From Infirmifilum sp. (GTDB lineage: Archaea; Thermoproteota; Thermoprotei; Thermofilales; Thermofilaceae), in assembly GCA_041287245.1 (NCBI GenBank), contig JBEULP010000117.1, positions 224,001-288,000 of the forward strand: DNA of 64,000 nucleotides, given 5' to 3'. The translations under genes and the position numbers were made by a program. This document shows, piece after piece, positions 1 through 64,000 of the stretch (positions are counted from its first letter, which is position 1; each line of letters opens with the position of its first letter). Below the pieces are notes generated by a model. That model was not told the origin of the DNA, made no database searches, and saw only the letters and a program-made list of their open reading frames with translations.

Positions 1-355
1 CTTTGAGTAGCTTAACCTTCTTATTATTAACAATACTCCCATGGGGCCTTAGCCCTCCGGAAAAGCTGCTTGGAATGTGGAGAAGCTCATGAATAACGAC
101 CTCTACCTTTTTTTCAAAGACGAGTCTGTCGAATCTTTCAGAAACAACTTCAATAACGTAAAGGGGTTGAAGATTAAAAGCTACCTGAAATGGCCTCGGC
201 AAACCATATATCCGCGCAACAGCCATGCTATGAGAACCATAGCTCCTCAAAAAGCCTAGATTTTCTATTCGTATCCACTTCATCTTCAGTTTTTTCACAA
301 TATCTTGTGCGAGGAGTTTAACATCCTCAGCCGGCTCATATTTAACGCGAGGCAT
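1..355 (-). CDS. Putative zinc metallopeptidase (archaeal COG4900-like); runs off the window start
   Basis: Not in the ORF track. Manual translation from ATG at 355: MPRVKYEPAEDVKLLAQDIVKKLKMKWIRIENLGFLRSYGSHSMAVARIYGLPRPFQVAFNLQPLYVIEVVSERFDRLVFEKKVEVVIHELLHIPSSFSGGLRPHG..., with HExxH motif HELLH; open to position 1. Confidence 0.85.
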   Translation of the reverse strand, partial: MPRVKYEPAEDVKLLAQDIVKKLKMKWIRIENLGFLRSYGSHSMAVARIYGLPRPFQVAFNLQPLYVIEVVSERFDRLVFEKKVEVVIHELLHIPSSFSGGLRPHGSIVNNKKVKLLK

Positions 356-536
356 ACTGTTTTCCTGATCCGAACGCCTATGCTCATCTTAAGCATTCTC
401 CTATGGATTTACTTTCTTGCTATTTTCTTCAAGTTTAATATCTACTAAGAAATTTTCAAGCTGTTCTCGATGATAGAAACAGGTAAGGATTATGGGGTTA
501 TAGAGTGCACCGTGTTATTCATCTACAACGGTTAGC

Positions 537-923
537 CTACTCCTGGTCTACTTCCATTATCGAAGAAAGTGTTTTTCGAAAATCATTAATCTTGCTAATG
601 ATTGCCATCACAGTTGTTTTGCCAAATAGTCCATACTCTACATAAGATCTGAGGATCAGTTTCCCATCTTTAACCTCTACGTCTACGTCTTTTTGTTCTA
701 GAAGCTGCGATGGCATGGTTTCAGTCTCAAGTTCAGCGTACATCATGACCTTCACGTTTTTTCCAAACGACACTATCTCGGCTGTCATGTACTTGTCCAA
801 TGCCAAGACATCCCACCGGCTATTTGGCTCTAGCTGTGTCAAAACCCTGTAAAGATCTCTGAAGCCCTCCACTAGAATAAATTTGATACCTTCGATCTCA
901 AAGGATCTTGAGCCAGCTGACAC
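537..923 (-). CDS. Hypothetical protein
   Basis: 128 aa ORF with protein-like composition and AT-rich TATA-like element upstream; no motif recognised. Confidence 0.7.
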   Translation of the reverse strand: MSAGSRSFEIEGIKFILVEGFRDLYRVLTQLEPNSRWDVLALDKYMTAEIVSFGKNVKVMMYAELETETMPSQLLEQKDVDVEVKDGKLILRSYVEYGLFGKTTVMAIISKINDFRKTLSSIMEVDQE

Positions 924-1012
924 TATTTCAATCCGATGTTCAATTACCCACTCTATATTAAATTGTTTTTCTTGTAGAGCGAAACATATAAGCCCTCAAC
1001 CGTGAATATCAT

Positions 1013-1267
1013 ATGCCAGCTCGTAAACGCTATATTGTGAAACTGGGTGAGGACGGTACTCTAAGAATACCCGGCGCGTTGCTTGAGGAACTCGGCGTTA
1101 CTGCCGGCGCTTATGTAACTATTACACGCGAGGGGTCAGGATTGATCTTAAGATTTCGGGCAAAAAGAGTTCCAATAAAGCTTGGGAGGCAGATTACGAC
1201 CATAGAGATGGAGAAGTTAATAAAGGAAGCGTTAGATGAACTGGTGGTGGCCAGATGGGAGACATAA
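1013..1267 (+). CDS. AbrB/MazE/SpoVT-fold antitoxin (VapB-like)
   Basis: VKLGEDGTLRIPGALLEELGVTAG AbrB-type pattern; overlaps the downstream PIN gene. Confidence 0.85.
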   Translation: MPARKRYIVKLGEDGTLRIPGALLEELGVTAGAYVTITREGSGLILRFRAKRVPIKLGRQITTIEMEKLIKEALDELVVARWET

Positions 1268-1674
1268 GTAGGATAGTTGTGGATACAGATATATTACTGC
1301 ATGATACCTTTGAAGACAGTGAAAAGCATACAGAAGCCTCGGAAATTTTAGACGAGGCCGACAGGATCTATTTAGCATCCATCGTGACACATGAGTATCT
1401 GTGGCTACTGCTTACGAAGTTTAAGATTGACATTGAGGTAGTCCGTGAAAAGCTTGAGGAATATTTTAGCGACTCTCGTTTTATATATATAAGCGAGAAC
1501 AGTGAAGTTTTCCTTAAAGCGCTTGAATGGATGCGTGATGATAGAGCGGATCCTACGATGATTAATGACTATATCATTCTTGTTCTGGCACAAAGGCTCG
1601 GAGCATCTCTTGCCACTTACGATGATGAACTTAAAGAGATCGCACGAAGAAGAGGTCTTACGGTAATGCCATAG
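1255..1674 (+). CDS. PIN-domain toxin (VapC family)
   Basis: IVVDTDIL N-terminal Asp, conserved E (THE), NDY and LATYDDEL acidic residues; coupled to the AbrB-fold gene. Confidence 0.9.
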   Translation: MGDISRIVVDTDILLHDTFEDSEKHTEASEILDEADRIYLASIVTHEYLWLLLTKFKIDIEVVREKLEEYFSDSRFIYISENSEVFLKALEWMRDDRADPTMINDYIILVLAQRLGASLATYDDELKEIARRRGLTVMP

Positions 1675-1796
1675 CGGACGATTTTTTCTTAGTTTTTCTC
1701 GAGTAAGTGATTTTAGTATTCTCCGGAGTAGGAACTATAAGATAGACAGGTTTATTTTCAAGTATATTATTCACTGCACTGAGGACGGATCTCGAA

Positions 1797-3080
1797 ATGG
1801 AAAAGAGGATAATATTAGTGCTTGCTGTCCTAGCGCTAGTTGGCTTTTTAGGGGGACTTTATCTTACAGGGACTCTGAAGTTCCCAACTCAAAACCCTTC
1901 TGCGTCATGCCCCACACCGTCCATCGTGTATGTATACGAAACTGAAGCACAGAAGAATGCGGCTGACTCGATTACATCTACTTTTAAAACTGTGTTGAAT
2001 AACTACGGTATAAACATAATCAATGTCCCCGTATGTACTATTCCAGCAAGCGCACTTCCTCAAAAGCTAAGGGTTTATCCTGCCTTACTTTACAAGGGGA
2101 ACATTTCAGCCTTACGCATGTACACTACGGGAAGTATAGGAGACTATAATATCCTTGCACCGACCATCTCGGCTACATTTGCCTACTACCAAGGTGTGAA
2201 GGTAACATTTGGAGTTACAGTTGAGGCGTTGATAGTTGAAGGTAGCTCGCCTTATTCAAAGCTAAATGTAAGCGACGAAACCCTCAAGGATATGTTAGCT
2301 CAGGTGGCCATAGCAAACATTGCGAAGATAACCCGTGTAAAACCTGAGGAAATAGGAGTAACCCCGCTTTATCTTCCGACAACAGTGTTTAAATCTGATT
2401 ACAACCTATCACAAGGAGTAAAATACCTTGTAAAACTGAAGGACAACATATATGGGTTATCAAACGAGACTCAGCTATCCTTGCTTTCATACCTTGGAAT
2501 AAGCGTGTATGAGATCAGAACGCCTCCTGCGCCGATATTAAACAAAGGGGTTCCCTACGGAAGTAATGCGACTGTCACCCTCTACCTCCTAGAGGATTAC
2601 CACTGTCCCTTCTGCGCCGACTTATTCAATAGTGTTGGAAACGAGTTTCAATCCATTGTAAGGCAGGGGAAACTCCAGCTCGTATTTGTTGATCTAATTG
2701 TTCATCCTGAGGTGATCGAAATGCATGCTTTTACTAAATGCATCTATAATATGACGGGCAGTGGCGAGGTTTATTTTAATATAACAAGAGACTTGTATCG
2801 CATTGGAACATCAACTACGATAAATGATTCAAAATCTATAGCGTTAAGATATTTGTCCCAAGGGATCGTTACGAAGGCGCAAGAATGCGCTAACGCAACC
2901 GTTAATGATGTTCGACAGAATGCGCAGCAGATCACAAGTATCGGCTTTACTGGGACACCGACACTGATATTCTGGAACAACTCTACACGAAAGGGAATAG
3001 TTATTGAAGGATGCTTACAGGTTCACCCATGCTTGACGCAGCAGCAGCTGGAACAGATACTTGCATGGTTAGGTAGCTAA
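1797..3080 (+). CDS. Membrane-anchored extracellular DsbA/thioredoxin-fold protein
   Basis: N-terminal hydrophobic anchor; C-terminal domain with DYHCPFC and GFTGTPT (cis-Pro loop); several N-x-S/T sequons. Confidence 0.85.
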   Translation: MEKRIILVLAVLALVGFLGGLYLTGTLKFPTQNPSASCPTPSIVYVYETEAQKNAADSITSTFKTVLNNYGINIINVPVCTIPASALPQKLRVYPALLYKGNISALRMYTTGSIGDYNILAPTISATFAYYQGVKVTFGVTVEALIVEGSSPYSKLNVSDETLKDMLAQVAIANIAKITRVKPEEIGVTPLYLPTTVFKSDYNLSQGVKYLVKLKDNIYGLSNETQLSLLSYLGISVYEIRTPPAPILNKGVPYGSNATVTLYLLEDYHCPFCADLFNSVGNEFQSIVRQGKLQLVFVDLIVHPEVIEMHAFTKCIYNMTGSGEVYFNITRDLYRIGTSTTINDSKSIALRYLSQGIVTKAQECANATVNDVRQNAQQITSIGFTGTPTLIFWNNSTRKGIVIEGCLQVHPCLTQQQLEQILAWLGS

Positions 3081-3185
3081 GAACTATTACGTAAGTCCTT
3101 TTTTAGCTTAGAATGGTTAGAGCCTAATATTTTGAATATTTTATAGCGAAAATCTTATATATTGGAATTCAATCCAATTACCAAA

Positions 3186-3707
3186 ATGAACTCGAGAGAA
3201 CTTGCTGTCGCCGCCGTCTTCGTATCGTTAAGTGTCTCACTGAGAATAGTCAAGAATGCATTAACCTCAATCCAATTTCTAAATATCCCCTTATTATTTG
3301 CACTTGTCGCCTCAGCAATTTATGGTTCAAAAATTGGTTTCCTAGTAGGATTTTTCTCCTACTTTCTCTCGGATTTGATGATATTTCCAGGCATTTGGAC
3401 CCTAGTAAACTCTACTTGTGCTGGCTTAACAGCATTTTTCTATCATTTTGTGGCGAAGAGTTCTGAAGGGAAAACAGTACATTTTGTTGTGACATTTTTA
3501 TTTCTTCTAGCTTTCGATGTTATAACTTCAACCTTGCTCTACATTGCTTTTGGACTGGAATTTTTAAAGGCTGTTATATTTTCTTTCGTGGGGCTCTTCC
3601 TACCCGTTATGGGAGGCTATCTTATTGGGGTAGGTCCTTTGACCGAAGCACTAACATCACTGCTAGTAGTTCTGCTTATAGAGGAGATTATTAAGAGAAA
3701 AATATAA
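3186..3707 (+). CDS. ECF transporter S component
   Basis: Small highly hydrophobic protein; MNSRELAVAAVFVSL start with AxxxS-type helix and IYGSKIGFLVG...YFLSD pattern; ATG 3186 is about 25 nt after CTTATATA (ORF track start 3162). Confidence 0.8.
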   Translation: MNSRELAVAAVFVSLSVSLRIVKNALTSIQFLNIPLLFALVASAIYGSKIGFLVGFFSYFLSDLMIFPGIWTLVNSTCAGLTAFFYHFVAKSSEGKTVHFVVTFLFLLAFDVITSTLLYIAFGLEFLKAVIFSFVGLFLPVMGGYLIGVGPLTEALTSLLVVLLIEEIIKRKI

Positions 3708-3732
3708 ATATTGGATAAAAAACCAGTTATCC

Positions 3733-4191
3733 GTGAGCTCTAAAAATCAACAGCTCGTTTTAGTGATCTTGTTGATATGGGCTTTAATAGCGAGTGCTGC
3801 AGCAAGCTACCTCTATCTCGAGAATGAATATCTAAACAGGGAAATATCGGCAATTGGAACCAAGTATGTGAAGGTCAATATTGGCATTAATTATGGTAAC
3901 GGAACAATCGCCTGGTACAATCAGACTTTACTCCCCAAAGGTGCTACGGCTCTTACAGCTCTTCTAACTGTTGCACGGGTTGAGTATAAGATAGGAACGT
4001 GGGGAGCCTATGTTACCAGTGTTAATGGAGTCGCTGAAAAAATATTATCGAACAACGAGGGGTACTCTTGGATGTGGTATAGATACGCTTCAGACAAGGG
4101 AAAGCTTGTTCAGGGGGAGGTGGCTGCTGATAAATATAAATTAACCGAAGGCGAAACAATTGTATGGAGTTATGAGCACTGGAAATTCTGA
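3733..4191 (+). CDS. Membrane-anchored DUF4430 (transcobalamin C-terminal-like beta-grasp) protein
   Basis: N-terminal TM, then GAYVTSVNGV...WMWY...GEVAADKYKLTEGETIVWSY, typical of DUF4430. Confidence 0.8.
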   Translation: MSSKNQQLVLVILLIWALIASAAASYLYLENEYLNREISAIGTKYVKVNIGINYGNGTIAWYNQTLLPKGATALTALLTVARVEYKIGTWGAYVTSVNGVAEKILSNNEGYSWMWYRYASDKGKLVQGEVAADKYKLTEGETIVWSYEHWKF

Positions 4192-4792
4192 GGAGCAACT
4201 CCTTTTATTGCTTTTTCTCTACTTTAACAGAGATTACTTTGGGAGATCCGGTCTTGCCAGAGCTCTCCAAGTGGGTGAAGGTAGGCTTAGGAGGCTACTT
4301 GCAGAATTAGCGGATGTCGGGTTTATAGTGAAGGTAAGAGCTGGTACAAGGCTCACTGCGAGAGGGGTTAGTGAGGTTGAGCGATATTTGCTGCAAAAAG
4401 GTGTGGTTGGGGTTTTCCTATCAAGTGCTGAGGAACTTGGATCGGAAGTTGCGGTAGTAGCATATACTCTGGTGGGTTATAGTCCCAGCATACGAATAGT
4501 GGAGCTTAGGGACGAGGCGGTTAGAGGAGGTGCTAGGGGGGCAGTGCTACTAAGATATGAAGATGGGAAACTTATCGTGCCTCCTATCGAAGAAGACTTT
4601 TGTGTTTATGCAAAGACGTTGTGTAGAAACATCATGAGACGGAAGGAGCCAAAGCAAGGATCACTTGTCATAACCGTATTTGGAGACAGTCTTAAGGATG
4701 CAGTCCAAGGACTGGTCAGACTCCTTGAAAGCAGGTACTACCTTGCCTTAATCCATCCATCCAAAACACCTGGAAGCTCGGCTAAAGTGTAA
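4172..4792 (+). CDS. HTH regulator with DUF4443-like C-terminal domain
   Basis: GRSGLARALQVGEGRLRRLL HTH and LRDEAVRGGARGA motif; ATG 4172 preferred to TTG 4160. Confidence 0.7.
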   Translation: MSTGNSEEQLLLLLFLYFNRDYFGRSGLARALQVGEGRLRRLLAELADVGFIVKVRAGTRLTARGVSEVERYLLQKGVVGVFLSSAEELGSEVAVVAYTLVGYSPSIRIVELRDEAVRGGARGAVLLRYEDGKLIVPPIEEDFCVYAKTLCRNIMRRKEPKQGSLVITVFGDSLKDAVQGLVRLLESRYYLALIHPSKTPGSSAKV

Positions 4793-5454
4793 ATGTAAGC
4801 GTCAGCTGCGCTCGCCTTTGTCTTCGCGTATTTCAAAACCTGAATGGTTTTAAACCCTGCTCTCTGGGCACCCTCGATATCAGCGATTGGGTCGTCCCCC
4901 ACATGTACGCATTTAGGCGGCTCTGTACCCATAAGCTTGGAGGCTAACTGGAATATCTCTTTTGCAGGTTTTTTCCAGGATACAGCCTGGGAAGCAATAA
5001 GAACATCAACATAATCTATTATCCCAGTCTCTCGAAGCCTTTTCGAGACAATATCGTAGCTGCCTACATTCGTAATGATTCCAATACGTAGTCCCCGCTC
5101 TCGTAAGGCTGAGAGGACGCTATTAGCATCAGGATCCAGTTTAAAGCCACTCACATACGCTTTGAGTATTTCGAGGTAAAGTTTCTCGGATACAAGTGGT
5201 CTTGGAATAACCCCTATCTCGCGTAGAAAAAACATGGAACGAATCAGATCCCACTCTTCTAAATAGTCAAACCAGTTGCCAGTCTTTTCCCAGATCTTAA
5301 GAACCTCTGCTTCACTTAACTCCTTGTTAAATTCTCTTTTTACAAATTGTGTCAGGGTCTTCGCCAAAGCTTGTTTAAACCCTACATCGTAAACTAGTGT
5401 TCCTCCCATGTCGAAAAAAACTGCTTCAACAGTACGGCTCACAGGGGAATACAA
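4738..5454 (-). CDS. HAD-superfamily hydrolase
   Basis: FFDMGGTL motif I, ITN motif II, KKP motif III, HVGDDPIADIEGA motif IV. Confidence 0.92.
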   Translation of the reverse strand: MYSPVSRTVEAVFFDMGGTLVYDVGFKQALAKTLTQFVKREFNKELSEAEVLKIWEKTGNWFDYLEEWDLIRSMFFLREIGVIPRPLVSEKLYLEILKAYVSGFKLDPDANSVLSALRERGLRIGIITNVGSYDIVSKRLRETGIIDYVDVLIASQAVSWKKPAKEIFQLASKLMGTEPPKCVHVGDDPIADIEGAQRAGFKTIQVLKYAKTKASAADAYIYTLAELPGVLDGWIKAR

Positions 5455-5552
5455 CCCCCGCTCTTTATATTCTTAATCAATCACGATAGCTGTGCATGAG
5501 AGAAAAACTTTATAGTGGCGTTATATTTCTGCTTAATAGACTTGTGATCTTC

Positions 5553-6206
5553 ATGGAAGATTTTCATCAGGATGCCACTAGGCTAGTTTCAAAGGGTAGG
5601 ATTAAAGCCCTTTTGTCCGAAGAAGGAGAAATATTATACCTCGATATTGACGGAAGTATATACGAGGGGGTGGGGGATAGAGTCCCGGTACCTCTCTGGA
5701 GGTTGAGGAGATTAAAACTTAAAGACATTCCTCCCAATGTGTTTATCGAGCCTGTGGAGAGAATACAAGAGAACATTATTTACACTCTCCGCTACTCACC
5801 TAGATTATTCTTTGATGCTAGGTTTAGCTACGGTAACGTTAAAGTCGAGGTTACGGAGTGGGCGCAAACATGGGACGGCTACATAGGATTCTATGCTTAT
5901 ATGGAATCTCTCGCATCAATATTAGAAGAAGCAGAAGAAACAGGGTTTATAAGAGATCTTAACGTGGACTTTTCAGACGACTCTTTTTATATCTCTTTCA
6001 CAATAGACCTGCCAAAGGAGATGACCATTCTGAGAGCTATCAAGGTTACCAAAAGTATTCTACAGCTAGTTGATCACGAGACAGAATACCACGCTGCCCT
6101 GTTGGCCCTTAGAGAGGCGAGGAAAATATTGAAAAGAGGCAAGCAAAAACACTACTCTGCGTTTATTGAAAAGCTTGAGAAGATCTACAAGCGCTATGAG
6201 CTGTAA
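5553..6206 (+). CDS. Hypothetical protein
   Basis: Long ORF (track start 5496; ATG 5553 also plausible); no motif recognised. Confidence 0.7.
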   Translation: MEDFHQDATRLVSKGRIKALLSEEGEILYLDIDGSIYEGVGDRVPVPLWRLRRLKLKDIPPNVFIEPVERIQENIIYTLRYSPRLFFDARFSYGNVKVEVTEWAQTWDGYIGFYAYMESLASILEEAEETGFIRDLNVDFSDDSFYISFTIDLPKEMTILRAIKVTKSILQLVDHETEYHAALLALREARKILKRGKQKHYSAFIEKLEKIYKRYEL

Positions 6207-6284
6207 TGCTCCTCTGATTCTTTTTCTAAAACATAAACTAGCAAAAAGCATATTTATCAAAGCTCTCTAACCCCTTTGAAACAA

Positions 6285-6785
6285 ATGCTTGACGAGAAGG
6301 ATTTAGCCATCCTGGAGGCGCTTCAAGAAAATGCAAGGTTAACGGTTAAAGAGCTAAGCAAGAAAATAGGATCTCCTATAACCACCGCTCACGCAAGGCT
6401 CAAGAGATTGGAGAGAGAGGGTTACATAAAGGCGTACCGCGCAATCCTTGAGCCCAAAAAATTGGGTTTTCCAACAATCGCGTTTATCTTTGTAAGCTTC
6501 GCGAAAATACAAGGCATAGATCAGCGAAAAGTGGCGGAGGCTATAGGTAAGTTCCCAGAAGTACAAGAGGTTCACATAATCACCGGTGAATGGGATATTT
6601 TGGTTAAAGTGCGCGTGAAAAGTGTTGATGAGCTAGGGGATTTTGTAGTAAACAAACTCAGAAACATAGAAGGAGTTGAAAAGACCTATACTTCAGTTGT
6701 ACTTGAAAACGTGAAGGAGACAACCAAACTGCCTGTTAGCAAGCTACCCGGACACGCCTCCAGAGAAAAAACCGAGGAAAAATAA
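6285..6785 (+). CDS. Lrp/AsnC family transcriptional regulator
   Basis: MLDEKDLAILEALQENAR...RLKRLEREGYIKAY HTH; RAM domain ITGEWDILVKV. Confidence 0.95.
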   Translation: MLDEKDLAILEALQENARLTVKELSKKIGSPITTAHARLKRLEREGYIKAYRAILEPKKLGFPTIAFIFVSFAKIQGIDQRKVAEAIGKFPEVQEVHIITGEWDILVKVRVKSVDELGDFVVNKLRNIEGVEKTYTSVVLENVKETTKLPVSKLPGHASREKTEEK

Positions 6786-6835
6786 GTTTACGAAACTCCT
6801 ATAAACACCCATGGTTTTGAGATTGCGGGGTTCTT

Positions 6836-7270
6836 GTGAAGAAAATCTACTTTGCGGCTCCAATGAGGGGAGTTAGGGACGCCTTGAATGAAAGTAGGGC
6901 TATACTTAAAAGGCTTGAAGAGTGCGGAAACCTAATTCTCACGAAGCACGTTGTAGAGGACGTTCTCGATACGGATAAAGGCTTAACGCACCAGGAGGTT
7001 TTTGCCAGGGATGTTCAACTCCTAGATGAAGCTGATCTCCTGATAGCCGAGGTATCATATCCCAGTCTTGGTGTGGGTTTTGAAATAGCCTATACTCTCT
7101 TAAAAGGCAAGCCTGTTGTAGCTTTAGTCAAGAAAGACCGGGTTGAAGCCCTATCATCTCTAATCAGGGGGATAACGTGGAGCAACTTTTACCTTATAGA
7201 GTATTCAGACCTGCGTGAGGCCTTTGAAGGTCTAGGGAAGCTTGGCCTTGTCAAGGGTGATTGCCTGTGA
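6836..7270 (+). CDS. Nucleoside 2-deoxyribosyltransferase / DNPH1-like nucleotide N-glycosidase
   Basis: IYFAAPMRG, RDVQLLDEAD, EVSYPSLGVGFEI motifs. Confidence 0.88.
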   Translation: MKKIYFAAPMRGVRDALNESRAILKRLEECGNLILTKHVVEDVLDTDKGLTHQEVFARDVQLLDEADLLIAEVSYPSLGVGFEIAYTLLKGKPVVALVKKDRVEALSSLIRGITWSNFYLIEYSDLREAFEGLGKLGLVKGDCL

Positions 7271-8040
7271 AGGCAGGCATAGTTATACTTGACAATGCCT
7301 CAAAACCCGAGTCATCTAGAAAGTGGCTTGAAGGTTATCTAAAGTCTATAGGTGTAGAGGTAAGCTCGTATCTTCTAAAGCTAGGCGATATTGATTATTT
7401 GAAGGAAATCTTCAGTCAAAACGACGCTTTAATCATTGTGGGCGCTGCGGGCGAGAAGAGTGTTGTCGGAAAGGTTGCTGAACTGCTTAACCTAGGCGTT
7501 GAGGTAAACGGTGAAGCGCTGGAAATGATTAGGAGCTACTATTCGGATCAGATTGATCTCCCAGAGCATGTTGAGGAAAAAGCTATGATGCCTGAGTTTA
7601 GCTTTGTTGTTCCCAACGAGCGAGGACCAGTACCAGGATTTGTTGCCTTTAGCCTCACTAATGATAAGTTCATCGCGGCAACCCCAGCAAGGTTTGAGGA
7701 AGCCGTCGAGTGTTTCGAAACCGGGATACAGGACTTTTTCAGGGCTAAAACCGGTAAAAAATATTCTGTAACGTTCACGCTCTACCTAGATGGAAGCATT
7801 GAGGAAGCCGAAAACATGGTTAGAAAACTTGAAACCCAGGCGGAAAACACCTTCATACGTCTTGATGCAAGATTTCTAGGCCGTGAAGGAGTGCCGATCG
7901 TCCTCACAGTTTACGCCGCAACACCCGAGGAGCTCTCGGATACGATGGCAAAACTGGAGGATTATTCTCATCGTTTGGCGCAGGAAATGGGAAAAAAGCT
8001 CATCGAAAAAACCCAGCCCGAACAGGAAGAAGAGTTTTAA
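7261..8040 (+). CDS. CinA N-terminal (molybdopterin-binding, COG1058-like) domain protein, divergent
   Basis: Pattern KWLEGYLKSIGVEV...LGD...EKAMMPE...PNERGPVPGF; the GGLGPTxDD motif is degenerate. Confidence 0.6.
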   Translation: MPVKAGIVILDNASKPESSRKWLEGYLKSIGVEVSSYLLKLGDIDYLKEIFSQNDALIIVGAAGEKSVVGKVAELLNLGVEVNGEALEMIRSYYSDQIDLPEHVEEKAMMPEFSFVVPNERGPVPGFVAFSLTNDKFIAATPARFEEAVECFETGIQDFFRAKTGKKYSVTFTLYLDGSIEEAENMVRKLETQAENTFIRLDARFLGREGVPIVLTVYAATPEELSDTMAKLEDYSHRLAQEMGKKLIEKTQPEQEEEF

Positions 8041-8069
8041 ATCCTCTACTCCTGCTTTTAAGGGTTATC

Positions 8070-8435
8070 ATGAGGGTATTGAATGCCAAAGACTACCAAG
8101 AGAGGTGGATAATAGTCTTCTCTGACTCTAACAAATGGCGGGCAGGGATATATATCCCCGAGAACAATTCTCTTGAGGAGATCATAATTCTCGAACGACA
8201 TAATAGACCAGAGCTTTTCACACTTCTCGAGGGCGAAATGATACTAGTGGTATCGGAGGATGGTGTGATGATTGATGAGGTTCCAATGAGGCAAGGGCAA
8301 ATCTACATAGTTGAGGAGTGGCATAACGCCTATATACCTAGAGGGAAAACCGGGAAAGCCCTCGTAATAGAGGCAGACGACATCGAGACCGAATATATGT
8401 TTATTAAACCGGCAGTTCGCTGTCGGGACCAGTGA
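8070..8435 (+). CDS. Cupin-fold hypothetical protein
   Basis: LERHNRPELFTLLEG and WHN metal-binding cupin-like motifs. Confidence 0.7.
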   Translation: MRVLNAKDYQERWIIVFSDSNKWRAGIYIPENNSLEEIIILERHNRPELFTLLEGEMILVVSEDGVMIDEVPMRQGQIYIVEEWHNAYIPRGKTGKALVIEADDIETEYMFIKPAVRCRDQ

Positions 8436-8463
8436 AGTTTAAAAAACGGGGCATGTTAAAAGG

Positions 8464-8522
8464 AAGTGATGATGAGTGAACTCCCCGTCTAGAGTGGATG
8501 AGGAGGTTTCTGGTCGCTGAAC
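8464..8522 (+). ncRNA. C/D-box sRNA candidate
   Basis: C box ATGATGA 8469-8475, D' TAGA 8490-8493 (degenerate), C' GGATGA 8496-8501, D CTGA 8517-8520, 14-15 nt guides; TTTAAAAA at 8438-8445. Confidence 0.65.
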
Positions 8523-8583
8523 AGATATTTTTACTAGGGTTGCCCCCCTACCCTAACAATCTCGGAGAGATAGTTTCTGGGGC

Positions 8584-8723
8584 TATTATATACCTTCAAG
8601 GTACCCAGATGTTTACGATGAAGGTGCGCCTCTGGACTACTATACGGAAAAAGATTCTAATTCATGCATATTGTGTGCACAAAAATAATAGAGTGGGTGA
8701 AAAACAATATCCCAAAAATTTGA
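8584..8723 (+). pseudogene. HEPN-domain toxin remnant (C-terminal part only, frameshifted)
   Basis: Reads YYIPSRYPDVYDEGAPLDYYTEKDSNSCILCAQK then stop; a 1-nt shift in the A run gives IIEWVKNNIPKI*; typical archaeal HEPN C-terminus; no N-terminal half found. Confidence 0.75.
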
Positions 8724-9093
8724 TGATTTAATCGAAAGATACAAGTTTTTTAAAACAAAAGTTATAATACTATTCGGATCCCGCGCGCGCGGAGACTATA
8801 CTGACAGAAGCGACTATGACATCCTAGTAGTGGCTGATGATCTTCCGCCCGATCCGCGGGAAGCCTACGTAAAGTTAGTGGTACCGGAACATCCAGAAGT
8901 TCATCCGGTGGGTATGAATACTGAGGTCTTTGTTAGAAAGCTTGCTCAGGGAAGCACTTTCCTACTCGAGATTCTTGATGAAGGAAAGATACTGTATGCT
9001 GATAACGCTTTTCTAGAGGATATAAGAAAAATCTGCGAGAAAGTTAGAAGCAGGTATGTTAGAAGAGATAAAACATGGGTTAGGATAAGCTAG
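8693..9093 (+). pseudogene. Minimal nucleotidyltransferase (MNT) antitoxin, apparently frameshifted near its 5' end
   Basis: Upstream of track ORF 8830 the frame reads VIILFGSRARGDYTDRSDYDILVV (GSxARG...SDxD) from 8761, but that frame is closed by TGA 8698-8700 with no ATG/GTG/TTG before the motif; GTG 8693 joins by a 1-nt shift near 8727. Confidence 0.75.
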
Positions 9094-9161
9094 GGTAGAC
9101 ATGGCGGATAGGATGAGAATCGAATGTCTCAATTTCTGAAAGCTCAGATGCACTAAACAAT

Positions 9162-9920
9162 TTAAGCGCTTATAAGCTCATACACGCGGTCCTCAAGCTT
9201 TTGGAACTCAGGTGACCTTCTATCACGCGGCCTCGGAAGGTTTACTTCAATGATCCCGGCAATCTTAGCTGGTCTAGCTGTGAGAACCATTAACCTGTCA
9301 GCCATCATTATAGCCTCGTCGACGCTATGTGTGACCATTATAATCGTTCTGACAGAGGTTACACCCCACAACCATAGATCGATAACTTCAGAGCGCAGAG
9401 ATTCAGCCGTAAGGGGGTCTAGCGCCGAGAAAGGTTCATCCATCAAGAGAATAACTGGTTCTATTGCAAGGGCGCGTGCAATATTGACTCTCTGCCTCAT
9501 ACCCCCACTTAATTCACGAGGATAAAACTCCTCAAACGACTGTAATCCTACAAGCGAAAGGTATTTTCTCGCCTTTTCTTTAGCCTCGTCCCAGCCCAGG
9601 CCGTTAACACGTAGAGGAAGCGCTACGTTTTCGAGGACAGTCATCCAGGGGAGCAGAGTCGGGAATTGAAATATAAAACCAATCTTTGAGTCTTTCCTGT
9701 GTAAAACTATTTCACCAGAATCAGGCTTTTCCAGTCCAGCTATGATTCTCAGGAGAGTTGTCTTACCACAGCCGGATGGGCCCAGTATTGCGACAAATTC
9801 TTCATTAATGTCTACGGTTATGCCGTCAAGCACTTTCAGGGTCTTGGAATCCTCGGTGAATGACTTCGTAATATTCCTCAGGGAAAGAATGACGTTTTTC
9901 GTCCTCTCCATGCTCATCAT
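9162..9920 (-). CDS. ABC transporter ATP-binding protein (NitT/TauT family)
   Basis: GPSGCGKTT, LSGGMRQR, LLMDEPFSALD, VTH, LPRPRDR. Confidence 0.95.
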   Translation of the reverse strand: MMSMERTKNVILSLRNITKSFTEDSKTLKVLDGITVDINEEFVAILGPSGCGKTTLLRIIAGLEKPDSGEIVLHRKDSKIGFIFQFPTLLPWMTVLENVALPLRVNGLGWDEAKEKARKYLSLVGLQSFEEFYPRELSGGMRQRVNIARALAIEPVILLMDEPFSALDPLTAESLRSEVIDLWLWGVTSVRTIIMVTHSVDEAIMMADRLMVLTARPAKIAGIIEVNLPRPRDRRSPEFQKLEDRVYELISA

Positions 9921-11446
9921 TCTTCACCTCCATATTTACCTTCAAGGTAGTTGAATACTCTTGACCAAAATGTCTTGTTAATCAAAACTATTACGAGTGA
10001 TAGAGCGACTGCAGATAACACAAGCCCCGTAGCATCACCATTGATGGTCAATTTGTTCAGTAGAGCGCCTACCCCTCCTAGGTCTATAACTTTATTTTCA
10101 ATGCTAACATATTCCGCCACGACGCTTGCGTTCCACGCGCCACCCCAGGCACTAAGTGCCCCTGTAGCCACAGAGGGAAGTAGCGAGGGAATAAAAACGT
10201 AGCGGAAAAAGCTAAAACCGCGGATTCTGTAGACTGAGGACAGCTCTTCAAATTCCCTCTTGATGCTCGCTAAACCGTATACTAAAACGTTGAAATAAAG
10301 ATACCAGAAGGAACCCTGTAGAAAGACAATTGCGCTCACCAAATATGGTCCAAAGGAGTATTTCAAAGCTATTGTAGAGAGAAGTGGCCACCATACGATA
10401 GCGGGTAAAGAGGCTAAAGCTTCTCCAATGATAGACATGGATTTACCTATAATAAGGGATTTATAGGAAAAATAGGCTATAAAAAGGGAAAGCGTAAAGG
10501 AGAACATGACGATTGAGGCTATTCTAGCGAGTGTTAAAGGTATTTCTTGAAAAACAGGTATGGTTTTCGCCATGATTTCAGGTATGTTTAGGGTGACAGC
10601 AGCCTCTCCCAGCTGAATTAATACTAGAGCAACGAGTATGCCTAGAATAGCCTTCACTAGAATCGAGAGAAAGCCTCTCATAGGGGATATTTTCTTTTCA
10701 ACGGTTAGACAAACTCCGGTTAACGCTCGCCAAATAACAGCAACCAACTCATGAACCTTCTCATAGAAACTCACCACTCCGGGTAGTGGCAGTCCAAGCG
10801 TTGTTGCTGCTGCCGGATTCCACAAGGTCATATACGTCAGGATTATGAGGGTTAGTAGGGTAGCTACTCCTAGAGAGAATCCAAACATGTCTCCAGAGTT
10901 GAAATGTTCGATTGTAAAGCTTCCAAGACCAACTAACTTGTACGCTGCATTTCCTAGAGAGACAACCTCAGCTGAGGTTAGGAAAAACCATCCTCCAGCC
11001 CAGGACACAAGGCTGTTTGCTATAAGTGATCTGCGAGAAGCGGGGGTGTATATAAAGAAGAAGCGGGCGGCGTGTCCAAAGCCATAAACTCTCGCTAAAT
11101 CTTCATAGGCAGGATCAAGGGATTTTACGGATGAATAAACCCCAAATATCATGTTCCAGACAAGGCTCGTGATTATTAAGAATATGGAGGCGAGCTCCAA
11201 GCCTATTCTTTCAGGCAAATAAGTGACAAATAAAAGTAAGGCTGCTGGGAAGAAGCCGAGTATCGGGATAGACTGAAGTATATCCAAGACTGGAAGGAGA
11301 ATACTTTCGATAATCTTGTTTCTAGCCATGGCGCTTCCTAAGATTAGGGATAGAATAACCGAGAGGATGTAAGCCGTGGCCATTCTGTATAAGCTGGCTG
11401 AAGATGCAAGGAGTAATTCGGTATAGAGCGACACGCCACCCACCAT
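9917..11446 (-). CDS. ABC transporter permease (NitT/TauT family, duplicated domain)
   Basis: LDILQSIPILGFFP, SWAGGWFFLTSAE, AWGGAWNASVVAEY; many TM helices. Confidence 0.92.
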   Translation of the reverse strand: MVGGVSLYTELLLASSASLYRMATAYILSVILSLILGSAMARNKIIESILLPVLDILQSIPILGFFPAALLLFVTYLPERIGLELASIFLIITSLVWNMIFGVYSSVKSLDPAYEDLARVYGFGHAARFFFIYTPASRRSLIANSLVSWAGGWFFLTSAEVVSLGNAAYKLVGLGSFTIEHFNSGDMFGFSLGVATLLTLIILTYMTLWNPAAATTLGLPLPGVVSFYEKVHELVAVIWRALTGVCLTVEKKISPMRGFLSILVKAILGILVALVLIQLGEAAVTLNIPEIMAKTIPVFQEIPLTLARIASIVMFSFTLSLFIAYFSYKSLIIGKSMSIIGEALASLPAIVWWPLLSTIALKYSFGPYLVSAIVFLQGSFWYLYFNVLVYGLASIKREFEELSSVYRIRGFSFFRYVFIPSLLPSVATGALSAWGGAWNASVVAEYVSIENKVIDLGGVGALLNKLTINGDATGLVLSAVALSLVIVLINKTFWSRVFNYLEGKYGGEE

Positions 11447-11526
11447 TTTACATTATGGATATACGAAATAGAAAAGTTAAAAAATGTAGCTCGCAGTGAA
11501 TTATTAATAGAGGGTGAAAATAGTAA

Positions 11527-12021
11527 GTGTCCGAGGATTCAAGTAAAAGTAAGTTTCATAAAATCTTGCTCCCTGTCGACGTAACCCCCGATCACGTCCT
11601 CGGGCTTGTCGAGGTTCTTCACAGCTTAGGGGGTAGCGTCGACTCCATGTACGTGGGCGATGCTGTGAACGAGAACATAAAAGTCCTGCCTAAAGCTATC
11701 GATGTTGCCGAGGCGCTGGGACTTATTAAAGCTGAACAAGGGAATCTCACGCTTACGGAAATAGGCAAGAAAATAGCTTCCAGTGACCCTAAAAGCTTAA
11801 AGTATATCTTGAAAACCGCTATTAGAAAACTGGATCCCTTAATAGAATTAGTAGACGTATTGACGAAGCAAAAGAAAATGTCAGTGGAAAAATTTGAGGA
11901 AATCATAGCCAAGTACTATCCCGGGAGAGTTGAAGAAGCGATGAAAAATATTCTCATCTGGGGCGCCTTCCTTAATATATTTAAAATGGATGAGGATGAC
12001 GAGGAAATTCATTTAATATAG
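11527..12021 (+). CDS. Stand-alone AAA-associated C-terminal domain protein (winged-helix-like)
   Basis: LPVDVTPDHVLGLVEVL...AEALGLIKAEQGNLTLTEIGK...LIWG, matching the domain normally fused to ATPases of this NitT/TauT subfamily. Confidence 0.75.
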   Translation: MSEDSSKSKFHKILLPVDVTPDHVLGLVEVLHSLGGSVDSMYVGDAVNENIKVLPKAIDVAEALGLIKAEQGNLTLTEIGKKIASSDPKSLKYILKTAIRKLDPLIELVDVLTKQKKMSVEKFEEIIAKYYPGRVEEAMKNILIWGAFLNIFKMDEDDEEIHLI

Positions 12022-12036
12022 AACTTTTAATATGAA

Positions 12037-12090
12037 CATGAGGATGAGATTCGCTAGGGCCGATCGATGAGGCTTACGGCGGAGGCTGAA
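12037..12090 (+). ncRNA. C/D-box sRNA candidate
   Basis: C AGGATGA 12041-12047, 12-nt guide, D' CCGA 12060-12063, C' CGATGA 12065-12070, 15-nt guide, D CTGA 12086-12089; fills the gap between convergent genes; TTTAATAT at 12012-12019. Confidence 0.75.
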
Positions 12091-12588
12091 TCAGAACAAT
12101 GTTTTCTGTTTCGTCCCCCTCTTCTCAATATTCTCTGGAAAACTATCACGCACCGGAAGATAGACTTTCTCATAAAAATCCTTTTGTGAGAGAAGAGTAC
12201 CGCGGTCGAAGCTGGAAACATAGTCTACAGCTATTCTCCAGATCTCTTCAAAATTCATATAGTCTGATAGCTTCCTAGAGACTTCCCGGTAGAAATCCTC
12301 TGGCCTCTGCTCTTCTCCTCCAATGGTAAACCACCCATTGGGACTTATATAAGCAGCCTCGTCTCCAACCTGAACAATGTTACGGGTAGGAGTCTCCTGA
12401 GCGGGGCTTTTCTCGGCCCTCCCTCTAGAAGCAGCTACGGGCACACCCCTCTTCTTTGCCCATGCGTAGAAAATAGCTCTGTTCAACCCAAAGGAAAAAG
12501 CTTTCTCCTTGTCGCCAGTAAGAACATAGTACCTCGCGGCTTGCAGAAGAGCCATAACTTCGAACCTTCCAATCTTAGAACGCCTCAC
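12091..12588 (-). CDS. Conserved-looking hypothetical protein
   Basis: 165 aa ORF overlapping the adk 3' end; motif-like GRFEVMALLQAAR...GLNRAIFYAWAK. Confidence 0.75.
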   Translation of the reverse strand: MRRSKIGRFEVMALLQAARYYVLTGDKEKAFSFGLNRAIFYAWAKKRGVPVAASRGRAEKSPAQETPTRNIVQVGDEAAYISPNGWFTIGGEEQRPEDFYREVSRKLSDYMNFEEIWRIAVDYVSSFDRGTLLSQKDFYEKVYLPVRDSFPENIEKRGTKQKTLF

Positions 12589-13291
12589 GAGGATTAAGAG
12601 GCTTTTTTAAAGATAAATCTAACTTGTCGTAAGAGATAACAGCTGTTTCCTCGTGAGTCAGAAAACTTCTTAGTTCTTCAAGGAGGATGGGTATACCTAT
12701 GCTTGCGTCACGGCTTGCGTCGAAGAACAAAAGCTTTTCTCTCTCTTTGTAGAATTCAACGACAGGACTTATTGTCTTCATATACTCCTCGTATCTATGC
12801 CTAACTATTTCCTCAGAGTCGTCCTCTCTTCGAACCAGTTGCGTCCCACATACATCACAATACCCCCTCCTGGCAGGGGGCTTCCATCTTTCATGGTAAA
12901 CCTTTCCGCAAACAGGGCAATACAGCCTCCCCGAGACTCTCTCGACAACAACTTCTAGAGGCGCGTGGAGTAAAACCGCAACATCTAAAGGGTAGCGCTC
13001 CTCTAAAGTAAGAGCCTGGGAAATCGTCCTCGGATACCCATCCAGAATAAATCCCTGCTTGCAGTCCGGCTGGGCGAGACGCTCAAATAAAATCTTGTTT
13101 ACAATATCATCAGGGACTAGGAGTCCTCTGGAAACATACAGCGAAATCTCGCAGCCTAAAGAGGTACCAGCTTTAACTTCACGCCGTAAGAGTTCACCGG
13201 TTGAGATGTGAGGAATGTGGAGTTGCATCGCCAGGTTAGAAGCATACGTTCCTTTTCCCACACCCGGCGGACCTAAAAGGGAAAGTCTGAT
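12575..13291 (-). CDS. adk: Adenylate kinase, long bacterial-type with Zn-LID
   Basis: In-frame extension upstream of track start gives IRLSLLGPPGVGKGT (P-loop); HISTGELLR, GFILDGYPRT, LID CPVC...CDVC, RREDD; true start uncertain (see findings). Confidence 0.92.
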   Translation of the reverse strand: MRLSLLGPPGVGKGTYASNLAMQLHIPHISTGELLRREVKAGTSLGCEISLYVSRGLLVPDDIVNKILFERLAQPDCKQGFILDGYPRTISQALTLEERYPLDVAVLLHAPLEVVVERVSGRLYCPVCGKVYHERWKPPARRGYCDVCGTQLVRREDDSEEIVRHRYEEYMKTISPVVEFYKEREKLLFFDASRDASIGIPILLEELRSFLTHEETAVISYDKLDLSLKKPLNPREAF

Positions 13292-13396
13292 GGTTCTCCC
13301 GGAAATTGATTAACAATGGCTATTAATAAACTTTTCCTAACCCATGACGGAATCTATTCAAATCAAGCTTAAATAGCTGGAGTTTCAACATAACCT

Positions 13397-14800
13397 GTGC
13401 CGGAAGCGCTGGAGGAGAAAAACATCCTCTATTTTATGACTATACCTATACCGGTACACATAAAAAATCTTATTGCCTCTGGGGATTTCGAGAAAGCCTC
13501 GAAAGAGATAGATAGCCTATTAAGCAAGGCTAGCAAACCTGAGAGGATAAGATTTTTGTTTGAAAAGGATAGAATCATGCGTTTTGAGAGAGAGTTTCCC
13601 CTCAGCCCCGAGGAGTCTTTCACTCTTGCCTCTCAAGAGATCGAGTCCTTATCTCAATCTGAGTTCCAACGGCTGATCGAGAGGGGGTGTGTTGACCACA
13701 TAACCCATAAAAATGGGATCAGGGTTTTTAGGCGTTTCATTCCAAACATGTTTTGGCTTTGTCCCGAGCTTAAAACGAGAAAGATTAGGGGAGAAAGCGA
13801 GCTGGGGGCTATAGAGAAAGAAGCCCTCTATTGGAGGGCTTCAAGGATACAAGAAGCATCTAGGGATTCCACCTCACCCTACCTCTTACCTTTAAAGTAT
13901 ACAATAAGGTTCACCCTAAGGATCCTGGAGCGGGAGAAATACCCTGGTAAGCTGCGCGTGTGGATACCTATTCCCCGAGAAGACGGGATAAACAGGGCTT
14001 TTAAAGTTCTCGAGTCTAAACCACCTTTTAAGCACATAGCCCCGCCCGAGCATCCTCAGAGGACAATATATTTCGAGCTCACCGAGGAAGATGCTATTTC
14101 ACTCCTATATGAGTTCGTCTCCTACGGCTACCACGCGAAGGTCGATCCTGACTCCGCTAGGGTCACTGAGGAAAGCGAAATCCTTGAAGAATACACTGCT
14201 GAAAAACCACCCCACATTGTTTTCAGCGACTACCTCGTGGGTCTCACGCGGAAGATTGTCGGGGAAGAGAAAAACCCTCTTAAAATAGCTCAAAGAATAT
14301 GGCTATGGGTAACCTCTAATGTCCGTTACACTTACGCAATGGACTATGCTTTATACGACAACATCAGCGAGTATGTGGCGAAGAACCTCCGCGGAGACTG
14401 TGGAATGCAGGCTATCCTATTTATAACGATGGCGAGAATAGCCGGAATACCGGCGAGATGGCAGTCGGGGTGGTATCTCAACCCTGTTAGACCTGGTATG
14501 CACGACTGGGCCCAGATACACGTCGAGCCCTACGGATGGCTATACGTAGACCCTAGCTTTGGGAACAAAGCAAAGGGTGATGACTGGCGAAACACATTTT
14601 ACTTCGGCTCGATTGAGGGTTATAGGCTTGCTGCGAACATCGACATTTCTCGGCAGTTCGACCCTCCAAAGGTATTTTTCAGGTCTGATCCTGTCGACAA
14701 CCAGCAAGGAGAGGTTGAGTCAGATGAAGGAAACTTGTACTACGGCAACTGGGAAAGTAAACTTGAAGTGATAGAGGTTGAAAAACTGAAGAAAAATTAG
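13397..14800 (+). CDS. Transglutaminase-like superfamily protein (putative cysteine protease)
   Basis: Catalytic triad motifs GDCG, HDWAQ, WLYVDPS; RIAGIPAR. Confidence 0.9.
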   Translation: MPEALEEKNILYFMTIPIPVHIKNLIASGDFEKASKEIDSLLSKASKPERIRFLFEKDRIMRFEREFPLSPEESFTLASQEIESLSQSEFQRLIERGCVDHITHKNGIRVFRRFIPNMFWLCPELKTRKIRGESELGAIEKEALYWRASRIQEASRDSTSPYLLPLKYTIRFTLRILEREKYPGKLRVWIPIPREDGINRAFKVLESKPPFKHIAPPEHPQRTIYFELTEEDAISLLYEFVSYGYHAKVDPDSARVTEESEILEEYTAEKPPHIVFSDYLVGLTRKIVGEEKNPLKIAQRIWLWVTSNVRYTYAMDYALYDNISEYVAKNLRGDCGMQAILFITMARIAGIPARWQSGWYLNPVRPGMHDWAQIHVEPYGWLYVDPSFGNKAKGDDWRNTFYFGSIEGYRLAANIDISRQFDPPKVFFRSDPVDNQQGEVESDEGNLYYGNWESKLEVIEVEKLKKN

Positions 14801-16074
14801 ATTCTATCCTTAGGGTACGACTTGTAGATAATTAACCAGCAGAGCAAAGCCAGGAGCCATAGTGAGACCGTAATGGAAGCTGACAAGGTCATCGAAGAAA
14901 TTATCTCGCCTTTTACGGCAACGGTTCTTAAAAGCCACGGATAGAATATTGGTCCTAGCGTCCAGCCGAGGTTGTTCAGAATACTGTAGATAGCGAATAC
15001 AGTACCCCTATGCTCAGGCACGACCACCTCGCTTAGAATTGTGTTAATGTTTGGATATGCGAAGGTGGTAAACATCATTCCCAACGTGGCTAGGAGAGCT
15101 GGCAACACTAGGCTTGAAAAGTCTGCTGCACCATAGGGGTATGGATATAGGATCATTGCAAGCATTGAGATATATCCTATTGTAACTCCGACAAGCGAGA
15201 CCTTTGTCCTTCCACTGATGTCTCCCCTCTTAACCATCCTATCACTTATAGTGCCTCCAATAATGTGTCCCAGAGCTATGGAAAGTGTAGCTAAGGCAAT
15301 GATAAGAGAGGCTGTTCCACGAGGAATCCCCCACTTCGTTTGTATGTAGTCTATTGACCAAACGCTGAGCATTCCCCATGGAATGGTCCAGGGGACTATC
15401 ATTAAGAGCATGACAAGGATGGTTTTCTTCCGTAGGCTTGGAATCGCGTCTCGGAATCTATAGGTCTTAATCTCTTTTTTAGCCTCTGAATAGCCAATGG
15501 TTATACCCTTGGAGGAAATGTATAACATCAAGGTCGTTATAAGTACAAGTAAGCCTGAAATCACGTATGCAACGCGCCAGGGTAGGAGTACCCCTGCGAC
15601 AATGATACCGAGGATCATTGCTAAAACACTTGAAACATAGTATAAGGCATAGCCTTTCCCTCTTCTCTCCGGAGGAACAGCGTCTGAAATAAAAGCATAA
15701 ATTGCTGGGCCAACTCCGACGTAGCCGACACCAAAAAGGACGAAATATGTTAAAAGCTGTTGATAAGTAGAAGCCGTTGGAATTATAATAAGGCTAACGC
15801 CCATCACTAGCCCGAGTAAAAGCAGTATAGGTCTGCGTCCAAGTTTATCGGCGAGGATTCCCCAGAAGAAGGATAGAACTAGCCCCACGCCTTGTAGAGA
15901 CGTAGCTATAAGCCCGCCGTAAAATCTCCATTCAGCTTCGGTCGTACCGGGGATCAGATTCTCCTGGTGTAATGTCTGCATTATCGGGTTAAGCATGTAG
16001 TAGCCCATGAAATAGGATAGTACCAATATGGCAAGAGACCCTAGTACTATATTCTGTTTTGCTCCTCCCTCCAT
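14797..16074 (-). CDS. MFS transporter
   Basis: GILADKLGRRP motif A; about 12 TM helices. Confidence 0.92.
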   Translation of the reverse strand: MEGGAKQNIVLGSLAILVLSYFMGYYMLNPIMQTLHQENLIPGTTEAEWRFYGGLIATSLQGVGLVLSFFWGILADKLGRRPILLLLGLVMGVSLIIIPTASTYQQLLTYFVLFGVGYVGVGPAIYAFISDAVPPERRGKGYALYYVSSVLAMILGIIVAGVLLPWRVAYVISGLLVLITTLMLYISSKGITIGYSEAKKEIKTYRFRDAIPSLRKKTILVMLLMIVPWTIPWGMLSVWSIDYIQTKWGIPRGTASLIIALATLSIALGHIIGGTISDRMVKRGDISGRTKVSLVGVTIGYISMLAMILYPYPYGAADFSSLVLPALLATLGMMFTTFAYPNINTILSEVVVPEHRGTVFAIYSILNNLGWTLGPIFYPWLLRTVAVKGEIISSMTLSASITVSLWLLALLCWLIIYKSYPKDRI

Positions 16075-16971
16075 TTACAACCACCTGTTTAAGAAACTTA
16101 CAATTCTCTCCTCGTATTCCTTAGGATAATCTGATATTGCAGATACGTGCGCCGATGAAGTCAGCCATAGTTCAGCCTTTTCATTTCCCTTGCGTAACTC
16201 ATCGTAGAACCTTTTTATTTCCTCGGGGGCTACGAGGTCATCTCGAGCACCAGCTATGATAAGTATCGGGATCTTTATCTTTCCGGCAAAATCGTACATT
16301 ACTAGCTTCTCGGGTCTTATACCTGCCTGCTTAGATGTAAAGTAAATGATGAGAGGGTAGGAGAGCCTGAGGAGAACACCCATAACTCCTTTAACCCTTG
16401 ACGTCCAGCGTCTGCCCGAGCTTCTAATATCGATATATGGGCTGTCTGCTACAGCGGCTTTCACTCTAGGGTCTATTGATGAGACTATTAAGGTTATAGC
16501 CCCACCCATTGAGTAGCCTATTATTCCCACCTTAGATGCGAGGTTCCTTTCCTCAAGCCAGTCTATTATGCTTCTGACATCCTCGCTCTCGCGATACCCT
16601 AGGGTGGTAAATTCCCCACTTGACTCCCCGTGGGCACGCATATCAAACACAGCTACGTTAAAACCATTCCTGGCTAGGATGTCGATCACGGGTTTCATGT
16701 ACCCCTCGTCCCACTTGCTAGAGGTGTACCCGTGTACGACGATCACAGTCTTATCAGTCCGTCCTTTGATTAACCAGCCGCGCAGAATCACTCCATCTTG
16801 TGTTCTGATCTCGTAGTTTTCATATTCATAACCTAGGTCTTTTGGAGTCCAAGTTCCCTTTTTTCGCGGAGGTTTTAGCATCTTGCCGGAAGCTATATAG
16901 GCGATTGCTATAATAAGGAGAAGGAATGATAGTAACAGCACGCCTAGTAGGATTAATATTTGTGTTATCAC
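16075..16971 (-). CDS. Membrane-anchored alpha/beta hydrolase
   Basis: N-terminal TM; HGY, DMRAHGES, GYSMGG nucleophile elbow, GARDD, SAH. Confidence 0.93.
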   Translation of the reverse strand: MITQILILLGVLLLSFLLLIIAIAYIASGKMLKPPRKKGTWTPKDLGYEYENYEIRTQDGVILRGWLIKGRTDKTVIVVHGYTSSKWDEGYMKPVIDILARNGFNVAVFDMRAHGESSGEFTTLGYRESEDVRSIIDWLEERNLASKVGIIGYSMGGAITLIVSSIDPRVKAAVADSPYIDIRSSGRRWTSRVKGVMGVLLRLSYPLIIYFTSKQAGIRPEKLVMYDFAGKIKIPILIIAGARDDLVAPEEIKRFYDELRKGNEKAELWLTSSAHVSAISDYPKEYEERIVSFLNRWL

Positions 16972-17064
16972 AAATGTTTATAAAGGAAACATTGTAATTT
17001 ATAGTTTTTGCTAGCCATAAGAAAAGTATATTTAAAAGCGGATCTGTTATTTACAGCAGAGTCA

Positions 17065-17661
17065 ATGCTTGATGAGAATGACCTGAAAGTATTGGAGGTT
17101 TTAATAAGATCTCCTAGAGCCACCATATCTGAAATCGCTCGGGAAACTGGACTAAGCCGCCCTACTGTTCGATCTAGACTTGAGAAGCTTCTCAAAAGTC
17201 AGCTCATAAAAGGGATTAGGCTGGAATTAGACGACGAAATACTTGGTGGGAAGACTTTCCTAGTATCGGTTTACAGTGAAAACCCCGAGGAAGCTTTTCA
17301 GGAGATTCTATCCCTGCCTGGTGTAGACGATGTTTTCATGGTTCAAGGGCGACCTAATATTCTCGCTTTCTTCCACGTGTATGATTTAGATTCATTGACT
17401 TGTATTATGGATCAGGTGAAAAAAATCGATAATCATGCAGAGGTTAAGCTTGTTCACAGGTGGAAAAGTGTTAACAATATTGTTGAGCGAATCGTAGCTA
17501 GCGGAAAAGGTGATCTACATTGCGAGACATGTGGAACCCGGATAAAAGGGAATCCTTACGTCTACGTTTACAGAAATAAAAAATACTTTTTCTGCTGTCC
17601 CGTCTGTAGACAAGAGTTTATAGAAAAGATAAGGAGAAATGAGCACAAAACCCAAGCATAA
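17065..17661 (+). CDS. Lrp/AsnC-type regulator with C-terminal TRASH/YHS metal-binding domain
   Basis: MLDENDLKVL HTH; C-terminal CETCG...YFFCCPVC; ATG 17065 preferred to TTG 17008. Confidence 0.88.
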   Translation: MLDENDLKVLEVLIRSPRATISEIARETGLSRPTVRSRLEKLLKSQLIKGIRLELDDEILGGKTFLVSVYSENPEEAFQEILSLPGVDDVFMVQGRPNILAFFHVYDLDSLTCIMDQVKKIDNHAEVKLVHRWKSVNNIVERIVASGKGDLHCETCGTRIKGNPYVYVYRNKKYFFCCPVCRQEFIEKIRRNEHKTQA

Positions 17662-17693
17662 AAAAATATTAATCATTTAACCTACTAGACCTC

Positions 17694-18791
17694 TTGATGA
17701 GCTACAAAATAGATGAAAAAGCCCTGGGATTTCTAAAGGAAGCGACTGAAGCTATAGGACCCTCCGGTTTCGAGGAACCAGTTTTAGCACTATTCAAAAA
17801 CCGTTACTCTGGGTATGCCGATGAAGTACGCCGAGACAATCTTGGCTCCATGGTGTTTGTGAAGAAAGGGAAGAGCGAGCAGCCCCGTGTCCTCGTAGCT
17901 GGACATGTGGACGAGGTAGGCTTCCTAGTCACAGGTATTACTAATGAAGGATTTGTAAATTTTACGACGCTAGGGGGGTGGTTTGAACAGGTTCTGCTTG
18001 CTCAGCGTGTTGTTATTAGGACAAGGAAAGGCGATGTGATCGGCGTCATAGCCAGTAAGCCGCCTCACCTCCTCACTCCTGATGAACGGCAGAAGGTTGT
18101 ACAGTTCAGCCAGATGTTCATAGACGTGGGGGCTACAAGCAAGGAGGAAGCCGAGAGCCTAGGAATAAGGGTTGGAGACCCCGTAGCCCCCTGGTCTCCA
18201 TTTACAATGACAAGGTTTGAGGATAGAATAATGGCTAAGGCTTTAGACGATAGGATAGGAGCATTCATGGCTTTGGAGGCTCTTAGGTTCCTTCGAGAAC
18301 AACACATAGAACATCCGAACACATACTACGCGGCAGCCACGGTTCAAGAAGAAGTGGGACTTAGGGGTGCTGAGACTGTTGGCTGGATTGCAGATCATGA
18401 CATTGCAATCGTAACAGAGGTTGATATTGCCGGTGACGTTCCAGGGATTAAACCAAACGAGGCTCAGGCTAAAGTAGGCAAGGGACCTACAATCGTGACG
18501 TTTGACAGATCCATGATACCTAACCAGAAACTTAAGGAATTCGTCATAGAGGTTGCAGAGGAGTGTAAAATCCCATACCAGCTATCCGCAGTATCAGGTG
18601 GAACTGATGCTGGTAGGCTCCACTTATACAGAGGAGGGCGTCCCAGTATTGTGATCGGAGTTCCGACGCGTCACATTCACAGCCATGTGAGTATTCTCAG
18701 CTTGAAGGATGTCGAGAATGCTGTAAATCTGATAGTTGAGCTTCTGAAAAGGCTGGATGAGAAGACTGTCAGGGGATTCAGATACGTATAA
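17694..18791 (+). CDS. M42 family metallo-aminopeptidase (TET-like)
   Basis: GHVDEVG, KALDDRIG, VQEEVGLRGA, GGTDAG, RHIHS. Confidence 0.95.
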   Translation: MMSYKIDEKALGFLKEATEAIGPSGFEEPVLALFKNRYSGYADEVRRDNLGSMVFVKKGKSEQPRVLVAGHVDEVGFLVTGITNEGFVNFTTLGGWFEQVLLAQRVVIRTRKGDVIGVIASKPPHLLTPDERQKVVQFSQMFIDVGATSKEEAESLGIRVGDPVAPWSPFTMTRFEDRIMAKALDDRIGAFMALEALRFLREQHIEHPNTYYAAATVQEEVGLRGAETVGWIADHDIAIVTEVDIAGDVPGIKPNEAQAKVGKGPTIVTFDRSMIPNQKLKEFVIEVAEECKIPYQLSAVSGGTDAGRLHLYRGGRPSIVIGVPTRHIHSHVSILSLKDVENAVNLIVELLKRLDEKTVRGFRYV

Positions 18792-18989
18792 CGTTCTGAA
18801 AAGGCTCACGCTGTGGTTTTTCTCCATTATTGATGGTATAACATTTAGAGGGTTCTAGCAGGAGCTATAAAAATATTTTTATCATTTTGAATATGCTATA
18901 GAAAGTACATAAAAGAAACTATTAAGAGGGTGTATTGTATTCAATTTTTTGACGGAAAACTTAAAAATAATAAAGTTAGCTGGAAAGCC

Positions 18990-19844
18990 ATGCTCGATAT
19001 TCAGGAGGTAGCAGTCTTAGGGGCTGGAAAAATTGGAAGCTGTATAATCAAGGCTCTGATTGAGAACGATATACGGGTTATAGCGACCGGTAGGAGTTTA
19101 GAGACGTTGAAGAATGCCGAGAGACTTGGAGCTGTATCCACTCGGGATAATAGGAAAGCCGTTGAAAGCTCCGATCTTATAATAATTAGCGTCAAGCCCT
19201 ATCATTTTCCGCAGCTTATTAAAGAAACAGGTATGGACGTATGGGATAAAAAGACGGTTGTATCGGTAATGGCAGGTGTAACATTATCCACCCTCCAAGG
19301 GGTTCTCGAAGGAGCTGAGGTCTACAGAGCCATGCCTAACCTAAATGCCTACGTCGGAAGGTCGACCACCGCGATAGCAGAGAACGGCTCCGGCGTACAT
19401 AAAAATACCGTAGAGGCGCTTTTCCGGCTTATAGGTACCACCTTTTGGGTGCCCGAGGAGTATCTTGACGTGTGGACAGGGCTCGCAGGTAGTGGTCCAG
19501 CCTTTTTAGCGGAAATAATCGATGCACTGGCTATGGGTGCAGTCGCCTCAGGTCTAAGTCGAGAACTCGCTTACAAAGCGATACTGGATGTTCTCGAGGG
19601 CACGGCGATATACTTGAAGACGCGGGGAAACATACATCCAGCCCAGCTTCGAGACGAGGTCGCTACTCCAGCGGGGACTACGATCAGGGGGCTTACTGTT
19701 CTTGAGTCTAGAGGTGTAAAGGCTGCGCTGATAGAACTTGTAGAGCAGGCCTCTAAAAGATCTAAAGAGATAGGAAATGATGTGAACAAGAAGGTTAAGG
19801 AGGAATTAATTGGTTTGCTACAGCAGACCAAAAAGAAAAAATAG
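18990..19844 (+). CDS. proC: Pyrroline-5-carboxylate reductase
   Basis: GAGKIG, VKP, RAMPN, GSGPAF, VATPAGTTIRGL; ATG 18990 preferred to track start 18930. Confidence 0.95.
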   Translation: MLDIQEVAVLGAGKIGSCIIKALIENDIRVIATGRSLETLKNAERLGAVSTRDNRKAVESSDLIIISVKPYHFPQLIKETGMDVWDKKTVVSVMAGVTLSTLQGVLEGAEVYRAMPNLNAYVGRSTTAIAENGSGVHKNTVEALFRLIGTTFWVPEEYLDVWTGLAGSGPAFLAEIIDALAMGAVASGLSRELAYKAILDVLEGTAIYLKTRGNIHPAQLRDEVATPAGTTIRGLTVLESRGVKAALIELVEQASKRSKEIGNDVNKKVKEELIGLLQQTKKKK

Positions 19845-19865
19845 TAGGGAAAATTAATTCAGTTT

Positions 19866-20759
19866 ATGTGTAGTCGAGAACAACTTGACAGGATGCTCTA
19901 CTTCCTTACAATTCTTCTAATAGTTTCACCACTGATTGCCTATATTTCAGGATTTTGGATCACCTACTGGAAACTAGTAACATTGCTAGGGGAAGAGCAG
20001 GGCTATGTTGCACTGGCAACCCTAGCATACATTCTAGTTTCACCAATTCTCGGCTACGTCATGCTCCTTTCACTTTTATCTTCGGCGTGGATCAACGTTT
20101 TCCTAAAGAACACATTGCAATTACCTCGGCCACCCCCTGACCAGTGGAAGATAAGCGCGGAGGGCTATGGCTTTCCAAGCGGCCACGCCCAAACATCCAC
20201 AGCATTCTGGACCGCTGGCTATCTCTACTACAAGAGGCCGTCAATAGCTGTTTTCAGCATGTCGCTGATTACCTTGATCTCAATTTCAAGAATAGTGTTA
20301 GGAGTTCACTATCCACGCGACGTAATAGGAGGTGCTCTCATAGGGCTTACGGTAACCCTACCAATCTACTTCTTATCCATGAGGTTGTTTCTTTTAAAGA
20401 AAAAATATGCATCAACCGCGCTCCTTGCGTATAGTTTCTTTGTTCTATTTTTATCTCAATTACTATCCGACTTAACGCTCCTAAGAGTGGCCGGGGTCAT
20501 AGCTGGCGCATCGGTATTTCCTTATATTCGCGAGCAGCTGAAACTGCCAGAGAGCCTTTCCCTACGACTTCTTCTAGCTGTAGGTGTACTTGCATTGTCG
20601 TTTGCTCTAACATGGATAGCAAGGTTCCTTCAGCCACCTCTTCAGTTTGCGACGTATGCCCTGATAGCTCTTATTATTACAACTTCCCCACTCGTTACAA
20701 AGCATTTAGTGTCGGCTTTTACCCCTAGAGTTAAATTTTTAAGGACACAGTTTTATTAA
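19866..20759 (+). CDS. PAP2 family membrane phosphatase
   Basis: KxxxxxxRP, FPSGHA, SRIVLGVHYPRDV motifs. Confidence 0.93.
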   Translation: MCSREQLDRMLYFLTILLIVSPLIAYISGFWITYWKLVTLLGEEQGYVALATLAYILVSPILGYVMLLSLLSSAWINVFLKNTLQLPRPPPDQWKISAEGYGFPSGHAQTSTAFWTAGYLYYKRPSIAVFSMSLITLISISRIVLGVHYPRDVIGGALIGLTVTLPIYFLSMRLFLLKKKYASTALLAYSFFVLFLSQLLSDLTLLRVAGVIAGASVFPYIREQLKLPESLSLRLLLAVGVLALSFALTWIARFLQPPLQFATYALIALIITTSPLVTKHLVSAFTPRVKFLRTQFY

Positions 20760-20771
20760 TAATAGATAATA

Positions 20772-21104
20772 ATGAACACTTCATTGGTGCAAGAAGATAG
20801 GATCAAAAATCAAGGTATTTTCCAAGAAACTGTGTCCCCTCTGGCGCTTCATGTTAGACTTGCGCTTGAGACATTCTCAGAACAATTGCAAAAAGATTTC
20901 CCAAATCTTAATACTCGTGAGCTTCTAGAGCTTCTAGAAGAAATCCTAAAGAAAAATGACATAAACCTAGAGGTTTCTACAGAACCTCTACCTTTAAAGC
21001 CTTTTTTAATGGTGACGAAAAAACCATTCTCAATACAGCTTCACACCAGATCGAATATATATGAGATATGGCCAACTTTGAGAAAAATATCTGGTACAGT
21101 ATAA
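20772..21104 (+). CDS. Hypothetical protein
   Basis: 110 aa ORF filling the space between neighbours. Confidence 0.55.
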   Translation: MNTSLVQEDRIKNQGIFQETVSPLALHVRLALETFSEQLQKDFPNLNTRELLELLEEILKKNDINLEVSTEPLPLKPFLMVTKKPFSIQLHTRSNIYEIWPTLRKISGTV

Positions 21105-21112
21105 TGATTCTG

Positions 21113-22189
21113 TTAAAGAACTTTGACGAGCTTACCCCACTCGGGGAACATGCTTCCCAGACCGGGGTCGGATCCTACTCTCCGAAAACCTTTTTCAATG
21201 CTGGCTCCCCCTCTGAAAACCCTCTCCGCTGCTAGAAGATCGCAGTCCATGTCGTAGAATTGAATGTTTCTGATTGCCTGTGCAAGATGTACGTGTGCAG
21301 TTATCCCAAGTGTTGACTCGCCATAGCAACCTATCATGTTTTTTACACCTGCAGACTCGCTAATGTATGCAACGCGTAAAGCCCCTGTTATTCCTCTAGT
21401 CTTCATTAACTTTATATTAATAATATCTGCAGCCTCAAATTCAACTGCCTTTAACGCGTCTTGGGGCGTCTTAACGCTCTCGTCAAGTGCTATTGGTATT
21501 GGGCTTTCATGTTTGATTAGCCTTAATCCTTCTAGATTATCCCATCTAGTGGGCTGCTCCACTAGCTCGACCTCATAAGAAGAAATCCTGTCTATAACGT
21601 GTATAGCCTCTTCTACACTCCAGCCTTGGTTTGCGTCTACCCTAATCCTAACATCTTCTCCCACCGCGTCTCGTACTTTACGAACCCTCTCAATGTCTTT
21701 CTCAGGCTCTAATCCCAGCTTTAGTTTTAGGATCCTGAAACCGTTTTCGACGTGATGTAGTGCTCTCTTAGCCATTTCTTCCGGCTCCATGATGCCTATT
21801 GAGATGTCTGTTTCAATGGATTCCCTGTAACCACCCAAGATTTTCCAGAGAGCCTGTCCGTGACTCTTCGCATAAAGATCTAGCATTGCAATGTTTAGTG
21901 CAGCTGCCAAGGAACTTGATACTTTCAGGCTCCATGTGTATTCATGGATCTTTTCTAGGCTTGTATATTCAACATTAATCTCGCTAAGTTTTCTAACTTC
22001 TTCGACTATAGACTCAAAGCTTTCACCTAGAACGCTTCTGGAAGGACAAGCCTCGCCCCACCCTTCCAGGCCATCAGGTGTTGAGAGCCGAATAACTAAA
22101 GTCCTGCTTTTTTCTGAGGTTCCGGTGGAGATGCGGAATGGCTCTAATAGGGGAACCTCAACCCTCCAGGCTTCAACTCTAAGCATCAA
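21113..22189 (-). CDS. Dipeptide epimerase / L-Ala-D/L-Glu epimerase family (enolase superfamily)
   Basis: KLK, RVDANQGW, EQP, LDES, INIKLMK and DMD (DxD) motifs. Confidence 0.92.
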   Translation of the reverse strand: MMLRVEAWRVEVPLLEPFRISTGTSEKSRTLVIRLSTPDGLEGWGEACPSRSVLGESFESIVEEVRKLSEINVEYTSLEKIHEYTWSLKVSSSLAAALNIAMLDLYAKSHGQALWKILGGYRESIETDISIGIMEPEEMAKRALHHVENGFRILKLKLGLEPEKDIERVRKVRDAVGEDVRIRVDANQGWSVEEAIHVIDRISSYEVELVEQPTRWDNLEGLRLIKHESPIPIALDESVKTPQDALKAVEFEAADIINIKLMKTRGITGALRVAYISESAGVKNMIGCYGESTLGITAHVHLAQAIRNIQFYDMDCDLLAAERVFRGGASIEKGFRRVGSDPGLGSMFPEWGKLVKVL

Positions 22190-22319
22190 TATTGTGAGTA
22201 CATCTGTCGCTTATTTGTTTATCTGGAGATATGGACGCTAATACTACTTTTAAACTACGGCTGTAGATTTAGATTTTTGCAATGTCATAGATAAAAGTAA
22301 TAGAGACAGTATCGTAAGT

Positions 22320-23270
22320 GTGTATACTAGGCTACTCAGTTTAGATATGCTCTCAGACATTGAAAATCTTCCTAGAAAGTATAGAGACTATGCGTGGGCA
22401 TCTATTGCTAGAGCGGCCGGTAGACTTGGCTCCGACTATGAGAGCTATCTCGCAGAAATACGCAATGGATTTTTAAGGTCTTATGTTCAGGCGGAGCTTC
22501 CACTATACGATTATCTCTACTTTGAAAAGGCTTTAAAGAGCGTTTTAGCGGAGCTTCCAAATCTCAGGTATATCGAGAAAATTTATGTGTTATCCAGGCT
22601 GGCTGAAACCTCTTTTCTTTTATCTCGCGAAGAGTATCGCGAGTTTCTCGCAACTGCTCTAAACTATCTGCCTCCTCTCGGATATTCGGGAAAGGCTAGG
22701 CTTTCACTGGCACTTTCAAGATGCGGCATGTTTTCTGAGGCTCTCCGATTGCTTTCCGGCTACAGTGGTGGGAGGAAGGCATCCATTCTCGTCGAGCTTT
22801 CACTCGTGAGACAATTTGATAATGATCTTCTCGAGAAAACCATTGAGATGATAAGAAAGTTGAGAGATACCAAGAGAAAGATAGTTCTTTATTCGAGGCT
22901 TGCGAAACACCCCCTTTATAGCGAGACAGATGCTCCCAAGATTCAAGACCTAGCCCTAAGGCTCCCTCTAGGGGATACCCTTCAAGACACTTATATCTCT
23001 CTTCTCGTTGCTCGAAATTTAGGAGAGAGTGGACTCAAAAGCGAATTAAAATCTGCCATTGAACAGGTTATTAGGGGCATTCCACCTCTTGACCTTCTAC
23101 CCATAGATTTTGCCGAGCTGGCTGTCGAGGCTGCCTACTATGCGCGGGGGTTCGAAGGGGCACTGGACTTCGCCTCGCAATCTGAATTTTATTCTCTACT
23201 AGCGGCCCATCTTGTAGATTATGTTTCCCAGGTTTCGATCGAAAAGCACCTTCAAAAAAAGGTGGAGTAA
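22320..23270 (+). CDS. Hypothetical alpha-helical protein
   Basis: 316 aa Leu/Ala-rich ORF; no motif recognised. Confidence 0.65.
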   Translation: MYTRLLSLDMLSDIENLPRKYRDYAWASIARAAGRLGSDYESYLAEIRNGFLRSYVQAELPLYDYLYFEKALKSVLAELPNLRYIEKIYVLSRLAETSFLLSREEYREFLATALNYLPPLGYSGKARLSLALSRCGMFSEALRLLSGYSGGRKASILVELSLVRQFDNDLLEKTIEMIRKLRDTKRKIVLYSRLAKHPLYSETDAPKIQDLALRLPLGDTLQDTYISLLVARNLGESGLKSELKSAIEQVIRGIPPLDLLPIDFAELAVEAAYYARGFEGALDFASQSEFYSLLAAHLVDYVSQVSIEKHLQKKVE

Positions 23271-23313
23271 ACCCCATAAAACTCTTATAGGATTAGAAGC
23301 TCTTAATGATTTA

Positions 23314-24042
23314 ATGTACATTACAATCTCCTTTGAGGATAACCTAGAAATACCTGCTGTAGTATTTGACAAAGATTTCTACGAGAAGCTGAAGGCGTCC
23401 CTACCTATCACCTCCCGTACTCTCACATGGAAAGAGGAAGTATACTTCGAGACAAGTATCGAGTTTAAAGGACAAACTGTGACAAGAGTGCCAAGCGGGG
23501 CTCTCGCATACTGGCCGCCTGGAAAAGCTCTCTGCTTGTTTGCGTGGGCAAACCAGCCCTACGGACCAGTTAATCATCTAGGGTGGTTTTTAGGTCCTAA
23601 ACACTACGTCTTTGAAATCGACGAGGACGAGGGTGTAAACGTGACACTTAGCGATCCTGTAGCTTATTCCACAAAACTCAGAGCGCTTTCCGAACAGCTG
23701 CAATCTACCGGGTTGTTCGCGGCTCCAAGAAAATGGGGCGAAGTCGAAAGTGTTGTCGGAGCCTATGCTAAGCATAACATACGCGTCGGCTTCGAGGTTT
23801 TCGCGGAGGACTTCGGCTATATAATCGAGTCTGACCCTATATATGAGAGGGATTTTTCAGCCTTGGATGAGGCTTTAGAGTATAGGATGCGCAGGGTTGT
23901 GAAAAGCCGGGTAGACACAAACGAAGATGGCTATGTTATACTCTCAGAATTTGTTTATCCAGGGCAGAACATAAGCGACGCTGTGCAACAGGTTGTTAAA
24001 GATTACATTAAGGTTATTGATATCTTAGGCTTAATTGGGTGA
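23314..24042 (+). CDS. Cyclophilin-like fold (DUF369/TM1367-like) protein with C-terminal extension
   Basis: WKEEVYFET...GALAYWPPGKALCLF...PVN; ATG 23314 preferred. Confidence 0.85.
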   Translation: MYITISFEDNLEIPAVVFDKDFYEKLKASLPITSRTLTWKEEVYFETSIEFKGQTVTRVPSGALAYWPPGKALCLFAWANQPYGPVNHLGWFLGPKHYVFEIDEDEGVNVTLSDPVAYSTKLRALSEQLQSTGLFAAPRKWGEVESVVGAYAKHNIRVGFEVFAEDFGYIIESDPIYERDFSALDEALEYRMRRVVKSRVDTNEDGYVILSEFVYPGQNISDAVQQVVKDYIKVIDILGLIG

Positions 24043-24474
24043 ATGACTATTAAAGTTGTTCTCTGGGCTCTGGACTTTACCCCCAATAAGTATTTAGAAG
24101 ATATATTGTCTTCACAACTTCGCGAAGAGGTCGTTTTCATCGGAGTTGGTGCTCTTCAGACTGCCGATGAGATACTTTCTGCAATGAAGGAGTTAAAGGC
24201 TAGCGAGGTGGTGACTGCTATAGAGGATCCTTGCGAAGTTCAAAAACTTCTTGATGAGGGTGTACAACCGCTTGTTGCTATAATAGAAGAGATTTGTAAC
24301 GTGACGGCACTGGAAGAATGCAAAGAATATGATCCTTCGCGGGATATAGTGGTGGAAGATGGAGGAAAGGTTGTCGTCCTCAGAGTTCATGAGTTTTCCA
24401 GAATAATAGATATAATGTTCCAACTTGTTGAGCCTCATGAAAGACACGAACACGAAGAGGGGGAACAGGAGTAA
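24043..24474 (+). CDS. Hypothetical acidic protein with His/Glu-rich tail
   Basis: Abuts the previous gene; ends HERHEHEEGEQE. Confidence 0.7.
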   Translation: MTIKVVLWALDFTPNKYLEDILSSQLREEVVFIGVGALQTADEILSAMKELKASEVVTAIEDPCEVQKLLDEGVQPLVAIIEEICNVTALEECKEYDPSRDIVVEDGGKVVVLRVHEFSRIIDIMFQLVEPHERHEHEEGEQE

Positions 24475-24488
24475 AAATTTTTTATTTT

Positions 24489-24866
24489 TTAGACAACTTT
24501 TATTTCTTTTCTTCCCTCCCAAAGTCCATGAAGGTTACAGTATTCGATAGCATGGATTGTCCCGCTCTTTTTAAGAGTGATTTTTAGGTTGACTTCCGGC
24601 TCGCTATACTCAGGCTCAAAGTGTACGCGTGCTAACAGAATAGGATTGAAGGCGCGGCCCTCCTCCTCGAAGTAAACCTCAACCCAACGAATAGAGTGTT
24701 GAATCGTGTTTGGGTGTGGTCCCACGCTTATCTTAAGGGTGAAGGGTTCTCCGGCTTTCACCTGATCAGGCGCTTCGATTTTAGGGGTGTGTGTCTCAAC
24801 CTTCGATATGGCTTCGCCTGAAGCTGCCTCAGGAGTGTAAATAAGGTCTCCTAACTTTTTAGTCAT
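24489..24866 (-). CDS. sor: Superoxide reductase (neelaredoxin-type, class II)
   Basis: ETHTP, HPNTIQHSIRW, YCNLHGLWE iron ligands. Confidence 0.93.
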   Translation of the reverse strand: MTKKLGDLIYTPEAASGEAISKVETHTPKIEAPDQVKAGEPFTLKISVGPHPNTIQHSIRWVEVYFEEEGRAFNPILLARVHFEPEYSEPEVNLKITLKKSGTIHAIEYCNLHGLWEGRKEIKVV

Positions 24867-24959
24867 TTTCTCGCCAGTCTTTAAGATGCAACAACGAAAT
24901 AAAAATTTTTGTTTTTAAAAGGTAAACTTAACTAACCTGTGAGTTTTTAATCCTAGGGG

Positions 24960-25853
24960 ATGGTTACGAAGATGCTCAGAAAGGGGGTGTTACTCGCTGC
25001 TGGACTAGGGACTAGACTGGTTCCTTATAGTAAAGAAATGCCAAAGGAGATGTTACCTATCTTTGAAGGTGTTAATGGAAAAGTCTTCCTCAAGCCCATT
25101 ATCCAAAAAATATTTGAACAACTCTACGATGCTGGAGTGCGCGAGTTTTGTTTTATAGTAGGCAGGGGAAAGCGGGTTATAGAGGATCACTTTACACCGG
25201 ATTGGGCCTTTGTCGAGTACCTTGAAAATCACGGCAAGGAAGAATACGCGCAACTACTACGGGACTTCTACGGTAAAATCGAGTCTTCCTATATTGCCTG
25301 GGTTAACCAGCCAATCCCACGGGGGACAGGCCATGCAGTCTACATGGCGCGCACATTCGTAGGGGACGACTTTTTCTTTGCGGCGGCAGCAGACAATATT
25401 TTTATTGGAGAGAACGTTGCGTCGAGGCTTGCAGAGTTGTATAGCAGACTAGAATCCCCTGTCCTAGCCGTTAAGCGTGTAGCTGATCCTAGAAAATACG
25501 GAATTATAACAGGGAAGGAAATTGAAAATGGGATTTATGAGGTGGAGGGTGTTGTGGAGAAACCCAAGGTACCTGTATCTAACCTAGCGAATACAAGCCT
25601 CTATGTTTTTCCACCGGAAATTTTCAGAGCTATAGAAGAGTCGAAGCCGAGTCCTAGAGGCGAGCTCGAAATCACGGACTCAATACAGATACTTTTGAGC
25701 AGGGGCATTAAATTCTACGCATACGAGTCTAAGGCTGACTGGATCGACACAGGAACATGGGAAACATTTTTCCGGGCTATTGCGCTTTCCCTTAAACATA
25801 GTGGCGGATTTAATATTGTCTCGGACATCCTCGAGATACTAAGGGAGAAGTAA
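24960..25853 (+). CDS. Sugar-1-phosphate nucleotidyltransferase (GalU/RmlA family)
   Basis: LAAGLGTRLVPYSKEMPKEMLP, IEDHF, QPIPRGTGHAV, VEKP, GELEITD. Confidence 0.92.
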   Translation: MVTKMLRKGVLLAAGLGTRLVPYSKEMPKEMLPIFEGVNGKVFLKPIIQKIFEQLYDAGVREFCFIVGRGKRVIEDHFTPDWAFVEYLENHGKEEYAQLLRDFYGKIESSYIAWVNQPIPRGTGHAVYMARTFVGDDFFFAAAADNIFIGENVASRLAELYSRLESPVLAVKRVADPRKYGIITGKEIENGIYEVEGVVEKPKVPVSNLANTSLYVFPPEIFRAIEESKPSPRGELEITDSIQILLSRGIKFYAYESKADWIDTGTWETFFRAIALSLKHSGGFNIVSDILEILREK

Positions 25854-25897
25854 CACCCTAAATATTTTTTAACAAATAGAGTCAATAACTTGTACAG

Positions 25898-27241
25898 GTG
25901 GTTTTGATGAGAGCCAGTAGCACTCCAGTTCTCCCTAAAGCCCTCCTTGTAATTGAGGCTTTCTTTGGCGGTTTCTACGTTTCGATAACAAGGGGACTTT
26001 TTGTGCCTATGATGGCATACAGCGGCTATGATCTCAGCAAGCTATCCCTGATCTTCGTACCCACAGGCTTTGGAGGTATACTGCTTGCCCACCAATTGTA
26101 CACGAATCCAGAAGCTGCTACTTCACGTTTTAGATCTTTACTTCTAGTCACCCACCTTTCAGAGCGGATTCTATGGTTACTTCCTCCATTTCTCATTTCA
26201 AACCCGTACATCTTATCACTAGATTATCTGGCTGGAAACATGGTTTCAGTGACGGTTAGCATACTTCTCGGCGTTTTGATATACAGCATCTTCTCTAAAA
26301 AAGAGGTAGTTGAAGTGTCGGTTCACCGTTCCGCTGCTGGCGCTGCAGCCAGTCTTCTAGGCTCTTTTTTTATGACATATCTTTCAGCAGTTCAGACTGC
26401 CCCCTATTCATACATTGTGTCTTATACAACAGCTTTTCTCGCGGGGCTTGTAAGCACGGGAGCGCTTCTACTGCTGCCAACCATTCCTTTTAAAATTCAG
26501 GAGCTAAGCTCAGGGGGAAAAGCCGAGAAGGAGGCAAAGATAAAGGGAAGCGTAGTCTTTATTGTATTAGCGTTTCTCTTTGCTGGAAGCAACATGGTTG
26601 GCCTAGCGTGGAGCCCCTTACTGCTCCACCTTGGAGCTCCCGTTTATATTTCATTAGCCCTAACACTCTCTGGAAACATCGGAGGTCTTGTGGGGGCATA
26701 TCTCTGGAGGTCTTATCGAAGCTATCTTATAGCAATTAGTATAAACTCTTTCCTTACAGCTCTGATTCCCTATATTCCATACCCAGAAGTCCACATTTTT
26801 ATATCATTCCTCACTTCTCTGACATTTGCCGGTGCTAACCTCCTAGGGATGCAGGTCTTCGCAGAGTTAAATACCAGTCTCGGCAGAGTCAGGGCAGCAG
26901 CATTCCTAACGGGAGCAAACTATGCGGGGCTTCTGCTGGCTTCCTTAATTTCGTCTATGGGTGTTCTAAGTCCATTTACGGGTCTTTTAGTAGCCGGTCT
27001 TTTGAAACTTTTAGGCTTATTGATGGCAATGTTGGCTATTCCAGAGACAGCGATAATACCTGAGAGAAGAGCCTACGAGTATAGTAGGCTTATATATTCA
27101 ACCAGCGCGCTTGGCTATTTCTTTACCGTTCAAGCATCCAGAGAATTCATGAAATTCATGCTGGAGACCTTGGCTCTCACCCTTCTCTTAACAATCTTAT
27201 ATATTATATACCGTCTAAGCTGGATAATAATGGGGATATGA
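25898..27241 (+). CDS. Polytopic membrane protein (MFS-like)
   Basis: About 12-13 hydrophobic segments with a central hydrophilic loop. Confidence 0.7.
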   Translation: MVLMRASSTPVLPKALLVIEAFFGGFYVSITRGLFVPMMAYSGYDLSKLSLIFVPTGFGGILLAHQLYTNPEAATSRFRSLLLVTHLSERILWLLPPFLISNPYILSLDYLAGNMVSVTVSILLGVLIYSIFSKKEVVEVSVHRSAAGAAASLLGSFFMTYLSAVQTAPYSYIVSYTTAFLAGLVSTGALLLLPTIPFKIQELSSGGKAEKEAKIKGSVVFIVLAFLFAGSNMVGLAWSPLLLHLGAPVYISLALTLSGNIGGLVGAYLWRSYRSYLIAISINSFLTALIPYIPYPEVHIFISFLTSLTFAGANLLGMQVFAELNTSLGRVRAAAFLTGANYAGLLLASLISSMGVLSPFTGLLVAGLLKLLGLLMAMLAIPETAIIPERRAYEYSRLIYSTSALGYFFTVQASREFMKFMLETLALTLLLTILYIIYRLSWIIMGI

Positions 27242-27242
27242 C

Positions 27243-27908
27243 ATGTCACAAACAGACCTGCTTTCAATGCTAATCTTAATAATTAACGATGTAATTGCGT
27301 CAATACCTAAAATCTTCCTCGTCGCCGCCATTATTCTAGCAACCTTCATCTTAATAAAATTGGTAAACCGAGTTATCAAATGGCTCGTCTCCATAGGTAG
27401 ATTTGAGGAGACATTGAAGGAAATAATCCCTGAAGGTACTCGCCTATCTCTTACAACCCTCCTGTCGATTTTCGCGGATGTAGCTATCCTTATCGCCGCC
27501 TCTGCGCTGATAATAAGGCTGCACGTCCCTGAAGGAAACGTGTTTTATCAGGAAGCAGTAGGGTATATTGCGAGGGCTGGAAGCGTCGTTATTCTCTCAA
27601 TTCTCGCATTTGTGATGGTAGATGCGGTTGTTAAGTCAATGAAACTTGAGCGGAAGACCGAGAGGTTCTTTGTTATGCTCTCTGCACTTATATTCGTAAT
27701 CCTAATAGTCGATCTAGCAGCTTTGAGTAATGAGGTTAAAGTAGCCCTCACCGCCGGGCTGGCCCTAGGAGTTGGCCTCTTGATAGGTGTTTTCTCTCTC
27801 TGGGCCTTCTTCGGCGACTATATAGAGGAGATAACAGTTGCTCTTCGAAGATTAGAGCCTAAAACTTCTAGCCAGATACTAGCTGAGAGGGAGTTACCTC
27901 CAGAATAG
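27243..27908 (+). CDS. Membrane protein (about 5 TM)
   Basis: Hydrophobic helices; N-terminus IASIPKIFLVAAIIL resembles TM-helix repeats of MscS-type proteins. Confidence 0.65.
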   Translation: MSQTDLLSMLILIINDVIASIPKIFLVAAIILATFILIKLVNRVIKWLVSIGRFEETLKEIIPEGTRLSLTTLLSIFADVAILIAASALIIRLHVPEGNVFYQEAVGYIARAGSVVILSILAFVMVDAVVKSMKLERKTERFFVMLSALIFVILIVDLAALSNEVKVALTAGLALGVGLLIGVFSLWAFFGDYIEEITVALRRLEPKTSSQILAERELPPE

Positions 27909-27917
27909 CGTGGGAAG

Positions 27918-29312
27918 ATGACACTAAGTTTTCTACTTGTTCTCTTCTTGGCTCTACCGATTTATTCTGTATTGTTCTACTACATTGTCATATTATGGCT
28001 TGCGGCGAAATTTCCCGGACATACTAAACGGTTAGGTTTAGGGGTCAAGGGGTTACAATCTCTAGATGTTCTCATTCCTATCAGGGAGGAACCGGTGGAA
28101 ATTGTCAAGGAGACTTTGAAGCGTAATAGGGAAGGCTTTGAGACTGTGGAGTGTGTCAAAAAAGTTACCCTTCTCTCAGATGATAATCAAGAGTATTTCC
28201 AGCGGCTCGTGAAAGATATAGAGCCTTTTAGCAAGGTACAAATTATCAGACGTCAGGAACCAAGAGGTGGGAGGACAGGAGCACTCGACGACTATTTCAC
28301 CTCTACAGACGCTGACTACATTTTAATCCAAGACGTAGATGGTTTCATTGATAAACGCTCCCTTACAAGCCTATGCGAGTCCCTCGAGGGCAGCGCGGCA
28401 TACGTAATACCGTGGAAGGGGTATTCGCTAGAAACCACACGAGTAGCAAAAGCCTTAATTTTCTTCACAGACTTTGGCTCTCAGCTTCTCTACAAGCTTC
28501 GGTTCAAGGCAGGTTTCTTTGTTTTTCCACTAGGGTCAGGAACAGCTTATCACCGTGAGACTATAGTAGGGCTGGGAGGTTGGGGCGACGGTATAATACA
28601 GGATGACATATACATGGGTGTAAAGCTAGCCTCGAAAGGTTATATTCCGGCTTTATTGGAAGACGGTGAGATCTATGTTTTAGTCCCTTCCCGGATGTAT
28701 AGCTTGCGGAAACAGCAATCGCGTTGGGCGTATGGAACAAGCGAGGTGCTATCACGCAACCTTAAAAAAATACTCGGAGCACCTATACCACTTCACATGA
28801 AGCTTGAGATGATCATTTATATGCTACAGCCTGTCGAGACGCTTCCACCTTTCCTCGCACTGACTCTATCACCTTTAGTGGCTTTTATGGATCAGGTATC
28901 CACACCCCTTACGTTACAGATTCTTCAGGTGTTTGGCGTGTTTGCACCTCTCGTCGCACTGGGAATCCTTTATGGACTCCTTCTTTACAAGGTACAACCA
29001 GGGGCTTTATCAGGAAAATTTAAGGAGTATGTAGTGAACGCAGGGAGATTTTCAGCCATATTAGCGGTTCTCTCGCCTCATTTATCAATAGCTGCTCTAA
29101 GGGGTTTGTTAAGACTAGGATTAAAGTGGGAAGTTACGCCGAAAGGGGAGAAGGAAAAGAAAAGCCCAAAAGATAACACGCCGTTTTGGATTGTTTTATG
29201 GTCAACACTGGGCATCATCTTCTCGGTAATTTACGCGAATATGTATTCGTTGACAGTTCCTCTTCTATACTTAATAGCATCTCTATACAGCCTATTTAGA
29301 TTAGAACTATGA
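27918..29312 (+). CDS. Processive GT2 glycosyltransferase (cellulose/glucan synthase-like)
   Basis: LSDD, QDVDG (DxD), IQDD (TED equivalent), QQSRW (QxxRW), C-terminal TM helices, WEVTPKG. Confidence 0.9.
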   Translation: MTLSFLLVLFLALPIYSVLFYYIVILWLAAKFPGHTKRLGLGVKGLQSLDVLIPIREEPVEIVKETLKRNREGFETVECVKKVTLLSDDNQEYFQRLVKDIEPFSKVQIIRRQEPRGGRTGALDDYFTSTDADYILIQDVDGFIDKRSLTSLCESLEGSAAYVIPWKGYSLETTRVAKALIFFTDFGSQLLYKLRFKAGFFVFPLGSGTAYHRETIVGLGGWGDGIIQDDIYMGVKLASKGYIPALLEDGEIYVLVPSRMYSLRKQQSRWAYGTSEVLSRNLKKILGAPIPLHMKLEMIIYMLQPVETLPPFLALTLSPLVAFMDQVSTPLTLQILQVFGVFAPLVALGILYGLLLYKVQPGALSGKFKEYVVNAGRFSAILAVLSPHLSIAALRGLLRLGLKWEVTPKGEKEKKSPKDNTPFWIVLWSTLGIIFSVIYANMYSLTVPLLYLIASLYSLFRLEL

Positions 29313-29572
29313 TCCCCCACTAGTTGGGAGGTTTTTGCGAGGGTATGCTTTCACACCTTAGCCATTCTCAGGTAAAGTTTTGTCCTTGAATTTTCTGCCC
29401 AAGGAGGAAGAATATAGAGAGGCTTAGTCAGTTTTTGGTGAAAACCAGATGCCCCTGCAGGAGCTCTAAGCTAGTAGCTATAAGGAATCGAAGATTTTAT
29501 TAAGCCCCGGAGACCCTTCCCTTATAATGATACTACAAAAAGCGAGACTTAAGCTAAAAACACCTGGTTAAT

Positions 29573-30499
29573 TCATGGAAGAACAATGTAAGTTGGTGGA
29601 GGCCACATTGCAAGGTAAAGGATGCTGGGAACACTTAAAGGTGTCTTGGATGTTGATGTCCCAAAGAGTAGGCTGAGAAGACTTGGCTGTGGCGGCTTAA
29701 GCTCGGTTACTGGCGCTTCGTACGGTAAGCCAGCGAGTTCTTTTGTCTTGTTTATCGCCTCGTCCAAGGTTAATATGTCGTCTATAAGTCCCATCTTTAA
29801 AGCCTCCTGTGGGGCGTAAGGTCTTCCAGTGAATACTTCACTGTTAACGTTTTTCCTATTCTCCAAGACTATATTTTGAAACAGCCTAAAGTATTCGTCT
29901 ATAATCTCCTGCATTACCTTTTCTTCCTCAGCTGTCATGTTGCGGAAGGGGGATCCGATGTCCTTCAGCGGCCCCGACTTTATCGTATATACTCTTATAC
30001 CTAGTTTTCCCAGTAAGCCCTCAACAGAGGTAACCGAGGTGTATACCCCGATAGAGCCTACGAGTGCAGAGGGGCTAGCATAGATCTTCGTCGAGGGGCA
30101 GGCTGCCATGTAAGCACCGCTTGCCATGCTTCCCTGGGCGAAAGAAACCACCACCTTTTTGGCTGCAAGCTTCTTAATAGCGTTGTAAAGGTCATATGAA
30201 GCAGATACCGTGCCTCCAGGGCTGTCGAAAACGATTATCACAGCTTTGACGCTGGGGTCATTCCGCGCATTATCGATTAAACTGATATACTGGTCTACGC
30301 TTGTTGTCGCGCCTAACAGCGAACCGGATGAGTAGTCAATTGTCCCTGAAATCTTAATCTTGGCTACATGGGGTACTAATAGAGTGGAGGACTTACTAGA
30401 CGAGAAGAAAGCCAGAAGCACCCCTACCACGACAAGGGTTATAATGATGATAAGGGGAAGCCTCTTCTGAATACTTATTTTGTTAGCTACTTGCGCCAT
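29573..30499 (-). CDS. sppA: Signal peptide peptidase SppA (S49)
   Basis: DSPGG, ASGAY catalytic Ser, GSIGV, KSGPLKD. Confidence 0.95.
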   Translation of the reverse strand: MAQVANKISIQKRLPLIIIITLVVVGVLLAFFSSSKSSTLLVPHVAKIKISGTIDYSSGSLLGATTSVDQYISLIDNARNDPSVKAVIIVFDSPGGTVSASYDLYNAIKKLAAKKVVVSFAQGSMASGAYMAACPSTKIYASPSALVGSIGVYTSVTSVEGLLGKLGIRVYTIKSGPLKDIGSPFRNMTAEEEKVMQEIIDEYFRLFQNIVLENRKNVNSEVFTGRPYAPQEALKMGLIDDILTLDEAINKTKELAGLPYEAPVTELKPPQPSLLSLLFGTSTSKTPLSVPSILYLAMWPPPTYIVLP

Positions 30500-30543
30500 G
30501 TGAAATTAAAATATAGGCGGGGATATATCTACTACGGTTCGAC

Positions 30544-31953
30544 ATGGTCAAACATTATGATGTTATTGTTTTCGGTACAGGCTCTGCAATGAACATAGTC
30601 TCGGAACTATTAAACCAGGGGTATGAAGGTAAGTTTGCCGTAATCGAGAACAATATGGTTGGAGGCATTTGCTTAACCCGGGGCTGCATACCCTCTAAAA
30701 TGCTTCTCGAAGTAGCACGAAACCTTAGAAGAATACGAGAAGCATCGAAATTCGGCATAGAGGTCTCTCTCAAACCACCTGATTTCGCGTCTACGATGGA
30801 GAGTGTTTGGCAGAGAATATATAGGGAGAGTAGGGAGATCGAGCACTCTCTTAAACATCACCCACTCATTGATCTTTACGAGGTAGACGGAGTATTCGTT
30901 GGTGATTATACGGTCGACGTTGGTGGGCGGGAAATCGAAGGCGAAAAAATCCTCCTCTGCACCGGGTCCAAGCCTAAAATACCTTCCGTGCCAGGGATAG
31001 AGGAAGTAGAGTATTATACCAACGATAACTTCTTCAGGGATCTGCGAAAACTGCCCAGGCGAACGGTCGTGGTGGGGGCAGGTTATGTGGGATTGGAGCT
31101 GGGCTTCTTTCTAGCAATGATGGGGAGCAACGTCACCGTTCTGGGAAGGCGTCCACAAGTCTTACCTGAAGAAGAACCTGAGATTTCACAGCTGTTGAAG
31201 AAAGATCTTTCCCAATATATGGAAATTAAGACGGGATACGAGGTTGTCGAGTTCAGAAGATCTGGGGAACGCAAGATTGTTGTTGCCGAAAACAAAGCTA
31301 CAGGGGAAAACGTTGAGTTTGAAGCTGATGCCATCCTTATAGCATCTGGACGGGCATCATATAGTGACGTTACCAAGCCGGAAAAGACTGGGGTCAGAAC
31401 CGACGAGAAAGGTTGGATTATAGTCGACGAGTACCTAAGAACCACAAAAAGCGACATATGGGCTTTTGGTGACGCAACTGGGAAGCTGATGTATAAACAC
31501 AAGGCTAATTATGAAAGTGTAGTTGTTTACTATAACGCTTTTAAAGGAGAGGAGGTAAAGGCTGATTACCACGCTGTTCCTCACGCAATCTTTACCGAGC
31601 CTGAGGTTGCCAGCGTGGGGCTTCGGGAAGAGGAGGCACGGAAGAAGTATGATATTCTCATTGGCTACGCAAATTATGGTGAAACAGCAAAGGGAGAGGC
31701 CATGAAGGCAGAAGACTACTTTGTAAAGGTAATTCTTGATAAGGAAACATTGAAGATTCTCGGAGCTCACATCGTGGGACCGGAGGCTTCTATTCTAATA
31801 CAGGAGATTGTAAACCTTATGTACACAGAATCCGGAACAGCAGAACCCATTTACAGGGGTATGCACATCCATCCAGCTCTCTCTGAGGTTGTTGAGAGGG
31901 CGTTCTTCCACCTCCACGAGCCTGAAGATGCGCACCGTCACATACACATATAA
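30544..31953 (+). CDS. Class I pyridine nucleotide-disulfide oxidoreductase (dihydrolipoamide dehydrogenase / mycothione reductase-like)
   Basis: GGICLTRGCIPSK redox disulfide, GAGYVGLE, HPALSE. Confidence 0.9.
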   Translation: MVKHYDVIVFGTGSAMNIVSELLNQGYEGKFAVIENNMVGGICLTRGCIPSKMLLEVARNLRRIREASKFGIEVSLKPPDFASTMESVWQRIYRESREIEHSLKHHPLIDLYEVDGVFVGDYTVDVGGREIEGEKILLCTGSKPKIPSVPGIEEVEYYTNDNFFRDLRKLPRRTVVVGAGYVGLELGFFLAMMGSNVTVLGRRPQVLPEEEPEISQLLKKDLSQYMEIKTGYEVVEFRRSGERKIVVAENKATGENVEFEADAILIASGRASYSDVTKPEKTGVRTDEKGWIIVDEYLRTTKSDIWAFGDATGKLMYKHKANYESVVVYYNAFKGEEVKADYHAVPHAIFTEPEVASVGLREEEARKKYDILIGYANYGETAKGEAMKAEDYFVKVILDKETLKILGAHIVGPEASILIQEIVNLMYTESGTAEPIYRGMHIHPALSEVVERAFFHLHEPEDAHRHIHI

Positions 31954-32019
31954 TTAAATTTTTCCAAGTGTAAAGTACACCTTAGCGTTAAGTTAAAAAA
32001 TTTTTAGATGTTATAAGCT

Positions 32020-33222
32020 ATGAAGAGTATGGTCAATAGAAGGCTCTTAGTAGCCCTAGCCGTATTATACGTCCTCTACTTTTTAGTCTATGTTCACAGG
32101 ACGATAACAGGAGTCCTAAAACCAGAATTGCAGGTTATTTCTGCTCAAACTGGCTTTGAATTGGCTCTACTCTCCTCCTTAATGGCCTCGGCATATTTTT
32201 ATGCATACTCAGCTATGCAGCTCCCCGGCGGGGTTCTCGCCGACGCGCTGGGAGTTAGAAGATATGTTGCTCTCAGTGGAGGGGTTATGGCGCTAGGGGC
32301 GCTTCTATTTTCATCAGCTGTCCCTACGCTCATGCTGATCGGCCGCTTCCTTATTGGAGGAGGAGCCGCAGCTGTCTACATCTCTATTCAAAGGGTTATA
32401 GGCGTCTATGCTGAAAAAAAACGTGGGGGTCTCCTTACTGGTCTTGCTCTATCTGTTGGGAATCTAGGTGCATTATTTGCAACGGTTCCTGCAAGGTCGC
32501 TGCTAGATGTTTTAGGCTTTTCAGAGTTTTTCTTCGTTCTTACGCTAGTATCGGTGGTTCTAGCGATCATACCACTTTACGCGATTAGTGATGAGGGGAT
32601 AAGTAGCAAGGGAGTGGTGGAAGGGCTCAGGAAGGCCCTGAGACAGTTAAAAATTGTTGTGAAGTCATACCACTCATGGGCTGTTGCCCTTGCTTATACA
32701 GGGACGTACTCGGCTGTACTTGCTTTTCAATCGTTTTGGGGTTATGAGTACATGCAGAAGTATTATGGTTTTTCAAAGGCGGAGGCAGCGGAAGCATTGT
32801 TTTTCCTCGCACTTGCTTTTCTCATAAGTGTTCCTATTATAGGATATGTAAGTGACTCTCTTCTCAAGAAAAGAAAGCCTATACTTATAGCCGGCTGTTT
32901 TCTCCACTCGTTAGCATGGTTTACAGCTGCTTTAGCTCCCAGCCTCGGTGTAACAAGGATGGGCATTTACCTATTTAGCTTCGTACTAGGCTTAATAGCT
33001 TCAACTCACATGGTGATATCTCCCATGTCACGGGAGGCATACCCACCAGAATTTTCAGGGACTACATTTGCCTTTGTAAACCTCATAGGTTTCCTGACAG
33101 TTGCTATCTACCAAAGCCTAGGAGTAGTATTCACAAATCCTCTTAATGTTCTCACCCTCTACGGAGTGATCGCCTTCATAACAGGAGTATTGGCCCTAAA
33201 AACAAAGGAAACTCTCAGTTAA
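32020..33222 (+). CDS. MFS transporter
   Basis: QLPGGVLADALGVRR motif A; about 12 TM. Confidence 0.92.
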   Translation: MKSMVNRRLLVALAVLYVLYFLVYVHRTITGVLKPELQVISAQTGFELALLSSLMASAYFYAYSAMQLPGGVLADALGVRRYVALSGGVMALGALLFSSAVPTLMLIGRFLIGGGAAAVYISIQRVIGVYAEKKRGGLLTGLALSVGNLGALFATVPARSLLDVLGFSEFFFVLTLVSVVLAIIPLYAISDEGISSKGVVEGLRKALRQLKIVVKSYHSWAVALAYTGTYSAVLAFQSFWGYEYMQKYYGFSKAEAAEALFFLALAFLISVPIIGYVSDSLLKKRKPILIAGCFLHSLAWFTAALAPSLGVTRMGIYLFSFVLGLIASTHMVISPMSREAYPPEFSGTTFAFVNLIGFLTVAIYQSLGVVFTNPLNVLTLYGVIAFITGVLALKTKETLS

Positions 33223-33238
33223 AAAATAAAAATATTAT

Positions 33239-33883
33239 TCATGGGGTTTGTACAGCTCCGTACCAAGGCGTCCATTTGCCCCATGCGGGTATGTGTCCAA
33301 AGGTTGCGTTTACTCCTATATATAGGGCCACTAAGCCAGCGATAGCCAGCAAGGCTACTCCAAGCCAAGCTAGCATCTTGTTTTTCATGTTGAAGAAGAT
33401 TGGCGATAAGAGGACGGAAAGCCCTGTTAAGAAGTACATGGCAAAGGTGGCGTCAGGCTCCTTGGTTAAATGATAGTTGAGTATCGCTATTCCATGTACC
33501 ACGGGCAGGATTCCAATGAAGGCGAAGGGGATGGAGGTTAAAGCTATATTGATTCTAAGAAGTAATGAAAGGCCCAAAATAAGACAAGCCAGGCCGAATA
33601 TCGCCCAAGGATCCATTAGGACGATGTTATAGGGACCTGGAAATGGCCACGTGATCGTTGCCCAAATACCAGTTGCTAAGGCATATAAGCCTACTCCGAA
33701 GAAGAACACTCCATAGCCTCTATTTAGTTGTTCCAGGTCTCTCAGAGGCTTAATAAAGTTAAAGTAGATAAAGGTGGCGGTAGCGAGTAGGGTTGCGCCT
33801 AGTAGCATCAACCAAGTGTCTAGTGGATCTACCACAAGTAATGCAGCGGCAACATTAACTACTGAGAGGTGTTGCATCGTCAT
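33239..33883 (-). CDS. DUF981-like membrane protein
   Basis: VDPL near the N-terminus, TWPFPGPYNIVLMDP, TKEP and GH motifs. Confidence 0.75.
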   Translation of the reverse strand: MTMQHLSVVNVAAALLVVDPLDTWLMLLGATLLATATFIYFNFIKPLRDLEQLNRGYGVFFFGVGLYALATGIWATITWPFPGPYNIVLMDPWAIFGLACLILGLSLLLRINIALTSIPFAFIGILPVVHGIAILNYHLTKEPDATFAMYFLTGLSVLLSPIFFNMKNKMLAWLGVALLAIAGLVALYIGVNATFGHIPAWGKWTPWYGAVQTP

Positions 33884-34221
33884 AGCAATAAATCATTATG
33901 TAAAGATTTAAATATAGTTCTCTTTTTTCCGTTTGAAAAAAAGCCTCTTAAGTTATTTCGGTTTTAAGAAAAAATTAGTAAGCGAATACAGCTATCTTGA
34001 AGCTGAAAAAGGAGAGTTAAAGCCAAAATGTAAAGCTTAACATGTAATTTTTGCTAGGCTGATGCAATTAGTGAGAATGCACTCTAAGGCAAGTTGAGAA
34101 TGTCGATCATTATCCAGGACAAGCCATGCGGTTAAGATGAGTGGGTGTATGATTTCCTTGCTCACGTTTCATGAACAGCAGAAACCAATAAGTATATACT
34201 TTGGCAAAACAGGTTACAATT

Positions 34222-34494
34222 ATGTACCTATCTAACCCTAATGTTGCCCCAATATACTCAATTGGTCTTGGCCCTACCGAGATATTACTACTTGCGATAA
34301 TAGCAATAATACTATTCGCACCTAGGAAAATACCCGAGCTTGCTAAGGCAATAAAAGAGTCAGCTGACATACTTAGAAAGGAGACGAGCGAGGATGAGGT
34401 TAGAAAGGATGAACCAGAAAAAGAGAAGCAATTAGAGAAGATTTCTGAAAAACTCAAGGATAAAGAGGAGAAGAATAAAAAGAGGTTATTCTAG
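34222..34494 (+). CDS. tatA: Twin-arginine translocase TatA/E subunit
   Basis: LGPTEILLLAIIAIILFAPRKIPELAKAI; TM plus amphipathic helix plus charged tail. Confidence 0.85.
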   Translation: MYLSNPNVAPIYSIGLGPTEILLLAIIAIILFAPRKIPELAKAIKESADILRKETSEDEVRKDEPEKEKQLEKISEKLKDKEEKNKKRLF

Positions 34495-35225
34495 CTTGGC
34501 TTAGAACATACAGGGCAATCCTCTCTTCTCGAAACCTTTAAAACTTCAAATGAGCTCCTGGCACCATCAAAGATGAAGAGCCTGCCTATAGGTATTTCAC
34601 CATGTCCCGTAAGTATCTTCAAAGCCTCAAGGGCTTCTAGGGAGCCCAAGAAACCAGCTGTCGGCCCAGCGACTGGAAGATGTTTTTCTTCTTGGATATT
34701 TTCCGGGAAGATGCATCTGAGGCATGGGCCAGCGCGGGGGATAACGACCATTAACTGCCCGTAAAGTCCTCGAATAGCAGCATGTATCAATGGTTTACTC
34801 AGCTTGACGCAAGCTTCATTGATCAAAAACCTTGTCTTCCAGTTATCAAGACAGTCTACAACGATATCTGCTTCCCGTATGATTTCTAGAGCGTCGTCCA
34901 AGGTGTTGATGCGTTTATTGATAATATCTATCTTCACATCCGGGTTTAGTTTCCTTAGCTTGGCGAAAGCGCTTTCAACTTTAAACGAGCCTATATCGGA
35001 GGTCCAGTGTAAGAACTGTCTGTTAAGGTTGCTCAGCTCAACTTTTTCGGAGTCTATGAGTATTACTCTACCAACTCCAGCGGCTACTAGATAGGTCGCC
35101 ACGGGGGAGCCCAAGCCTCCCAGTCCAAATATAGCCACAGTGGACTTCTTCAACTTTTCCTGCGCCTCAACACCCCATACCCTGATTTGCCTATCATATC
35201 TTGTTAGCTCCTCATCTGTGAGCAT
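34491..35225 (-). CDS. HesA/MoeB/ThiF family E1-like adenylyltransferase
   Basis: RYDRQ, GLGGLG, SNLNRQ, DCLDN, CLRC and CPVC Zn ligands. Confidence 0.95.
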   Translation of the reverse strand: MLTDEELTRYDRQIRVWGVEAQEKLKKSTVAIFGLGGLGSPVATYLVAAGVGRVILIDSEKVELSNLNRQFLHWTSDIGSFKVESAFAKLRKLNPDVKIDIINKRINTLDDALEIIREADIVVDCLDNWKTRFLINEACVKLSKPLIHAAIRGLYGQLMVVIPRAGPCLRCIFPENIQEEKHLPVAGPTAGFLGSLEALEALKILTGHGEIPIGRLFIFDGARSSFEVLKVSRREDCPVCSKPS

Positions 35226-35286
35226 GCAATCATTACTATTTTCTTTGGAAATAATTAATTTATTTCGGTATTGAAAGAGTATTTGT

Positions 35287-36030
35287 GTGAAGGCGGTAGC
35301 CGTAGTAGGGTTTAAAGACTCTGGAAAAACAACCGTCGCGGAGTTTCTCGTCAGGGAGTTAAGGTCCAGGGGCCTCCGGGTAGCTGCTATTAAACATGCG
35401 CACGGCGGGATAACACTTTATGACGACGATTCAAGCCGTCTCTTCAAGGCTGGCGCAGACATTGCCGTTGCGCTGGCAGATGGTGAGTCTGTTGAGCTGA
35501 AGAGAGGGAAGCAAAGCCTGTGGCAGTATCTTTCTCTTTTCAGAGGGTATGACTTTTTAGTTGTTGAGGGGTTTAAGAGTATATTTCCAGGCTCGCGAAT
35601 AGTAGTTGCGAGGGACGTAGATGAGGCAAAGCAGCTTTCAAGTCCTCTTGTAATAGCCTACACTGGTAGGGTAGCTGAAGAAGCCACAGAGTCCCCCTTT
35701 AATGCCCCCCTTGTAAACTTCTCCAGGGAGCCCGAAAAGCTTGTAAACATTGCTTTAGAGAAGTCCTTAGAACCGCTCCCAGGGCTCAACTGCGGTTTTT
35801 GTAAGTACGGGAGTTGTATGGCTTTAGCTGAGGCTATAGCTAAGGGTGAAGCGGGGCTGGGGGAGTGTGTTGTACTTAAGAGTAAGGTGAAGCTAGTTGT
35901 TGATGGTAAACCGGTGGAGCTGAATCCTTTTGTCCAAGATGTCTTTAAGAATGTAATGCTTGGCCTTGCGTCTTTACTGAAAGGCGTAGAGCCTAATCCA
36001 AGGAGACTGGAACTAACCGTTTCCTTATAA
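35287..36030 (+). CDS. mobB: Molybdopterin-guanine dinucleotide biosynthesis protein B with Fe-S domain
   Basis: GFKDSGKTT, IKHAH, VEGFK; LPGLNCGFCKYGSC...GEC. Confidence 0.9.
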   Translation: MKAVAVVGFKDSGKTTVAEFLVRELRSRGLRVAAIKHAHGGITLYDDDSSRLFKAGADIAVALADGESVELKRGKQSLWQYLSLFRGYDFLVVEGFKSIFPGSRIVVARDVDEAKQLSSPLVIAYTGRVAEEATESPFNAPLVNFSREPEKLVNIALEKSLEPLPGLNCGFCKYGSCMALAEAIAKGEAGLGECVVLKSKVKLVVDGKPVELNPFVQDVFKNVMLGLASLLKGVEPNPRRLELTVSL

Positions 36031-36093
36031 ACTTACTGGGTATTCCGGTGAAGCGATTTTTATACTTCTACAACGCTCATAGAAAGAAGGATT

Positions 36094-37047
36094 ATGCTAC
36101 CTACAACTTTAGTGGGTAGTTTTCCGCTAGATTACTCGATAGCCAATATTAGGAAAACCCTTGAAGACCAGTTTAAGCTGGGAGTGACTTTCCCGGTGCT
36201 CCCTCAGCTTCGAGACTTCGTCTACATCTACCTTCAGCCCCTACTAGCTCAAGGAATAGTCCTGAAAGAGGGCCTGGGCTACCGCTTGGCGAAGGATATC
36301 AATGAAGCTGAAATTGAGGTCCCTGAGGATGTCTTAATAGCAGCTGACGTGGCCAGGGAGATGGGGTTGAAATACCGGGTCCCCATTACAGGACCCTTTA
36401 CTCTTGCTTCGAAGATAGCACTCCCTAATGGCAGGATCGGTGACATCTCCACATCTGCCGTTACAGAGAAGAAAACCTTAGAGTCTATTGTAGAATATAT
36501 GGGAAAGCTAGCCCGAAAAATCGACAGTGAAGTTAAAGGGCATCTCTACTGTGTGGATGAGCCGGTACTAGCAGTAATTGTCGGGTCTAGGAATATAATG
36601 TATGGTTACTCTCCTGAGTTTATTCACGACAAGCTGGACTACGTTCTAAGTAACTTGAGCGGGGAGATGAGAGGGATACATGTCTGCGGAAAACTTCCTC
36701 CTTTGCTGAAACAAATTTTACTAAATCTTCAGAACGCCGGTTTTCTCGACCACGAGCACAGTGATTTCCCCGCGAACAGGACGTATTATTCACGGGAAGA
36801 GCTCCTCAAAAGCTCGAAAAAACTTGGGTATGGTATAATCTCTCCAAGCAAGCCATCTGTCGAAAATAAGGAGATTGTGCTCTCCCTCGCAAAGGACGCT
36901 TATGACCGTTATGGCGACGCCATCGCGTTTTTCAAGCCTGACTGTGGCTTCGGTGGGCTTAAGGGTTATCTCGGGGGACGCGAATACGAGGAGATAGTCT
37001 TAGAAAAAATAAAACTGCTTGTAGAGGTCGCAGAGGAGGTGTCCTAG
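36094..37047 (+). CDS. Single-domain (core) methionine synthase, MetE C-terminal-like
   Basis: TTLVGSFP, PITGPFTLA, VDEP, Zn ligands HVC and KPDCGF. Confidence 0.8.
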   Translation: MLPTTLVGSFPLDYSIANIRKTLEDQFKLGVTFPVLPQLRDFVYIYLQPLLAQGIVLKEGLGYRLAKDINEAEIEVPEDVLIAADVAREMGLKYRVPITGPFTLASKIALPNGRIGDISTSAVTEKKTLESIVEYMGKLARKIDSEVKGHLYCVDEPVLAVIVGSRNIMYGYSPEFIHDKLDYVLSNLSGEMRGIHVCGKLPPLLKQILLNLQNAGFLDHEHSDFPANRTYYSREELLKSSKKLGYGIISPSKPSVENKEIVLSLAKDAYDRYGDAIAFFKPDCGFGGLKGYLGGREYEEIVLEKIKLLVEVAEEVS

Positions 37048-37739
37048 TGCAGCTCCTTGAGCTTGAGGAGCCTATTGTTTGTAGGATTGTCGGGAGGGTT
37101 AACAGGTTCGTCGTGGCTGTTCGAGCGGGAGGAGAGGAGAGCCTCGCCCATATAAACAATACGGGGAGACTTCTCGAATATATCAAAGGTGGAAAGACAG
37201 GCTACTGTCTACCGCATCGAGGGAAGACTCGCTATCGTTTGATAGCTGTTGAAGACATCGACGGTGCGGCTCTTATTGATACACAACTACAGATGAAGAG
37301 TTTCGAAGTAGCAGTACAAGGGAAAGTGCTTGAATGGGCTCAGTGCGACTTGATTTCAAGGTCCCCTGAGGTTGGAAGATCTAAGCTGGACTATCTTTTA
37401 AGGTGCCGGGGGAGGGAAACTTTCACCGAGCTTAAAAGTGCTGTTCTCAGACAGGGAGACTACGCGATGTACCCGGATTGCCCCACACCGAGGGGCAGGA
37501 GGCATATTATGGAGCTTATTGAGCTTTCCAGCTCCCGGGTTCGTACTTTACTGGTCTTCGTCGCAGGGTTAAGGGGGGTGAAAGCGTTCAAACCTAACAC
37601 AGAAGGAGACCCCGAGGTAGCAAGACTGTTAAAAAACGCCGTCTCGGCAGGGGTTGTTGTTAAGGGTTTCTCAATCTTCTATGACCCCAGCGGTTCTAGA
37701 ATACTTCTCGATAGAAAAAACCTTAGAATAGAGATATAA
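37047..37739 (+). CDS. sfsA: DNA/RNA nuclease SfsA
   Basis: RVNRF, HINNTGRL, LDYLL, ELKSA, YPDCPTPRGRRH. Confidence 0.93.
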   Translation: MQLLELEEPIVCRIVGRVNRFVVAVRAGGEESLAHINNTGRLLEYIKGGKTGYCLPHRGKTRYRLIAVEDIDGAALIDTQLQMKSFEVAVQGKVLEWAQCDLISRSPEVGRSKLDYLLRCRGRETFTELKSAVLRQGDYAMYPDCPTPRGRRHIMELIELSSSRVRTLLVFVAGLRGVKAFKPNTEGDPEVARLLKNAVSAGVVVKGFSIFYDPSGSRILLDRKNLRIEI

Positions 37740-37743
37740 AGTC

Positions 37744-39513
37744 TTAGGTTTTTTCAGCTATACATTTGATGAGATTCGCGTACTCCTTCTTAGCCGCCTC
37801 CATATACTCTCTACTCAGAAGACCATGAGGTGTAGGTACCTCGAAGATGCGTTTCGGAAACTCTACCTCATCCGGATTAAAGCCTTCGCGGATTTTTAGC
37901 TTATATTTTTCTCTCAATATTTTCCTGCCTAGCTCCTTCAAGTCATCGACTGTAAGATTTATTCCAAGGGGTTTCAACGCCTCGGATATTATCTCTGGCT
38001 TGTAGATTTCCCTAGCGAACAAGCATATGACCAGGCTAGTTAGAACCTGTCTCCAAGACTCCTCTTCATATAACGCTTTAACCAAATCGCTTGGTGAAAC
38101 ATCTTTCCCCAGAGTTTTCTGGTCTAAGGAATAGCCAGCGCTGTCCAAGTGGCTATGTCTGGCCCCGAAGGCATAGTTAAGGTATGCAGCGGGACCTGTG
38201 TGATAGCCAGCCATTTCGTTGCCGCTGAAAGATAAAGCGAAATCTTTTCCACCGAATTTTTCCGCTGCAAACCGCACACCTCTCGCCATAGCTTTATAGA
38301 GCTCCGTGGGTTGGTCTACGATTCTCTTAACGGCCTCTATATAGGAGGAATAGTTGCCCCAGTCGAGCTCTACACCATCGAGATCACTCTTTGATACTAG
38401 GCCCCGCTTGTACGCCTCGGTGGCCCAGGCTAGGACAACACCCGTGGACATGGCATCAAGTCCATAGGTTTCTACTATATCGATTAGTTTGAATAAACCC
38501 TCGGGCTCTCTAGCGCCAAGCATAGCGCCGAGAGCATAGATAGGCTCGTAGTCGTAGCCTATGAATGTTGTCTTATAAAAGTAGGGTTCCTCCTCGTATG
38601 GTTCTCTGAGCACTGCTAGGTGGATGCAAGCAACTGGGCAATGTGCACATGAGACCCTTCTACCTAAGTAGTGCTCAGCCAGGTATTCTCCCGATATTTT
38701 CTCGGCTGTGTCTAGGTAGCTCTGCTGAAGATTAAGGGAAGGTAGAGCTTTCAACGCATTCAATTGTAGCACGTTTACAGGAGTTCCTATCTCGTGGTAC
38801 TTCCTCATGAGCTGACTTTCAACGATCAGCTTGAATATCCTGTCGTAGACTTCGCGGTACGCCCTCTTGTCTACAACCGGTATTGAGGATCTCCCAGATA
38901 CCACTACGGCTTTAAGGCGTTTACTCCCGAAAACCGCGCCCAACCCCAACCTGCCGAAGTGCCTGTATGTCTCAGTGACAACACCAGCATAGCTCACCAT
39001 TTTCTCCCCAGCCCTTCCAATCCGCATTATAGTCCGCATACCTGACCCAGGCTCAACTTCCATCAGGATCCTACCCACAGTGTAGCTGCTAGTCATACCC
39101 CAGAGTGCTCGGGCATCACGGAAGTAGACTTTGTCTCCATGTATGGAAAGCCAAACTGGAAGGTCGCTTGCACCTTTAATCACGATTGCACCATATCCCG
39201 CGAGACGGATCGCTATGGCCGTCCTACCACCAGCGTGGCTTTCTCCCAGGTTTCCCGTGTGAGGGCTTTTGAAGAGGGCTACAGTTTTAGAAGCTGTGGG
39301 GTAGAGCGCGTTGAATGGGCCTGTGGCGAAAACAATAACGTTTTCTGGTCCTAGGGGATCGGCGTTTCTGGGAAGTTCTTCTTCGAGTAATTTGATAGCT
39401 ACGCCTGTCCCCCCTAGGTATTCCTCAAAAAGGTCGCTGCGATTCTCAACCCAGTATTTCTTGTTGGTTAGATCAATATACAGGACTCTGCCTAGACTAC
39501 TGATCACCGACAT
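37744..39513 (-). CDS. Tungsten-containing aldehyde:ferredoxin oxidoreductase family protein
   Basis: KSPHTG...ESHAGG, GRLGLGAVFGSK, CAHCPVAC, YGLDAMSTG; ATG 39513 follows a GGGTGA SD-like element. Confidence 0.93.
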   Translation of the reverse strand: MSVISSLGRVLYIDLTNKKYWVENRSDLFEEYLGGTGVAIKLLEEELPRNADPLGPENVIVFATGPFNALYPTASKTVALFKSPHTGNLGESHAGGRTAIAIRLAGYGAIVIKGASDLPVWLSIHGDKVYFRDARALWGMTSSYTVGRILMEVEPGSGMRTIMRIGRAGEKMVSYAGVVTETYRHFGRLGLGAVFGSKRLKAVVVSGRSSIPVVDKRAYREVYDRIFKLIVESQLMRKYHEIGTPVNVLQLNALKALPSLNLQQSYLDTAEKISGEYLAEHYLGRRVSCAHCPVACIHLAVLREPYEEEPYFYKTTFIGYDYEPIYALGAMLGAREPEGLFKLIDIVETYGLDAMSTGVVLAWATEAYKRGLVSKSDLDGVELDWGNYSSYIEAVKRIVDQPTELYKAMARGVRFAAEKFGGKDFALSFSGNEMAGYHTGPAAYLNYAFGARHSHLDSAGYSLDQKTLGKDVSPSDLVKALYEEESWRQVLTSLVICLFAREIYKPEIISEALKPLGINLTVDDLKELGRKILREKYKLKIREGFNPDEVEFPKRIFEVPTPHGLLSREYMEAAKKEYANLIKCIAEKT

Positions 39514-39518
39514 ATGTT

Positions 39519-39914
39519 TCACCCTGAGAGAGATAAAACTCCGTAGGGGCAATAATTAGCGCAGTAGCCGCAATGAACGCATATGATTGGCTTATTAGTC
39601 TCATAATCCCATAGAACCGCACCGATTGGGCAAGCACGGGCACAGTTGCCGCAGCCTATACACTTAGAGGAATTGAGCAGTACACCCCCATCTTTACGCT
39701 TAACTAAAGCACCCGTCGGACAAGCGGCGGCACATGACGGCTCAGCACACCCCCTGCACACGACAACTTTAAAGCCTCTCTCTACGCCACCTATGCTTGA
39801 CACGTGTATTGCAGCCTTAGCAAGCCCGCCTTCCCCAAATCTACGCGAGCAAGCGAACATGCAAGACATGCATCCAACGCATTTCGCTACATCTTGGACG
39901 ACAAGTCTAGTCAC
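39519..39914 (-). CDS. Polyferredoxin (4Fe-4S) subunit associated with AOR
   Basis: Four Cys clusters including CVGCMSCMFAC and CIGCGNCARACP. Confidence 0.93.
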   Translation of the reverse strand: MTRLVVQDVAKCVGCMSCMFACSRRFGEGGLAKAAIHVSSIGGVERGFKVVVCRGCAEPSCAAACPTGALVKRKDGGVLLNSSKCIGCGNCARACPIGAVLWDYETNKPIICVHCGYCANYCPYGVLSLSG

Positions 39915-40016
39915 GCCTTATTTTATCCACTCATAATATAATAGTTATCTTAGTTATCTTAAGAAGATCAGTTAAAAAAGAGATTTTTATAGACCTAGGT
40001 CGTAATATTATTACGT

Positions 40017-41144
40017 ATGAACACTTCTGAACACAAGGAGGAATTTTTAATCCCTCTTGTTTCGCTCCGAGATACGACTACAGTAAATGTGGCTGCTGAG
40101 AAAATGTGGGAAAACGAAGTGCCCGTGGTACCTGTCGTTGACGCTGAGAAGAAGTATATAGGGGTTGTCTCGATCTTCACCCTCCTCAAGACTAGGGTGC
40201 AGGGAAGCACCAAACTAAGAAGTCTCATTGAGAAAGCCCCTTTAGTGGAATTGCCAGCAGATCCGATATATGTGGCGAGGCTTTTGGCGCGGACGGGCCT
40301 TCCGGGGTTAGCTGTTTTAAAGGGGGGTGATGTGGCAGGAATAGTATCTGCGAGACGTGTTATCTATGCTCTAAAACTGGCTCCTAGGGTGCCGGCTAGG
40401 CACCTTATGTATCCTTTAGAGCCACTTGAGCCTGATGATAGTATTGAGAAGGCTAGAAAGATAATCGCACAAGTGGGGCTCAGGCTTTTGCCTGTTGCAA
40501 AGGATGGGAAGCTTTTAGGCGTTGTAAAAGTGTACGATCTCGTCAATTTTATATATAACACCCCTCTCCGCCGAGATCGTTTAGGGGAGGTAAAAGGAGA
40601 AGTAGAATACTTTCTAGACCAGCCTGTCTCGAAGATCATAACCTCCTCTCATAGGATAGTAAATGTTGATACTCTCCCCATAGTAGAAGATATCGCAGAA
40701 GGAGCTGTTATTGTAGACTCAAAACAAATGGTTGTGGGTGTTATTTCCCCATATATTTTCTTGAGGCGGTTACTATCACAACTGGAAGAGGCGAGACTCC
40801 CCGTAACGGTCGAAGGGGTAGACGAGCTTGACTTTGTAGAGCAAAACCTGATTACCCGTAAGGTGCTTGAGACAGCTAGAATAGTTGCCGAAAGAGCCAA
40901 TCTCCTGGAGTTATCAGTTGTCATAAAGTCTCGTGAAAAGACTGGGGATCGGCGTTGGTACGAGGTGAAAGTTTCTATAAAACTCGATAAAGGTGTGTAC
41001 TCGACCTCTTCTGCAGGCTGGAGCGCCTTCGAAGCTGTTTCTGAAGCTTTGGAGCTCGCGTATAAGAATTTTTCTAAGACGAAAGAGAAAAAGCGAGAGC
41101 GCAGAATTGATTTAGCAAGGCTACGGAAGAGTTTAGGCTTTTAG
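40017..41144 (+). CDS. Tandem CBS-domain protein with C-terminal HPF/RaiA-like domain (candidate ribosome hibernation factor)
   Basis: CBS-like repeats (VPVVDAEKKYIGVV, LPVAKDGKLLGVV); C-terminal region from about aa 262 has a beta-alpha-beta-beta-beta-alpha pattern ending AFEAVSEALELAYKNFSKTKEK. Confidence 0.75.
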   Translation: MNTSEHKEEFLIPLVSLRDTTTVNVAAEKMWENEVPVVPVVDAEKKYIGVVSIFTLLKTRVQGSTKLRSLIEKAPLVELPADPIYVARLLARTGLPGLAVLKGGDVAGIVSARRVIYALKLAPRVPARHLMYPLEPLEPDDSIEKARKIIAQVGLRLLPVAKDGKLLGVVKVYDLVNFIYNTPLRRDRLGEVKGEVEYFLDQPVSKIITSSHRIVNVDTLPIVEDIAEGAVIVDSKQMVVGVISPYIFLRRLLSQLEEARLPVTVEGVDELDFVEQNLITRKVLETARIVAERANLLELSVVIKSREKTGDRRWYEVKVSIKLDKGVYSTSSAGWSAFEAVSEALELAYKNFSKTKEKKRERRIDLARLRKSLGF

Positions 41145-41191
41145 CCTGGTTGAGGAAATAGATATTTAGGCTATTTTTCCTCTTTAAGCAT

Positions 41192-41839
41192 ATGGTTGAA
41201 ATTTTTCAGGATAGGCTACAGGCGGGACTGCTTCTCGGAGAAAAACTCCTTTCAACAAAGGAAGAGTGGGAAAAAACTGTAGTGTTAGGCATCCCAAGGG
41301 GAGGTGCAGTCACAGCATTAGGTGTTTCTAAGAAGCTTAAAGCTCCGCTAAGCATTATCGTCTCAAGGAAGCTCAGAGCCCCTGGGAACCCCGAGCTAGG
41401 CATAGGGGCTGTTAGTGAGCATGGAGCTCTATGGCTTAACCATGAAATAATAAGTCAACTAGGGGTAGGAGAAGAATACCTCCAGGCGGAAATATCTTTT
41501 CAGCAGAAACGCGTATCAGAATATATTGAGAAGTTCCGGGGAGGTCTTCCCCTCGACCTAAGCGGACATGATGCAATTATTGTCGACGACGGCGTCGCAA
41601 CCGGAGCTACTATTATAGCAGCAGCTATGGCCGCTAGAAAAGCTGGTGCCTCAAGGGTTATTGTAGCAACTCCTGTAATAGCCGAAGATGTAGTTGAAGT
41701 TGTGGCTAAATATTGCGATCTCCTTGTTTGGGTGTTAAAGCCTTTAATTCTCTATGCTGTCGGCATGTACTACAGCAACTTTTCAGAAGTAAAAGATGAG
41801 GAAGTCCTAAATATTCTCAATGTTTCCCATACTAGCTAA
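41192..41839 (+). CDS. Phosphoribosyltransferase family protein (COG1926-like)
   Basis: FQDRLQAG, GIPRGG, RKLRAPGNPE, IIVDDGVATG. Confidence 0.92.
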   Translation: MVEIFQDRLQAGLLLGEKLLSTKEEWEKTVVLGIPRGGAVTALGVSKKLKAPLSIIVSRKLRAPGNPELGIGAVSEHGALWLNHEIISQLGVGEEYLQAEISFQQKRVSEYIEKFRGGLPLDLSGHDAIIVDDGVATGATIIAAAMAARKAGASRVIVATPVIAEDVVEVVAKYCDLLVWVLKPLILYAVGMYYSNFSEVKDEEVLNILNVSHTS

Positions 41840-41861
41840 TAAAATGCTGGACGTCTAGTCG

Positions 41862-42935
41862 CTAGACCCTAAGTATGTTATAGCCAGCGGCTTTTCTCAA
41901 CCGGTTCATTATCGTGAGACCCAACCCTCTCTCCTCGAACCCCTCTGCAATAATGTAATTGACAGAGCACTGATCCAAATACCTTAGAGCTCTGAAGAGG
42001 TTTTTAGCTACAACAAACAAGTTTTTCCTAGACCCTAAGCTTACCACAACGCCAAGCCCCTCATACTCCTTAGCCGTCTCGTCACTGCATAGTATTCCAA
42101 TACGAAGACCCCCTGAGGCTTTCTCCCGGGCAATTTCCCGCACTTTAAGCACTAGCCTTGAAAGATCATCATATCTCTCAGACTCGACGAGAATCATCTC
42201 TGCCCTAGGTGCGTAGTGCCTGTACCTGGTGCCCGGTGCAACAGCATGGCTTGCCTCACCAAGCCCCCGAGCAAACTCTGGGACAATTACTTTCACGCCT
42301 AGTGTTTCCTCTATTTGCTCGAGTGGAACAGCACCGGGCCTTAGAAGAACGGGGGGCCAAACCGTAATATCCAGGATTGTTGACTCGACCCCGTGTATAG
42401 TCTCTCCGGCATCTAATATCAAGTCTATTTCACCGTCAAAATCCTCGAAAACATGTTGGGCTGAAGTGGGGGAGGGTCTCCCAGACTTGTTTGCACTAGG
42501 CGCAGCTATAGGCTTTCCAAGCTCCTCTATTAAGCGAATAGCCACTGGGTGTGCCGGGATCCTGACTGCCACCTTAGGGAGCCTTGCGGTGATCTCCTCT
42601 AGAACATCTCTCCCCTTAGGCAAGATTAATGTAAGAGGACCAGGCCAAAACTTTTCTGCGAGTTTGAAAGCAATGGGGGGAGGGTTATCTGATACCTGTA
42701 GAAGCCACTCCTCAGAAACTATGTGAAGGATCAAGGGGTTGTCCGGGGGCCTTCCTTTAACCTTAAAGATCCTCAAAATCGCCTCCCTGTTGTCATAGGC
42801 TGCTCCAAGCCCGTAGACCGTTTCTGTTGGAAATGCGACTAGGCCGCCTCGAGCCAGTATCTCTGCTGCTTTTCTTATTTTATCAAAGTCCGGTCTTGCC
42901 GGGTCTACTTTAATTATGATAGGTTTCATTTTCAC
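41862..42935 (-). CDS. sua5: Threonylcarbamoyl-AMP synthase Sua5
   Basis: AFPTETVYGLG, KGRPPDNPLILH, APSANKSG, PGxxYRHYAP and C-terminal SUA5 domain. Confidence 0.96.
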   Translation of the reverse strand: MKMKPIIIKVDPARPDFDKIRKAAEILARGGLVAFPTETVYGLGAAYDNREAILRIFKVKGRPPDNPLILHIVSEEWLLQVSDNPPPIAFKLAEKFWPGPLTLILPKGRDVLEEITARLPKVAVRIPAHPVAIRLIEELGKPIAAPSANKSGRPSPTSAQHVFEDFDGEIDLILDAGETIHGVESTILDITVWPPVLLRPGAVPLEQIEETLGVKVIVPEFARGLGEASHAVAPGTRYRHYAPRAEMILVESERYDDLSRLVLKVREIAREKASGGLRIGILCSDETAKEYEGLGVVVSLGSRKNLFVVAKNLFRALRYLDQCSVNYIIAEGFEERGLGLTIMNRLRKAAGYNILRV

Positions 42936-43109
42936 AATGCTTGCTTAATCTCTTCTTATTATATTCTTCTGGAACACCCGTTTAAGACTTTTCCAGTAAA
43001 CAAGTTAGTGGACTATTTTATAGGCTCTTTTATACGTAGACGGATCAAGTCTTGCTTTACACATCAAATTCGTTGAAAGTCGAATTTTTTAATAACAATC
43101 GTTATATAC

Positions 43110-43829
43110 ATGTTAGCCAAACTATGGACGATGATACAGGTAAACGAGATCATATATGCAGTGCTCCTCTTCGCATGGGTAATGTTTGTCGTTAGCATAA
43201 TAGCAAAGCTAACTTATGAGTTTTTCACAAAGAAAGGGGAAAGCCATAAGGTTGCCATTTATTACGCGAGAAAGGTAATCCACATCCTAGCAGGAGGTGT
43301 TGTAGCGCTCCTTATAGCTTTGTACCCATTATTCTCAACGCCGATCTTGCCATTCGCTCTGGGCCTTGTCCTTGCCCTTCTTACCTACTTACCTCATAAG
43401 ACGGGAAAACTGATGTACTGGTTCCAGGATCCTGAAAACATCTACGAAGTGGATTTTTGCATAATGTGGGCTATTTTCATAACTCTCGGGTGGTTCGCAG
43501 GGATACAGCTTGGATATAAAAACCCATTTCTTTTCGGAGCTCTCCCGCTTCTTTTCATGGCTGTTGGTGACGGCGTGACAGGAATCGTGCGAAATGCTTT
43601 GTTTAAAAGGAGGATAAAACACTGGAGCGGGAATCTCGCGATGTTTATAGTGAGTGCAGCGATGGCTATAGTTCTAGGATTCGGGATTTCAGGTATTCTT
43701 TCAGCTCTGGCGGCCAGTTTTGTGGAGAGGATTGAGTATCTTGGGAGCATAAAGCTTGACGACAATATTACAGTTCCTATAATATCCTTCTTAACACTTT
43801 ATTTGATACAGTTCACAGGAATATTCTGA
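43110..43829 (+). CDS. Dolichol/phytol kinase family membrane protein
   Basis: RKVIH, GDG, DDNITVP motifs; multi-TM. Confidence 0.85.
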   Translation: MLAKLWTMIQVNEIIYAVLLFAWVMFVVSIIAKLTYEFFTKKGESHKVAIYYARKVIHILAGGVVALLIALYPLFSTPILPFALGLVLALLTYLPHKTGKLMYWFQDPENIYEVDFCIMWAIFITLGWFAGIQLGYKNPFLFGALPLLFMAVGDGVTGIVRNALFKRRIKHWSGNLAMFIVSAAMAIVLGFGISGILSALAASFVERIEYLGSIKLDDNITVPIISFLTLYLIQFTGIF

Positions 43830-43972
43830 CGGCAAGCATCTTTACAGTATTTTTTAACTTAGGTTTAGGCATAGAAGAAATCTAAATTCTTAAACCAAAA
43901 TAGTTAGATTACCAAACCGTAAGATTTATAATTCACTATTTTGAATATACTAACGCTAAAAAGGTGGTTAGA

Positions 43973-44632
43973 ATGTCAGAAGGACGAATCCCTCTCTTAG
44001 GAGAAAAAATACCTGCACTGGAAGTAAAAACAACGCACGGCAAATTTATTCTCCCCGACGATTTTAAGGGCAAATGGGTTGTGCTTTTCAGCCACCCAGC
44101 TGACTTTACTCCTGTGTGCACTACAGAGTTTGTAGCATTCCAAAAAAGATTTGAGGAGTTCCAGAAACTAAACGTGCAGCTGATTGGCCTCAGCATTGAC
44201 CAAGTATTCAGCCACATAAAGTGGGTTGAGTGGATCAGGGAGAAGCTTGGTGTTGAAATAAAGTTTCCAATAATTGCTGACGACACGGGCGAGATAGCTA
44301 AAAAGCTCGGTATGATTCATGCTGCTAAGGGAACAAACACAGTTAGAGCTGTCTTCATAATTGATCCTAACGGCATACTGAGGGCTATTCTGTACTATCC
44401 ACAGGAACTGGGTAGAAACATAGATGAGATCATAAGAATGATAAAAGGACTACAGACCTCAGATAAATATGGCGTCGCGATTCCTGCTAACTGGCCCAAC
44501 AACGAGCTTGTTGGAGACCATGTGATTATATCTCCAGCGTCGGACGAGAAGACGGCGAAGGAACGGCTCGAGAAGGCGGCTAAGAAAGAGATCGAGTGCT
44601 ACGACTGGTGGTTCTGCCACAAGAAAATTTAA
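43973..44632 (+). CDS. Peroxiredoxin (archaeal Prx6/TDXH type)
   Basis: [21 protein letters not shown]-terminal CYDWWFC; AGGTGG SD before ATG 43973. Confidence 0.96.
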
Positions 44633-44660
44633 GATTTTTTTTGAAATATTTGTTTTTACT
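44633..44660 (+). terminator. T-rich archaeal terminator after the peroxiredoxin gene
   Basis: Run of T immediately after the TAA stop, followed by further T tracts. Confidence 0.5.
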
Positions 44661-44713
44661 TTCACTTTATTCTCCTCGATTAATTTATATTCAACGTTCT
44701 ATTCTCATTTTTC

Positions 44714-46048
44714 GTGCCTGAATTCTCGGATTTGCTCTTAGAAGAAGTAAAAAATAAAAAAAGCGAAATTGAGCGGGTTCTCGCCGGTGGGGATTCAATC
44801 TTCAAGGAGTATGCAGAGCTTGTGAGTAAGAAGTGGAACCCGCTTCCAGCGCCAACCGTTGTACCCCGAAACATTTATGCTGTTGATAGTAGTAGCGGGG
44901 TAATCGAGCTTCGAGCAGGAGGCGTTCTCCTTGTTCTACGGAGTCTCGCTTTCTCAACACCACTGTCAACGCATAGAAAGCTTGGTGTTGAAGCTTTCTA
45001 TCCTCACAGCATACGCGACTTTGAAGAATACGTGAGGTTGGCTCGGGAGCACTACGAGCACAATGTCGCTTTAGACGCTTTAAACGAAAACCCTTCTTTT
45101 ATATTGCTTGACGGCTCCCTTTACGGAAGAATGATACATGTTCTGCGGGAGCTTGACCTTGAGGAGAGGGAGGATTTCCTCTTTGAGTACGTAAAAACTT
45201 ACAGTCAGTTTCTCAGGAAAGCCCTTGAGAATAAAGTGACAGTAATCGGGGTCAGCAAGGATTCAAGATCCACAATTTTCAAGGAGGAGTTACTGAAGGA
45301 GCAAGTGTTGCAGGAAGCCAGTAGGTTTGGGGCAGATACATCTGAATTGGCCGGGTTGTGGGGGAGTTTACGCCGGCGACCACGTGAGACAATAGAGAGT
45401 GTTAGACAAAAAGTACGGTCCGGCGAGCTCCCGGAAAGGATCTTAGAGTATTTTCTCCAGGCTAGGTCTCACATTCCTGATTCTAAAATCATCCTTCTTT
45501 CCGGGGTGGAGGAGGGATTCTCGACTCCTATCTTGTTGACTCTCTCTAAGATAATTGCTGGGCAATTTGACTTGGTGCTCAGTGAGGATGCTACCATGCA
45601 GATCCATAAATTGTCGAAGGTTTTTTCCAAAAGCTATGATGCTGACCCTGAGGAGTTTGAGGCGAGGGCTAGGGAGCTTATAGGGAACCTGAGAAGCTAT
45701 CCCCCGGTCGCGGTCTTCTATACTCTCTTGGGGCCGAATGATGACCCTATCAGAGTAGATGTCGTGAGCCATGAGCTTCAAGAGTTTTTGTTTTTAAAGG
45801 ATAGGCCGAGCCTTGAGTCTTTGCTTTTCATGCCCTCCATCATGGAAAAGGAAATGATCCCAATGACACTTTCTTTACTTCAAAGTCTCTATGCTGGGTA
45901 TAGAGGGTATAACGTGTTACTGCTCGAGGCGGATCGTAGGGTTAAAATCACTGTAGATACTTTGGAAACTTATAGGAAAATCATTATGAGGGAGCTTGAA
46001 CTTTTAGTTTTACATTCGAGGGGTGAGAGGCGTGTCCACTATCCTTAA
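44714..46048 (+). CDS. nurA: DNA double-strand break repair nuclease NurA
   Basis: YAVDSS, ILLDGSL, GVSKDS, GYNVLLLEAD motifs; first gene of an operon with herA, mre11 and rad50. Confidence 0.9.
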   Translation: MPEFSDLLLEEVKNKKSEIERVLAGGDSIFKEYAELVSKKWNPLPAPTVVPRNIYAVDSSSGVIELRAGGVLLVLRSLAFSTPLSTHRKLGVEAFYPHSIRDFEEYVRLAREHYEHNVALDALNENPSFILLDGSLYGRMIHVLRELDLEEREDFLFEYVKTYSQFLRKALENKVTVIGVSKDSRSTIFKEELLKEQVLQEASRFGADTSELAGLWGSLRRRPRETIESVRQKVRSGELPERILEYFLQARSHIPDSKIILLSGVEEGFSTPILLTLSKIIAGQFDLVLSEDATMQIHKLSKVFSKSYDADPEEFEARARELIGNLRSYPPVAVFYTLLGPNDDPIRVDVVSHELQEFLFLKDRPSLESLLFMPSIMEKEMIPMTLSLLQSLYAGYRGYNVLLLEADRRVKITVDTLETYRKIIMRELELLVLHSRGERRVHYP

Positions 46049-47642
46049 ACCGATAGGTAGGATAGTCGAGAAGGCGACTCCGGAAAGTTTTGTCTTCGTG
46101 ACCAGCCGCGATGAACATCCTCAAAAATTCGAGTATGTGGTGGTTAAATCGAAAGAGTATGTAAACGGTGTTCTGCGGGAGGTTGATGTACTAGCCCAGG
46201 TCGTAGGTGTTGTTTCATCAAGTTCTGCCTTTAGCTCCGAATATGATTACGGCACGTTGGAGAGGGTTTATAGGGCTGGAATAGATGACTCGAACATTCT
46301 CTGCGAAGCTAGAACTCTCGGCTACCTCTTAGAGGAGAACGGGCGAATCACGGTTCTTTCACCACGTAGGGCACTTTTCCCGGGAAACACTGTTTACCTA
46401 GCCCCAGACCAGCTAGTTAGGGATTTTTTCTCTTATAACCCTGACGAAGGAATCCACATAGGCTTTTTGGTCTCAAGGCCTAATGTCCCTGTTTTCCTCA
46501 CGGTAAACGGCTTTAGAAGGCACGTGGCTGTGATTGCTCAGACAGGAGCTGGAAAATCTTACACCGTGGGTGTCATACTTGAAGAGCTTCTGCGCCTCGG
46601 AGGCACGGTTATTGTAATAGACCCTCACGCAGACTATGTTTTTCTCAGTAGGACGCGTGATATGAGAAGACATGATTTCTCCGACAGGATCCTTGTCTTT
46701 CGAAATCCAAATAGTACGGGGCGTTATTCGAGAGAACAGCTTGATAATGTCCACGAGCTTGTCTTCAGATTTTCAGAGCTTAGGGGCGATGATATTGCAA
46801 GAATAGCAGGGATTCCCGAAAAGTGGACAAACGTTAGGGGAGTCATTATTAAAGCTGTTAAGAATCTCCGAGCTAAGAATCCTGATTATAGGGCTTACGA
46901 CCTGATAAAAGAACTGGAAAACATGGCGGAAAGTGGCGAGAAGAAGTATCGTTTAGCGGCGCAGAGCGCAGTTAACCATCTGCGAAGAATCCTGAACTAC
47001 AGTGTATTCGGGGATAGGACAACTCCACTTAAAGATGAAATACTGAAACCTGGATATGTGTCAATCCTTGACCTTTCAGGGTTAAATGACTCGAGCCAAG
47101 ACTACATAGTTAGCAGGGTTCTCGAGGAGCTGTTCTCACTGAAATACGGGATGGAGTTCCCATACCCGGTCTTCGTGGTTATAGAGGAGGCTCACAGGTT
47201 TATCCCAAGCCAGAAACTTAGAAGGAGGACGATGTCCTCAGACATAATAAAGACAATCACAGCAGAGGGGAGAAAGTTTGGCGTTTTCTTGATACTGGTA
47301 ACTCAGAGGCCCAGTAAGATTGATTCTGACGCGTTAAGCCAGTGTAATAGCCAGATAATTTTACGTGTAACTAATCCCTTGGATCAAATAGCCGTTCAGG
47401 AGGCAAGCGAGAGGCTAGGTAAGGAGATGATGAGTGATCTCCCGGGTCTAAACGTGGGAGAGGCTGTAATAGTCGGTGAGCTTACACGCGTTCCAGTGAT
47501 CGTAAAGGTGCGCGAAAGGAGAACACGGGAAGGGGGTGCTGACATAGACCTTGTAGAAGAGTTACGGAAGACGCGTGAGGAGTTTATGCTTTCAGCATCG
47601 AAGACCCCGCCACCCTCTAAGGGCGTGTTTTCAGAGGTGTAG
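46023..47642 (+). CDS. herA: HerA helicase/translocase
   Basis: N-terminal HAS barrel-like region, RHVAVIAQTGAGKS, IEEAHRF, EGRKFG, TQRPS, LSQCN; GTG 46032 is an alternative start. Confidence 0.93.
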   Translation: MRGVSTILKPIGRIVEKATPESFVFVTSRDEHPQKFEYVVVKSKEYVNGVLREVDVLAQVVGVVSSSSAFSSEYDYGTLERVYRAGIDDSNILCEARTLGYLLEENGRITVLSPRRALFPGNTVYLAPDQLVRDFFSYNPDEGIHIGFLVSRPNVPVFLTVNGFRRHVAVIAQTGAGKSYTVGVILEELLRLGGTVIVIDPHADYVFLSRTRDMRRHDFSDRILVFRNPNSTGRYSREQLDNVHELVFRFSELRGDDIARIAGIPEKWTNVRGVIIKAVKNLRAKNPDYRAYDLIKELENMAESGEKKYRLAAQSAVNHLRRILNYSVFGDRTTPLKDEILKPGYVSILDLSGLNDSSQDYIVSRVLEELFSLKYGMEFPYPVFVVIEEAHRFIPSQKLRRRTMSSDIIKTITAEGRKFGVFLILVTQRPSKIDSDALSQCNSQIILRVTNPLDQIAVQEASERLGKEMMSDLPGLNVGEAVIVGELTRVPVIVKVRERRTREGGADIDLVEELRKTREEFMLSASKTPPPSKGVFSEV

Positions 47643-47648
47643 AAACTG

Positions 47649-48815
47649 ATGGTTTTGAAAATAGTCCACACGGCTGATAATCACCTGGATCCAAAGCTCG
47701 GTTATCTGGGTTCAAAGGTTCAGGAGAGGAGGCAGGACTTCTACAAGTCGTTTCTTAGAGTTGTTGAGTATGTACTGGAGGTTAAACCTGATATTCTTCT
47801 AATCTCGGGGGATTTGTTTGACTCGATAAACCCGAGAAACCCAGTAAGGACGAATGTCCTGAAAGCCTTTCGGAGGATCTCCTCCGAAGGAGTTAGGATC
47901 TTCTTAATAGGAGGTAATCATGACATGCCGCGTTCTCAGGAGGAAGGCATGTCACCCCTCGGTGAGGTAGAGGCATCGGGTTACGCAACTTTTCTCTCAG
48001 ACCCGGCTGTCTTCCAGGTGGAGCACTTGAAGTTAGAGGGGTTTGATGTGGCGGTAGCAGGGCTCTCCTTTGACCCCACACTTGATACAAACGTAAACCC
48101 CCTGCGCGCTCGGAACCTCAGGATACCTATTGAGGGAGATATTAACATTGCGATGCTCCACTACAATTTTGCTGGATTTAGAATACCTCCCAGCTGGGCT
48201 GCGCCAACAATTACGCCTGAAGATATTCCCCCGGGGCTTCATTACCTGGCTTTGGGTCACCTGCACCAGTTCACGCACACTACCGTGAAGGGTGCTCACG
48301 TTGTATATCCCGGCAGTACTGAGCGTAGAAGCTTTAACGAGGAGAGCGACGAGAAGAAAGGCTTCGTCCACGCTGAAATCGACGGCTCGGGGGTCGTTCA
48401 TCTTAAGTTTATTGAGACTCCAACCCGCCCCATGAAAAGCTTCGAGCTGAGTTTGGATGATAAGATAGAAGACCCGATAGCCCATGTTGTGAGTTCAATT
48501 CCTTTTATAGACCCTAAAGCTCAAGTCAGAGTAAAGCTTAGGGGCTCCCTACCTCTTGAAAAGATCCGTCTATATAGTAAGGCTGAACTTGTAAAGAGGC
48601 TGGAAAATCGATTTTTCCACGTTACCATAGATGATTCGGAACTAAAATGTATCCTCCGGGAAGTTAGGATCTCAGGCGAAATAAGCTCCCCCCTGGACTC
48701 CTATAGGTCTTATTTCGAGGAAGCTCTTAAGAACGCCGTGGGAGAGGAAGCAGAAACCCTAAGGCTAGCGTTAGAGCTCGGAATGGCTGTCTTGCAGGAG
48801 GTGGGGGCATGGTAG
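47649..48815 (+). CDS. mre11: Mre11/SbcD family nuclease
   Basis: HTADNHL, SGDLFD, GGNHD, MLH, ALGHLH, YPGS. Confidence 0.92.
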   Translation: MVLKIVHTADNHLDPKLGYLGSKVQERRQDFYKSFLRVVEYVLEVKPDILLISGDLFDSINPRNPVRTNVLKAFRRISSEGVRIFLIGGNHDMPRSQEEGMSPLGEVEASGYATFLSDPAVFQVEHLKLEGFDVAVAGLSFDPTLDTNVNPLRARNLRIPIEGDINIAMLHYNFAGFRIPPSWAAPTITPEDIPPGLHYLALGHLHQFTHTTVKGAHVVYPGSTERRSFNEESDEKKGFVHAEIDGSGVVHLKFIETPTRPMKSFELSLDDKIEDPIAHVVSSIPFIDPKAQVRVKLRGSLPLEKIRLYSKAELVKRLENRFFHVTIDDSELKCILREVRISGEISSPLDSYRSYFEEALKNAVGEEAETLRLALELGMAVLQEVGAW

Positions 48816-51337
48816 TCATAAGAAGCCTTAAGGCGATAAACTTCAGGAGGCTAAACATCCCCGAGCCTCTCAACCTAGATAAGGGTATTTTCATTATCAG
48901 GGGTAGGAACGAGGCGGGAAAATCAACCTTTATAGAAGCAATCCTTTTCGGGCTCTACGGGGATCATCAAGTAATAGGGGATCTGCGAGGAAACCCCAGG
49001 CGAGGTTATGCTGAGGTCGTCAACCACAGGTCCCGTAAAGCCCTAGTGGAGGTTGAGTTCGAGGTAGACAATAGGAGGTACCGCGTGGCTCGAGAGCTGA
49101 TCAGGGATGGAGACTCGATAAAACAGGTTAATGCGAGGCTTGTTGAAATAACCGAGGGTTCTGAGAGGTTACTAGCAACAGGTGTCAAGCCTGTTAACGA
49201 CGAGGTGCATCGTATACTTAAGGTTTCATGGAAGGAGATGCTTACCACTAACATTGTTGCCCAAAAGGATCTGGAGCGCATTATTCATCTGAATAAGGGA
49301 GATAGGGAACAGATAATTAATCTCATGATGGGTCTAGAGAGCTACAACAGGGCTATTTCTAGCCTCGAAGATAGGAGAAGAGAGGCGAATAGAAAGAAGG
49401 AAGGACTGGCCGAGTTGTATGAAGAAAAAAGGAAAAGGGTAGAAGAGTTGAAACTTAAATTGGATGAACTCCCTGGATTACGTAGTGAACTTCAAAAGAT
49501 CGAGGAACAGCTTCCCGGACTCAGGGTTCGAGAGGAGCTTCTTAAGAAGGCCCTAGACTATCTCACAGCCCTCAGACAAGTGTTATTGAAGAAGAAAGAG
49601 TTGGAGCACCAGGAAGCCTCTCTCGAGGATCGTATTGTAGAAAAACAGGGTCAGCTCTCAGAGACTCAAAAACGCATTAATACGAACCTGAAGAGCTTAA
49701 GGGATATCGAATTGCTTTTGCCTCAGCTACTTGATAAAGATGGACATCTTAGGCAAGAATTACAGAAACTACGAGAGGAATATGACGCTAGAAGCCGACT
49801 TTTCAGCGATATTCAATCCTATAATGAGTATCGCACTAAGGAGTTGAAGAGGATTGAAGAGCTAGACCGTGAAATAAGGACAATAGAAGAGGAAGTCAGA
49901 CATCTGGAACAAAGCAAGGAGGAGATTACTCTACTCGAGAAAGAGAAATCAGCGCTTAAACAAGAGATTTCTACGCTGAAAATACCTTCATGGTCGAAGC
50001 TCGGCTTTCCTGCCCTTGGCGCCGGCGTTCTTGCCCTCCTTCTCATGCCTCAGACGGTCATTGTACCTATTGGCTTTCTTCTTGTAGGAGGGCTTCTCCT
50101 TTACCTTGGCTATAGAAAGAAAATAATGACGCAACAGGCGCTTCTAGCGAGAGCCAGCGCTGTCGAGGTTGAAATAAGCTCTAAGGCTGCTCTTGTCTCC
50201 AGATTAGACCGAGAAAAGAAAAGACTGGAGGATCTTGTAGCAGAAAAGGCAGAGCTTGAGAAGCACGTTAAGGATATCGAGGATAAAATAAGAGGGCTAG
50301 GTGGAAGAGAGTCTACGCTTCCCATAGAAGAAGCCCTTAATCTCTTAAAAAGGGAGTTAGAAAGGCAAAGGGAACAGATTGAGAGACTGGAAGGTGAAGA
50401 AAAAACGGTTCAGGCTAATATAGAGGTTTATTTAAAGGAGCAGAAAAGGCTCAAGGAGGAAACTGAGCAGTTACAGAAGAAGCTCTTGGAGATACAGCAA
50501 CAACTAAAGGAGCTGGAGGAGCGAAAAAGAAAGGTGGTCAGCGAGCTAAACGAGATTAAGATCCCCCCGCCGCCCTCCGAATTAAAGGCGAATGTTGAGT
50601 ATGTTGAGATTGCGTCAGAAGAGCAGGATTCCGAGTTGGTTGACCAGATATACGAGAAGCTTAACTGGGAGTACCATGATATTTCAGTTAAAAGAGCGGG
50701 ACTAGAGAAGGAAATAGGAAACCTCAGGAAGCGTATCGAGGAGACTGAGCTGCTTAGGCCCCAGCTAGAGCAGCTGCAAGGCGAGCTTGAAAAACTCGGT
50801 GGGGAATTGGCGGGATTAGAGAAGGAGTTAAAGGCTATAGATAAAGCCATCCGGGCTATGCAGGAGATCTCCCGTAAGAGACGCGAAGCCTTTGCGCCCA
50901 GTGTTGAGCAATATATAAGCTGGGTGATAGGCTATTTCACCAATGGTAGATACAAGGCAGTTAGGCTGCAACCTGACACGTATGACCTCGAGGTGTATGA
51001 TTCGGAAGCAGGTAGATGGCTCGTAAGAGATATATATTCCGGGGGGACTAATGATCAATTCCTCTTAGCCCTGAGAATCGCATTTACCTTGGCGCTCTTA
51101 CCTAGTGCGAAGGGCTCATATCCGAAGTTTCTCGTCCTGGACGAGCCTTTAGGTTCGTCTGACGCCGAGAGGCGAGAGAGGATAATAAGTTTCTTTACGG
51201 GCGAGCTTGTCAGGTTTTTCGACCAGGTTTTCCTTATAACTCACGTTGAGATAGAGGAGCCTCCCGGCGTTACAATTATTCAAATAGAAGACGGGAAGGT
51301 TGTCGGGGTTCACAGGTCTGTTCCAGAGGAATCATAG
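48809..51337 (+). CDS. rad50: Rad50/SbcC-like SMC-family ATPase lacking the zinc hook, with a central hydrophobic hairpin (SbcE/YhaN-like)
   Basis: Walker A GRNEAGKST, Q-loop VAQ, long coiled coils, signature YSGGT, Walker B VLDEP, ITH; no Cys; hydrophobic aa about 397-435. Confidence 0.85.
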   Translation: MVVIRSLKAINFRRLNIPEPLNLDKGIFIIRGRNEAGKSTFIEAILFGLYGDHQVIGDLRGNPRRGYAEVVNHRSRKALVEVEFEVDNRRYRVARELIRDGDSIKQVNARLVEITEGSERLLATGVKPVNDEVHRILKVSWKEMLTTNIVAQKDLERIIHLNKGDREQIINLMMGLESYNRAISSLEDRRREANRKKEGLAELYEEKRKRVEELKLKLDELPGLRSELQKIEEQLPGLRVREELLKKALDYLTALRQVLLKKKELEHQEASLEDRIVEKQGQLSETQKRINTNLKSLRDIELLLPQLLDKDGHLRQELQKLREEYDARSRLFSDIQSYNEYRTKELKRIEELDREIRTIEEEVRHLEQSKEEITLLEKEKSALKQEISTLKIPSWSKLGFPALGAGVLALLLMPQTVIVPIGFLLVGGLLLYLGYRKKIMTQQALLARASAVEVEISSKAALVSRLDREKKRLEDLVAEKAELEKHVKDIEDKIRGLGGRESTLPIEEALNLLKRELERQREQIERLEGEEKTVQANIEVYLKEQKRLKEETEQLQKKLLEIQQQLKELEERKRKVVSELNEIKIPPPPSELKANVEYVEIASEEQDSELVDQIYEKLNWEYHDISVKRAGLEKEIGNLRKRIEETELLRPQLEQLQGELEKLGGELAGLEKELKAIDKAIRAMQEISRKRREAFAPSVEQYISWVIGYFTNGRYKAVRLQPDTYDLEVYDSEAGRWLVRDIYSGGTNDQFLLALRIAFTLALLPSAKGSYPKFLVLDEPLGSSDAERRERIISFFTGELVRFFDQVFLITHVEIEEPPGVTIIQIEDGKVVGVHRSVPEES

Positions 51338-51433
51338 GAAGATTTGATGAAGAACATATATGGCGTTATTCTGGAATCCCTTTTTTTCTCTTGGAGTAAA
51401 TTAAATAACATAGAGTATTTTCTCTCTAAATGT

Positions 51434-51883
51434 ATGAAGGTGGGGTTAGGATCTGACGACCTGTACCCCCTAGCGCTGTTTCTAGCTAAAGAGCTCGAGA
51501 AAAGAGGATTCGAAGTAGTTAAGGTCGGGGCTCTGGCAAAAGGCGCTCCATACCCCTGGCCAAGGGTTGGGTTGGAGGTAGGGAAGCTCGTAGCAGACGG
51601 GGTTGTTGATACTGGAATAGTAATCTGTTACACAGGAACCGGGGTGAGCATCGCAGCGAATAAGGTTAGGGGTGTGAGGGCTGCTCTGTGCCTGGACGCG
51701 AAAACAGCGAGGGGGGCTAGGCTTTGGAATGACGCCAATGTACTTGCCCTCAGTGCAAGGCTAGTTTCCGAAGAGCTAGCAAAGGAGATTCTTGATGAGT
51801 GGTTTAATACAAGGGAGATAGATCCCTCGGAGGTGGAGAATATAAACCTTCTCAAGAAAATGGATAGTGAGGGGAGTGTCTAG
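51434..51883 (+). CDS. RpiB/LacA/LacB family sugar-phosphate isomerase
   Basis: GSD, ICYTGTGVSIAANKVRGVRAALC, NDANVL; ATG 51434. Confidence 0.92.
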   Translation: MKVGLGSDDLYPLALFLAKELEKRGFEVVKVGALAKGAPYPWPRVGLEVGKLVADGVVDTGIVICYTGTGVSIAANKVRGVRAALCLDAKTARGARLWNDANVLALSARLVSEELAKEILDEWFNTREIDPSEVENINLLKKMDSEGSV

Positions 51884-52624
51884 GTGTTTAGGGGTCTTGT
51901 AAAGGACGAGAGAAGTCTATATGATGAATTCGAGGAGAAAACACCATATTGGGACTATAGAACGGACAACTTCGCCTCGATTACTTTGCGCGACAGCAAG
52001 GCAGTACTCTGCTCCGGCCCCACCGAAGCTCTCTACTACTCTAACGCTGAAATCTCTGACGGGAGATTCGACGACCTCCCGTGGCAGATGAAAACCTTCG
52101 AGGCAAAGGTTAGAATGACGGGGACGCACTTTGGCTCTGCCGGGTGGGGCTTCTGGAACCACTCGATGCAGTTCAATCTAAGCCGGCCTATCTGGTTTAT
52201 ACACCTACAAAGCCGTGGACCATACCTTTTCCAAGGGTTTTTTGCCCAGGCGGTGACGGGTTTTGTTCCCATTAAGATTTACAGGGGTTCACTAACAGCT
52301 CCTAGTTTGCTATCCAGGCTTACACGAGGAGCCATCGGTGTTACAATATATACCCATAAGCCTGTCCTTCAGGAGCTTGATCTGAGTTCCTGGCACGTAT
52401 ACAAGATAGAGTGGCAAGCAGATAGTGCAGCCTTTTACATTGACGGCAACCTCGTTGCAAAAATACCCATCCGCGACTCCAACTTTAAGGCTCGGGCTGA
52501 CGTTTGGATCGATAATGCCGTTTTCGGCTACAACCCTAAGGATGCAGGCCAAGTGTACAGGCACCTTACACAGGAAAACAGGGAAAAGAATTGCCTAGAG
52601 GTAGATTACATAAAGATTTTCTAG
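51884..52624 (+). CDS. ConA-like / GH16-like beta-sandwich protein
   Basis: FEAKVRM...GWGFW and WHVYKIEWQADSAAFYIDG, VDYIKI patterns; catalytic ExDxxE not evident. Confidence 0.65.
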   Translation: MFRGLVKDERSLYDEFEEKTPYWDYRTDNFASITLRDSKAVLCSGPTEALYYSNAEISDGRFDDLPWQMKTFEAKVRMTGTHFGSAGWGFWNHSMQFNLSRPIWFIHLQSRGPYLFQGFFAQAVTGFVPIKIYRGSLTAPSLLSRLTRGAIGVTIYTHKPVLQELDLSSWHVYKIEWQADSAAFYIDGNLVAKIPIRDSNFKARADVWIDNAVFGYNPKDAGQVYRHLTQENREKNCLEVDYIKIF

Positions 52625-53295
52625 AAAGGTAGGAGGTATGGTATAACGGCTGCATAAAGAAGTGACGGCAGGCCATCCCCGACCTTTATTTTCCTTAATT
52701 CGAGAAGGTTTATTCCCACACCGAGGAGCAACACTCCTCCAGTGGCAGTGACCTCTGCTAATATGGTTTCTGGGAGCACAACCCCAGCATAGTGCCCAAG
52801 AATCGCTAGGGAACCCTGGAAAACGAAAAGGGGTAAGGCGCTAAAAAGAACACCGATTCCTAGGGACGACGCTAGCGCTATACTTGCTATGCCGTCCATT
52901 ATGGACTTTGCTAGGATTATGGAAGGGTCTCCCATTCCATCCCTTAATGAGCCTATTATAGTCATAGGTCCTACGCAAAAGGTTAGAAACGCACTAGTCA
53001 ATCCATTCACAAAGTTGCTATCTCCACGCGAGAGCCTGTTAGCCCAAGCTTCGAGTCTATCCTGTATTTTAAACGCGCTGCCGGTTGCTGCTCCGAGAAT
53101 TAGCGATAAGAGAAGCGATATTATTTTCTGGCTTTTAAGAGCCATATCTATTCCGAGAGAAAGGGTGAACAATCCTAATATAGCGGGTAATGCCTCGATT
53201 ATGTTTTTAGGAAGATTTTTCTTGAGTAAAAGGCCAAGAACCGATCCCGCAATCACGGAAATAGTGTTAACTATGGTTCCTAACACTACCACCAC
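52621..53295 (-). CDS. DUF554 (YdfK/YqgA) membrane protein
   Basis: LGTIVN, FCVGPMTIIGS, KSIMDG, GIGVLFSA. Confidence 0.9.
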   Translation of the reverse strand: MVVVLGTIVNTISVIAGSVLGLLLKKNLPKNIIEALPAILGLFTLSLGIDMALKSQKIISLLLSLILGAATGSAFKIQDRLEAWANRLSRGDSNFVNGLTSAFLTFCVGPMTIIGSLRDGMGDPSIILAKSIMDGIASIALASSLGIGVLFSALPLFVFQGSLAILGHYAGVVLPETILAEVTATGGVLLLGVGINLLELRKIKVGDGLPSLLYAAVIPYLLPF

Positions 53296-53529
53296 ATTTT
53301 GAGCTTGCTTATATTTTTCTCTCTTAAAAGATTATAATTTATTCAGGTGAAAAACGCGAAACTTGTAGAGTGAAAGTAAATCTGAACATGAGGCTTTCTC
53401 TCAATTAAACCTTTGTGAGTTTAAATCTCTCTCGGTCTAATTAGGACGAATATGCCCTTAAACGATACGATGTAGATGAAGATTAAAACCGAGCACTCAA
53501 TTGACGATAGATGACGGTGAGAGGTTAAG

Positions 53530-54516
53530 GTGGACGACGACTCATCGAGTAAACATCTTGTATCAAAGCTTCTAGGTTTACAGACCCCCCTTTATCGTCT
53601 TCACTCGATTACCAAGATTTTGCAACTTGATGATATACCTGTATACGTGAAATATGAAGGTGTAAACCCAACAGGAACGCATAAGGATAGGGCTGCCCGT
53701 GCCCACGTTGCAAAAGCTGTTGAGAACGAAATGAACACCATCACCGTGGGAACCTGTGGTAACTATGGAGTAGCCATCTCATACTTCGCCCAAGCAGCCG
53801 GTCTACGCTCGGTAATTTTCGTCCCGAGATCATATGAGAACAGCCGAGTAGAGGAGATGAAAAGATATGGAGCACAAATAGTATTAGTGGACGGCACCTA
53901 CGAGGAAGCTGTTGCCCTGAGTTCGCGGGCAGCCAGGGTAAACGGCTGGTATGATGCTAACCCCGGCGGTTACTCAGACAAGGTAAGCTTCGAGGCGTAC
54001 AGCTCCATAGCCCACGAAATAATCTATGAATTGGGGGATGCGCCTTACGCCGTCTCAATTCCTGTTGGAAACGGGACAACCCTTGTTGGCGTTTATCTAG
54101 GATTTCTAAAGGCATACAAGGAAGGTCTAGCCACTCGTATACCGAGGCTGGTCGCCGGAACGACCGTTTTAGGAAACCAGATTGCAGCCTCCTGGAAGGA
54201 TAGCTCTATTGAACCGGTGATTCTATCGCCTTCTTCTATTAAAGAAACACCTGTTAACGAGCCCCTTGTGTCGTACAAGTCTTTCAATGCCCTCGAAGCT
54301 TTGCAGGCCATTCGCTCCACTGATGGCAGCGTCTATGAGTTTAGCGATGAGGAAATGCTGGAGATGGCGCTTTTACTCCGCGCGGTCGAAAGAGTCGGGG
54401 TTTTGCCAGCCTCAGCAGCCTCTCTTCTAGCCTTGAGAAGCTTTAAAGCCGAGGAGGAAATTGAGGGTCCGCTGGTTGCGGTGATAACTGGAAGATGGAG
54501 AAAGATAAAGCACTAA
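53530..54516 (+). CDS. PLP-dependent enzyme, fold type II (threonine synthase-like)
   Basis: KYEGVNPTGTHKDR (PLP Lys), GTCGNYG, PVGNGT, VITG. Confidence 0.9.
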   Translation: MDDDSSSKHLVSKLLGLQTPLYRLHSITKILQLDDIPVYVKYEGVNPTGTHKDRAARAHVAKAVENEMNTITVGTCGNYGVAISYFAQAAGLRSVIFVPRSYENSRVEEMKRYGAQIVLVDGTYEEAVALSSRAARVNGWYDANPGGYSDKVSFEAYSSIAHEIIYELGDAPYAVSIPVGNGTTLVGVYLGFLKAYKEGLATRIPRLVAGTTVLGNQIAASWKDSSIEPVILSPSSIKETPVNEPLVSYKSFNALEALQAIRSTDGSVYEFSDEEMLEMALLLRAVERVGVLPASAASLLALRSFKAEEEIEGPLVAVITGRWRKIKH

Positions 54517-55571
54517 TACTTGCCGAGGGGTTGTACGCTTCTACAGACGGGAAGACCGCTCACGGGCTTGTAAGGAAAAGCCTCAAGTATAAAATCGTAG
54601 GGGTTATCGACAGTACTCTCTCAGGCAGGGATGCCGGAGAGGTTTTAGACGGTAAGCCTCGAGGCATCAAAATATATTCTAATCTAAGCGAGGCCCTTCA
54701 AGAGCATCCCGACGTAAAATATCTTATCATAGGCGTGGCTACTCCGGGTGGAAAGTTACCCCCAGCTTACAGGAAGATAATTATGGAAGCGATTAAACAC
54801 GGCATCAGTATTGTTAACGGGCTTCACGAGTTCCTTAGTAACGACCCTGAAATAAGTAAGCTCGCATCCTCCAAAGGAGTAGAGCTTATTGATGTTAGAA
54901 AGATCTTCTACGAGACAAGGATCTTCTACACGGGTAAGATACGAGAAGTAAAAGCTTTAAAAATCGTTGTTATCGGGACGGACTCGGCTATAGGGAAACG
55001 TACAGTGGCACACATGATTACAGACGAGTTTAACGCTAGAGGCATTAAAGCCGTTTTTATCGGTACAGGCCAAACCGCGTGGATGCAAGGAGCAAAGTAT
55101 GTGTTCGTACTAGACTCGCTGGTAAACGACTTTATCCCTGGAGTATTAGAAGACACCGTTTGGCGGGCGTATACGGAGGAAAAACCCAAAGTGATCGTAG
55201 TTCCTGGCCAGGGTTCCCTTCTTCACCCTGTTTTTCCTGGAAGTTATGAAATACTTAATCTTCTAAGACCGGAGATTATTATTCTTCAGCATGCTCCCGG
55301 TAGGAAAACTCTTGACGGTTTCCCGGAATATGCCATGCCTCCTCTTGAAAAGTATTTCCGGCTTGTTGAATTAATAACAGACAGGCCGATTTTCGCAGTA
55401 ACCCTGAATACCGAGAGGCTCAGCGATGAGGAGGCTAGAAAGATTGCATTGGAGATTGAGAAAACCTACAATGTTCCAGTCGTAATACCTCTAAGTGAGG
55501 GTGTGGGACGCATAGTAGATCTAATTATGAAGAGTTACCCAGAGCTTGGTGAAGGTTCACGGCAAGCCTGA
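54495..55571 (+). CDS. DUF1611 (DgcN-like) protein
   Basis: GKTAHGLVR, GVATPGGKL, NGLHEFL, GTDSAIGKRT, GTGQT, GQGSLLHP, LQHAP. Confidence 0.88.
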   Translation: MEKDKALILAEGLYASTDGKTAHGLVRKSLKYKIVGVIDSTLSGRDAGEVLDGKPRGIKIYSNLSEALQEHPDVKYLIIGVATPGGKLPPAYRKIIMEAIKHGISIVNGLHEFLSNDPEISKLASSKGVELIDVRKIFYETRIFYTGKIREVKALKIVVIGTDSAIGKRTVAHMITDEFNARGIKAVFIGTGQTAWMQGAKYVFVLDSLVNDFIPGVLEDTVWRAYTEEKPKVIVVPGQGSLLHPVFPGSYEILNLLRPEIIILQHAPGRKTLDGFPEYAMPPLEKYFRLVELITDRPIFAVTLNTERLSDEEARKIALEIEKTYNVPVVIPLSEGVGRIVDLIMKSYPELGEGSRQA

Positions 55572-56998
55572 AGTGTTTTGACAAGATCGTCGTCGGCCCT
55601 GTGGTGGTTAAGCGGAGGTCTTTCCGTATAAACTACGAGCTACAAATGGAAGGGGTTCGAAAACAGTACACGCTTATAAACAGCTACCCTGAAGATGTTA
55701 ATATCAAAGGTGTGCATGAACTAGCCGTTCTTACCGGGATTATTCCGGCAATAAACTATGGGCTGTTTACAGATACTATTGAGATAAAAGCCCCCTTGCA
55801 CGAGCTCGACTACAAATACTTTCTAGACATGATGGATATCACCGCGAGAGATATTTTTGTAAATAGAATAATCAATAATACAGGGCTTATTCGAGAAGAG
55901 TATATACCAAGAGGGGAGATCGTTCCAGAGGATGCTAAACCTAAAGCTGAGGTTCAGGTAAGCGAGACCTTTACGGGTTCAGACCTGGATCTACAGCCAG
56001 ACTACAAGAAGTGTGTTGTAATGTCGTCAGGGGGCAAAGAAAGCCTCCTAACCTACGGTTTACTCGGCGAAGCGGGCTGCGACACATACCCTTATTTCGT
56101 CAACGAGTCCGGGAGACACTGGTTTACAGCTTTAACAGCCTACAAAGGGCTAGCATCGACAGATCCTAAAACCAGGAAGGTTTGGACAAATCTGGACAGG
56201 CTTTTTGCTTTCATCGAAAAAAACATGAAGATAGTTGTCCCCTACTATTGGAAGAAGAACAGAGAGATTTACCCTGTGCGTCTCTTCTGGTATGCCCATT
56301 ATATATTCTCTGTCCTCCCCCTCGGGTTGAAAAACAATATAGGCAACGTAACGATGGGAAATGAGTTTGACGACCCCACAGGCTTATCGTTTGAGTATAG
56401 AGGAATAAGACACTATTATGCCACATATGACCAATCCTTGGACTTCGACGACTACATGACAAGCTGGATGGCGCAAAGAGGGCTAAATATCAAACAGTGG
56501 TCCCCCCTCCGGCCCATCACACCTATAATTGTTCTCAGGATTCTCTTCAGACGATATGGAAGGCTAGCTGTATGGCAAACAAGTTGCCACTCAACACATA
56601 TTGAAAACGGAGTTGTAAAGCCCTGCGGCACATGCTTTAAGTGCAACGGGGTTCTTCTCATGATGCTGGCGGAAGGATTAGATCCCACTGTCATCAGATA
56701 TGAGAAGAGACATGTGGAGACACTACCCGAGAGATTAGAGAAGGGGCTTATAAGGCTAGAAGAATCGCTAGTTAAACACTCTTTGTACTTAATATCGGAG
56801 AGGGGGCTCTGGAGGCTCCCAGGAGCTCAACCCGTATGGCACGTGGAGATGATACACTTTGACAATATCAACTCCCGTCCCGATTTTATTCCTCACAAGG
56901 AGCTGCGAGAACACGTACTTGACATTTACGAGAAATATACCCGCGGTTATGTCAAACTCGTCGATGGTAAGTGGGTTGAAACGACCCGTCCGCCCTAA
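55568..56998 (+). CDS. Uncharacterised PP-loop ATPase with Cys zinc site (QueC/MurL-like)
   Basis: VVMSSGGKESLL PP-loop, SCH...PCGTCFKC; probable CTG start 55568 overlapping the upstream TGA (track start GTG 55601). Confidence 0.75.
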   Translation: MKCFDKIVVGPVVVKRRSFRINYELQMEGVRKQYTLINSYPEDVNIKGVHELAVLTGIIPAINYGLFTDTIEIKAPLHELDYKYFLDMMDITARDIFVNRIINNTGLIREEYIPRGEIVPEDAKPKAEVQVSETFTGSDLDLQPDYKKCVVMSSGGKESLLTYGLLGEAGCDTYPYFVNESGRHWFTALTAYKGLASTDPKTRKVWTNLDRLFAFIEKNMKIVVPYYWKKNREIYPVRLFWYAHYIFSVLPLGLKNNIGNVTMGNEFDDPTGLSFEYRGIRHYYATYDQSLDFDDYMTSWMAQRGLNIKQWSPLRPITPIIVLRILFRRYGRLAVWQTSCHSTHIENGVVKPCGTCFKCNGVLLMMLAEGLDPTVIRYEKRHVETLPERLEKGLIRLEESLVKHSLYLISERGLWRLPGAQPVWHVEMIHFDNINSRPDFIPHKELREHVLDIYEKYTRGYVKLVDGKWVETTRPP

Positions 56999-57083
56999 AA
57001 CCCATGTAATCGGTTGTTAATGTACAAGCACCTGCCGAGATAATTTTGAAGATCGATTAACTGTTATAAATCTCCGGGACTCA

Positions 57084-57821
57084 TTACAAATTTACGATGA
57101 ACTCGTTATTGCTACGTGAAATCAAGACTTTCACGTTTGTGAGACCGAGTTTAGAAACCGTCTCTATCCATTTATCGGACAACGCTAAGACTGCCACGGC
57201 TCCTACTAGACGAGCTCTAGCCTGTTCAATCAGAGATTCCAGTGCGTTTAAGGACTGAAAGTCATTGACGATGCTCTTAACCACAAGCACCTTACTGTCT
57301 TTTTCAATACTATCCCTTGGGATGTGAAGGTAGATGATCTCGCCCCTTTCACCCGAGGTATAAGATGCTGTTAAAAGTTTCCCCCAGTTCCCGTAAGCTT
57401 TTTCAGAAGCGACGACAGCATCGGCGAGCAGCCATTCCGCTACGACAACAGCTAGACCTGTATTCCTTTCAGGATATGTCAAAACAACGTCGACTTCAGA
57501 GTCCGCGTAGTTTTTCCAGACAATATACCCTATGAGGTTGAGAACACGCGGGTTGAAGAGAAACCTCCACTCCTCGACAACTTGATTCTCACTTATTATA
57601 GCCTCTCTTAACGCTTTCTCAACAAGTTTCCTCTCACGAATAGCCTCCAGTATCTTCCTAGCCGTATGCTTCTCAGGAAACTGAGAGTAGCTGGTATACC
57701 TCCACAAAACTTGTGATGGAATGCCTAGAAACTCCTCTAATTCCTTGAATGTATATGCCTCCTTTAAACCATTTAAAAGTCTAGCAACTACGTACGAGCT
57801 TTCTTCGCCTTCACTAGACAT
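57084..57821 (-). CDS. HTH plus degenerate phosphoribosyltransferase-domain regulator (PurR-like architecture)
   Basis: YTFKELEEFLGIPSQVLWRY HTH; PRT-like strands with the PRPP loop changed to VLVVKSIVNDFQS. Confidence 0.7.
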   Translation of the reverse strand: MSSEGEESSYVVARLLNGLKEAYTFKELEEFLGIPSQVLWRYTSYSQFPEKHTARKILEAIRERKLVEKALREAIISENQVVEEWRFLFNPRVLNLIGYIVWKNYADSEVDVVLTYPERNTGLAVVVAEWLLADAVVASEKAYGNWGKLLTASYTSGERGEIIYLHIPRDSIEKDSKVLVVKSIVNDFQSLNALESLIEQARARLVGAVAVLALSDKWIETVSKLGLTNVKVLISRSNNEFIVNL

Positions 57822-57876
57822 ATATGTTTTCTAAAACAGAAAAAGGATATTGTCATTTAAGTAGTTATTGTCCTTC

Positions 57877-58668
57877 TTATTTCTTTTCCTCCTCGCCTCT
57901 AAGGAGTTGTTCAAGCTCCTTCCTTGTTTCTTCTTGCAGCTTCTTAATTTCCTCAATTTTACTTCTTACCTTTTCAAGCCAATCCCTACTTGACTCTATG
58001 CCCTTGTGAACAAAGAAGGCAATCCCCTCGTTCCGACTCTTAAAAATCCCAGCCTCAACCAAAAGGTCAATCACGTTCAAGTCAGCCTGCGGCAATCTAA
58101 CAGAGGAAATAATTGTAGAGGGAGTTTTAGACCATAACCCAGAAAGTGCGTCACGAATAATCCTGTCTACCTCCCGTAGAGCCTCGTCGACAATACGCGC
58201 CTCTTCTTTAATAAACCTAATATTGCCCCCTTCCCCCGTTGAAACAGTAATAATGGGAGTTCTTCTTCTCTCTTGTTGCTCGCTCAAGGAATCCTTAAGC
58301 CTATCTATCACTTCTTCTATTCGGTCTTCAAGGTCTTCAACCATAGACTCGAAGTCATCTATTGCATCATCTATGTATTCCTCGAGGTTCTCATATGTGG
58401 ACTTATCCTCTGACTCCTTTAGTAGGCTCGAAGCATCCTCAAGAATTCCTCGTAATTTATTTTTCAGCTCCGCTTTTACGCTTTTCAGCTCCCGACGGGT
58501 TTTTCTAGCCTCAGCAAGCTGGGACGAAATTTCCTCGACCCTTTGAAGTGTTGTGCTGCTTGTCTCGAGTGAAGATATTTTTTCCGCGATTACAGATAGT
58601 TTCTGTTGTGCTTCCATGTAGATTTTTTCTGCCTCATCGATTAAACCTTGTATTGTAGCTGACTGCAT
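57877..58668 (-). CDS. Coiled-coil protein with C-terminal ribbon-helix-helix domain
   Basis: Long acidic coiled coil; SSVRLPQADLNVIDLLVEAGIFKSRNEGIAFFV is CopG-type RHH. Confidence 0.75.
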   Translation of the reverse strand: MQSATIQGLIDEAEKIYMEAQQKLSVIAEKISSLETSSTTLQRVEEISSQLAEARKTRRELKSVKAELKNKLRGILEDASSLLKESEDKSTYENLEEYIDDAIDDFESMVEDLEDRIEEVIDRLKDSLSEQQERRRTPIITVSTGEGGNIRFIKEEARIVDEALREVDRIIRDALSGLWSKTPSTIISSVRLPQADLNVIDLLVEAGIFKSRNEGIAFFVHKGIESSRDWLEKVRSKIEEIKKLQEETRKELEQLLRGEEEKK

Positions 58669-58674
58669 ATGTAA

Positions 58675-58700
58675 TGTATCAATACAAATCTATTTAAATT
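58675..58700 (-). promoter_or_regulatory. Promoter of the RHH gene with palindromic operator candidate
   Basis: TGTAT-ca-ATACA inverted repeat 58675-58686 between a TTTAAATA box (58691-58698, minus strand) and ATG 58668. Confidence 0.45.
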
Positions 58701-58870
58701 TTTTACCGGGAAACACCCTTAACATGAGGAAAAAGTAGTGGAAGCGTACGTACAAGAAGAGTTTTTCGACGAGAGAAATGGGTGGAATATGGCAAAGGTG
58801 GAGATTCCACTTCATAATTATGGCAGGGTGTTCTTCAGAGTTGGAAAAAAATATATTGTCTCGGCTAGCT

Positions 58871-59146
58871 TCAAAGAAGGGAGATAATCTCTATCTCTAA
58901 TACAGGGATCATCTTTTCTTCAGCTTCCTCTCCAACTTCCTCGCTGTAAAGTTTGATTTCTCCATATTTTATCTTATTACCGGTCATTTTCTTAACGCTC
59001 TCCGCGATCCCAGCGGCTTTTGAGATATTGGGTCCTCGGGCTTTCAAAATTATTTTCTCCCTTCCCTTTTTGAGGAGGGTCAAAATTTCAACAATATAGC
59101 CACTAGCCGGCTTTTCACCTATGTAGATAATCTCCTGAGTAGACAT
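58871..59146 (-). CDS. albA: Alba family DNA/RNA-binding protein (divergent paralog)
   Basis: IYIGEKP...Y, IILKARGPNISKA, IEIxL-type C-terminal strand. Confidence 0.88.
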   Translation of the reverse strand: MSTQEIIYIGEKPASGYIVEILTLLKKGREKIILKARGPNISKAAGIAESVKKMTGNKIKYGEIKLYSEEVGEEAEEKMIPVLEIEIISLL

Positions 59147-59210
59147 TTCAACTCATTTGTTTTATTCAATCCAAATCTATATAATTTTCATGTTAGAAGC
59201 CCCCTGAGGT

Positions 59211-60056
59211 CTAGGAGAGTATAACTAGAAGCCCACCTGGCGTCTTTAAGGTTCTAATGAGACCCCGCTCCTCCAGTCTTCTAATACGTCTGAGGGCTGT
59301 AGTCGAGGGAAGGTCGAGAGCCTCCCTTATATCCTTTAAGTAGGCCTTCCCCCCGCTTTTCTTTAGAAAATCTATAATCTCTTCCTCCTCCTCGGATAGC
59401 ACCGTGTATTTTCTACGCCTAAATACGAACCACAGAACCACAACTAGGATCAGCAGTGCGGTAAAAACACCTGCAACCATCCATGTGAACCCTAATCCTA
59501 GGCCTCCAGGTGTGTTTTGAGTGTGCCCCGTCATCGTACTCATGCCTCCTCCTCCCTCTTCTGTAGATACCTCAAGCAGGCTCAGGGAGAGGTCTGAGTC
59601 GAGCCGCGTGTAGTGTAAAACCGTGAAGCCCCCTTGTTTATTAATGGCGTCTGGTAAGGGCTCGACCCCTAATATCACATAGTCGCTTGACAGGTAAACA
59701 TCTAGGCTTTGATTCCATGCGGGTATAAGAATGAGAGATGGGTCTCCTTCAAATATAGATACGAATGTTACGTTTATAGTATCTCCACCTCGTATTAACA
59801 CAACCAGCGTCGAGTTTGATAGGTTGTATAATGGGACACCCTCGTTCTGGCTGGAGATTATGAAGGATCGAATCTTTCCTACGAGATTAAGCGTGAAGAC
59901 TGTGTCTTCCTGAGAGGAAACTTGAATACTCCCCTGAATGTTTTTGCCAGCAGTGATGATTATCTTCTCCACCCCGGTTAGGGGCTGTGCAGCAGCAAGA
60001 AGAGGACTCAAAAGCAGCAACGCTAAATAAAAAATAATCATCTTCTTCAATTGCAC
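59211..60056 (-). CDS. Membrane-spanning protein with extracellular domain and cytoplasmic winged HTH
   Basis: Signal peptide, beta-rich ectodomain, single TM followed by RRRK, then IIDFLKKSGGKAYLKDIREALDLPSTTALRRIRRLEERGLI. Confidence 0.85.
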   Translation of the reverse strand: MQLKKMIIFYLALLLLSPLLAAAQPLTGVEKIIITAGKNIQGSIQVSSQEDTVFTLNLVGKIRSFIISSQNEGVPLYNLSNSTLVVLIRGGDTINVTFVSIFEGDPSLILIPAWNQSLDVYLSSDYVILGVEPLPDAINKQGGFTVLHYTRLDSDLSLSLLEVSTEEGGGGMSTMTGHTQNTPGGLGLGFTWMVAGVFTALLILVVVLWFVFRRRKYTVLSEEEEEIIDFLKKSGGKAYLKDIREALDLPSTTALRRIRRLEERGLIRTLKTPGGLLVILS

Positions 60057-60095
60057 ATATCCCTGAATAAGGGAGCTATATTTAAGCTTTAAAGG

Positions 60096-62003
60096 TTATT
60101 TCTTGAAGATGTTGGAGAGGAATCTAGCGATGCTGTCTAGGAAAAGGGCGATTCTAATGTAAAGATTTAGGATCCAATCCCGAAGTTCATCCCACAGGCT
60201 TTTGCTCGATGCAGGCTGTGGGCTTGGATTTGTCGAGGCAGTAGCGTTGGCTGGAGTTGACACGGGGCTAGACCCTTGTTGTAAGGCTAAAGAGGTGAAG
60301 TTTTGACCTTTGGCGAGGTCCACCACAAGGCTTCCTAGCTCTGTTGCTAGTTTGAGAAAAGTGAGCTTATCAGTATCAGTGCTGGAATATAGGCTCTGAT
60401 TGTAAAAGTACAGGCTGACGAGATTGTCTTGGTAGTTGGAGGCGATTTCCAACGCCCTCTTAGACGAGACGTCCACGTAAACAGGTGACCCGACTGCCTT
60501 CTCTTGGAAGTCAAGCATGGAGGCTTCTGCAAGCGCGATGCTTCTAGCAGCCGCTATTGCGGCAAGCAAATGATACCCGGAACTGTAAAGAGAGGCAGAG
60601 GCAGCGTAATAAGTATTGGAGAGATCTAGGGTTTGCGAGGAATAACCTGTCTGTGAAAGAACTGAATAAACGTATGGCCATGTGGATCGTGCTATCGAAA
60701 GATAGGTGCTAGCCTCTTTAGAAGCATCGATCGATCCACCTTGTGGGAGCCCCTCAAGCCAGAGTTGAGCCTCATCGAGTAATGCAGAGGCATATGCAAG
60801 GTTTTGAAGAGCTGTTTGCGGGTCAGTGTTCCAGGTAGAAGCTGAAGCATTGAAGAGCCGTGAAGCCCTTATAACAAGGTCTCCTGATATGACGAGATAG
60901 TTGAGTTCTAGGAAGTTTCTAGGATATATATTCTCAGTGAGCCTAGTGTAATTGGCTATCGCGTTTCGCAGGGCGCTAACCTGTGGATCAAGGCTCTTGC
61001 CCTGCGAATAGTCTATAAGAAGCCTAATCCATCTCGCTACGGCGATACCTGAGGTTAGAAGAGGTATTGTTCCAATATTTCTTGGGCTTTTCATAGCAGT
61101 GTCTATGTATGACGAGGCATAACTGTTAAGATAGTTGAGTAAAGCATTTTTTGTGAAGGAGGTCAGGGAGGATTGGTTAACATATGCTTTAGCCTGGGCG
61201 ACCTCACTAAGAGCCTCGCTCTCGAGGATGTCCCACACTCTTTGTATTTTCGCCCTAGCCTCAGTGCTCAGTGTAGGTTGAGCGAAGGTTTTAGGTGGAG
61301 TTTCATATTGGAAGAAGTAGTGGAGGGCATCTTGAATGGTTGAGATTTCGACGACGCGAAGGTTCCAGTTTTTCAAAGCATAGTCTGATAAGTTCAGAGT
61401 GACGGGTTGTGTGGAATACACTTGGAAGGGACCCACGCGGCGTACGACTACTTTATAAGTTGTTACGACGCTTTGCCCCGGAGGCACGAGAAATAGCTTT
61501 ACCCCACTGGACGACATGGCCTGTGCTTTCTCATATACCCCGCCCACAGGTCCCACTGTTCCGTCAGGTGAAATCATCCCCGTGACGGCAATAGTCCTGT
61601 TTATTGGTTTGCCAGTCAAAGCTGAATACACTGCTACTGCCATTGCTACTCCGGCACTCGGTCCTCCAATGATGACTGCGTCGCTCTTCACCTTGAAGTA
61701 AAAGTTATAGTTCTCAAACTTAACGCCTAAGATGTTACATATAACTCGCGTAGCAGTTGTAGCAGCCCCTTGGAAATCTTCCTGGGTTAGCGAGTAAGTC
61801 GATACGTAAACATCTCCCCACCCCCTAGTTACAAAAACGCTTATGTTTGTCGCTGACCCCACATAACCGGCATCTGTCTGGGACACGGCTGGAGCTAGGA
61901 TCCAAGCAGAGCCTACTATTTCCAGTTGGCTATCTGGCGCTGCTTGTAGAGACGGAGCAATGACAAGGAGAATTAAAATTCCTAACGCTAGTACCTTTCT
62001 CAT
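60096..62003 (-). CDS. Secreted/membrane S16 (Lon-like) serine protease without ATPase domain
   Basis: Signal peptide; GGPSAG catalytic Ser, TGMISPDGTVGPVGGVYEK (Lys of dyad); helical C-terminal half; ATG 62003 preferred. Confidence 0.92.
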   Translation of the reverse strand: MRKVLALGILILLVIAPSLQAAPDSQLEIVGSAWILAPAVSQTDAGYVGSATNISVFVTRGWGDVYVSTYSLTQEDFQGAATTATRVICNILGVKFENYNFYFKVKSDAVIIGGPSAGVAMAVAVYSALTGKPINRTIAVTGMISPDGTVGPVGGVYEKAQAMSSSGVKLFLVPPGQSVVTTYKVVVRRVGPFQVYSTQPVTLNLSDYALKNWNLRVVEISTIQDALHYFFQYETPPKTFAQPTLSTEARAKIQRVWDILESEALSEVAQAKAYVNQSSLTSFTKNALLNYLNSYASSYIDTAMKSPRNIGTIPLLTSGIAVARWIRLLIDYSQGKSLDPQVSALRNAIANYTRLTENIYPRNFLELNYLVISGDLVIRASRLFNASASTWNTDPQTALQNLAYASALLDEAQLWLEGLPQGGSIDASKEASTYLSIARSTWPYVYSVLSQTGYSSQTLDLSNTYYAASASLYSSGYHLLAAIAAARSIALAEASMLDFQEKAVGSPVYVDVSSKRALEIASNYQDNLVSLYFYNQSLYSSTDTDKLTFLKLATELGSLVVDLAKGQNFTSLALQQGSSPVSTPANATASTNPSPQPASSKSLWDELRDWILNLYIRIALFLDSIARFLSNIFKK

Positions 62004-62174
62004 ATGCTTATGGGCAAAAAGCAAATTTAAAAAAATTATGTATCTTCAGTCCTAACAATCTCCTGGGTCTTCGTTGTCTGCTAACGTCAAGGCCCGTCGA
62101 TTTTTACCTCTGCACATCCTTTTCCCTGGGAGACAAAACAGAAACTTTTAGAATATCTCTAAGACTTTTAATTA

Positions 62175-62235
62175 GAGGGATGAAGAGGGGACAAAGCGCG
62201 GCTGAAAGCTGACGAGACCGCTACAGGCCGACCTC
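62175..62235 (+). ncRNA. C/D-box sRNA candidate
   Basis: Terminal stem GAGG 62175-62178 / CCTC 62232-62235; C ATGAAGA 62180-62186; D' CTGA 62202-62205; C' TGACGA 62210-62215; D CCGA 62228-62231; guides 15 and 12 nt. Confidence 0.8.
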
Positions 62236-62299
62236 GCTCAAAACACCTTTAATGTCCCCAAACAAAATTTTTAAATAATAAATAAAGGAACTTCAGCAT

Positions 62300-62632
62300 A
62301 TGGCTCAAACTTCTCTAGGGATAGACGAAAAGGTAGAAGGGGCTCTCTCATACCTCTTGTTTTTCGTATCTGGATTGATCATCTTTCTATTGGAGCAAAA
62401 AAGCACATTCGCTAGATTTCACGCGGCACAGTCAACTGTAACCTTTATCTCACTATTTATCCTCACACAGTTCTTCTCGATATTCTACTGGTGGCATTTC
62501 ATAGCATCACTGTTGATCCTACTCACACTAGTTCTCTGGATAGTTGGAATGGTGAAAGCATACCAGGGCGAATGGTATAAGTTCCCCCTGTTCGGGGACT
62601 TGGCCGCATCACTCCTAGGAATACGCATCTAA
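62300..62632 (+). CDS. DUF4870 family membrane protein
   Basis: TSLGIDEKVEGALSYLL, RFHAAQS, KAYQGEWYKFPLFG. Confidence 0.9.
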   Translation: MAQTSLGIDEKVEGALSYLLFFVSGLIIFLLEQKSTFARFHAAQSTVTFISLFILTQFFSIFYWWHFIASLLILLTLVLWIVGMVKAYQGEWYKFPLFGDLAASLLGIRI

Positions 62633-62785
62633 ATCTGTATTAGTATTCCAGACCCATTACACACCCGCTTGTTTCTAATAATCTTAATTCCCGCTAAGAA
62701 ACCAAAAGCTCAAGGTAAGGACTTTCAAGATTTTTTAATTAAACAAAAGCTATAAAGAAGCTTATTTAACAAAGAGAAATAATTT

Positions 62786-63865
62786 TTATGGTCTTGTCCT
62801 TTTTGCAGGAGCCCGGCAAGCGAACCTTGCCTGCAATATTAGCTCATTAAGTTCTTGGGCTGTCTGTATAACCTTTCCCTTGTCTCGGGTCTTTAAAGCC
62901 TCCGTTAAGGCATTAGCAGCGGATAAGAGTTGGTCTGCAAGTGTAGCGTTGCAGGGTCTTATAACGGTGGCTAGTTCCTGAGCAGTTTTAGCAAGATTGG
63001 CGACTCTCTCTGCTTTTGTTAGATACACAAGATACTCATGGTATTCAAACATTGCACTCCTAATCAGCCCTAAAGCCTCGGCATATTTTCCAGAGCTGAT
63101 GAGTTCCTGAATCTTGTTAAGCCATGTCTGAGACCAGTTTCTGAATTCCTCCGCGATTAGGGGGCTAGTTTTCTGAAGCTTCGCATACGTATTACTGAAT
63201 AAGGCCTGTAGGCGAGCGAGATCGCTTGAGACGTTTTTCTGGCGAAGTTCACGGGCAAGAGTAAATATGCTTCTCTCAGCTTCCTTGACTTTTTCCCATG
63301 CCTGATTGACAAGCTGAAGAGCAGTTGCAGTATCATTTGCCTTTAGTTTATCTGATGCCTGGTTTAGAAGGTTTTGCGCATCTGTAAGCAGGCTCGTTAT
63401 GTTAGAGACTTCGACGTTTTTCTGCTGGAATCTTAATGCCAGGTTTTGAATGGCTTTAATCTGGCTTTGAAGAGCCCTAATCTGAGCTTCGAGGCTGCGG
63501 CTAACAAGAGCTTTACGCGCTGAAATAACCTCAGGTACTAGTTTACGCGCTACATCCACGAGCTCTGTCCTTGCCTCCCGTAGGACTTTAAGGCTCTCGT
63601 TATAGTTGCCTGCGCTTGCAAGGTTAGACGCATCAGTGAGTAATGCTTTAGCAACGCTTAGTTGCTGTAAAAGTTCGTTCTGCTTAGTAGTGTTAGTCAC
63701 ACGGGACGTAATGAAGGCTTGAAGCCTATCGATCTCTTTGCTTAGAGCATTGATAAGGATCTGAATTTTCTCAGTTTGAGTAGACTGAGCTTGTATTATT
63801 GTAAACGGATAGAGCAGTAGGAGTGATAGCAGTAGTAGGGCAACTATGTTCTTCATTGTCATCAC
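62786..63865 (-). CDS. Secreted alpha-helical repeat protein of unknown function
   Basis: Signal peptide; repeated amphipathic helices (LLTDASNL / LLTDAQNL); many N-x-S/T sequons. Confidence 0.75.
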   Translation of the reverse strand: MMTMKNIVALLLLSLLLLYPFTIIQAQSTQTEKIQILINALSKEIDRLQAFITSRVTNTTKQNELLQQLSVAKALLTDASNLASAGNYNESLKVLREARTELVDVARKLVPEVISARKALVSRSLEAQIRALQSQIKAIQNLALRFQQKNVEVSNITSLLTDAQNLLNQASDKLKANDTATALQLVNQAWEKVKEAERSIFTLARELRQKNVSSDLARLQALFSNTYAKLQKTSPLIAEEFRNWSQTWLNKIQELISSGKYAEALGLIRSAMFEYHEYLVYLTKAERVANLAKTAQELATVIRPCNATLADQLLSAANALTEALKTRDKGKVIQTAQELNELILQARFACRAPAKRTRP

Positions 63866-64000
63866 CGTTTTAGAAAACTCTCCGGGCGTTATTAAGGTTT
63901 GAAACGGTTTTCAGTGGAATTTTTGTTATTTACAAAAACAGAGATATTTTTAAGCTTTGTAAGTTTTGTGTGAAATAATGATAATGTTATAGGGTCTTCA

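What the first reader, a model, noticed from the sequence alone, without database searches (positions are those of the whole stretch)
44714..51337. nurA-herA-mre11-rad50 operon as a possible membrane-localised DNA-processing system
Seen in sequence: four tightly coupled genes (overlaps or a 6-nt gap) in the order nurA, herA, mre11, hook-less rad50. Established: thermophilic archaea carry these four genes for break resection, commonly as herA-mre11-rad50-nurA. Inference: a full resection machine built on a membrane-anchored SMC subunit could act on DNA at the membrane (incoming viral or plasmid DNA, DNA uptake, or chromosome tethering during repair). It may be a second, specialised paralogous system, or a lineage-specific replacement of the normal one. 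I cannot tell which from this window.
Basis: partly seen in the sequence, partly recalled or inferred. Interest (0 to 1): 0.8.

Follow-up and report, generated by a model that had tools for sequence, protein, structure and literature searches.

The report
Membrane-anchored Rad50 replaces standard repair operon
This archaeon's only Mre11-Rad50 operon is a divergent second version whose Rad50 has no zinc hook but a hydrophobic hairpin predicted to anchor it in the membrane, and this version likely took over DNA-break repair from the standard operon several times by gene transfer.

Summary
Confirmed: nurA-herA-mre11-rad50, all catalytic motifs intact. Rad50 (842 aa) has no cysteine; its apex is a 38-residue uncharged helix-turn-helix with basic flanks. 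It is the genome's only mre11/rad50, so not a second system here, but not the canonical orthologue either. All four genes fall in a separate clade shared with Bathyarchaeia, Asgard archaea, Dictyoglomota and Chloroflexota; its Rad50 lies on the bacterial SbcE side of the hook/hairpin split. Among 41 genomes of the order, 21 carry the hairpin operon, 14 the hook operon, none both. The pattern needs 5 changes on an RpoB tree, the hook operon's site is empty here, and the gene tree conflicts with the species tree. Best reading: a probably membrane-tethered housekeeping resection machine that repeatedly displaced the normal one. Membrane insertion and function are untested. Closest known: B. subtilis SbcE-SbcF. 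The scan noted this hairpin Rad50 before on other DNA (e1-2618415, e1-3163130). New variant; interest 0.5.

The parts
44714..46048 (+). nurA, 5'-3' nuclease of the hairpin-type clade; D58, E115, D133, K182 invariant in 33 of 33 clade members aligned
   Evidence: PF09376 71 bits; columns; tree
46023..47642 (+). herA, DNA translocase ATPase (likelier start GTG 46032); Walker A GKS, Walker B EE, arginine finger and QR motif intact
   Evidence: PF01935 142 bits; NF040819 225 bits, below cut-off; columns
47649..48815 (+). mre11, the only copy found in the genome; phosphoesterase residues D10, H12, D55, N90, H91, H171, H204, H206 present
48809..51337 (+). hook-less Rad50/SbcC-like ATPase, 842 aa, no cysteine; Walker A, Q-loop, signature SGGT, Walker B DE, D-loop and H-loop intact; coiled-coil arms about residues 177-388 and 440-710
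50000..50113 (+). apex hairpin, Rad50 residues 398-435: 38 residues without D/E/K/R, central Pro, K397 before and RKK after; predicted membrane hairpin where the zinc hook sits in canonical Rad50
   Evidence: hydropathy, model, family statistics

Best explanation
This is the cell's only Mre11-Rad50 operon, a hook-less version from a separate gene clade that likely does the housekeeping job of DNA double-strand-break resection while predicted to be tethered to the cytoplasmic membrane by a two-helix hairpin at each Rad50 tip, and that likely displaced the standard hook-type operon by horizontal transfer. Shown here: gene content, intact catalytic motifs, no hook, single copy, separate clade, mutual exclusion with the hook operon in the order, empty site of the hook operon. 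Inferred from sequence: the hairpin inserts into the membrane with both flanks in the cytoplasm, so the two roughly 30 nm arms (212 residues at 1.5 A, rise recalled) hang the Rad50 heads and the Mre11 dimer into the cell. Inferred from the canonical system: ATP-bound heads scan DNA, the coils close on a free end, Mre11 trims it, and HerA-NurA resect the 5' strand to give a 3' tail for recombination (end-capture model from PMC10586767, passages; HerA-NurA roles recalled). Inferred and least certain: the membrane holds the two tips together or in one plane and so does the hook's job of closing the far end of the ring.
For: Single mre11 in a 99.99% complete assembly; 37 of 41 order genomes have an mre11, 21 beside hairpin Rad50, 14 beside CPLC-hook Rad50, 2 of a third type, none with both. 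Catalytic residues conserved across the clade. Hairpin: in 98 non-redundant members the 12 residues on each side carry 2.8 K/R and 0.7-0.8 D/E against 2.1 and 2.5 in the arms; flanks net positive in 93 of 98; Pro/Gly at the turn in 82 of 98; in 68 aligned members the hairpin is 98% apolar yet its top residue is shared by only 27%, less than the arms (31-32%), as expected of a lipid-facing rather than a protein-facing surface. Displacement: 5 changes on the RpoB tree of 31 genomes, hairpin genomes as one clade rejected (p-AU 3e-42); the aminotransferase gene is followed directly by canonical nurA in 8 hook-type genomes and directly by a roadblock gene in 7 of 7 genomes of this genus that have it, with stop codons overlapping in G000; the genus is one clade on RpoB (100/100, five members) but rejected as one clade on NurA+HerA+Mre11 (p-AU 5e-46). 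G079 joins hairpin-clade nurA and herA to hook-type mre11 and rad50, so the halves look interchangeable. Precedent: SbcE, hook-less with a hydrophobic centre, acts in break repair (PMC2811018).
Against: No localisation or activity data exist for any member. 38 residues is short for two full crossings, so a re-entrant or monotopic hairpin is possible. SbcE foci were seen on the nucleoid and moving between poles, and that paper does not call it a membrane protein. 9 of 36 hairpin-carrying genomes have further mre11-like genes; 4 of them with a hook-bearing partner and 2 with a canonical-clade operon, so the two systems are not always redundant. This genome has two more nurA-herA pairs and an arcadin-4-like SMC with CPVC that could share the work. 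Ancient paralogy with reciprocal loss can explain part of the pattern. Most genomes compared are incomplete assemblies. Hydrophobicity figures come from proteins chosen for the hairpin; only the flank-charge and conservation figures are independent of that choice.
Confidence: 0.62

Rival explanations
1. Same repair job, but no membrane: two hairpins pack against each other as a soluble, metal-free four-helix dimerisation tip that simply replaces the zinc hook.
For: The hairpin sits exactly where the hook dimerises. Canonical-clade Rad50s with neither hook nor strong hairpin exist (G065 and G205 second copies, 758-759 aa), and some Lamassu LmuB lack the hook (PMC12663957, passages), so hook loss does not need a membrane. 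SbcE foci lie on the nucleoid.
Against: Apolar on all faces for about 39 residues, sequence less conserved than the arms, and basic flanks on both sides in 93 of 98 members: signs of a membrane segment, not of a specific protein interface.
Confidence: 0.13
2. A membrane-sited machine that mainly processes DNA entering the cell (Ced-type import or natural transformation) and feeds it to recombination; break repair is secondary.
For: B. subtilis SbcE gathers at the polar uptake machinery and its loss cuts transformation about 20-fold (PMC2811018 discussion). The genome has CedD-like and CedB-like ATPases (125 and 32 bits, far below cut-off). The operon moves horizontally, as a gene set that helps uptake might.
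Against: No pilus, Ced or competence gene was recognised beside the operon in the Thermofilales loci mapped; neighbours differ between genomes. It is the only mre11 in 21 of 21 hairpin-type genomes of the order, so it must also cover repair.
Confidence: 0.13
3. An anti-virus or anti-plasmid system that degrades linear DNA ends as they cross the membrane, spread like a defence system, with the canonical operon lost afterwards.
For: Patchy, cross-domain distribution (27 of 401 phylum genomes sampled), repeated transfer, coexistence with hook systems in some genomes. Lamassu arose from SbcCD (PMC12663957); Rad50 complexes sense viral DNA ends in eukaryotes (PMC10586767).
Against: Neighbours here are housekeeping (peroxiredoxin, RpiB); 0 of 4 flanking proteins tested hit PADLOC; no effector gene; no hairpin form among 41 SMC-like ORFs from viral contigs or on plasmids (6 head-only hits); third-position GC 0.49-0.52 like its neighbours; sole copy in 27 of 36 carriers checked. 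The PADLOC HerA and LmuB hits are family-level similarity.
Confidence: 0.08
4. The canonical Thermofilales Rad50 lost its hook in place and the operon is vertically inherited.
For: Single copy and same gene order as hook-type relatives.
Against: All four trees separate it from the canonical clade; AU tests reject one Thermofilales clade; the canonical site is empty.
Confidence: 0.02

Closest known systems
SbcE-SbcF (YhaN-YhaO) of Bacillus subtilis (PMC2811018; read: abstract passage, matched passages, whole discussion)
   Same: Rad50-like ATPase with no CxxC and a hydrophobic central domain, next to an Mre11/SbcD-like nuclease. Two Bacillota SbcE proteins fetched here have the same kind of hydrophobic stretch at 47-49% of their length. 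SbcE and the hairpin clade lie on one side of a 99/95 branch against 18 hook-side proteins.
   Different: Separate clade (SbcE 99/90, core hairpin clade 96/93); no full-length AAA_27 match (18 bits, residues 24-51, against 71-93 bits over about 200 residues); shorter; carries its own nurA and herA, which the SbcE loci fetched lack; sole Mre11-Rad50 of the cell, whereas Bacillus also has SbcCD. The paper does not describe the central domain as transmembrane.
Canonical archaeal NurA-HerA-Mre11-Rad50 resection operon (Pyrococcus, Sulfolobus; hook-type Thermofilales)
   Same: Same four genes, same order as in 11 of 14 hook-type Thermofilales, all catalytic motifs, Rad50 head fold (best sequence hits 3aux, 3qku).
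   Different: No zinc hook; all four proteins far below the NCBIfam equivalog cut-offs and in a separate clade; Mre11 scores 82-110 bits on NF041031 against 185-282 for full-length hook-type copies of the same order; different chromosomal site.
Arcadin-4 and ASRP/ClsN/Sph archaeal SMC-related proteins (PMC9389158, passages)
   Same: Archaeal Rad50-like coiled-coil ATPases outside canonical SMC.
   Different: They keep a zinc hook and have no Mre11 partner; the genome's own arcadin-4-like protein is a different gene on contig C49.
Lamassu LmuB and HerA-type anti-phage systems
   Same: SbcC-derived ATPase, some without a hook (PMC12663957, passages); family-level PADLOC hits.
   Different: No LmuA effector or LmuC, an intact Mre11 instead, no defence neighbourhood; HerA scores far below the anti-phage equivalog cut-offs.

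Membership tests
Canonical archaeal Rad50 / NurA-HerA-Mre11-Rad50 | Split ABC ATPase head with Walker A, Q-loop, signature, Walker B, D- and H-loops on an antiparallel coiled coil | tested here: met
Canonical archaeal Rad50 / NurA-HerA-Mre11-Rad50 | CxxC zinc hook at the apex | tested here: not met
   0 Cys; no PF04423 hit in the genome, while hook-type relatives hit it
Canonical archaeal Rad50 / NurA-HerA-Mre11-Rad50 | Operon with catalytically intact mre11, herA and nurA | tested here: met
Canonical archaeal Rad50 / NurA-HerA-Mre11-Rad50 | Orthology: groups with crenarchaeal hook-type copies | tested here: not met
   trees; AU tests
Canonical archaeal Rad50 / NurA-HerA-Mre11-Rad50 | ATP-dependent end resection; role in break repair | not testable with these tools
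   needs reconstitution or genetics
SbcE-SbcF (YhaN-YhaO) | No CxxC; hydrophobic central domain | tested here: met
SbcE-SbcF (YhaN-YhaO) | Mre11/SbcD-like nuclease gene directly upstream | tested here: met
SbcE-SbcF (YhaN-YhaO) | Full-length AAA_27 (PF13514) N-terminal head match, as in the SbcE proteins fetched | tested here: not met
   18.4 bits, below cut-off 22, against 71-93 bits for two SbcE proteins
SbcE-SbcF (YhaN-YhaO) | Falls inside the SbcE/SbcF clade | tested here: not met
   outside a starred SbcE clade; only 4 SbcE rows were used
SbcE-SbcF (YhaN-YhaO) | Shares one origin of the hairpin with SbcE (sister families) | tested here: inconclusive
   Rad50 heads 99/95 and 95, but unrooted with long branches; Mre11 support 84 and 2
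Membrane-anchored protein | Hydrophobic helical hairpin with basic flanks and low sequence conservation | tested here: met
Membrane-anchored protein | Physical insertion in the membrane | not testable with these tools
   needs fractionation or liposome assays
Lamassu / SMC-based defence | Effector and LmuC genes, defence-island context | tested here: not met
   (4 flanking proteins scanned)
Arcadin-4 | NF053563 match and place in the crenactin cluster | tested here: not met
   29 bits against 263 bits for the C49 protein

The most novel reading that the evidence does not exclude
The membrane itself is the hook: a cross-domain class of Mre11-Rad50-HerA-NurA machines closes its coiled-coil ring in the lipid layer, catches and resects DNA ends at the cell envelope, and has an advantage large enough to evict the canonical operon at least five times in one archaeal order, for example by holding broken ends at the membrane, by processing imported DNA, or by needing no zinc.
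Probability: 0.3. Interest if true: 0.8.

Novelty: new variant of a known kind. Interest (0 to 1): 0.5.

Why it matters
The zinc hook is treated as a defining part of Rad50 (PMC10586767, passages). Here whole lineages appear to run their only Mre11-Rad50 without it. That gives a natural test of an open question: what the far end of the coiled coils must do for end sensing, and whether a membrane can do it. It would place break resection at the membrane in these cells, suggest that the little-studied SbcE centre is a membrane anchor, and give a clear case of a four-gene core repair module being swapped repeatedly between genomes. Named, cultured carriers exist (Thermofilum pendens, T. adornatum, Infirmifilum lucidum, I. 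uzonense; Thermosporothrix hazakensis), so the proteins can be made and tested.

Tried and rejected
Complex prediction of two copies of Rad50 residues 320-520: no verdict, score 0.00, no evidence either way. Public RNA runs: no RNA holder listed. Viral contigs with the single protein: no relative; with the alignment, 45 distant loci, 41 SMC-like ORFs, 30 with CxxC, 0 with a hairpin. Plasmids: 6 head-only hits. ESM Atlas on residues 300-540: unnamed clusters and generic coiled coils only. Fold and sequence searches of the PDB: hook-type Rad50 and SMC structures, no solved hairpin form among those listed. Sigma-70 promoter and terminator scan: at chance level and not suited to archaea. GC content and skew: nothing unusual at the locus. 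Unusual gene order as a sign of specialisation: rejected. Arcadin-4 as the missing hook-type Rad50: rejected, it occurs in hook-type and hairpin-type genomes alike and has no mre11 beside it. Literature: nine searches listed no paper describing a transmembrane Rad50 apex or this operon. The 2020 classification of ABC ATPases (Krishnan et al.) was not held and may describe such forms; I saw no supplements, and that of PMC2811018 (alignment of the SbcE central domain) bears on the SbcE comparison.
Full report
1. Observation. Pfam names them NurA, HerA, a calcineurin-like phosphoesterase and an SMC-type ATPase; the best NCBIfam hits are NurA, HerA, Mre11 and Rad50, all far below the equivalog cut-offs. 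The closest named homologues come from Infirmifilum and Thermofilum, so the genome belongs to the Thermofilaceae. Catalytic residues of all four proteins are present and nearly invariant in the clade (33 NurA, 35 HerA, 58 Mre11, 66 Rad50 rows; which residues are catalytic is recalled from the canonical enzymes).

2. The apex. Rad50 has no cysteine. Residues 398-435 carry no charge and form a helix-turn-helix at the fold-back of the coiled coil in an AlphaFold2 model (mean pLDDT 83.7, 54-71 at the hairpin). Of 120 homologues listed, 114 have this stretch and no CxxC, 5 have CPTC and no stretch, 1 is a fragment. Of 132 further 50%-cluster representatives, 123 are full length; 119 of these have the hairpin and none a mid-chain CxxC (the profile was built from hairpin proteins). 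In 98 non-redundant members (from 175; four fragments, one duplicate and four distant rows left out) the uncharged run has a median of 39 residues at 47% of the chain, both flanks are rich in K/R (2.8 per 12 residues against 0.7-0.8 D/E; arms 2.1 and 2.5), and in 68 aligned members the hairpin is 98% apolar but less conserved in sequence (0.27) than the arms (0.31-0.32) or heads (0.53-0.64). Forty hook-bearing controls never exceed 0.55 on the same scale. This is the pattern of a membrane hairpin with both ends inside. It remains a prediction, and the length also fits a re-entrant hairpin.

3. Copies in this genome. One mre11 (assembly 99.99% complete, 5.05% contamination, 119 contigs). No zinc-hook Pfam hit. 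The only other Rad50-like protein is an arcadin-4-like SMC with CPVC beside crenactin on C49. Two further nurA-herA pairs lie on C21 and C10 without mre11 or rad50 and are long branches outside the window's clade. So this is the cell's Mre11-Rad50, not a spare.

4. Two exclusive operons in one order. Of 41 genomes of the order, 37 show an mre11: 21 beside a hairpin Rad50, 14 beside a CPLC-hook Rad50 of about 900-920 aa where complete, 2 of a third type; none has both, 4 have none found. Both types mostly read nurA-herA-mre11-rad50 (19 of 21 and 11 of 14; the rest are cut by contig ends or rearranged). On an RpoB tree of 31 of the 41 genomes the two states need 5 changes, and hairpin genomes as one clade are rejected (p-AU 3e-42; G024 and G031 were labelled hook-type from their canonical nurA alone). 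The hook operon has a fixed address: it follows an aminotransferase gene in 8 hook-side genomes, and in G019 ends at a roadblock gene. In 7 of 7 genomes of this genus with that gene, aminotransferase and roadblock are adjacent (24 of 41 genomes gave the gene); in G000 their stop codons overlap, and the hairpin operon lies about 235 kb away. The genus is one clade on RpoB but is rejected as one clade on NurA+HerA+Mre11 (p-AU 5e-46; I ran this test after seeing the single-gene trees), G011 moves to another family, and G125 from outside the order nests among Thermofilaceae copies. Repeated transfer with loss of the resident operon fits best; ancient paralogy with reciprocal loss may account for part.

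5. Wider range and ancestry. In 401 genomes sampled from the phylum, 27 have an Mre11 of this type (167 bits or more, next best 103); for 12 of the 13 outside the order the adjacent Rad50 has the hairpin, and the last is cut by a contig end. Mre11, HerA and NurA of hairpin operons each form one side of a branch (98, 99, 97 SH-aLRT in quick trees), Rad50 heads 89 and 96/93 for the 15-row core under a mixture model. Holding Thermofilales hook and hairpin copies together is rejected. G079 is a chimera: hairpin-clade nurA and herA with hook-type mre11 and rad50. Of 36 hairpin carriers checked, 27 have one mre11-like match; G125, G423, G430 and G442 also have a hook-bearing pair, G065 and G205 a canonical-clade operon, and three Ktedonobacteria a lone second nuclease. 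No hairpin form was seen on viral contigs or plasmids.

6. Known relatives. B. subtilis SbcE lacks the CxxC, has a hydrophobic, insoluble central domain and an Mre11-like partner, and works in break repair and transformation (PMC2811018: passages and the whole discussion). Two Bacillota SbcE proteins fetched here show the same kind of mid-chain hydrophobic stretch; two proteobacterial AAA_27 proteins do not reach the threshold. SbcE and the hairpin clade share one side of a 99/95 branch against 18 hook-side proteins, but the tree is unrooted, branches are long, and Mre11 gives weak support. The window's protein is outside the SbcE clade and lacks its AAA_27 head match. So it works like canonical NurA-HerA-Mre11-Rad50, is built like SbcE, and is a member of neither by the tests run. 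PMC9389158, PMC12663957 and PMC10586767 were read as matched passages only; none of those passages mentions a membrane apex. Nine searches listed no paper on it; one likely source was not held. Earlier notes of this scan describe the same hairpin Rad50 in other genomes; the lines shown do not mention the exclusion, empty site or repeated transfer reported here.

7. Mechanism and odds. Most likely (0.62): membrane-tethered housekeeping resection, with the membrane taking over some of the hook's role. Rivals: soluble hydrophobic dimer tip (0.13), processing of imported DNA as the main job (0.13), defence (0.08), vertical hook loss (0.02). Every functional step is inferred from the canonical system; the sequence, copy-number, synteny and tree results are shown.

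8. Verdict. Real feature; new variant of a known kind; interest 0.5. The hook-less hydrophobic apex has a precedent in SbcE and has been seen before in this scan. What lifts it is that a complete four-gene version stands in for the canonical operon, apparently repeatedly, in organisms that can be grown.

Noticed in passing
L182:3991-6264 (-) (G065) and L183:3565-5841 (-) (G205): Canonical-clade Rad50 (758-759 aa) in a nurA-herA-mre11-rad50 operon with neither a CxxC nor a strong hydrophobic hairpin: a third kind of apex, in genomes that also carry the hairpin operon.
   Followed up: partly
L200 (G079:C1:413500-426500): Chimeric operon: nurA and herA from the hairpin clade joined to hook-type mre11 and rad50 (CPIC).
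   Followed up: partly
G000:C21:7987-10997 and G000:C10:1551-4254: Two further nurA-herA pairs without mre11 or rad50; many genomes of the order have 2-3 nurA genes. Their roles are unexplained.
   Followed up: partly
L073 (G026) and L074 (G033): A third herA-mre11-rad50 type in family f5, with a very divergent HerA; Rad50 cut by contig ends, apex not seen.
   Followed up: no
G000:C49:101988-106597: Arcadin-4-like SMC protein with CPVC hook next to a crenactin-like gene; present in hook-type and hairpin-type genomes alike.
   Followed up: partly
G000:C61:14148-15188 and C32:703-2673: CedD-like and CedB-like ATPases with weak NCBIfam matches, a possible DNA import system.
   Followed up: no
L144/L145 (G125, G184): Hairpin operon in a lineage outside the order whose Mre11 is 57% identical to the window's and nests among Thermofilaceae copies; Rad50 arms are shorter (708 aa); G125 also keeps a hook-type operon.
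   Followed up: partly
L185:5590-8640 (G423) and L139:8004-10326: Other hairpin-bearing Rad50-like proteins outside the main clade: a 655-aa form that branches with SbcE, and a 774-aa form in a Magnetococcus genome with no mre11 recognised beside it.
   Followed up: no
L040:11033-11401 (G001): The hairpin operon of G001 ends at a roadblock gene 78% identical to the one marking the hook operon's old site, although that genome also has a roadblock gene at the old site.
   Followed up: no
window 51884-52624: Conserved 246-aa protein with a weak glycoside hydrolase 16 match, co-oriented after rad50 and rpiB in four close genomes.
   Followed up: no
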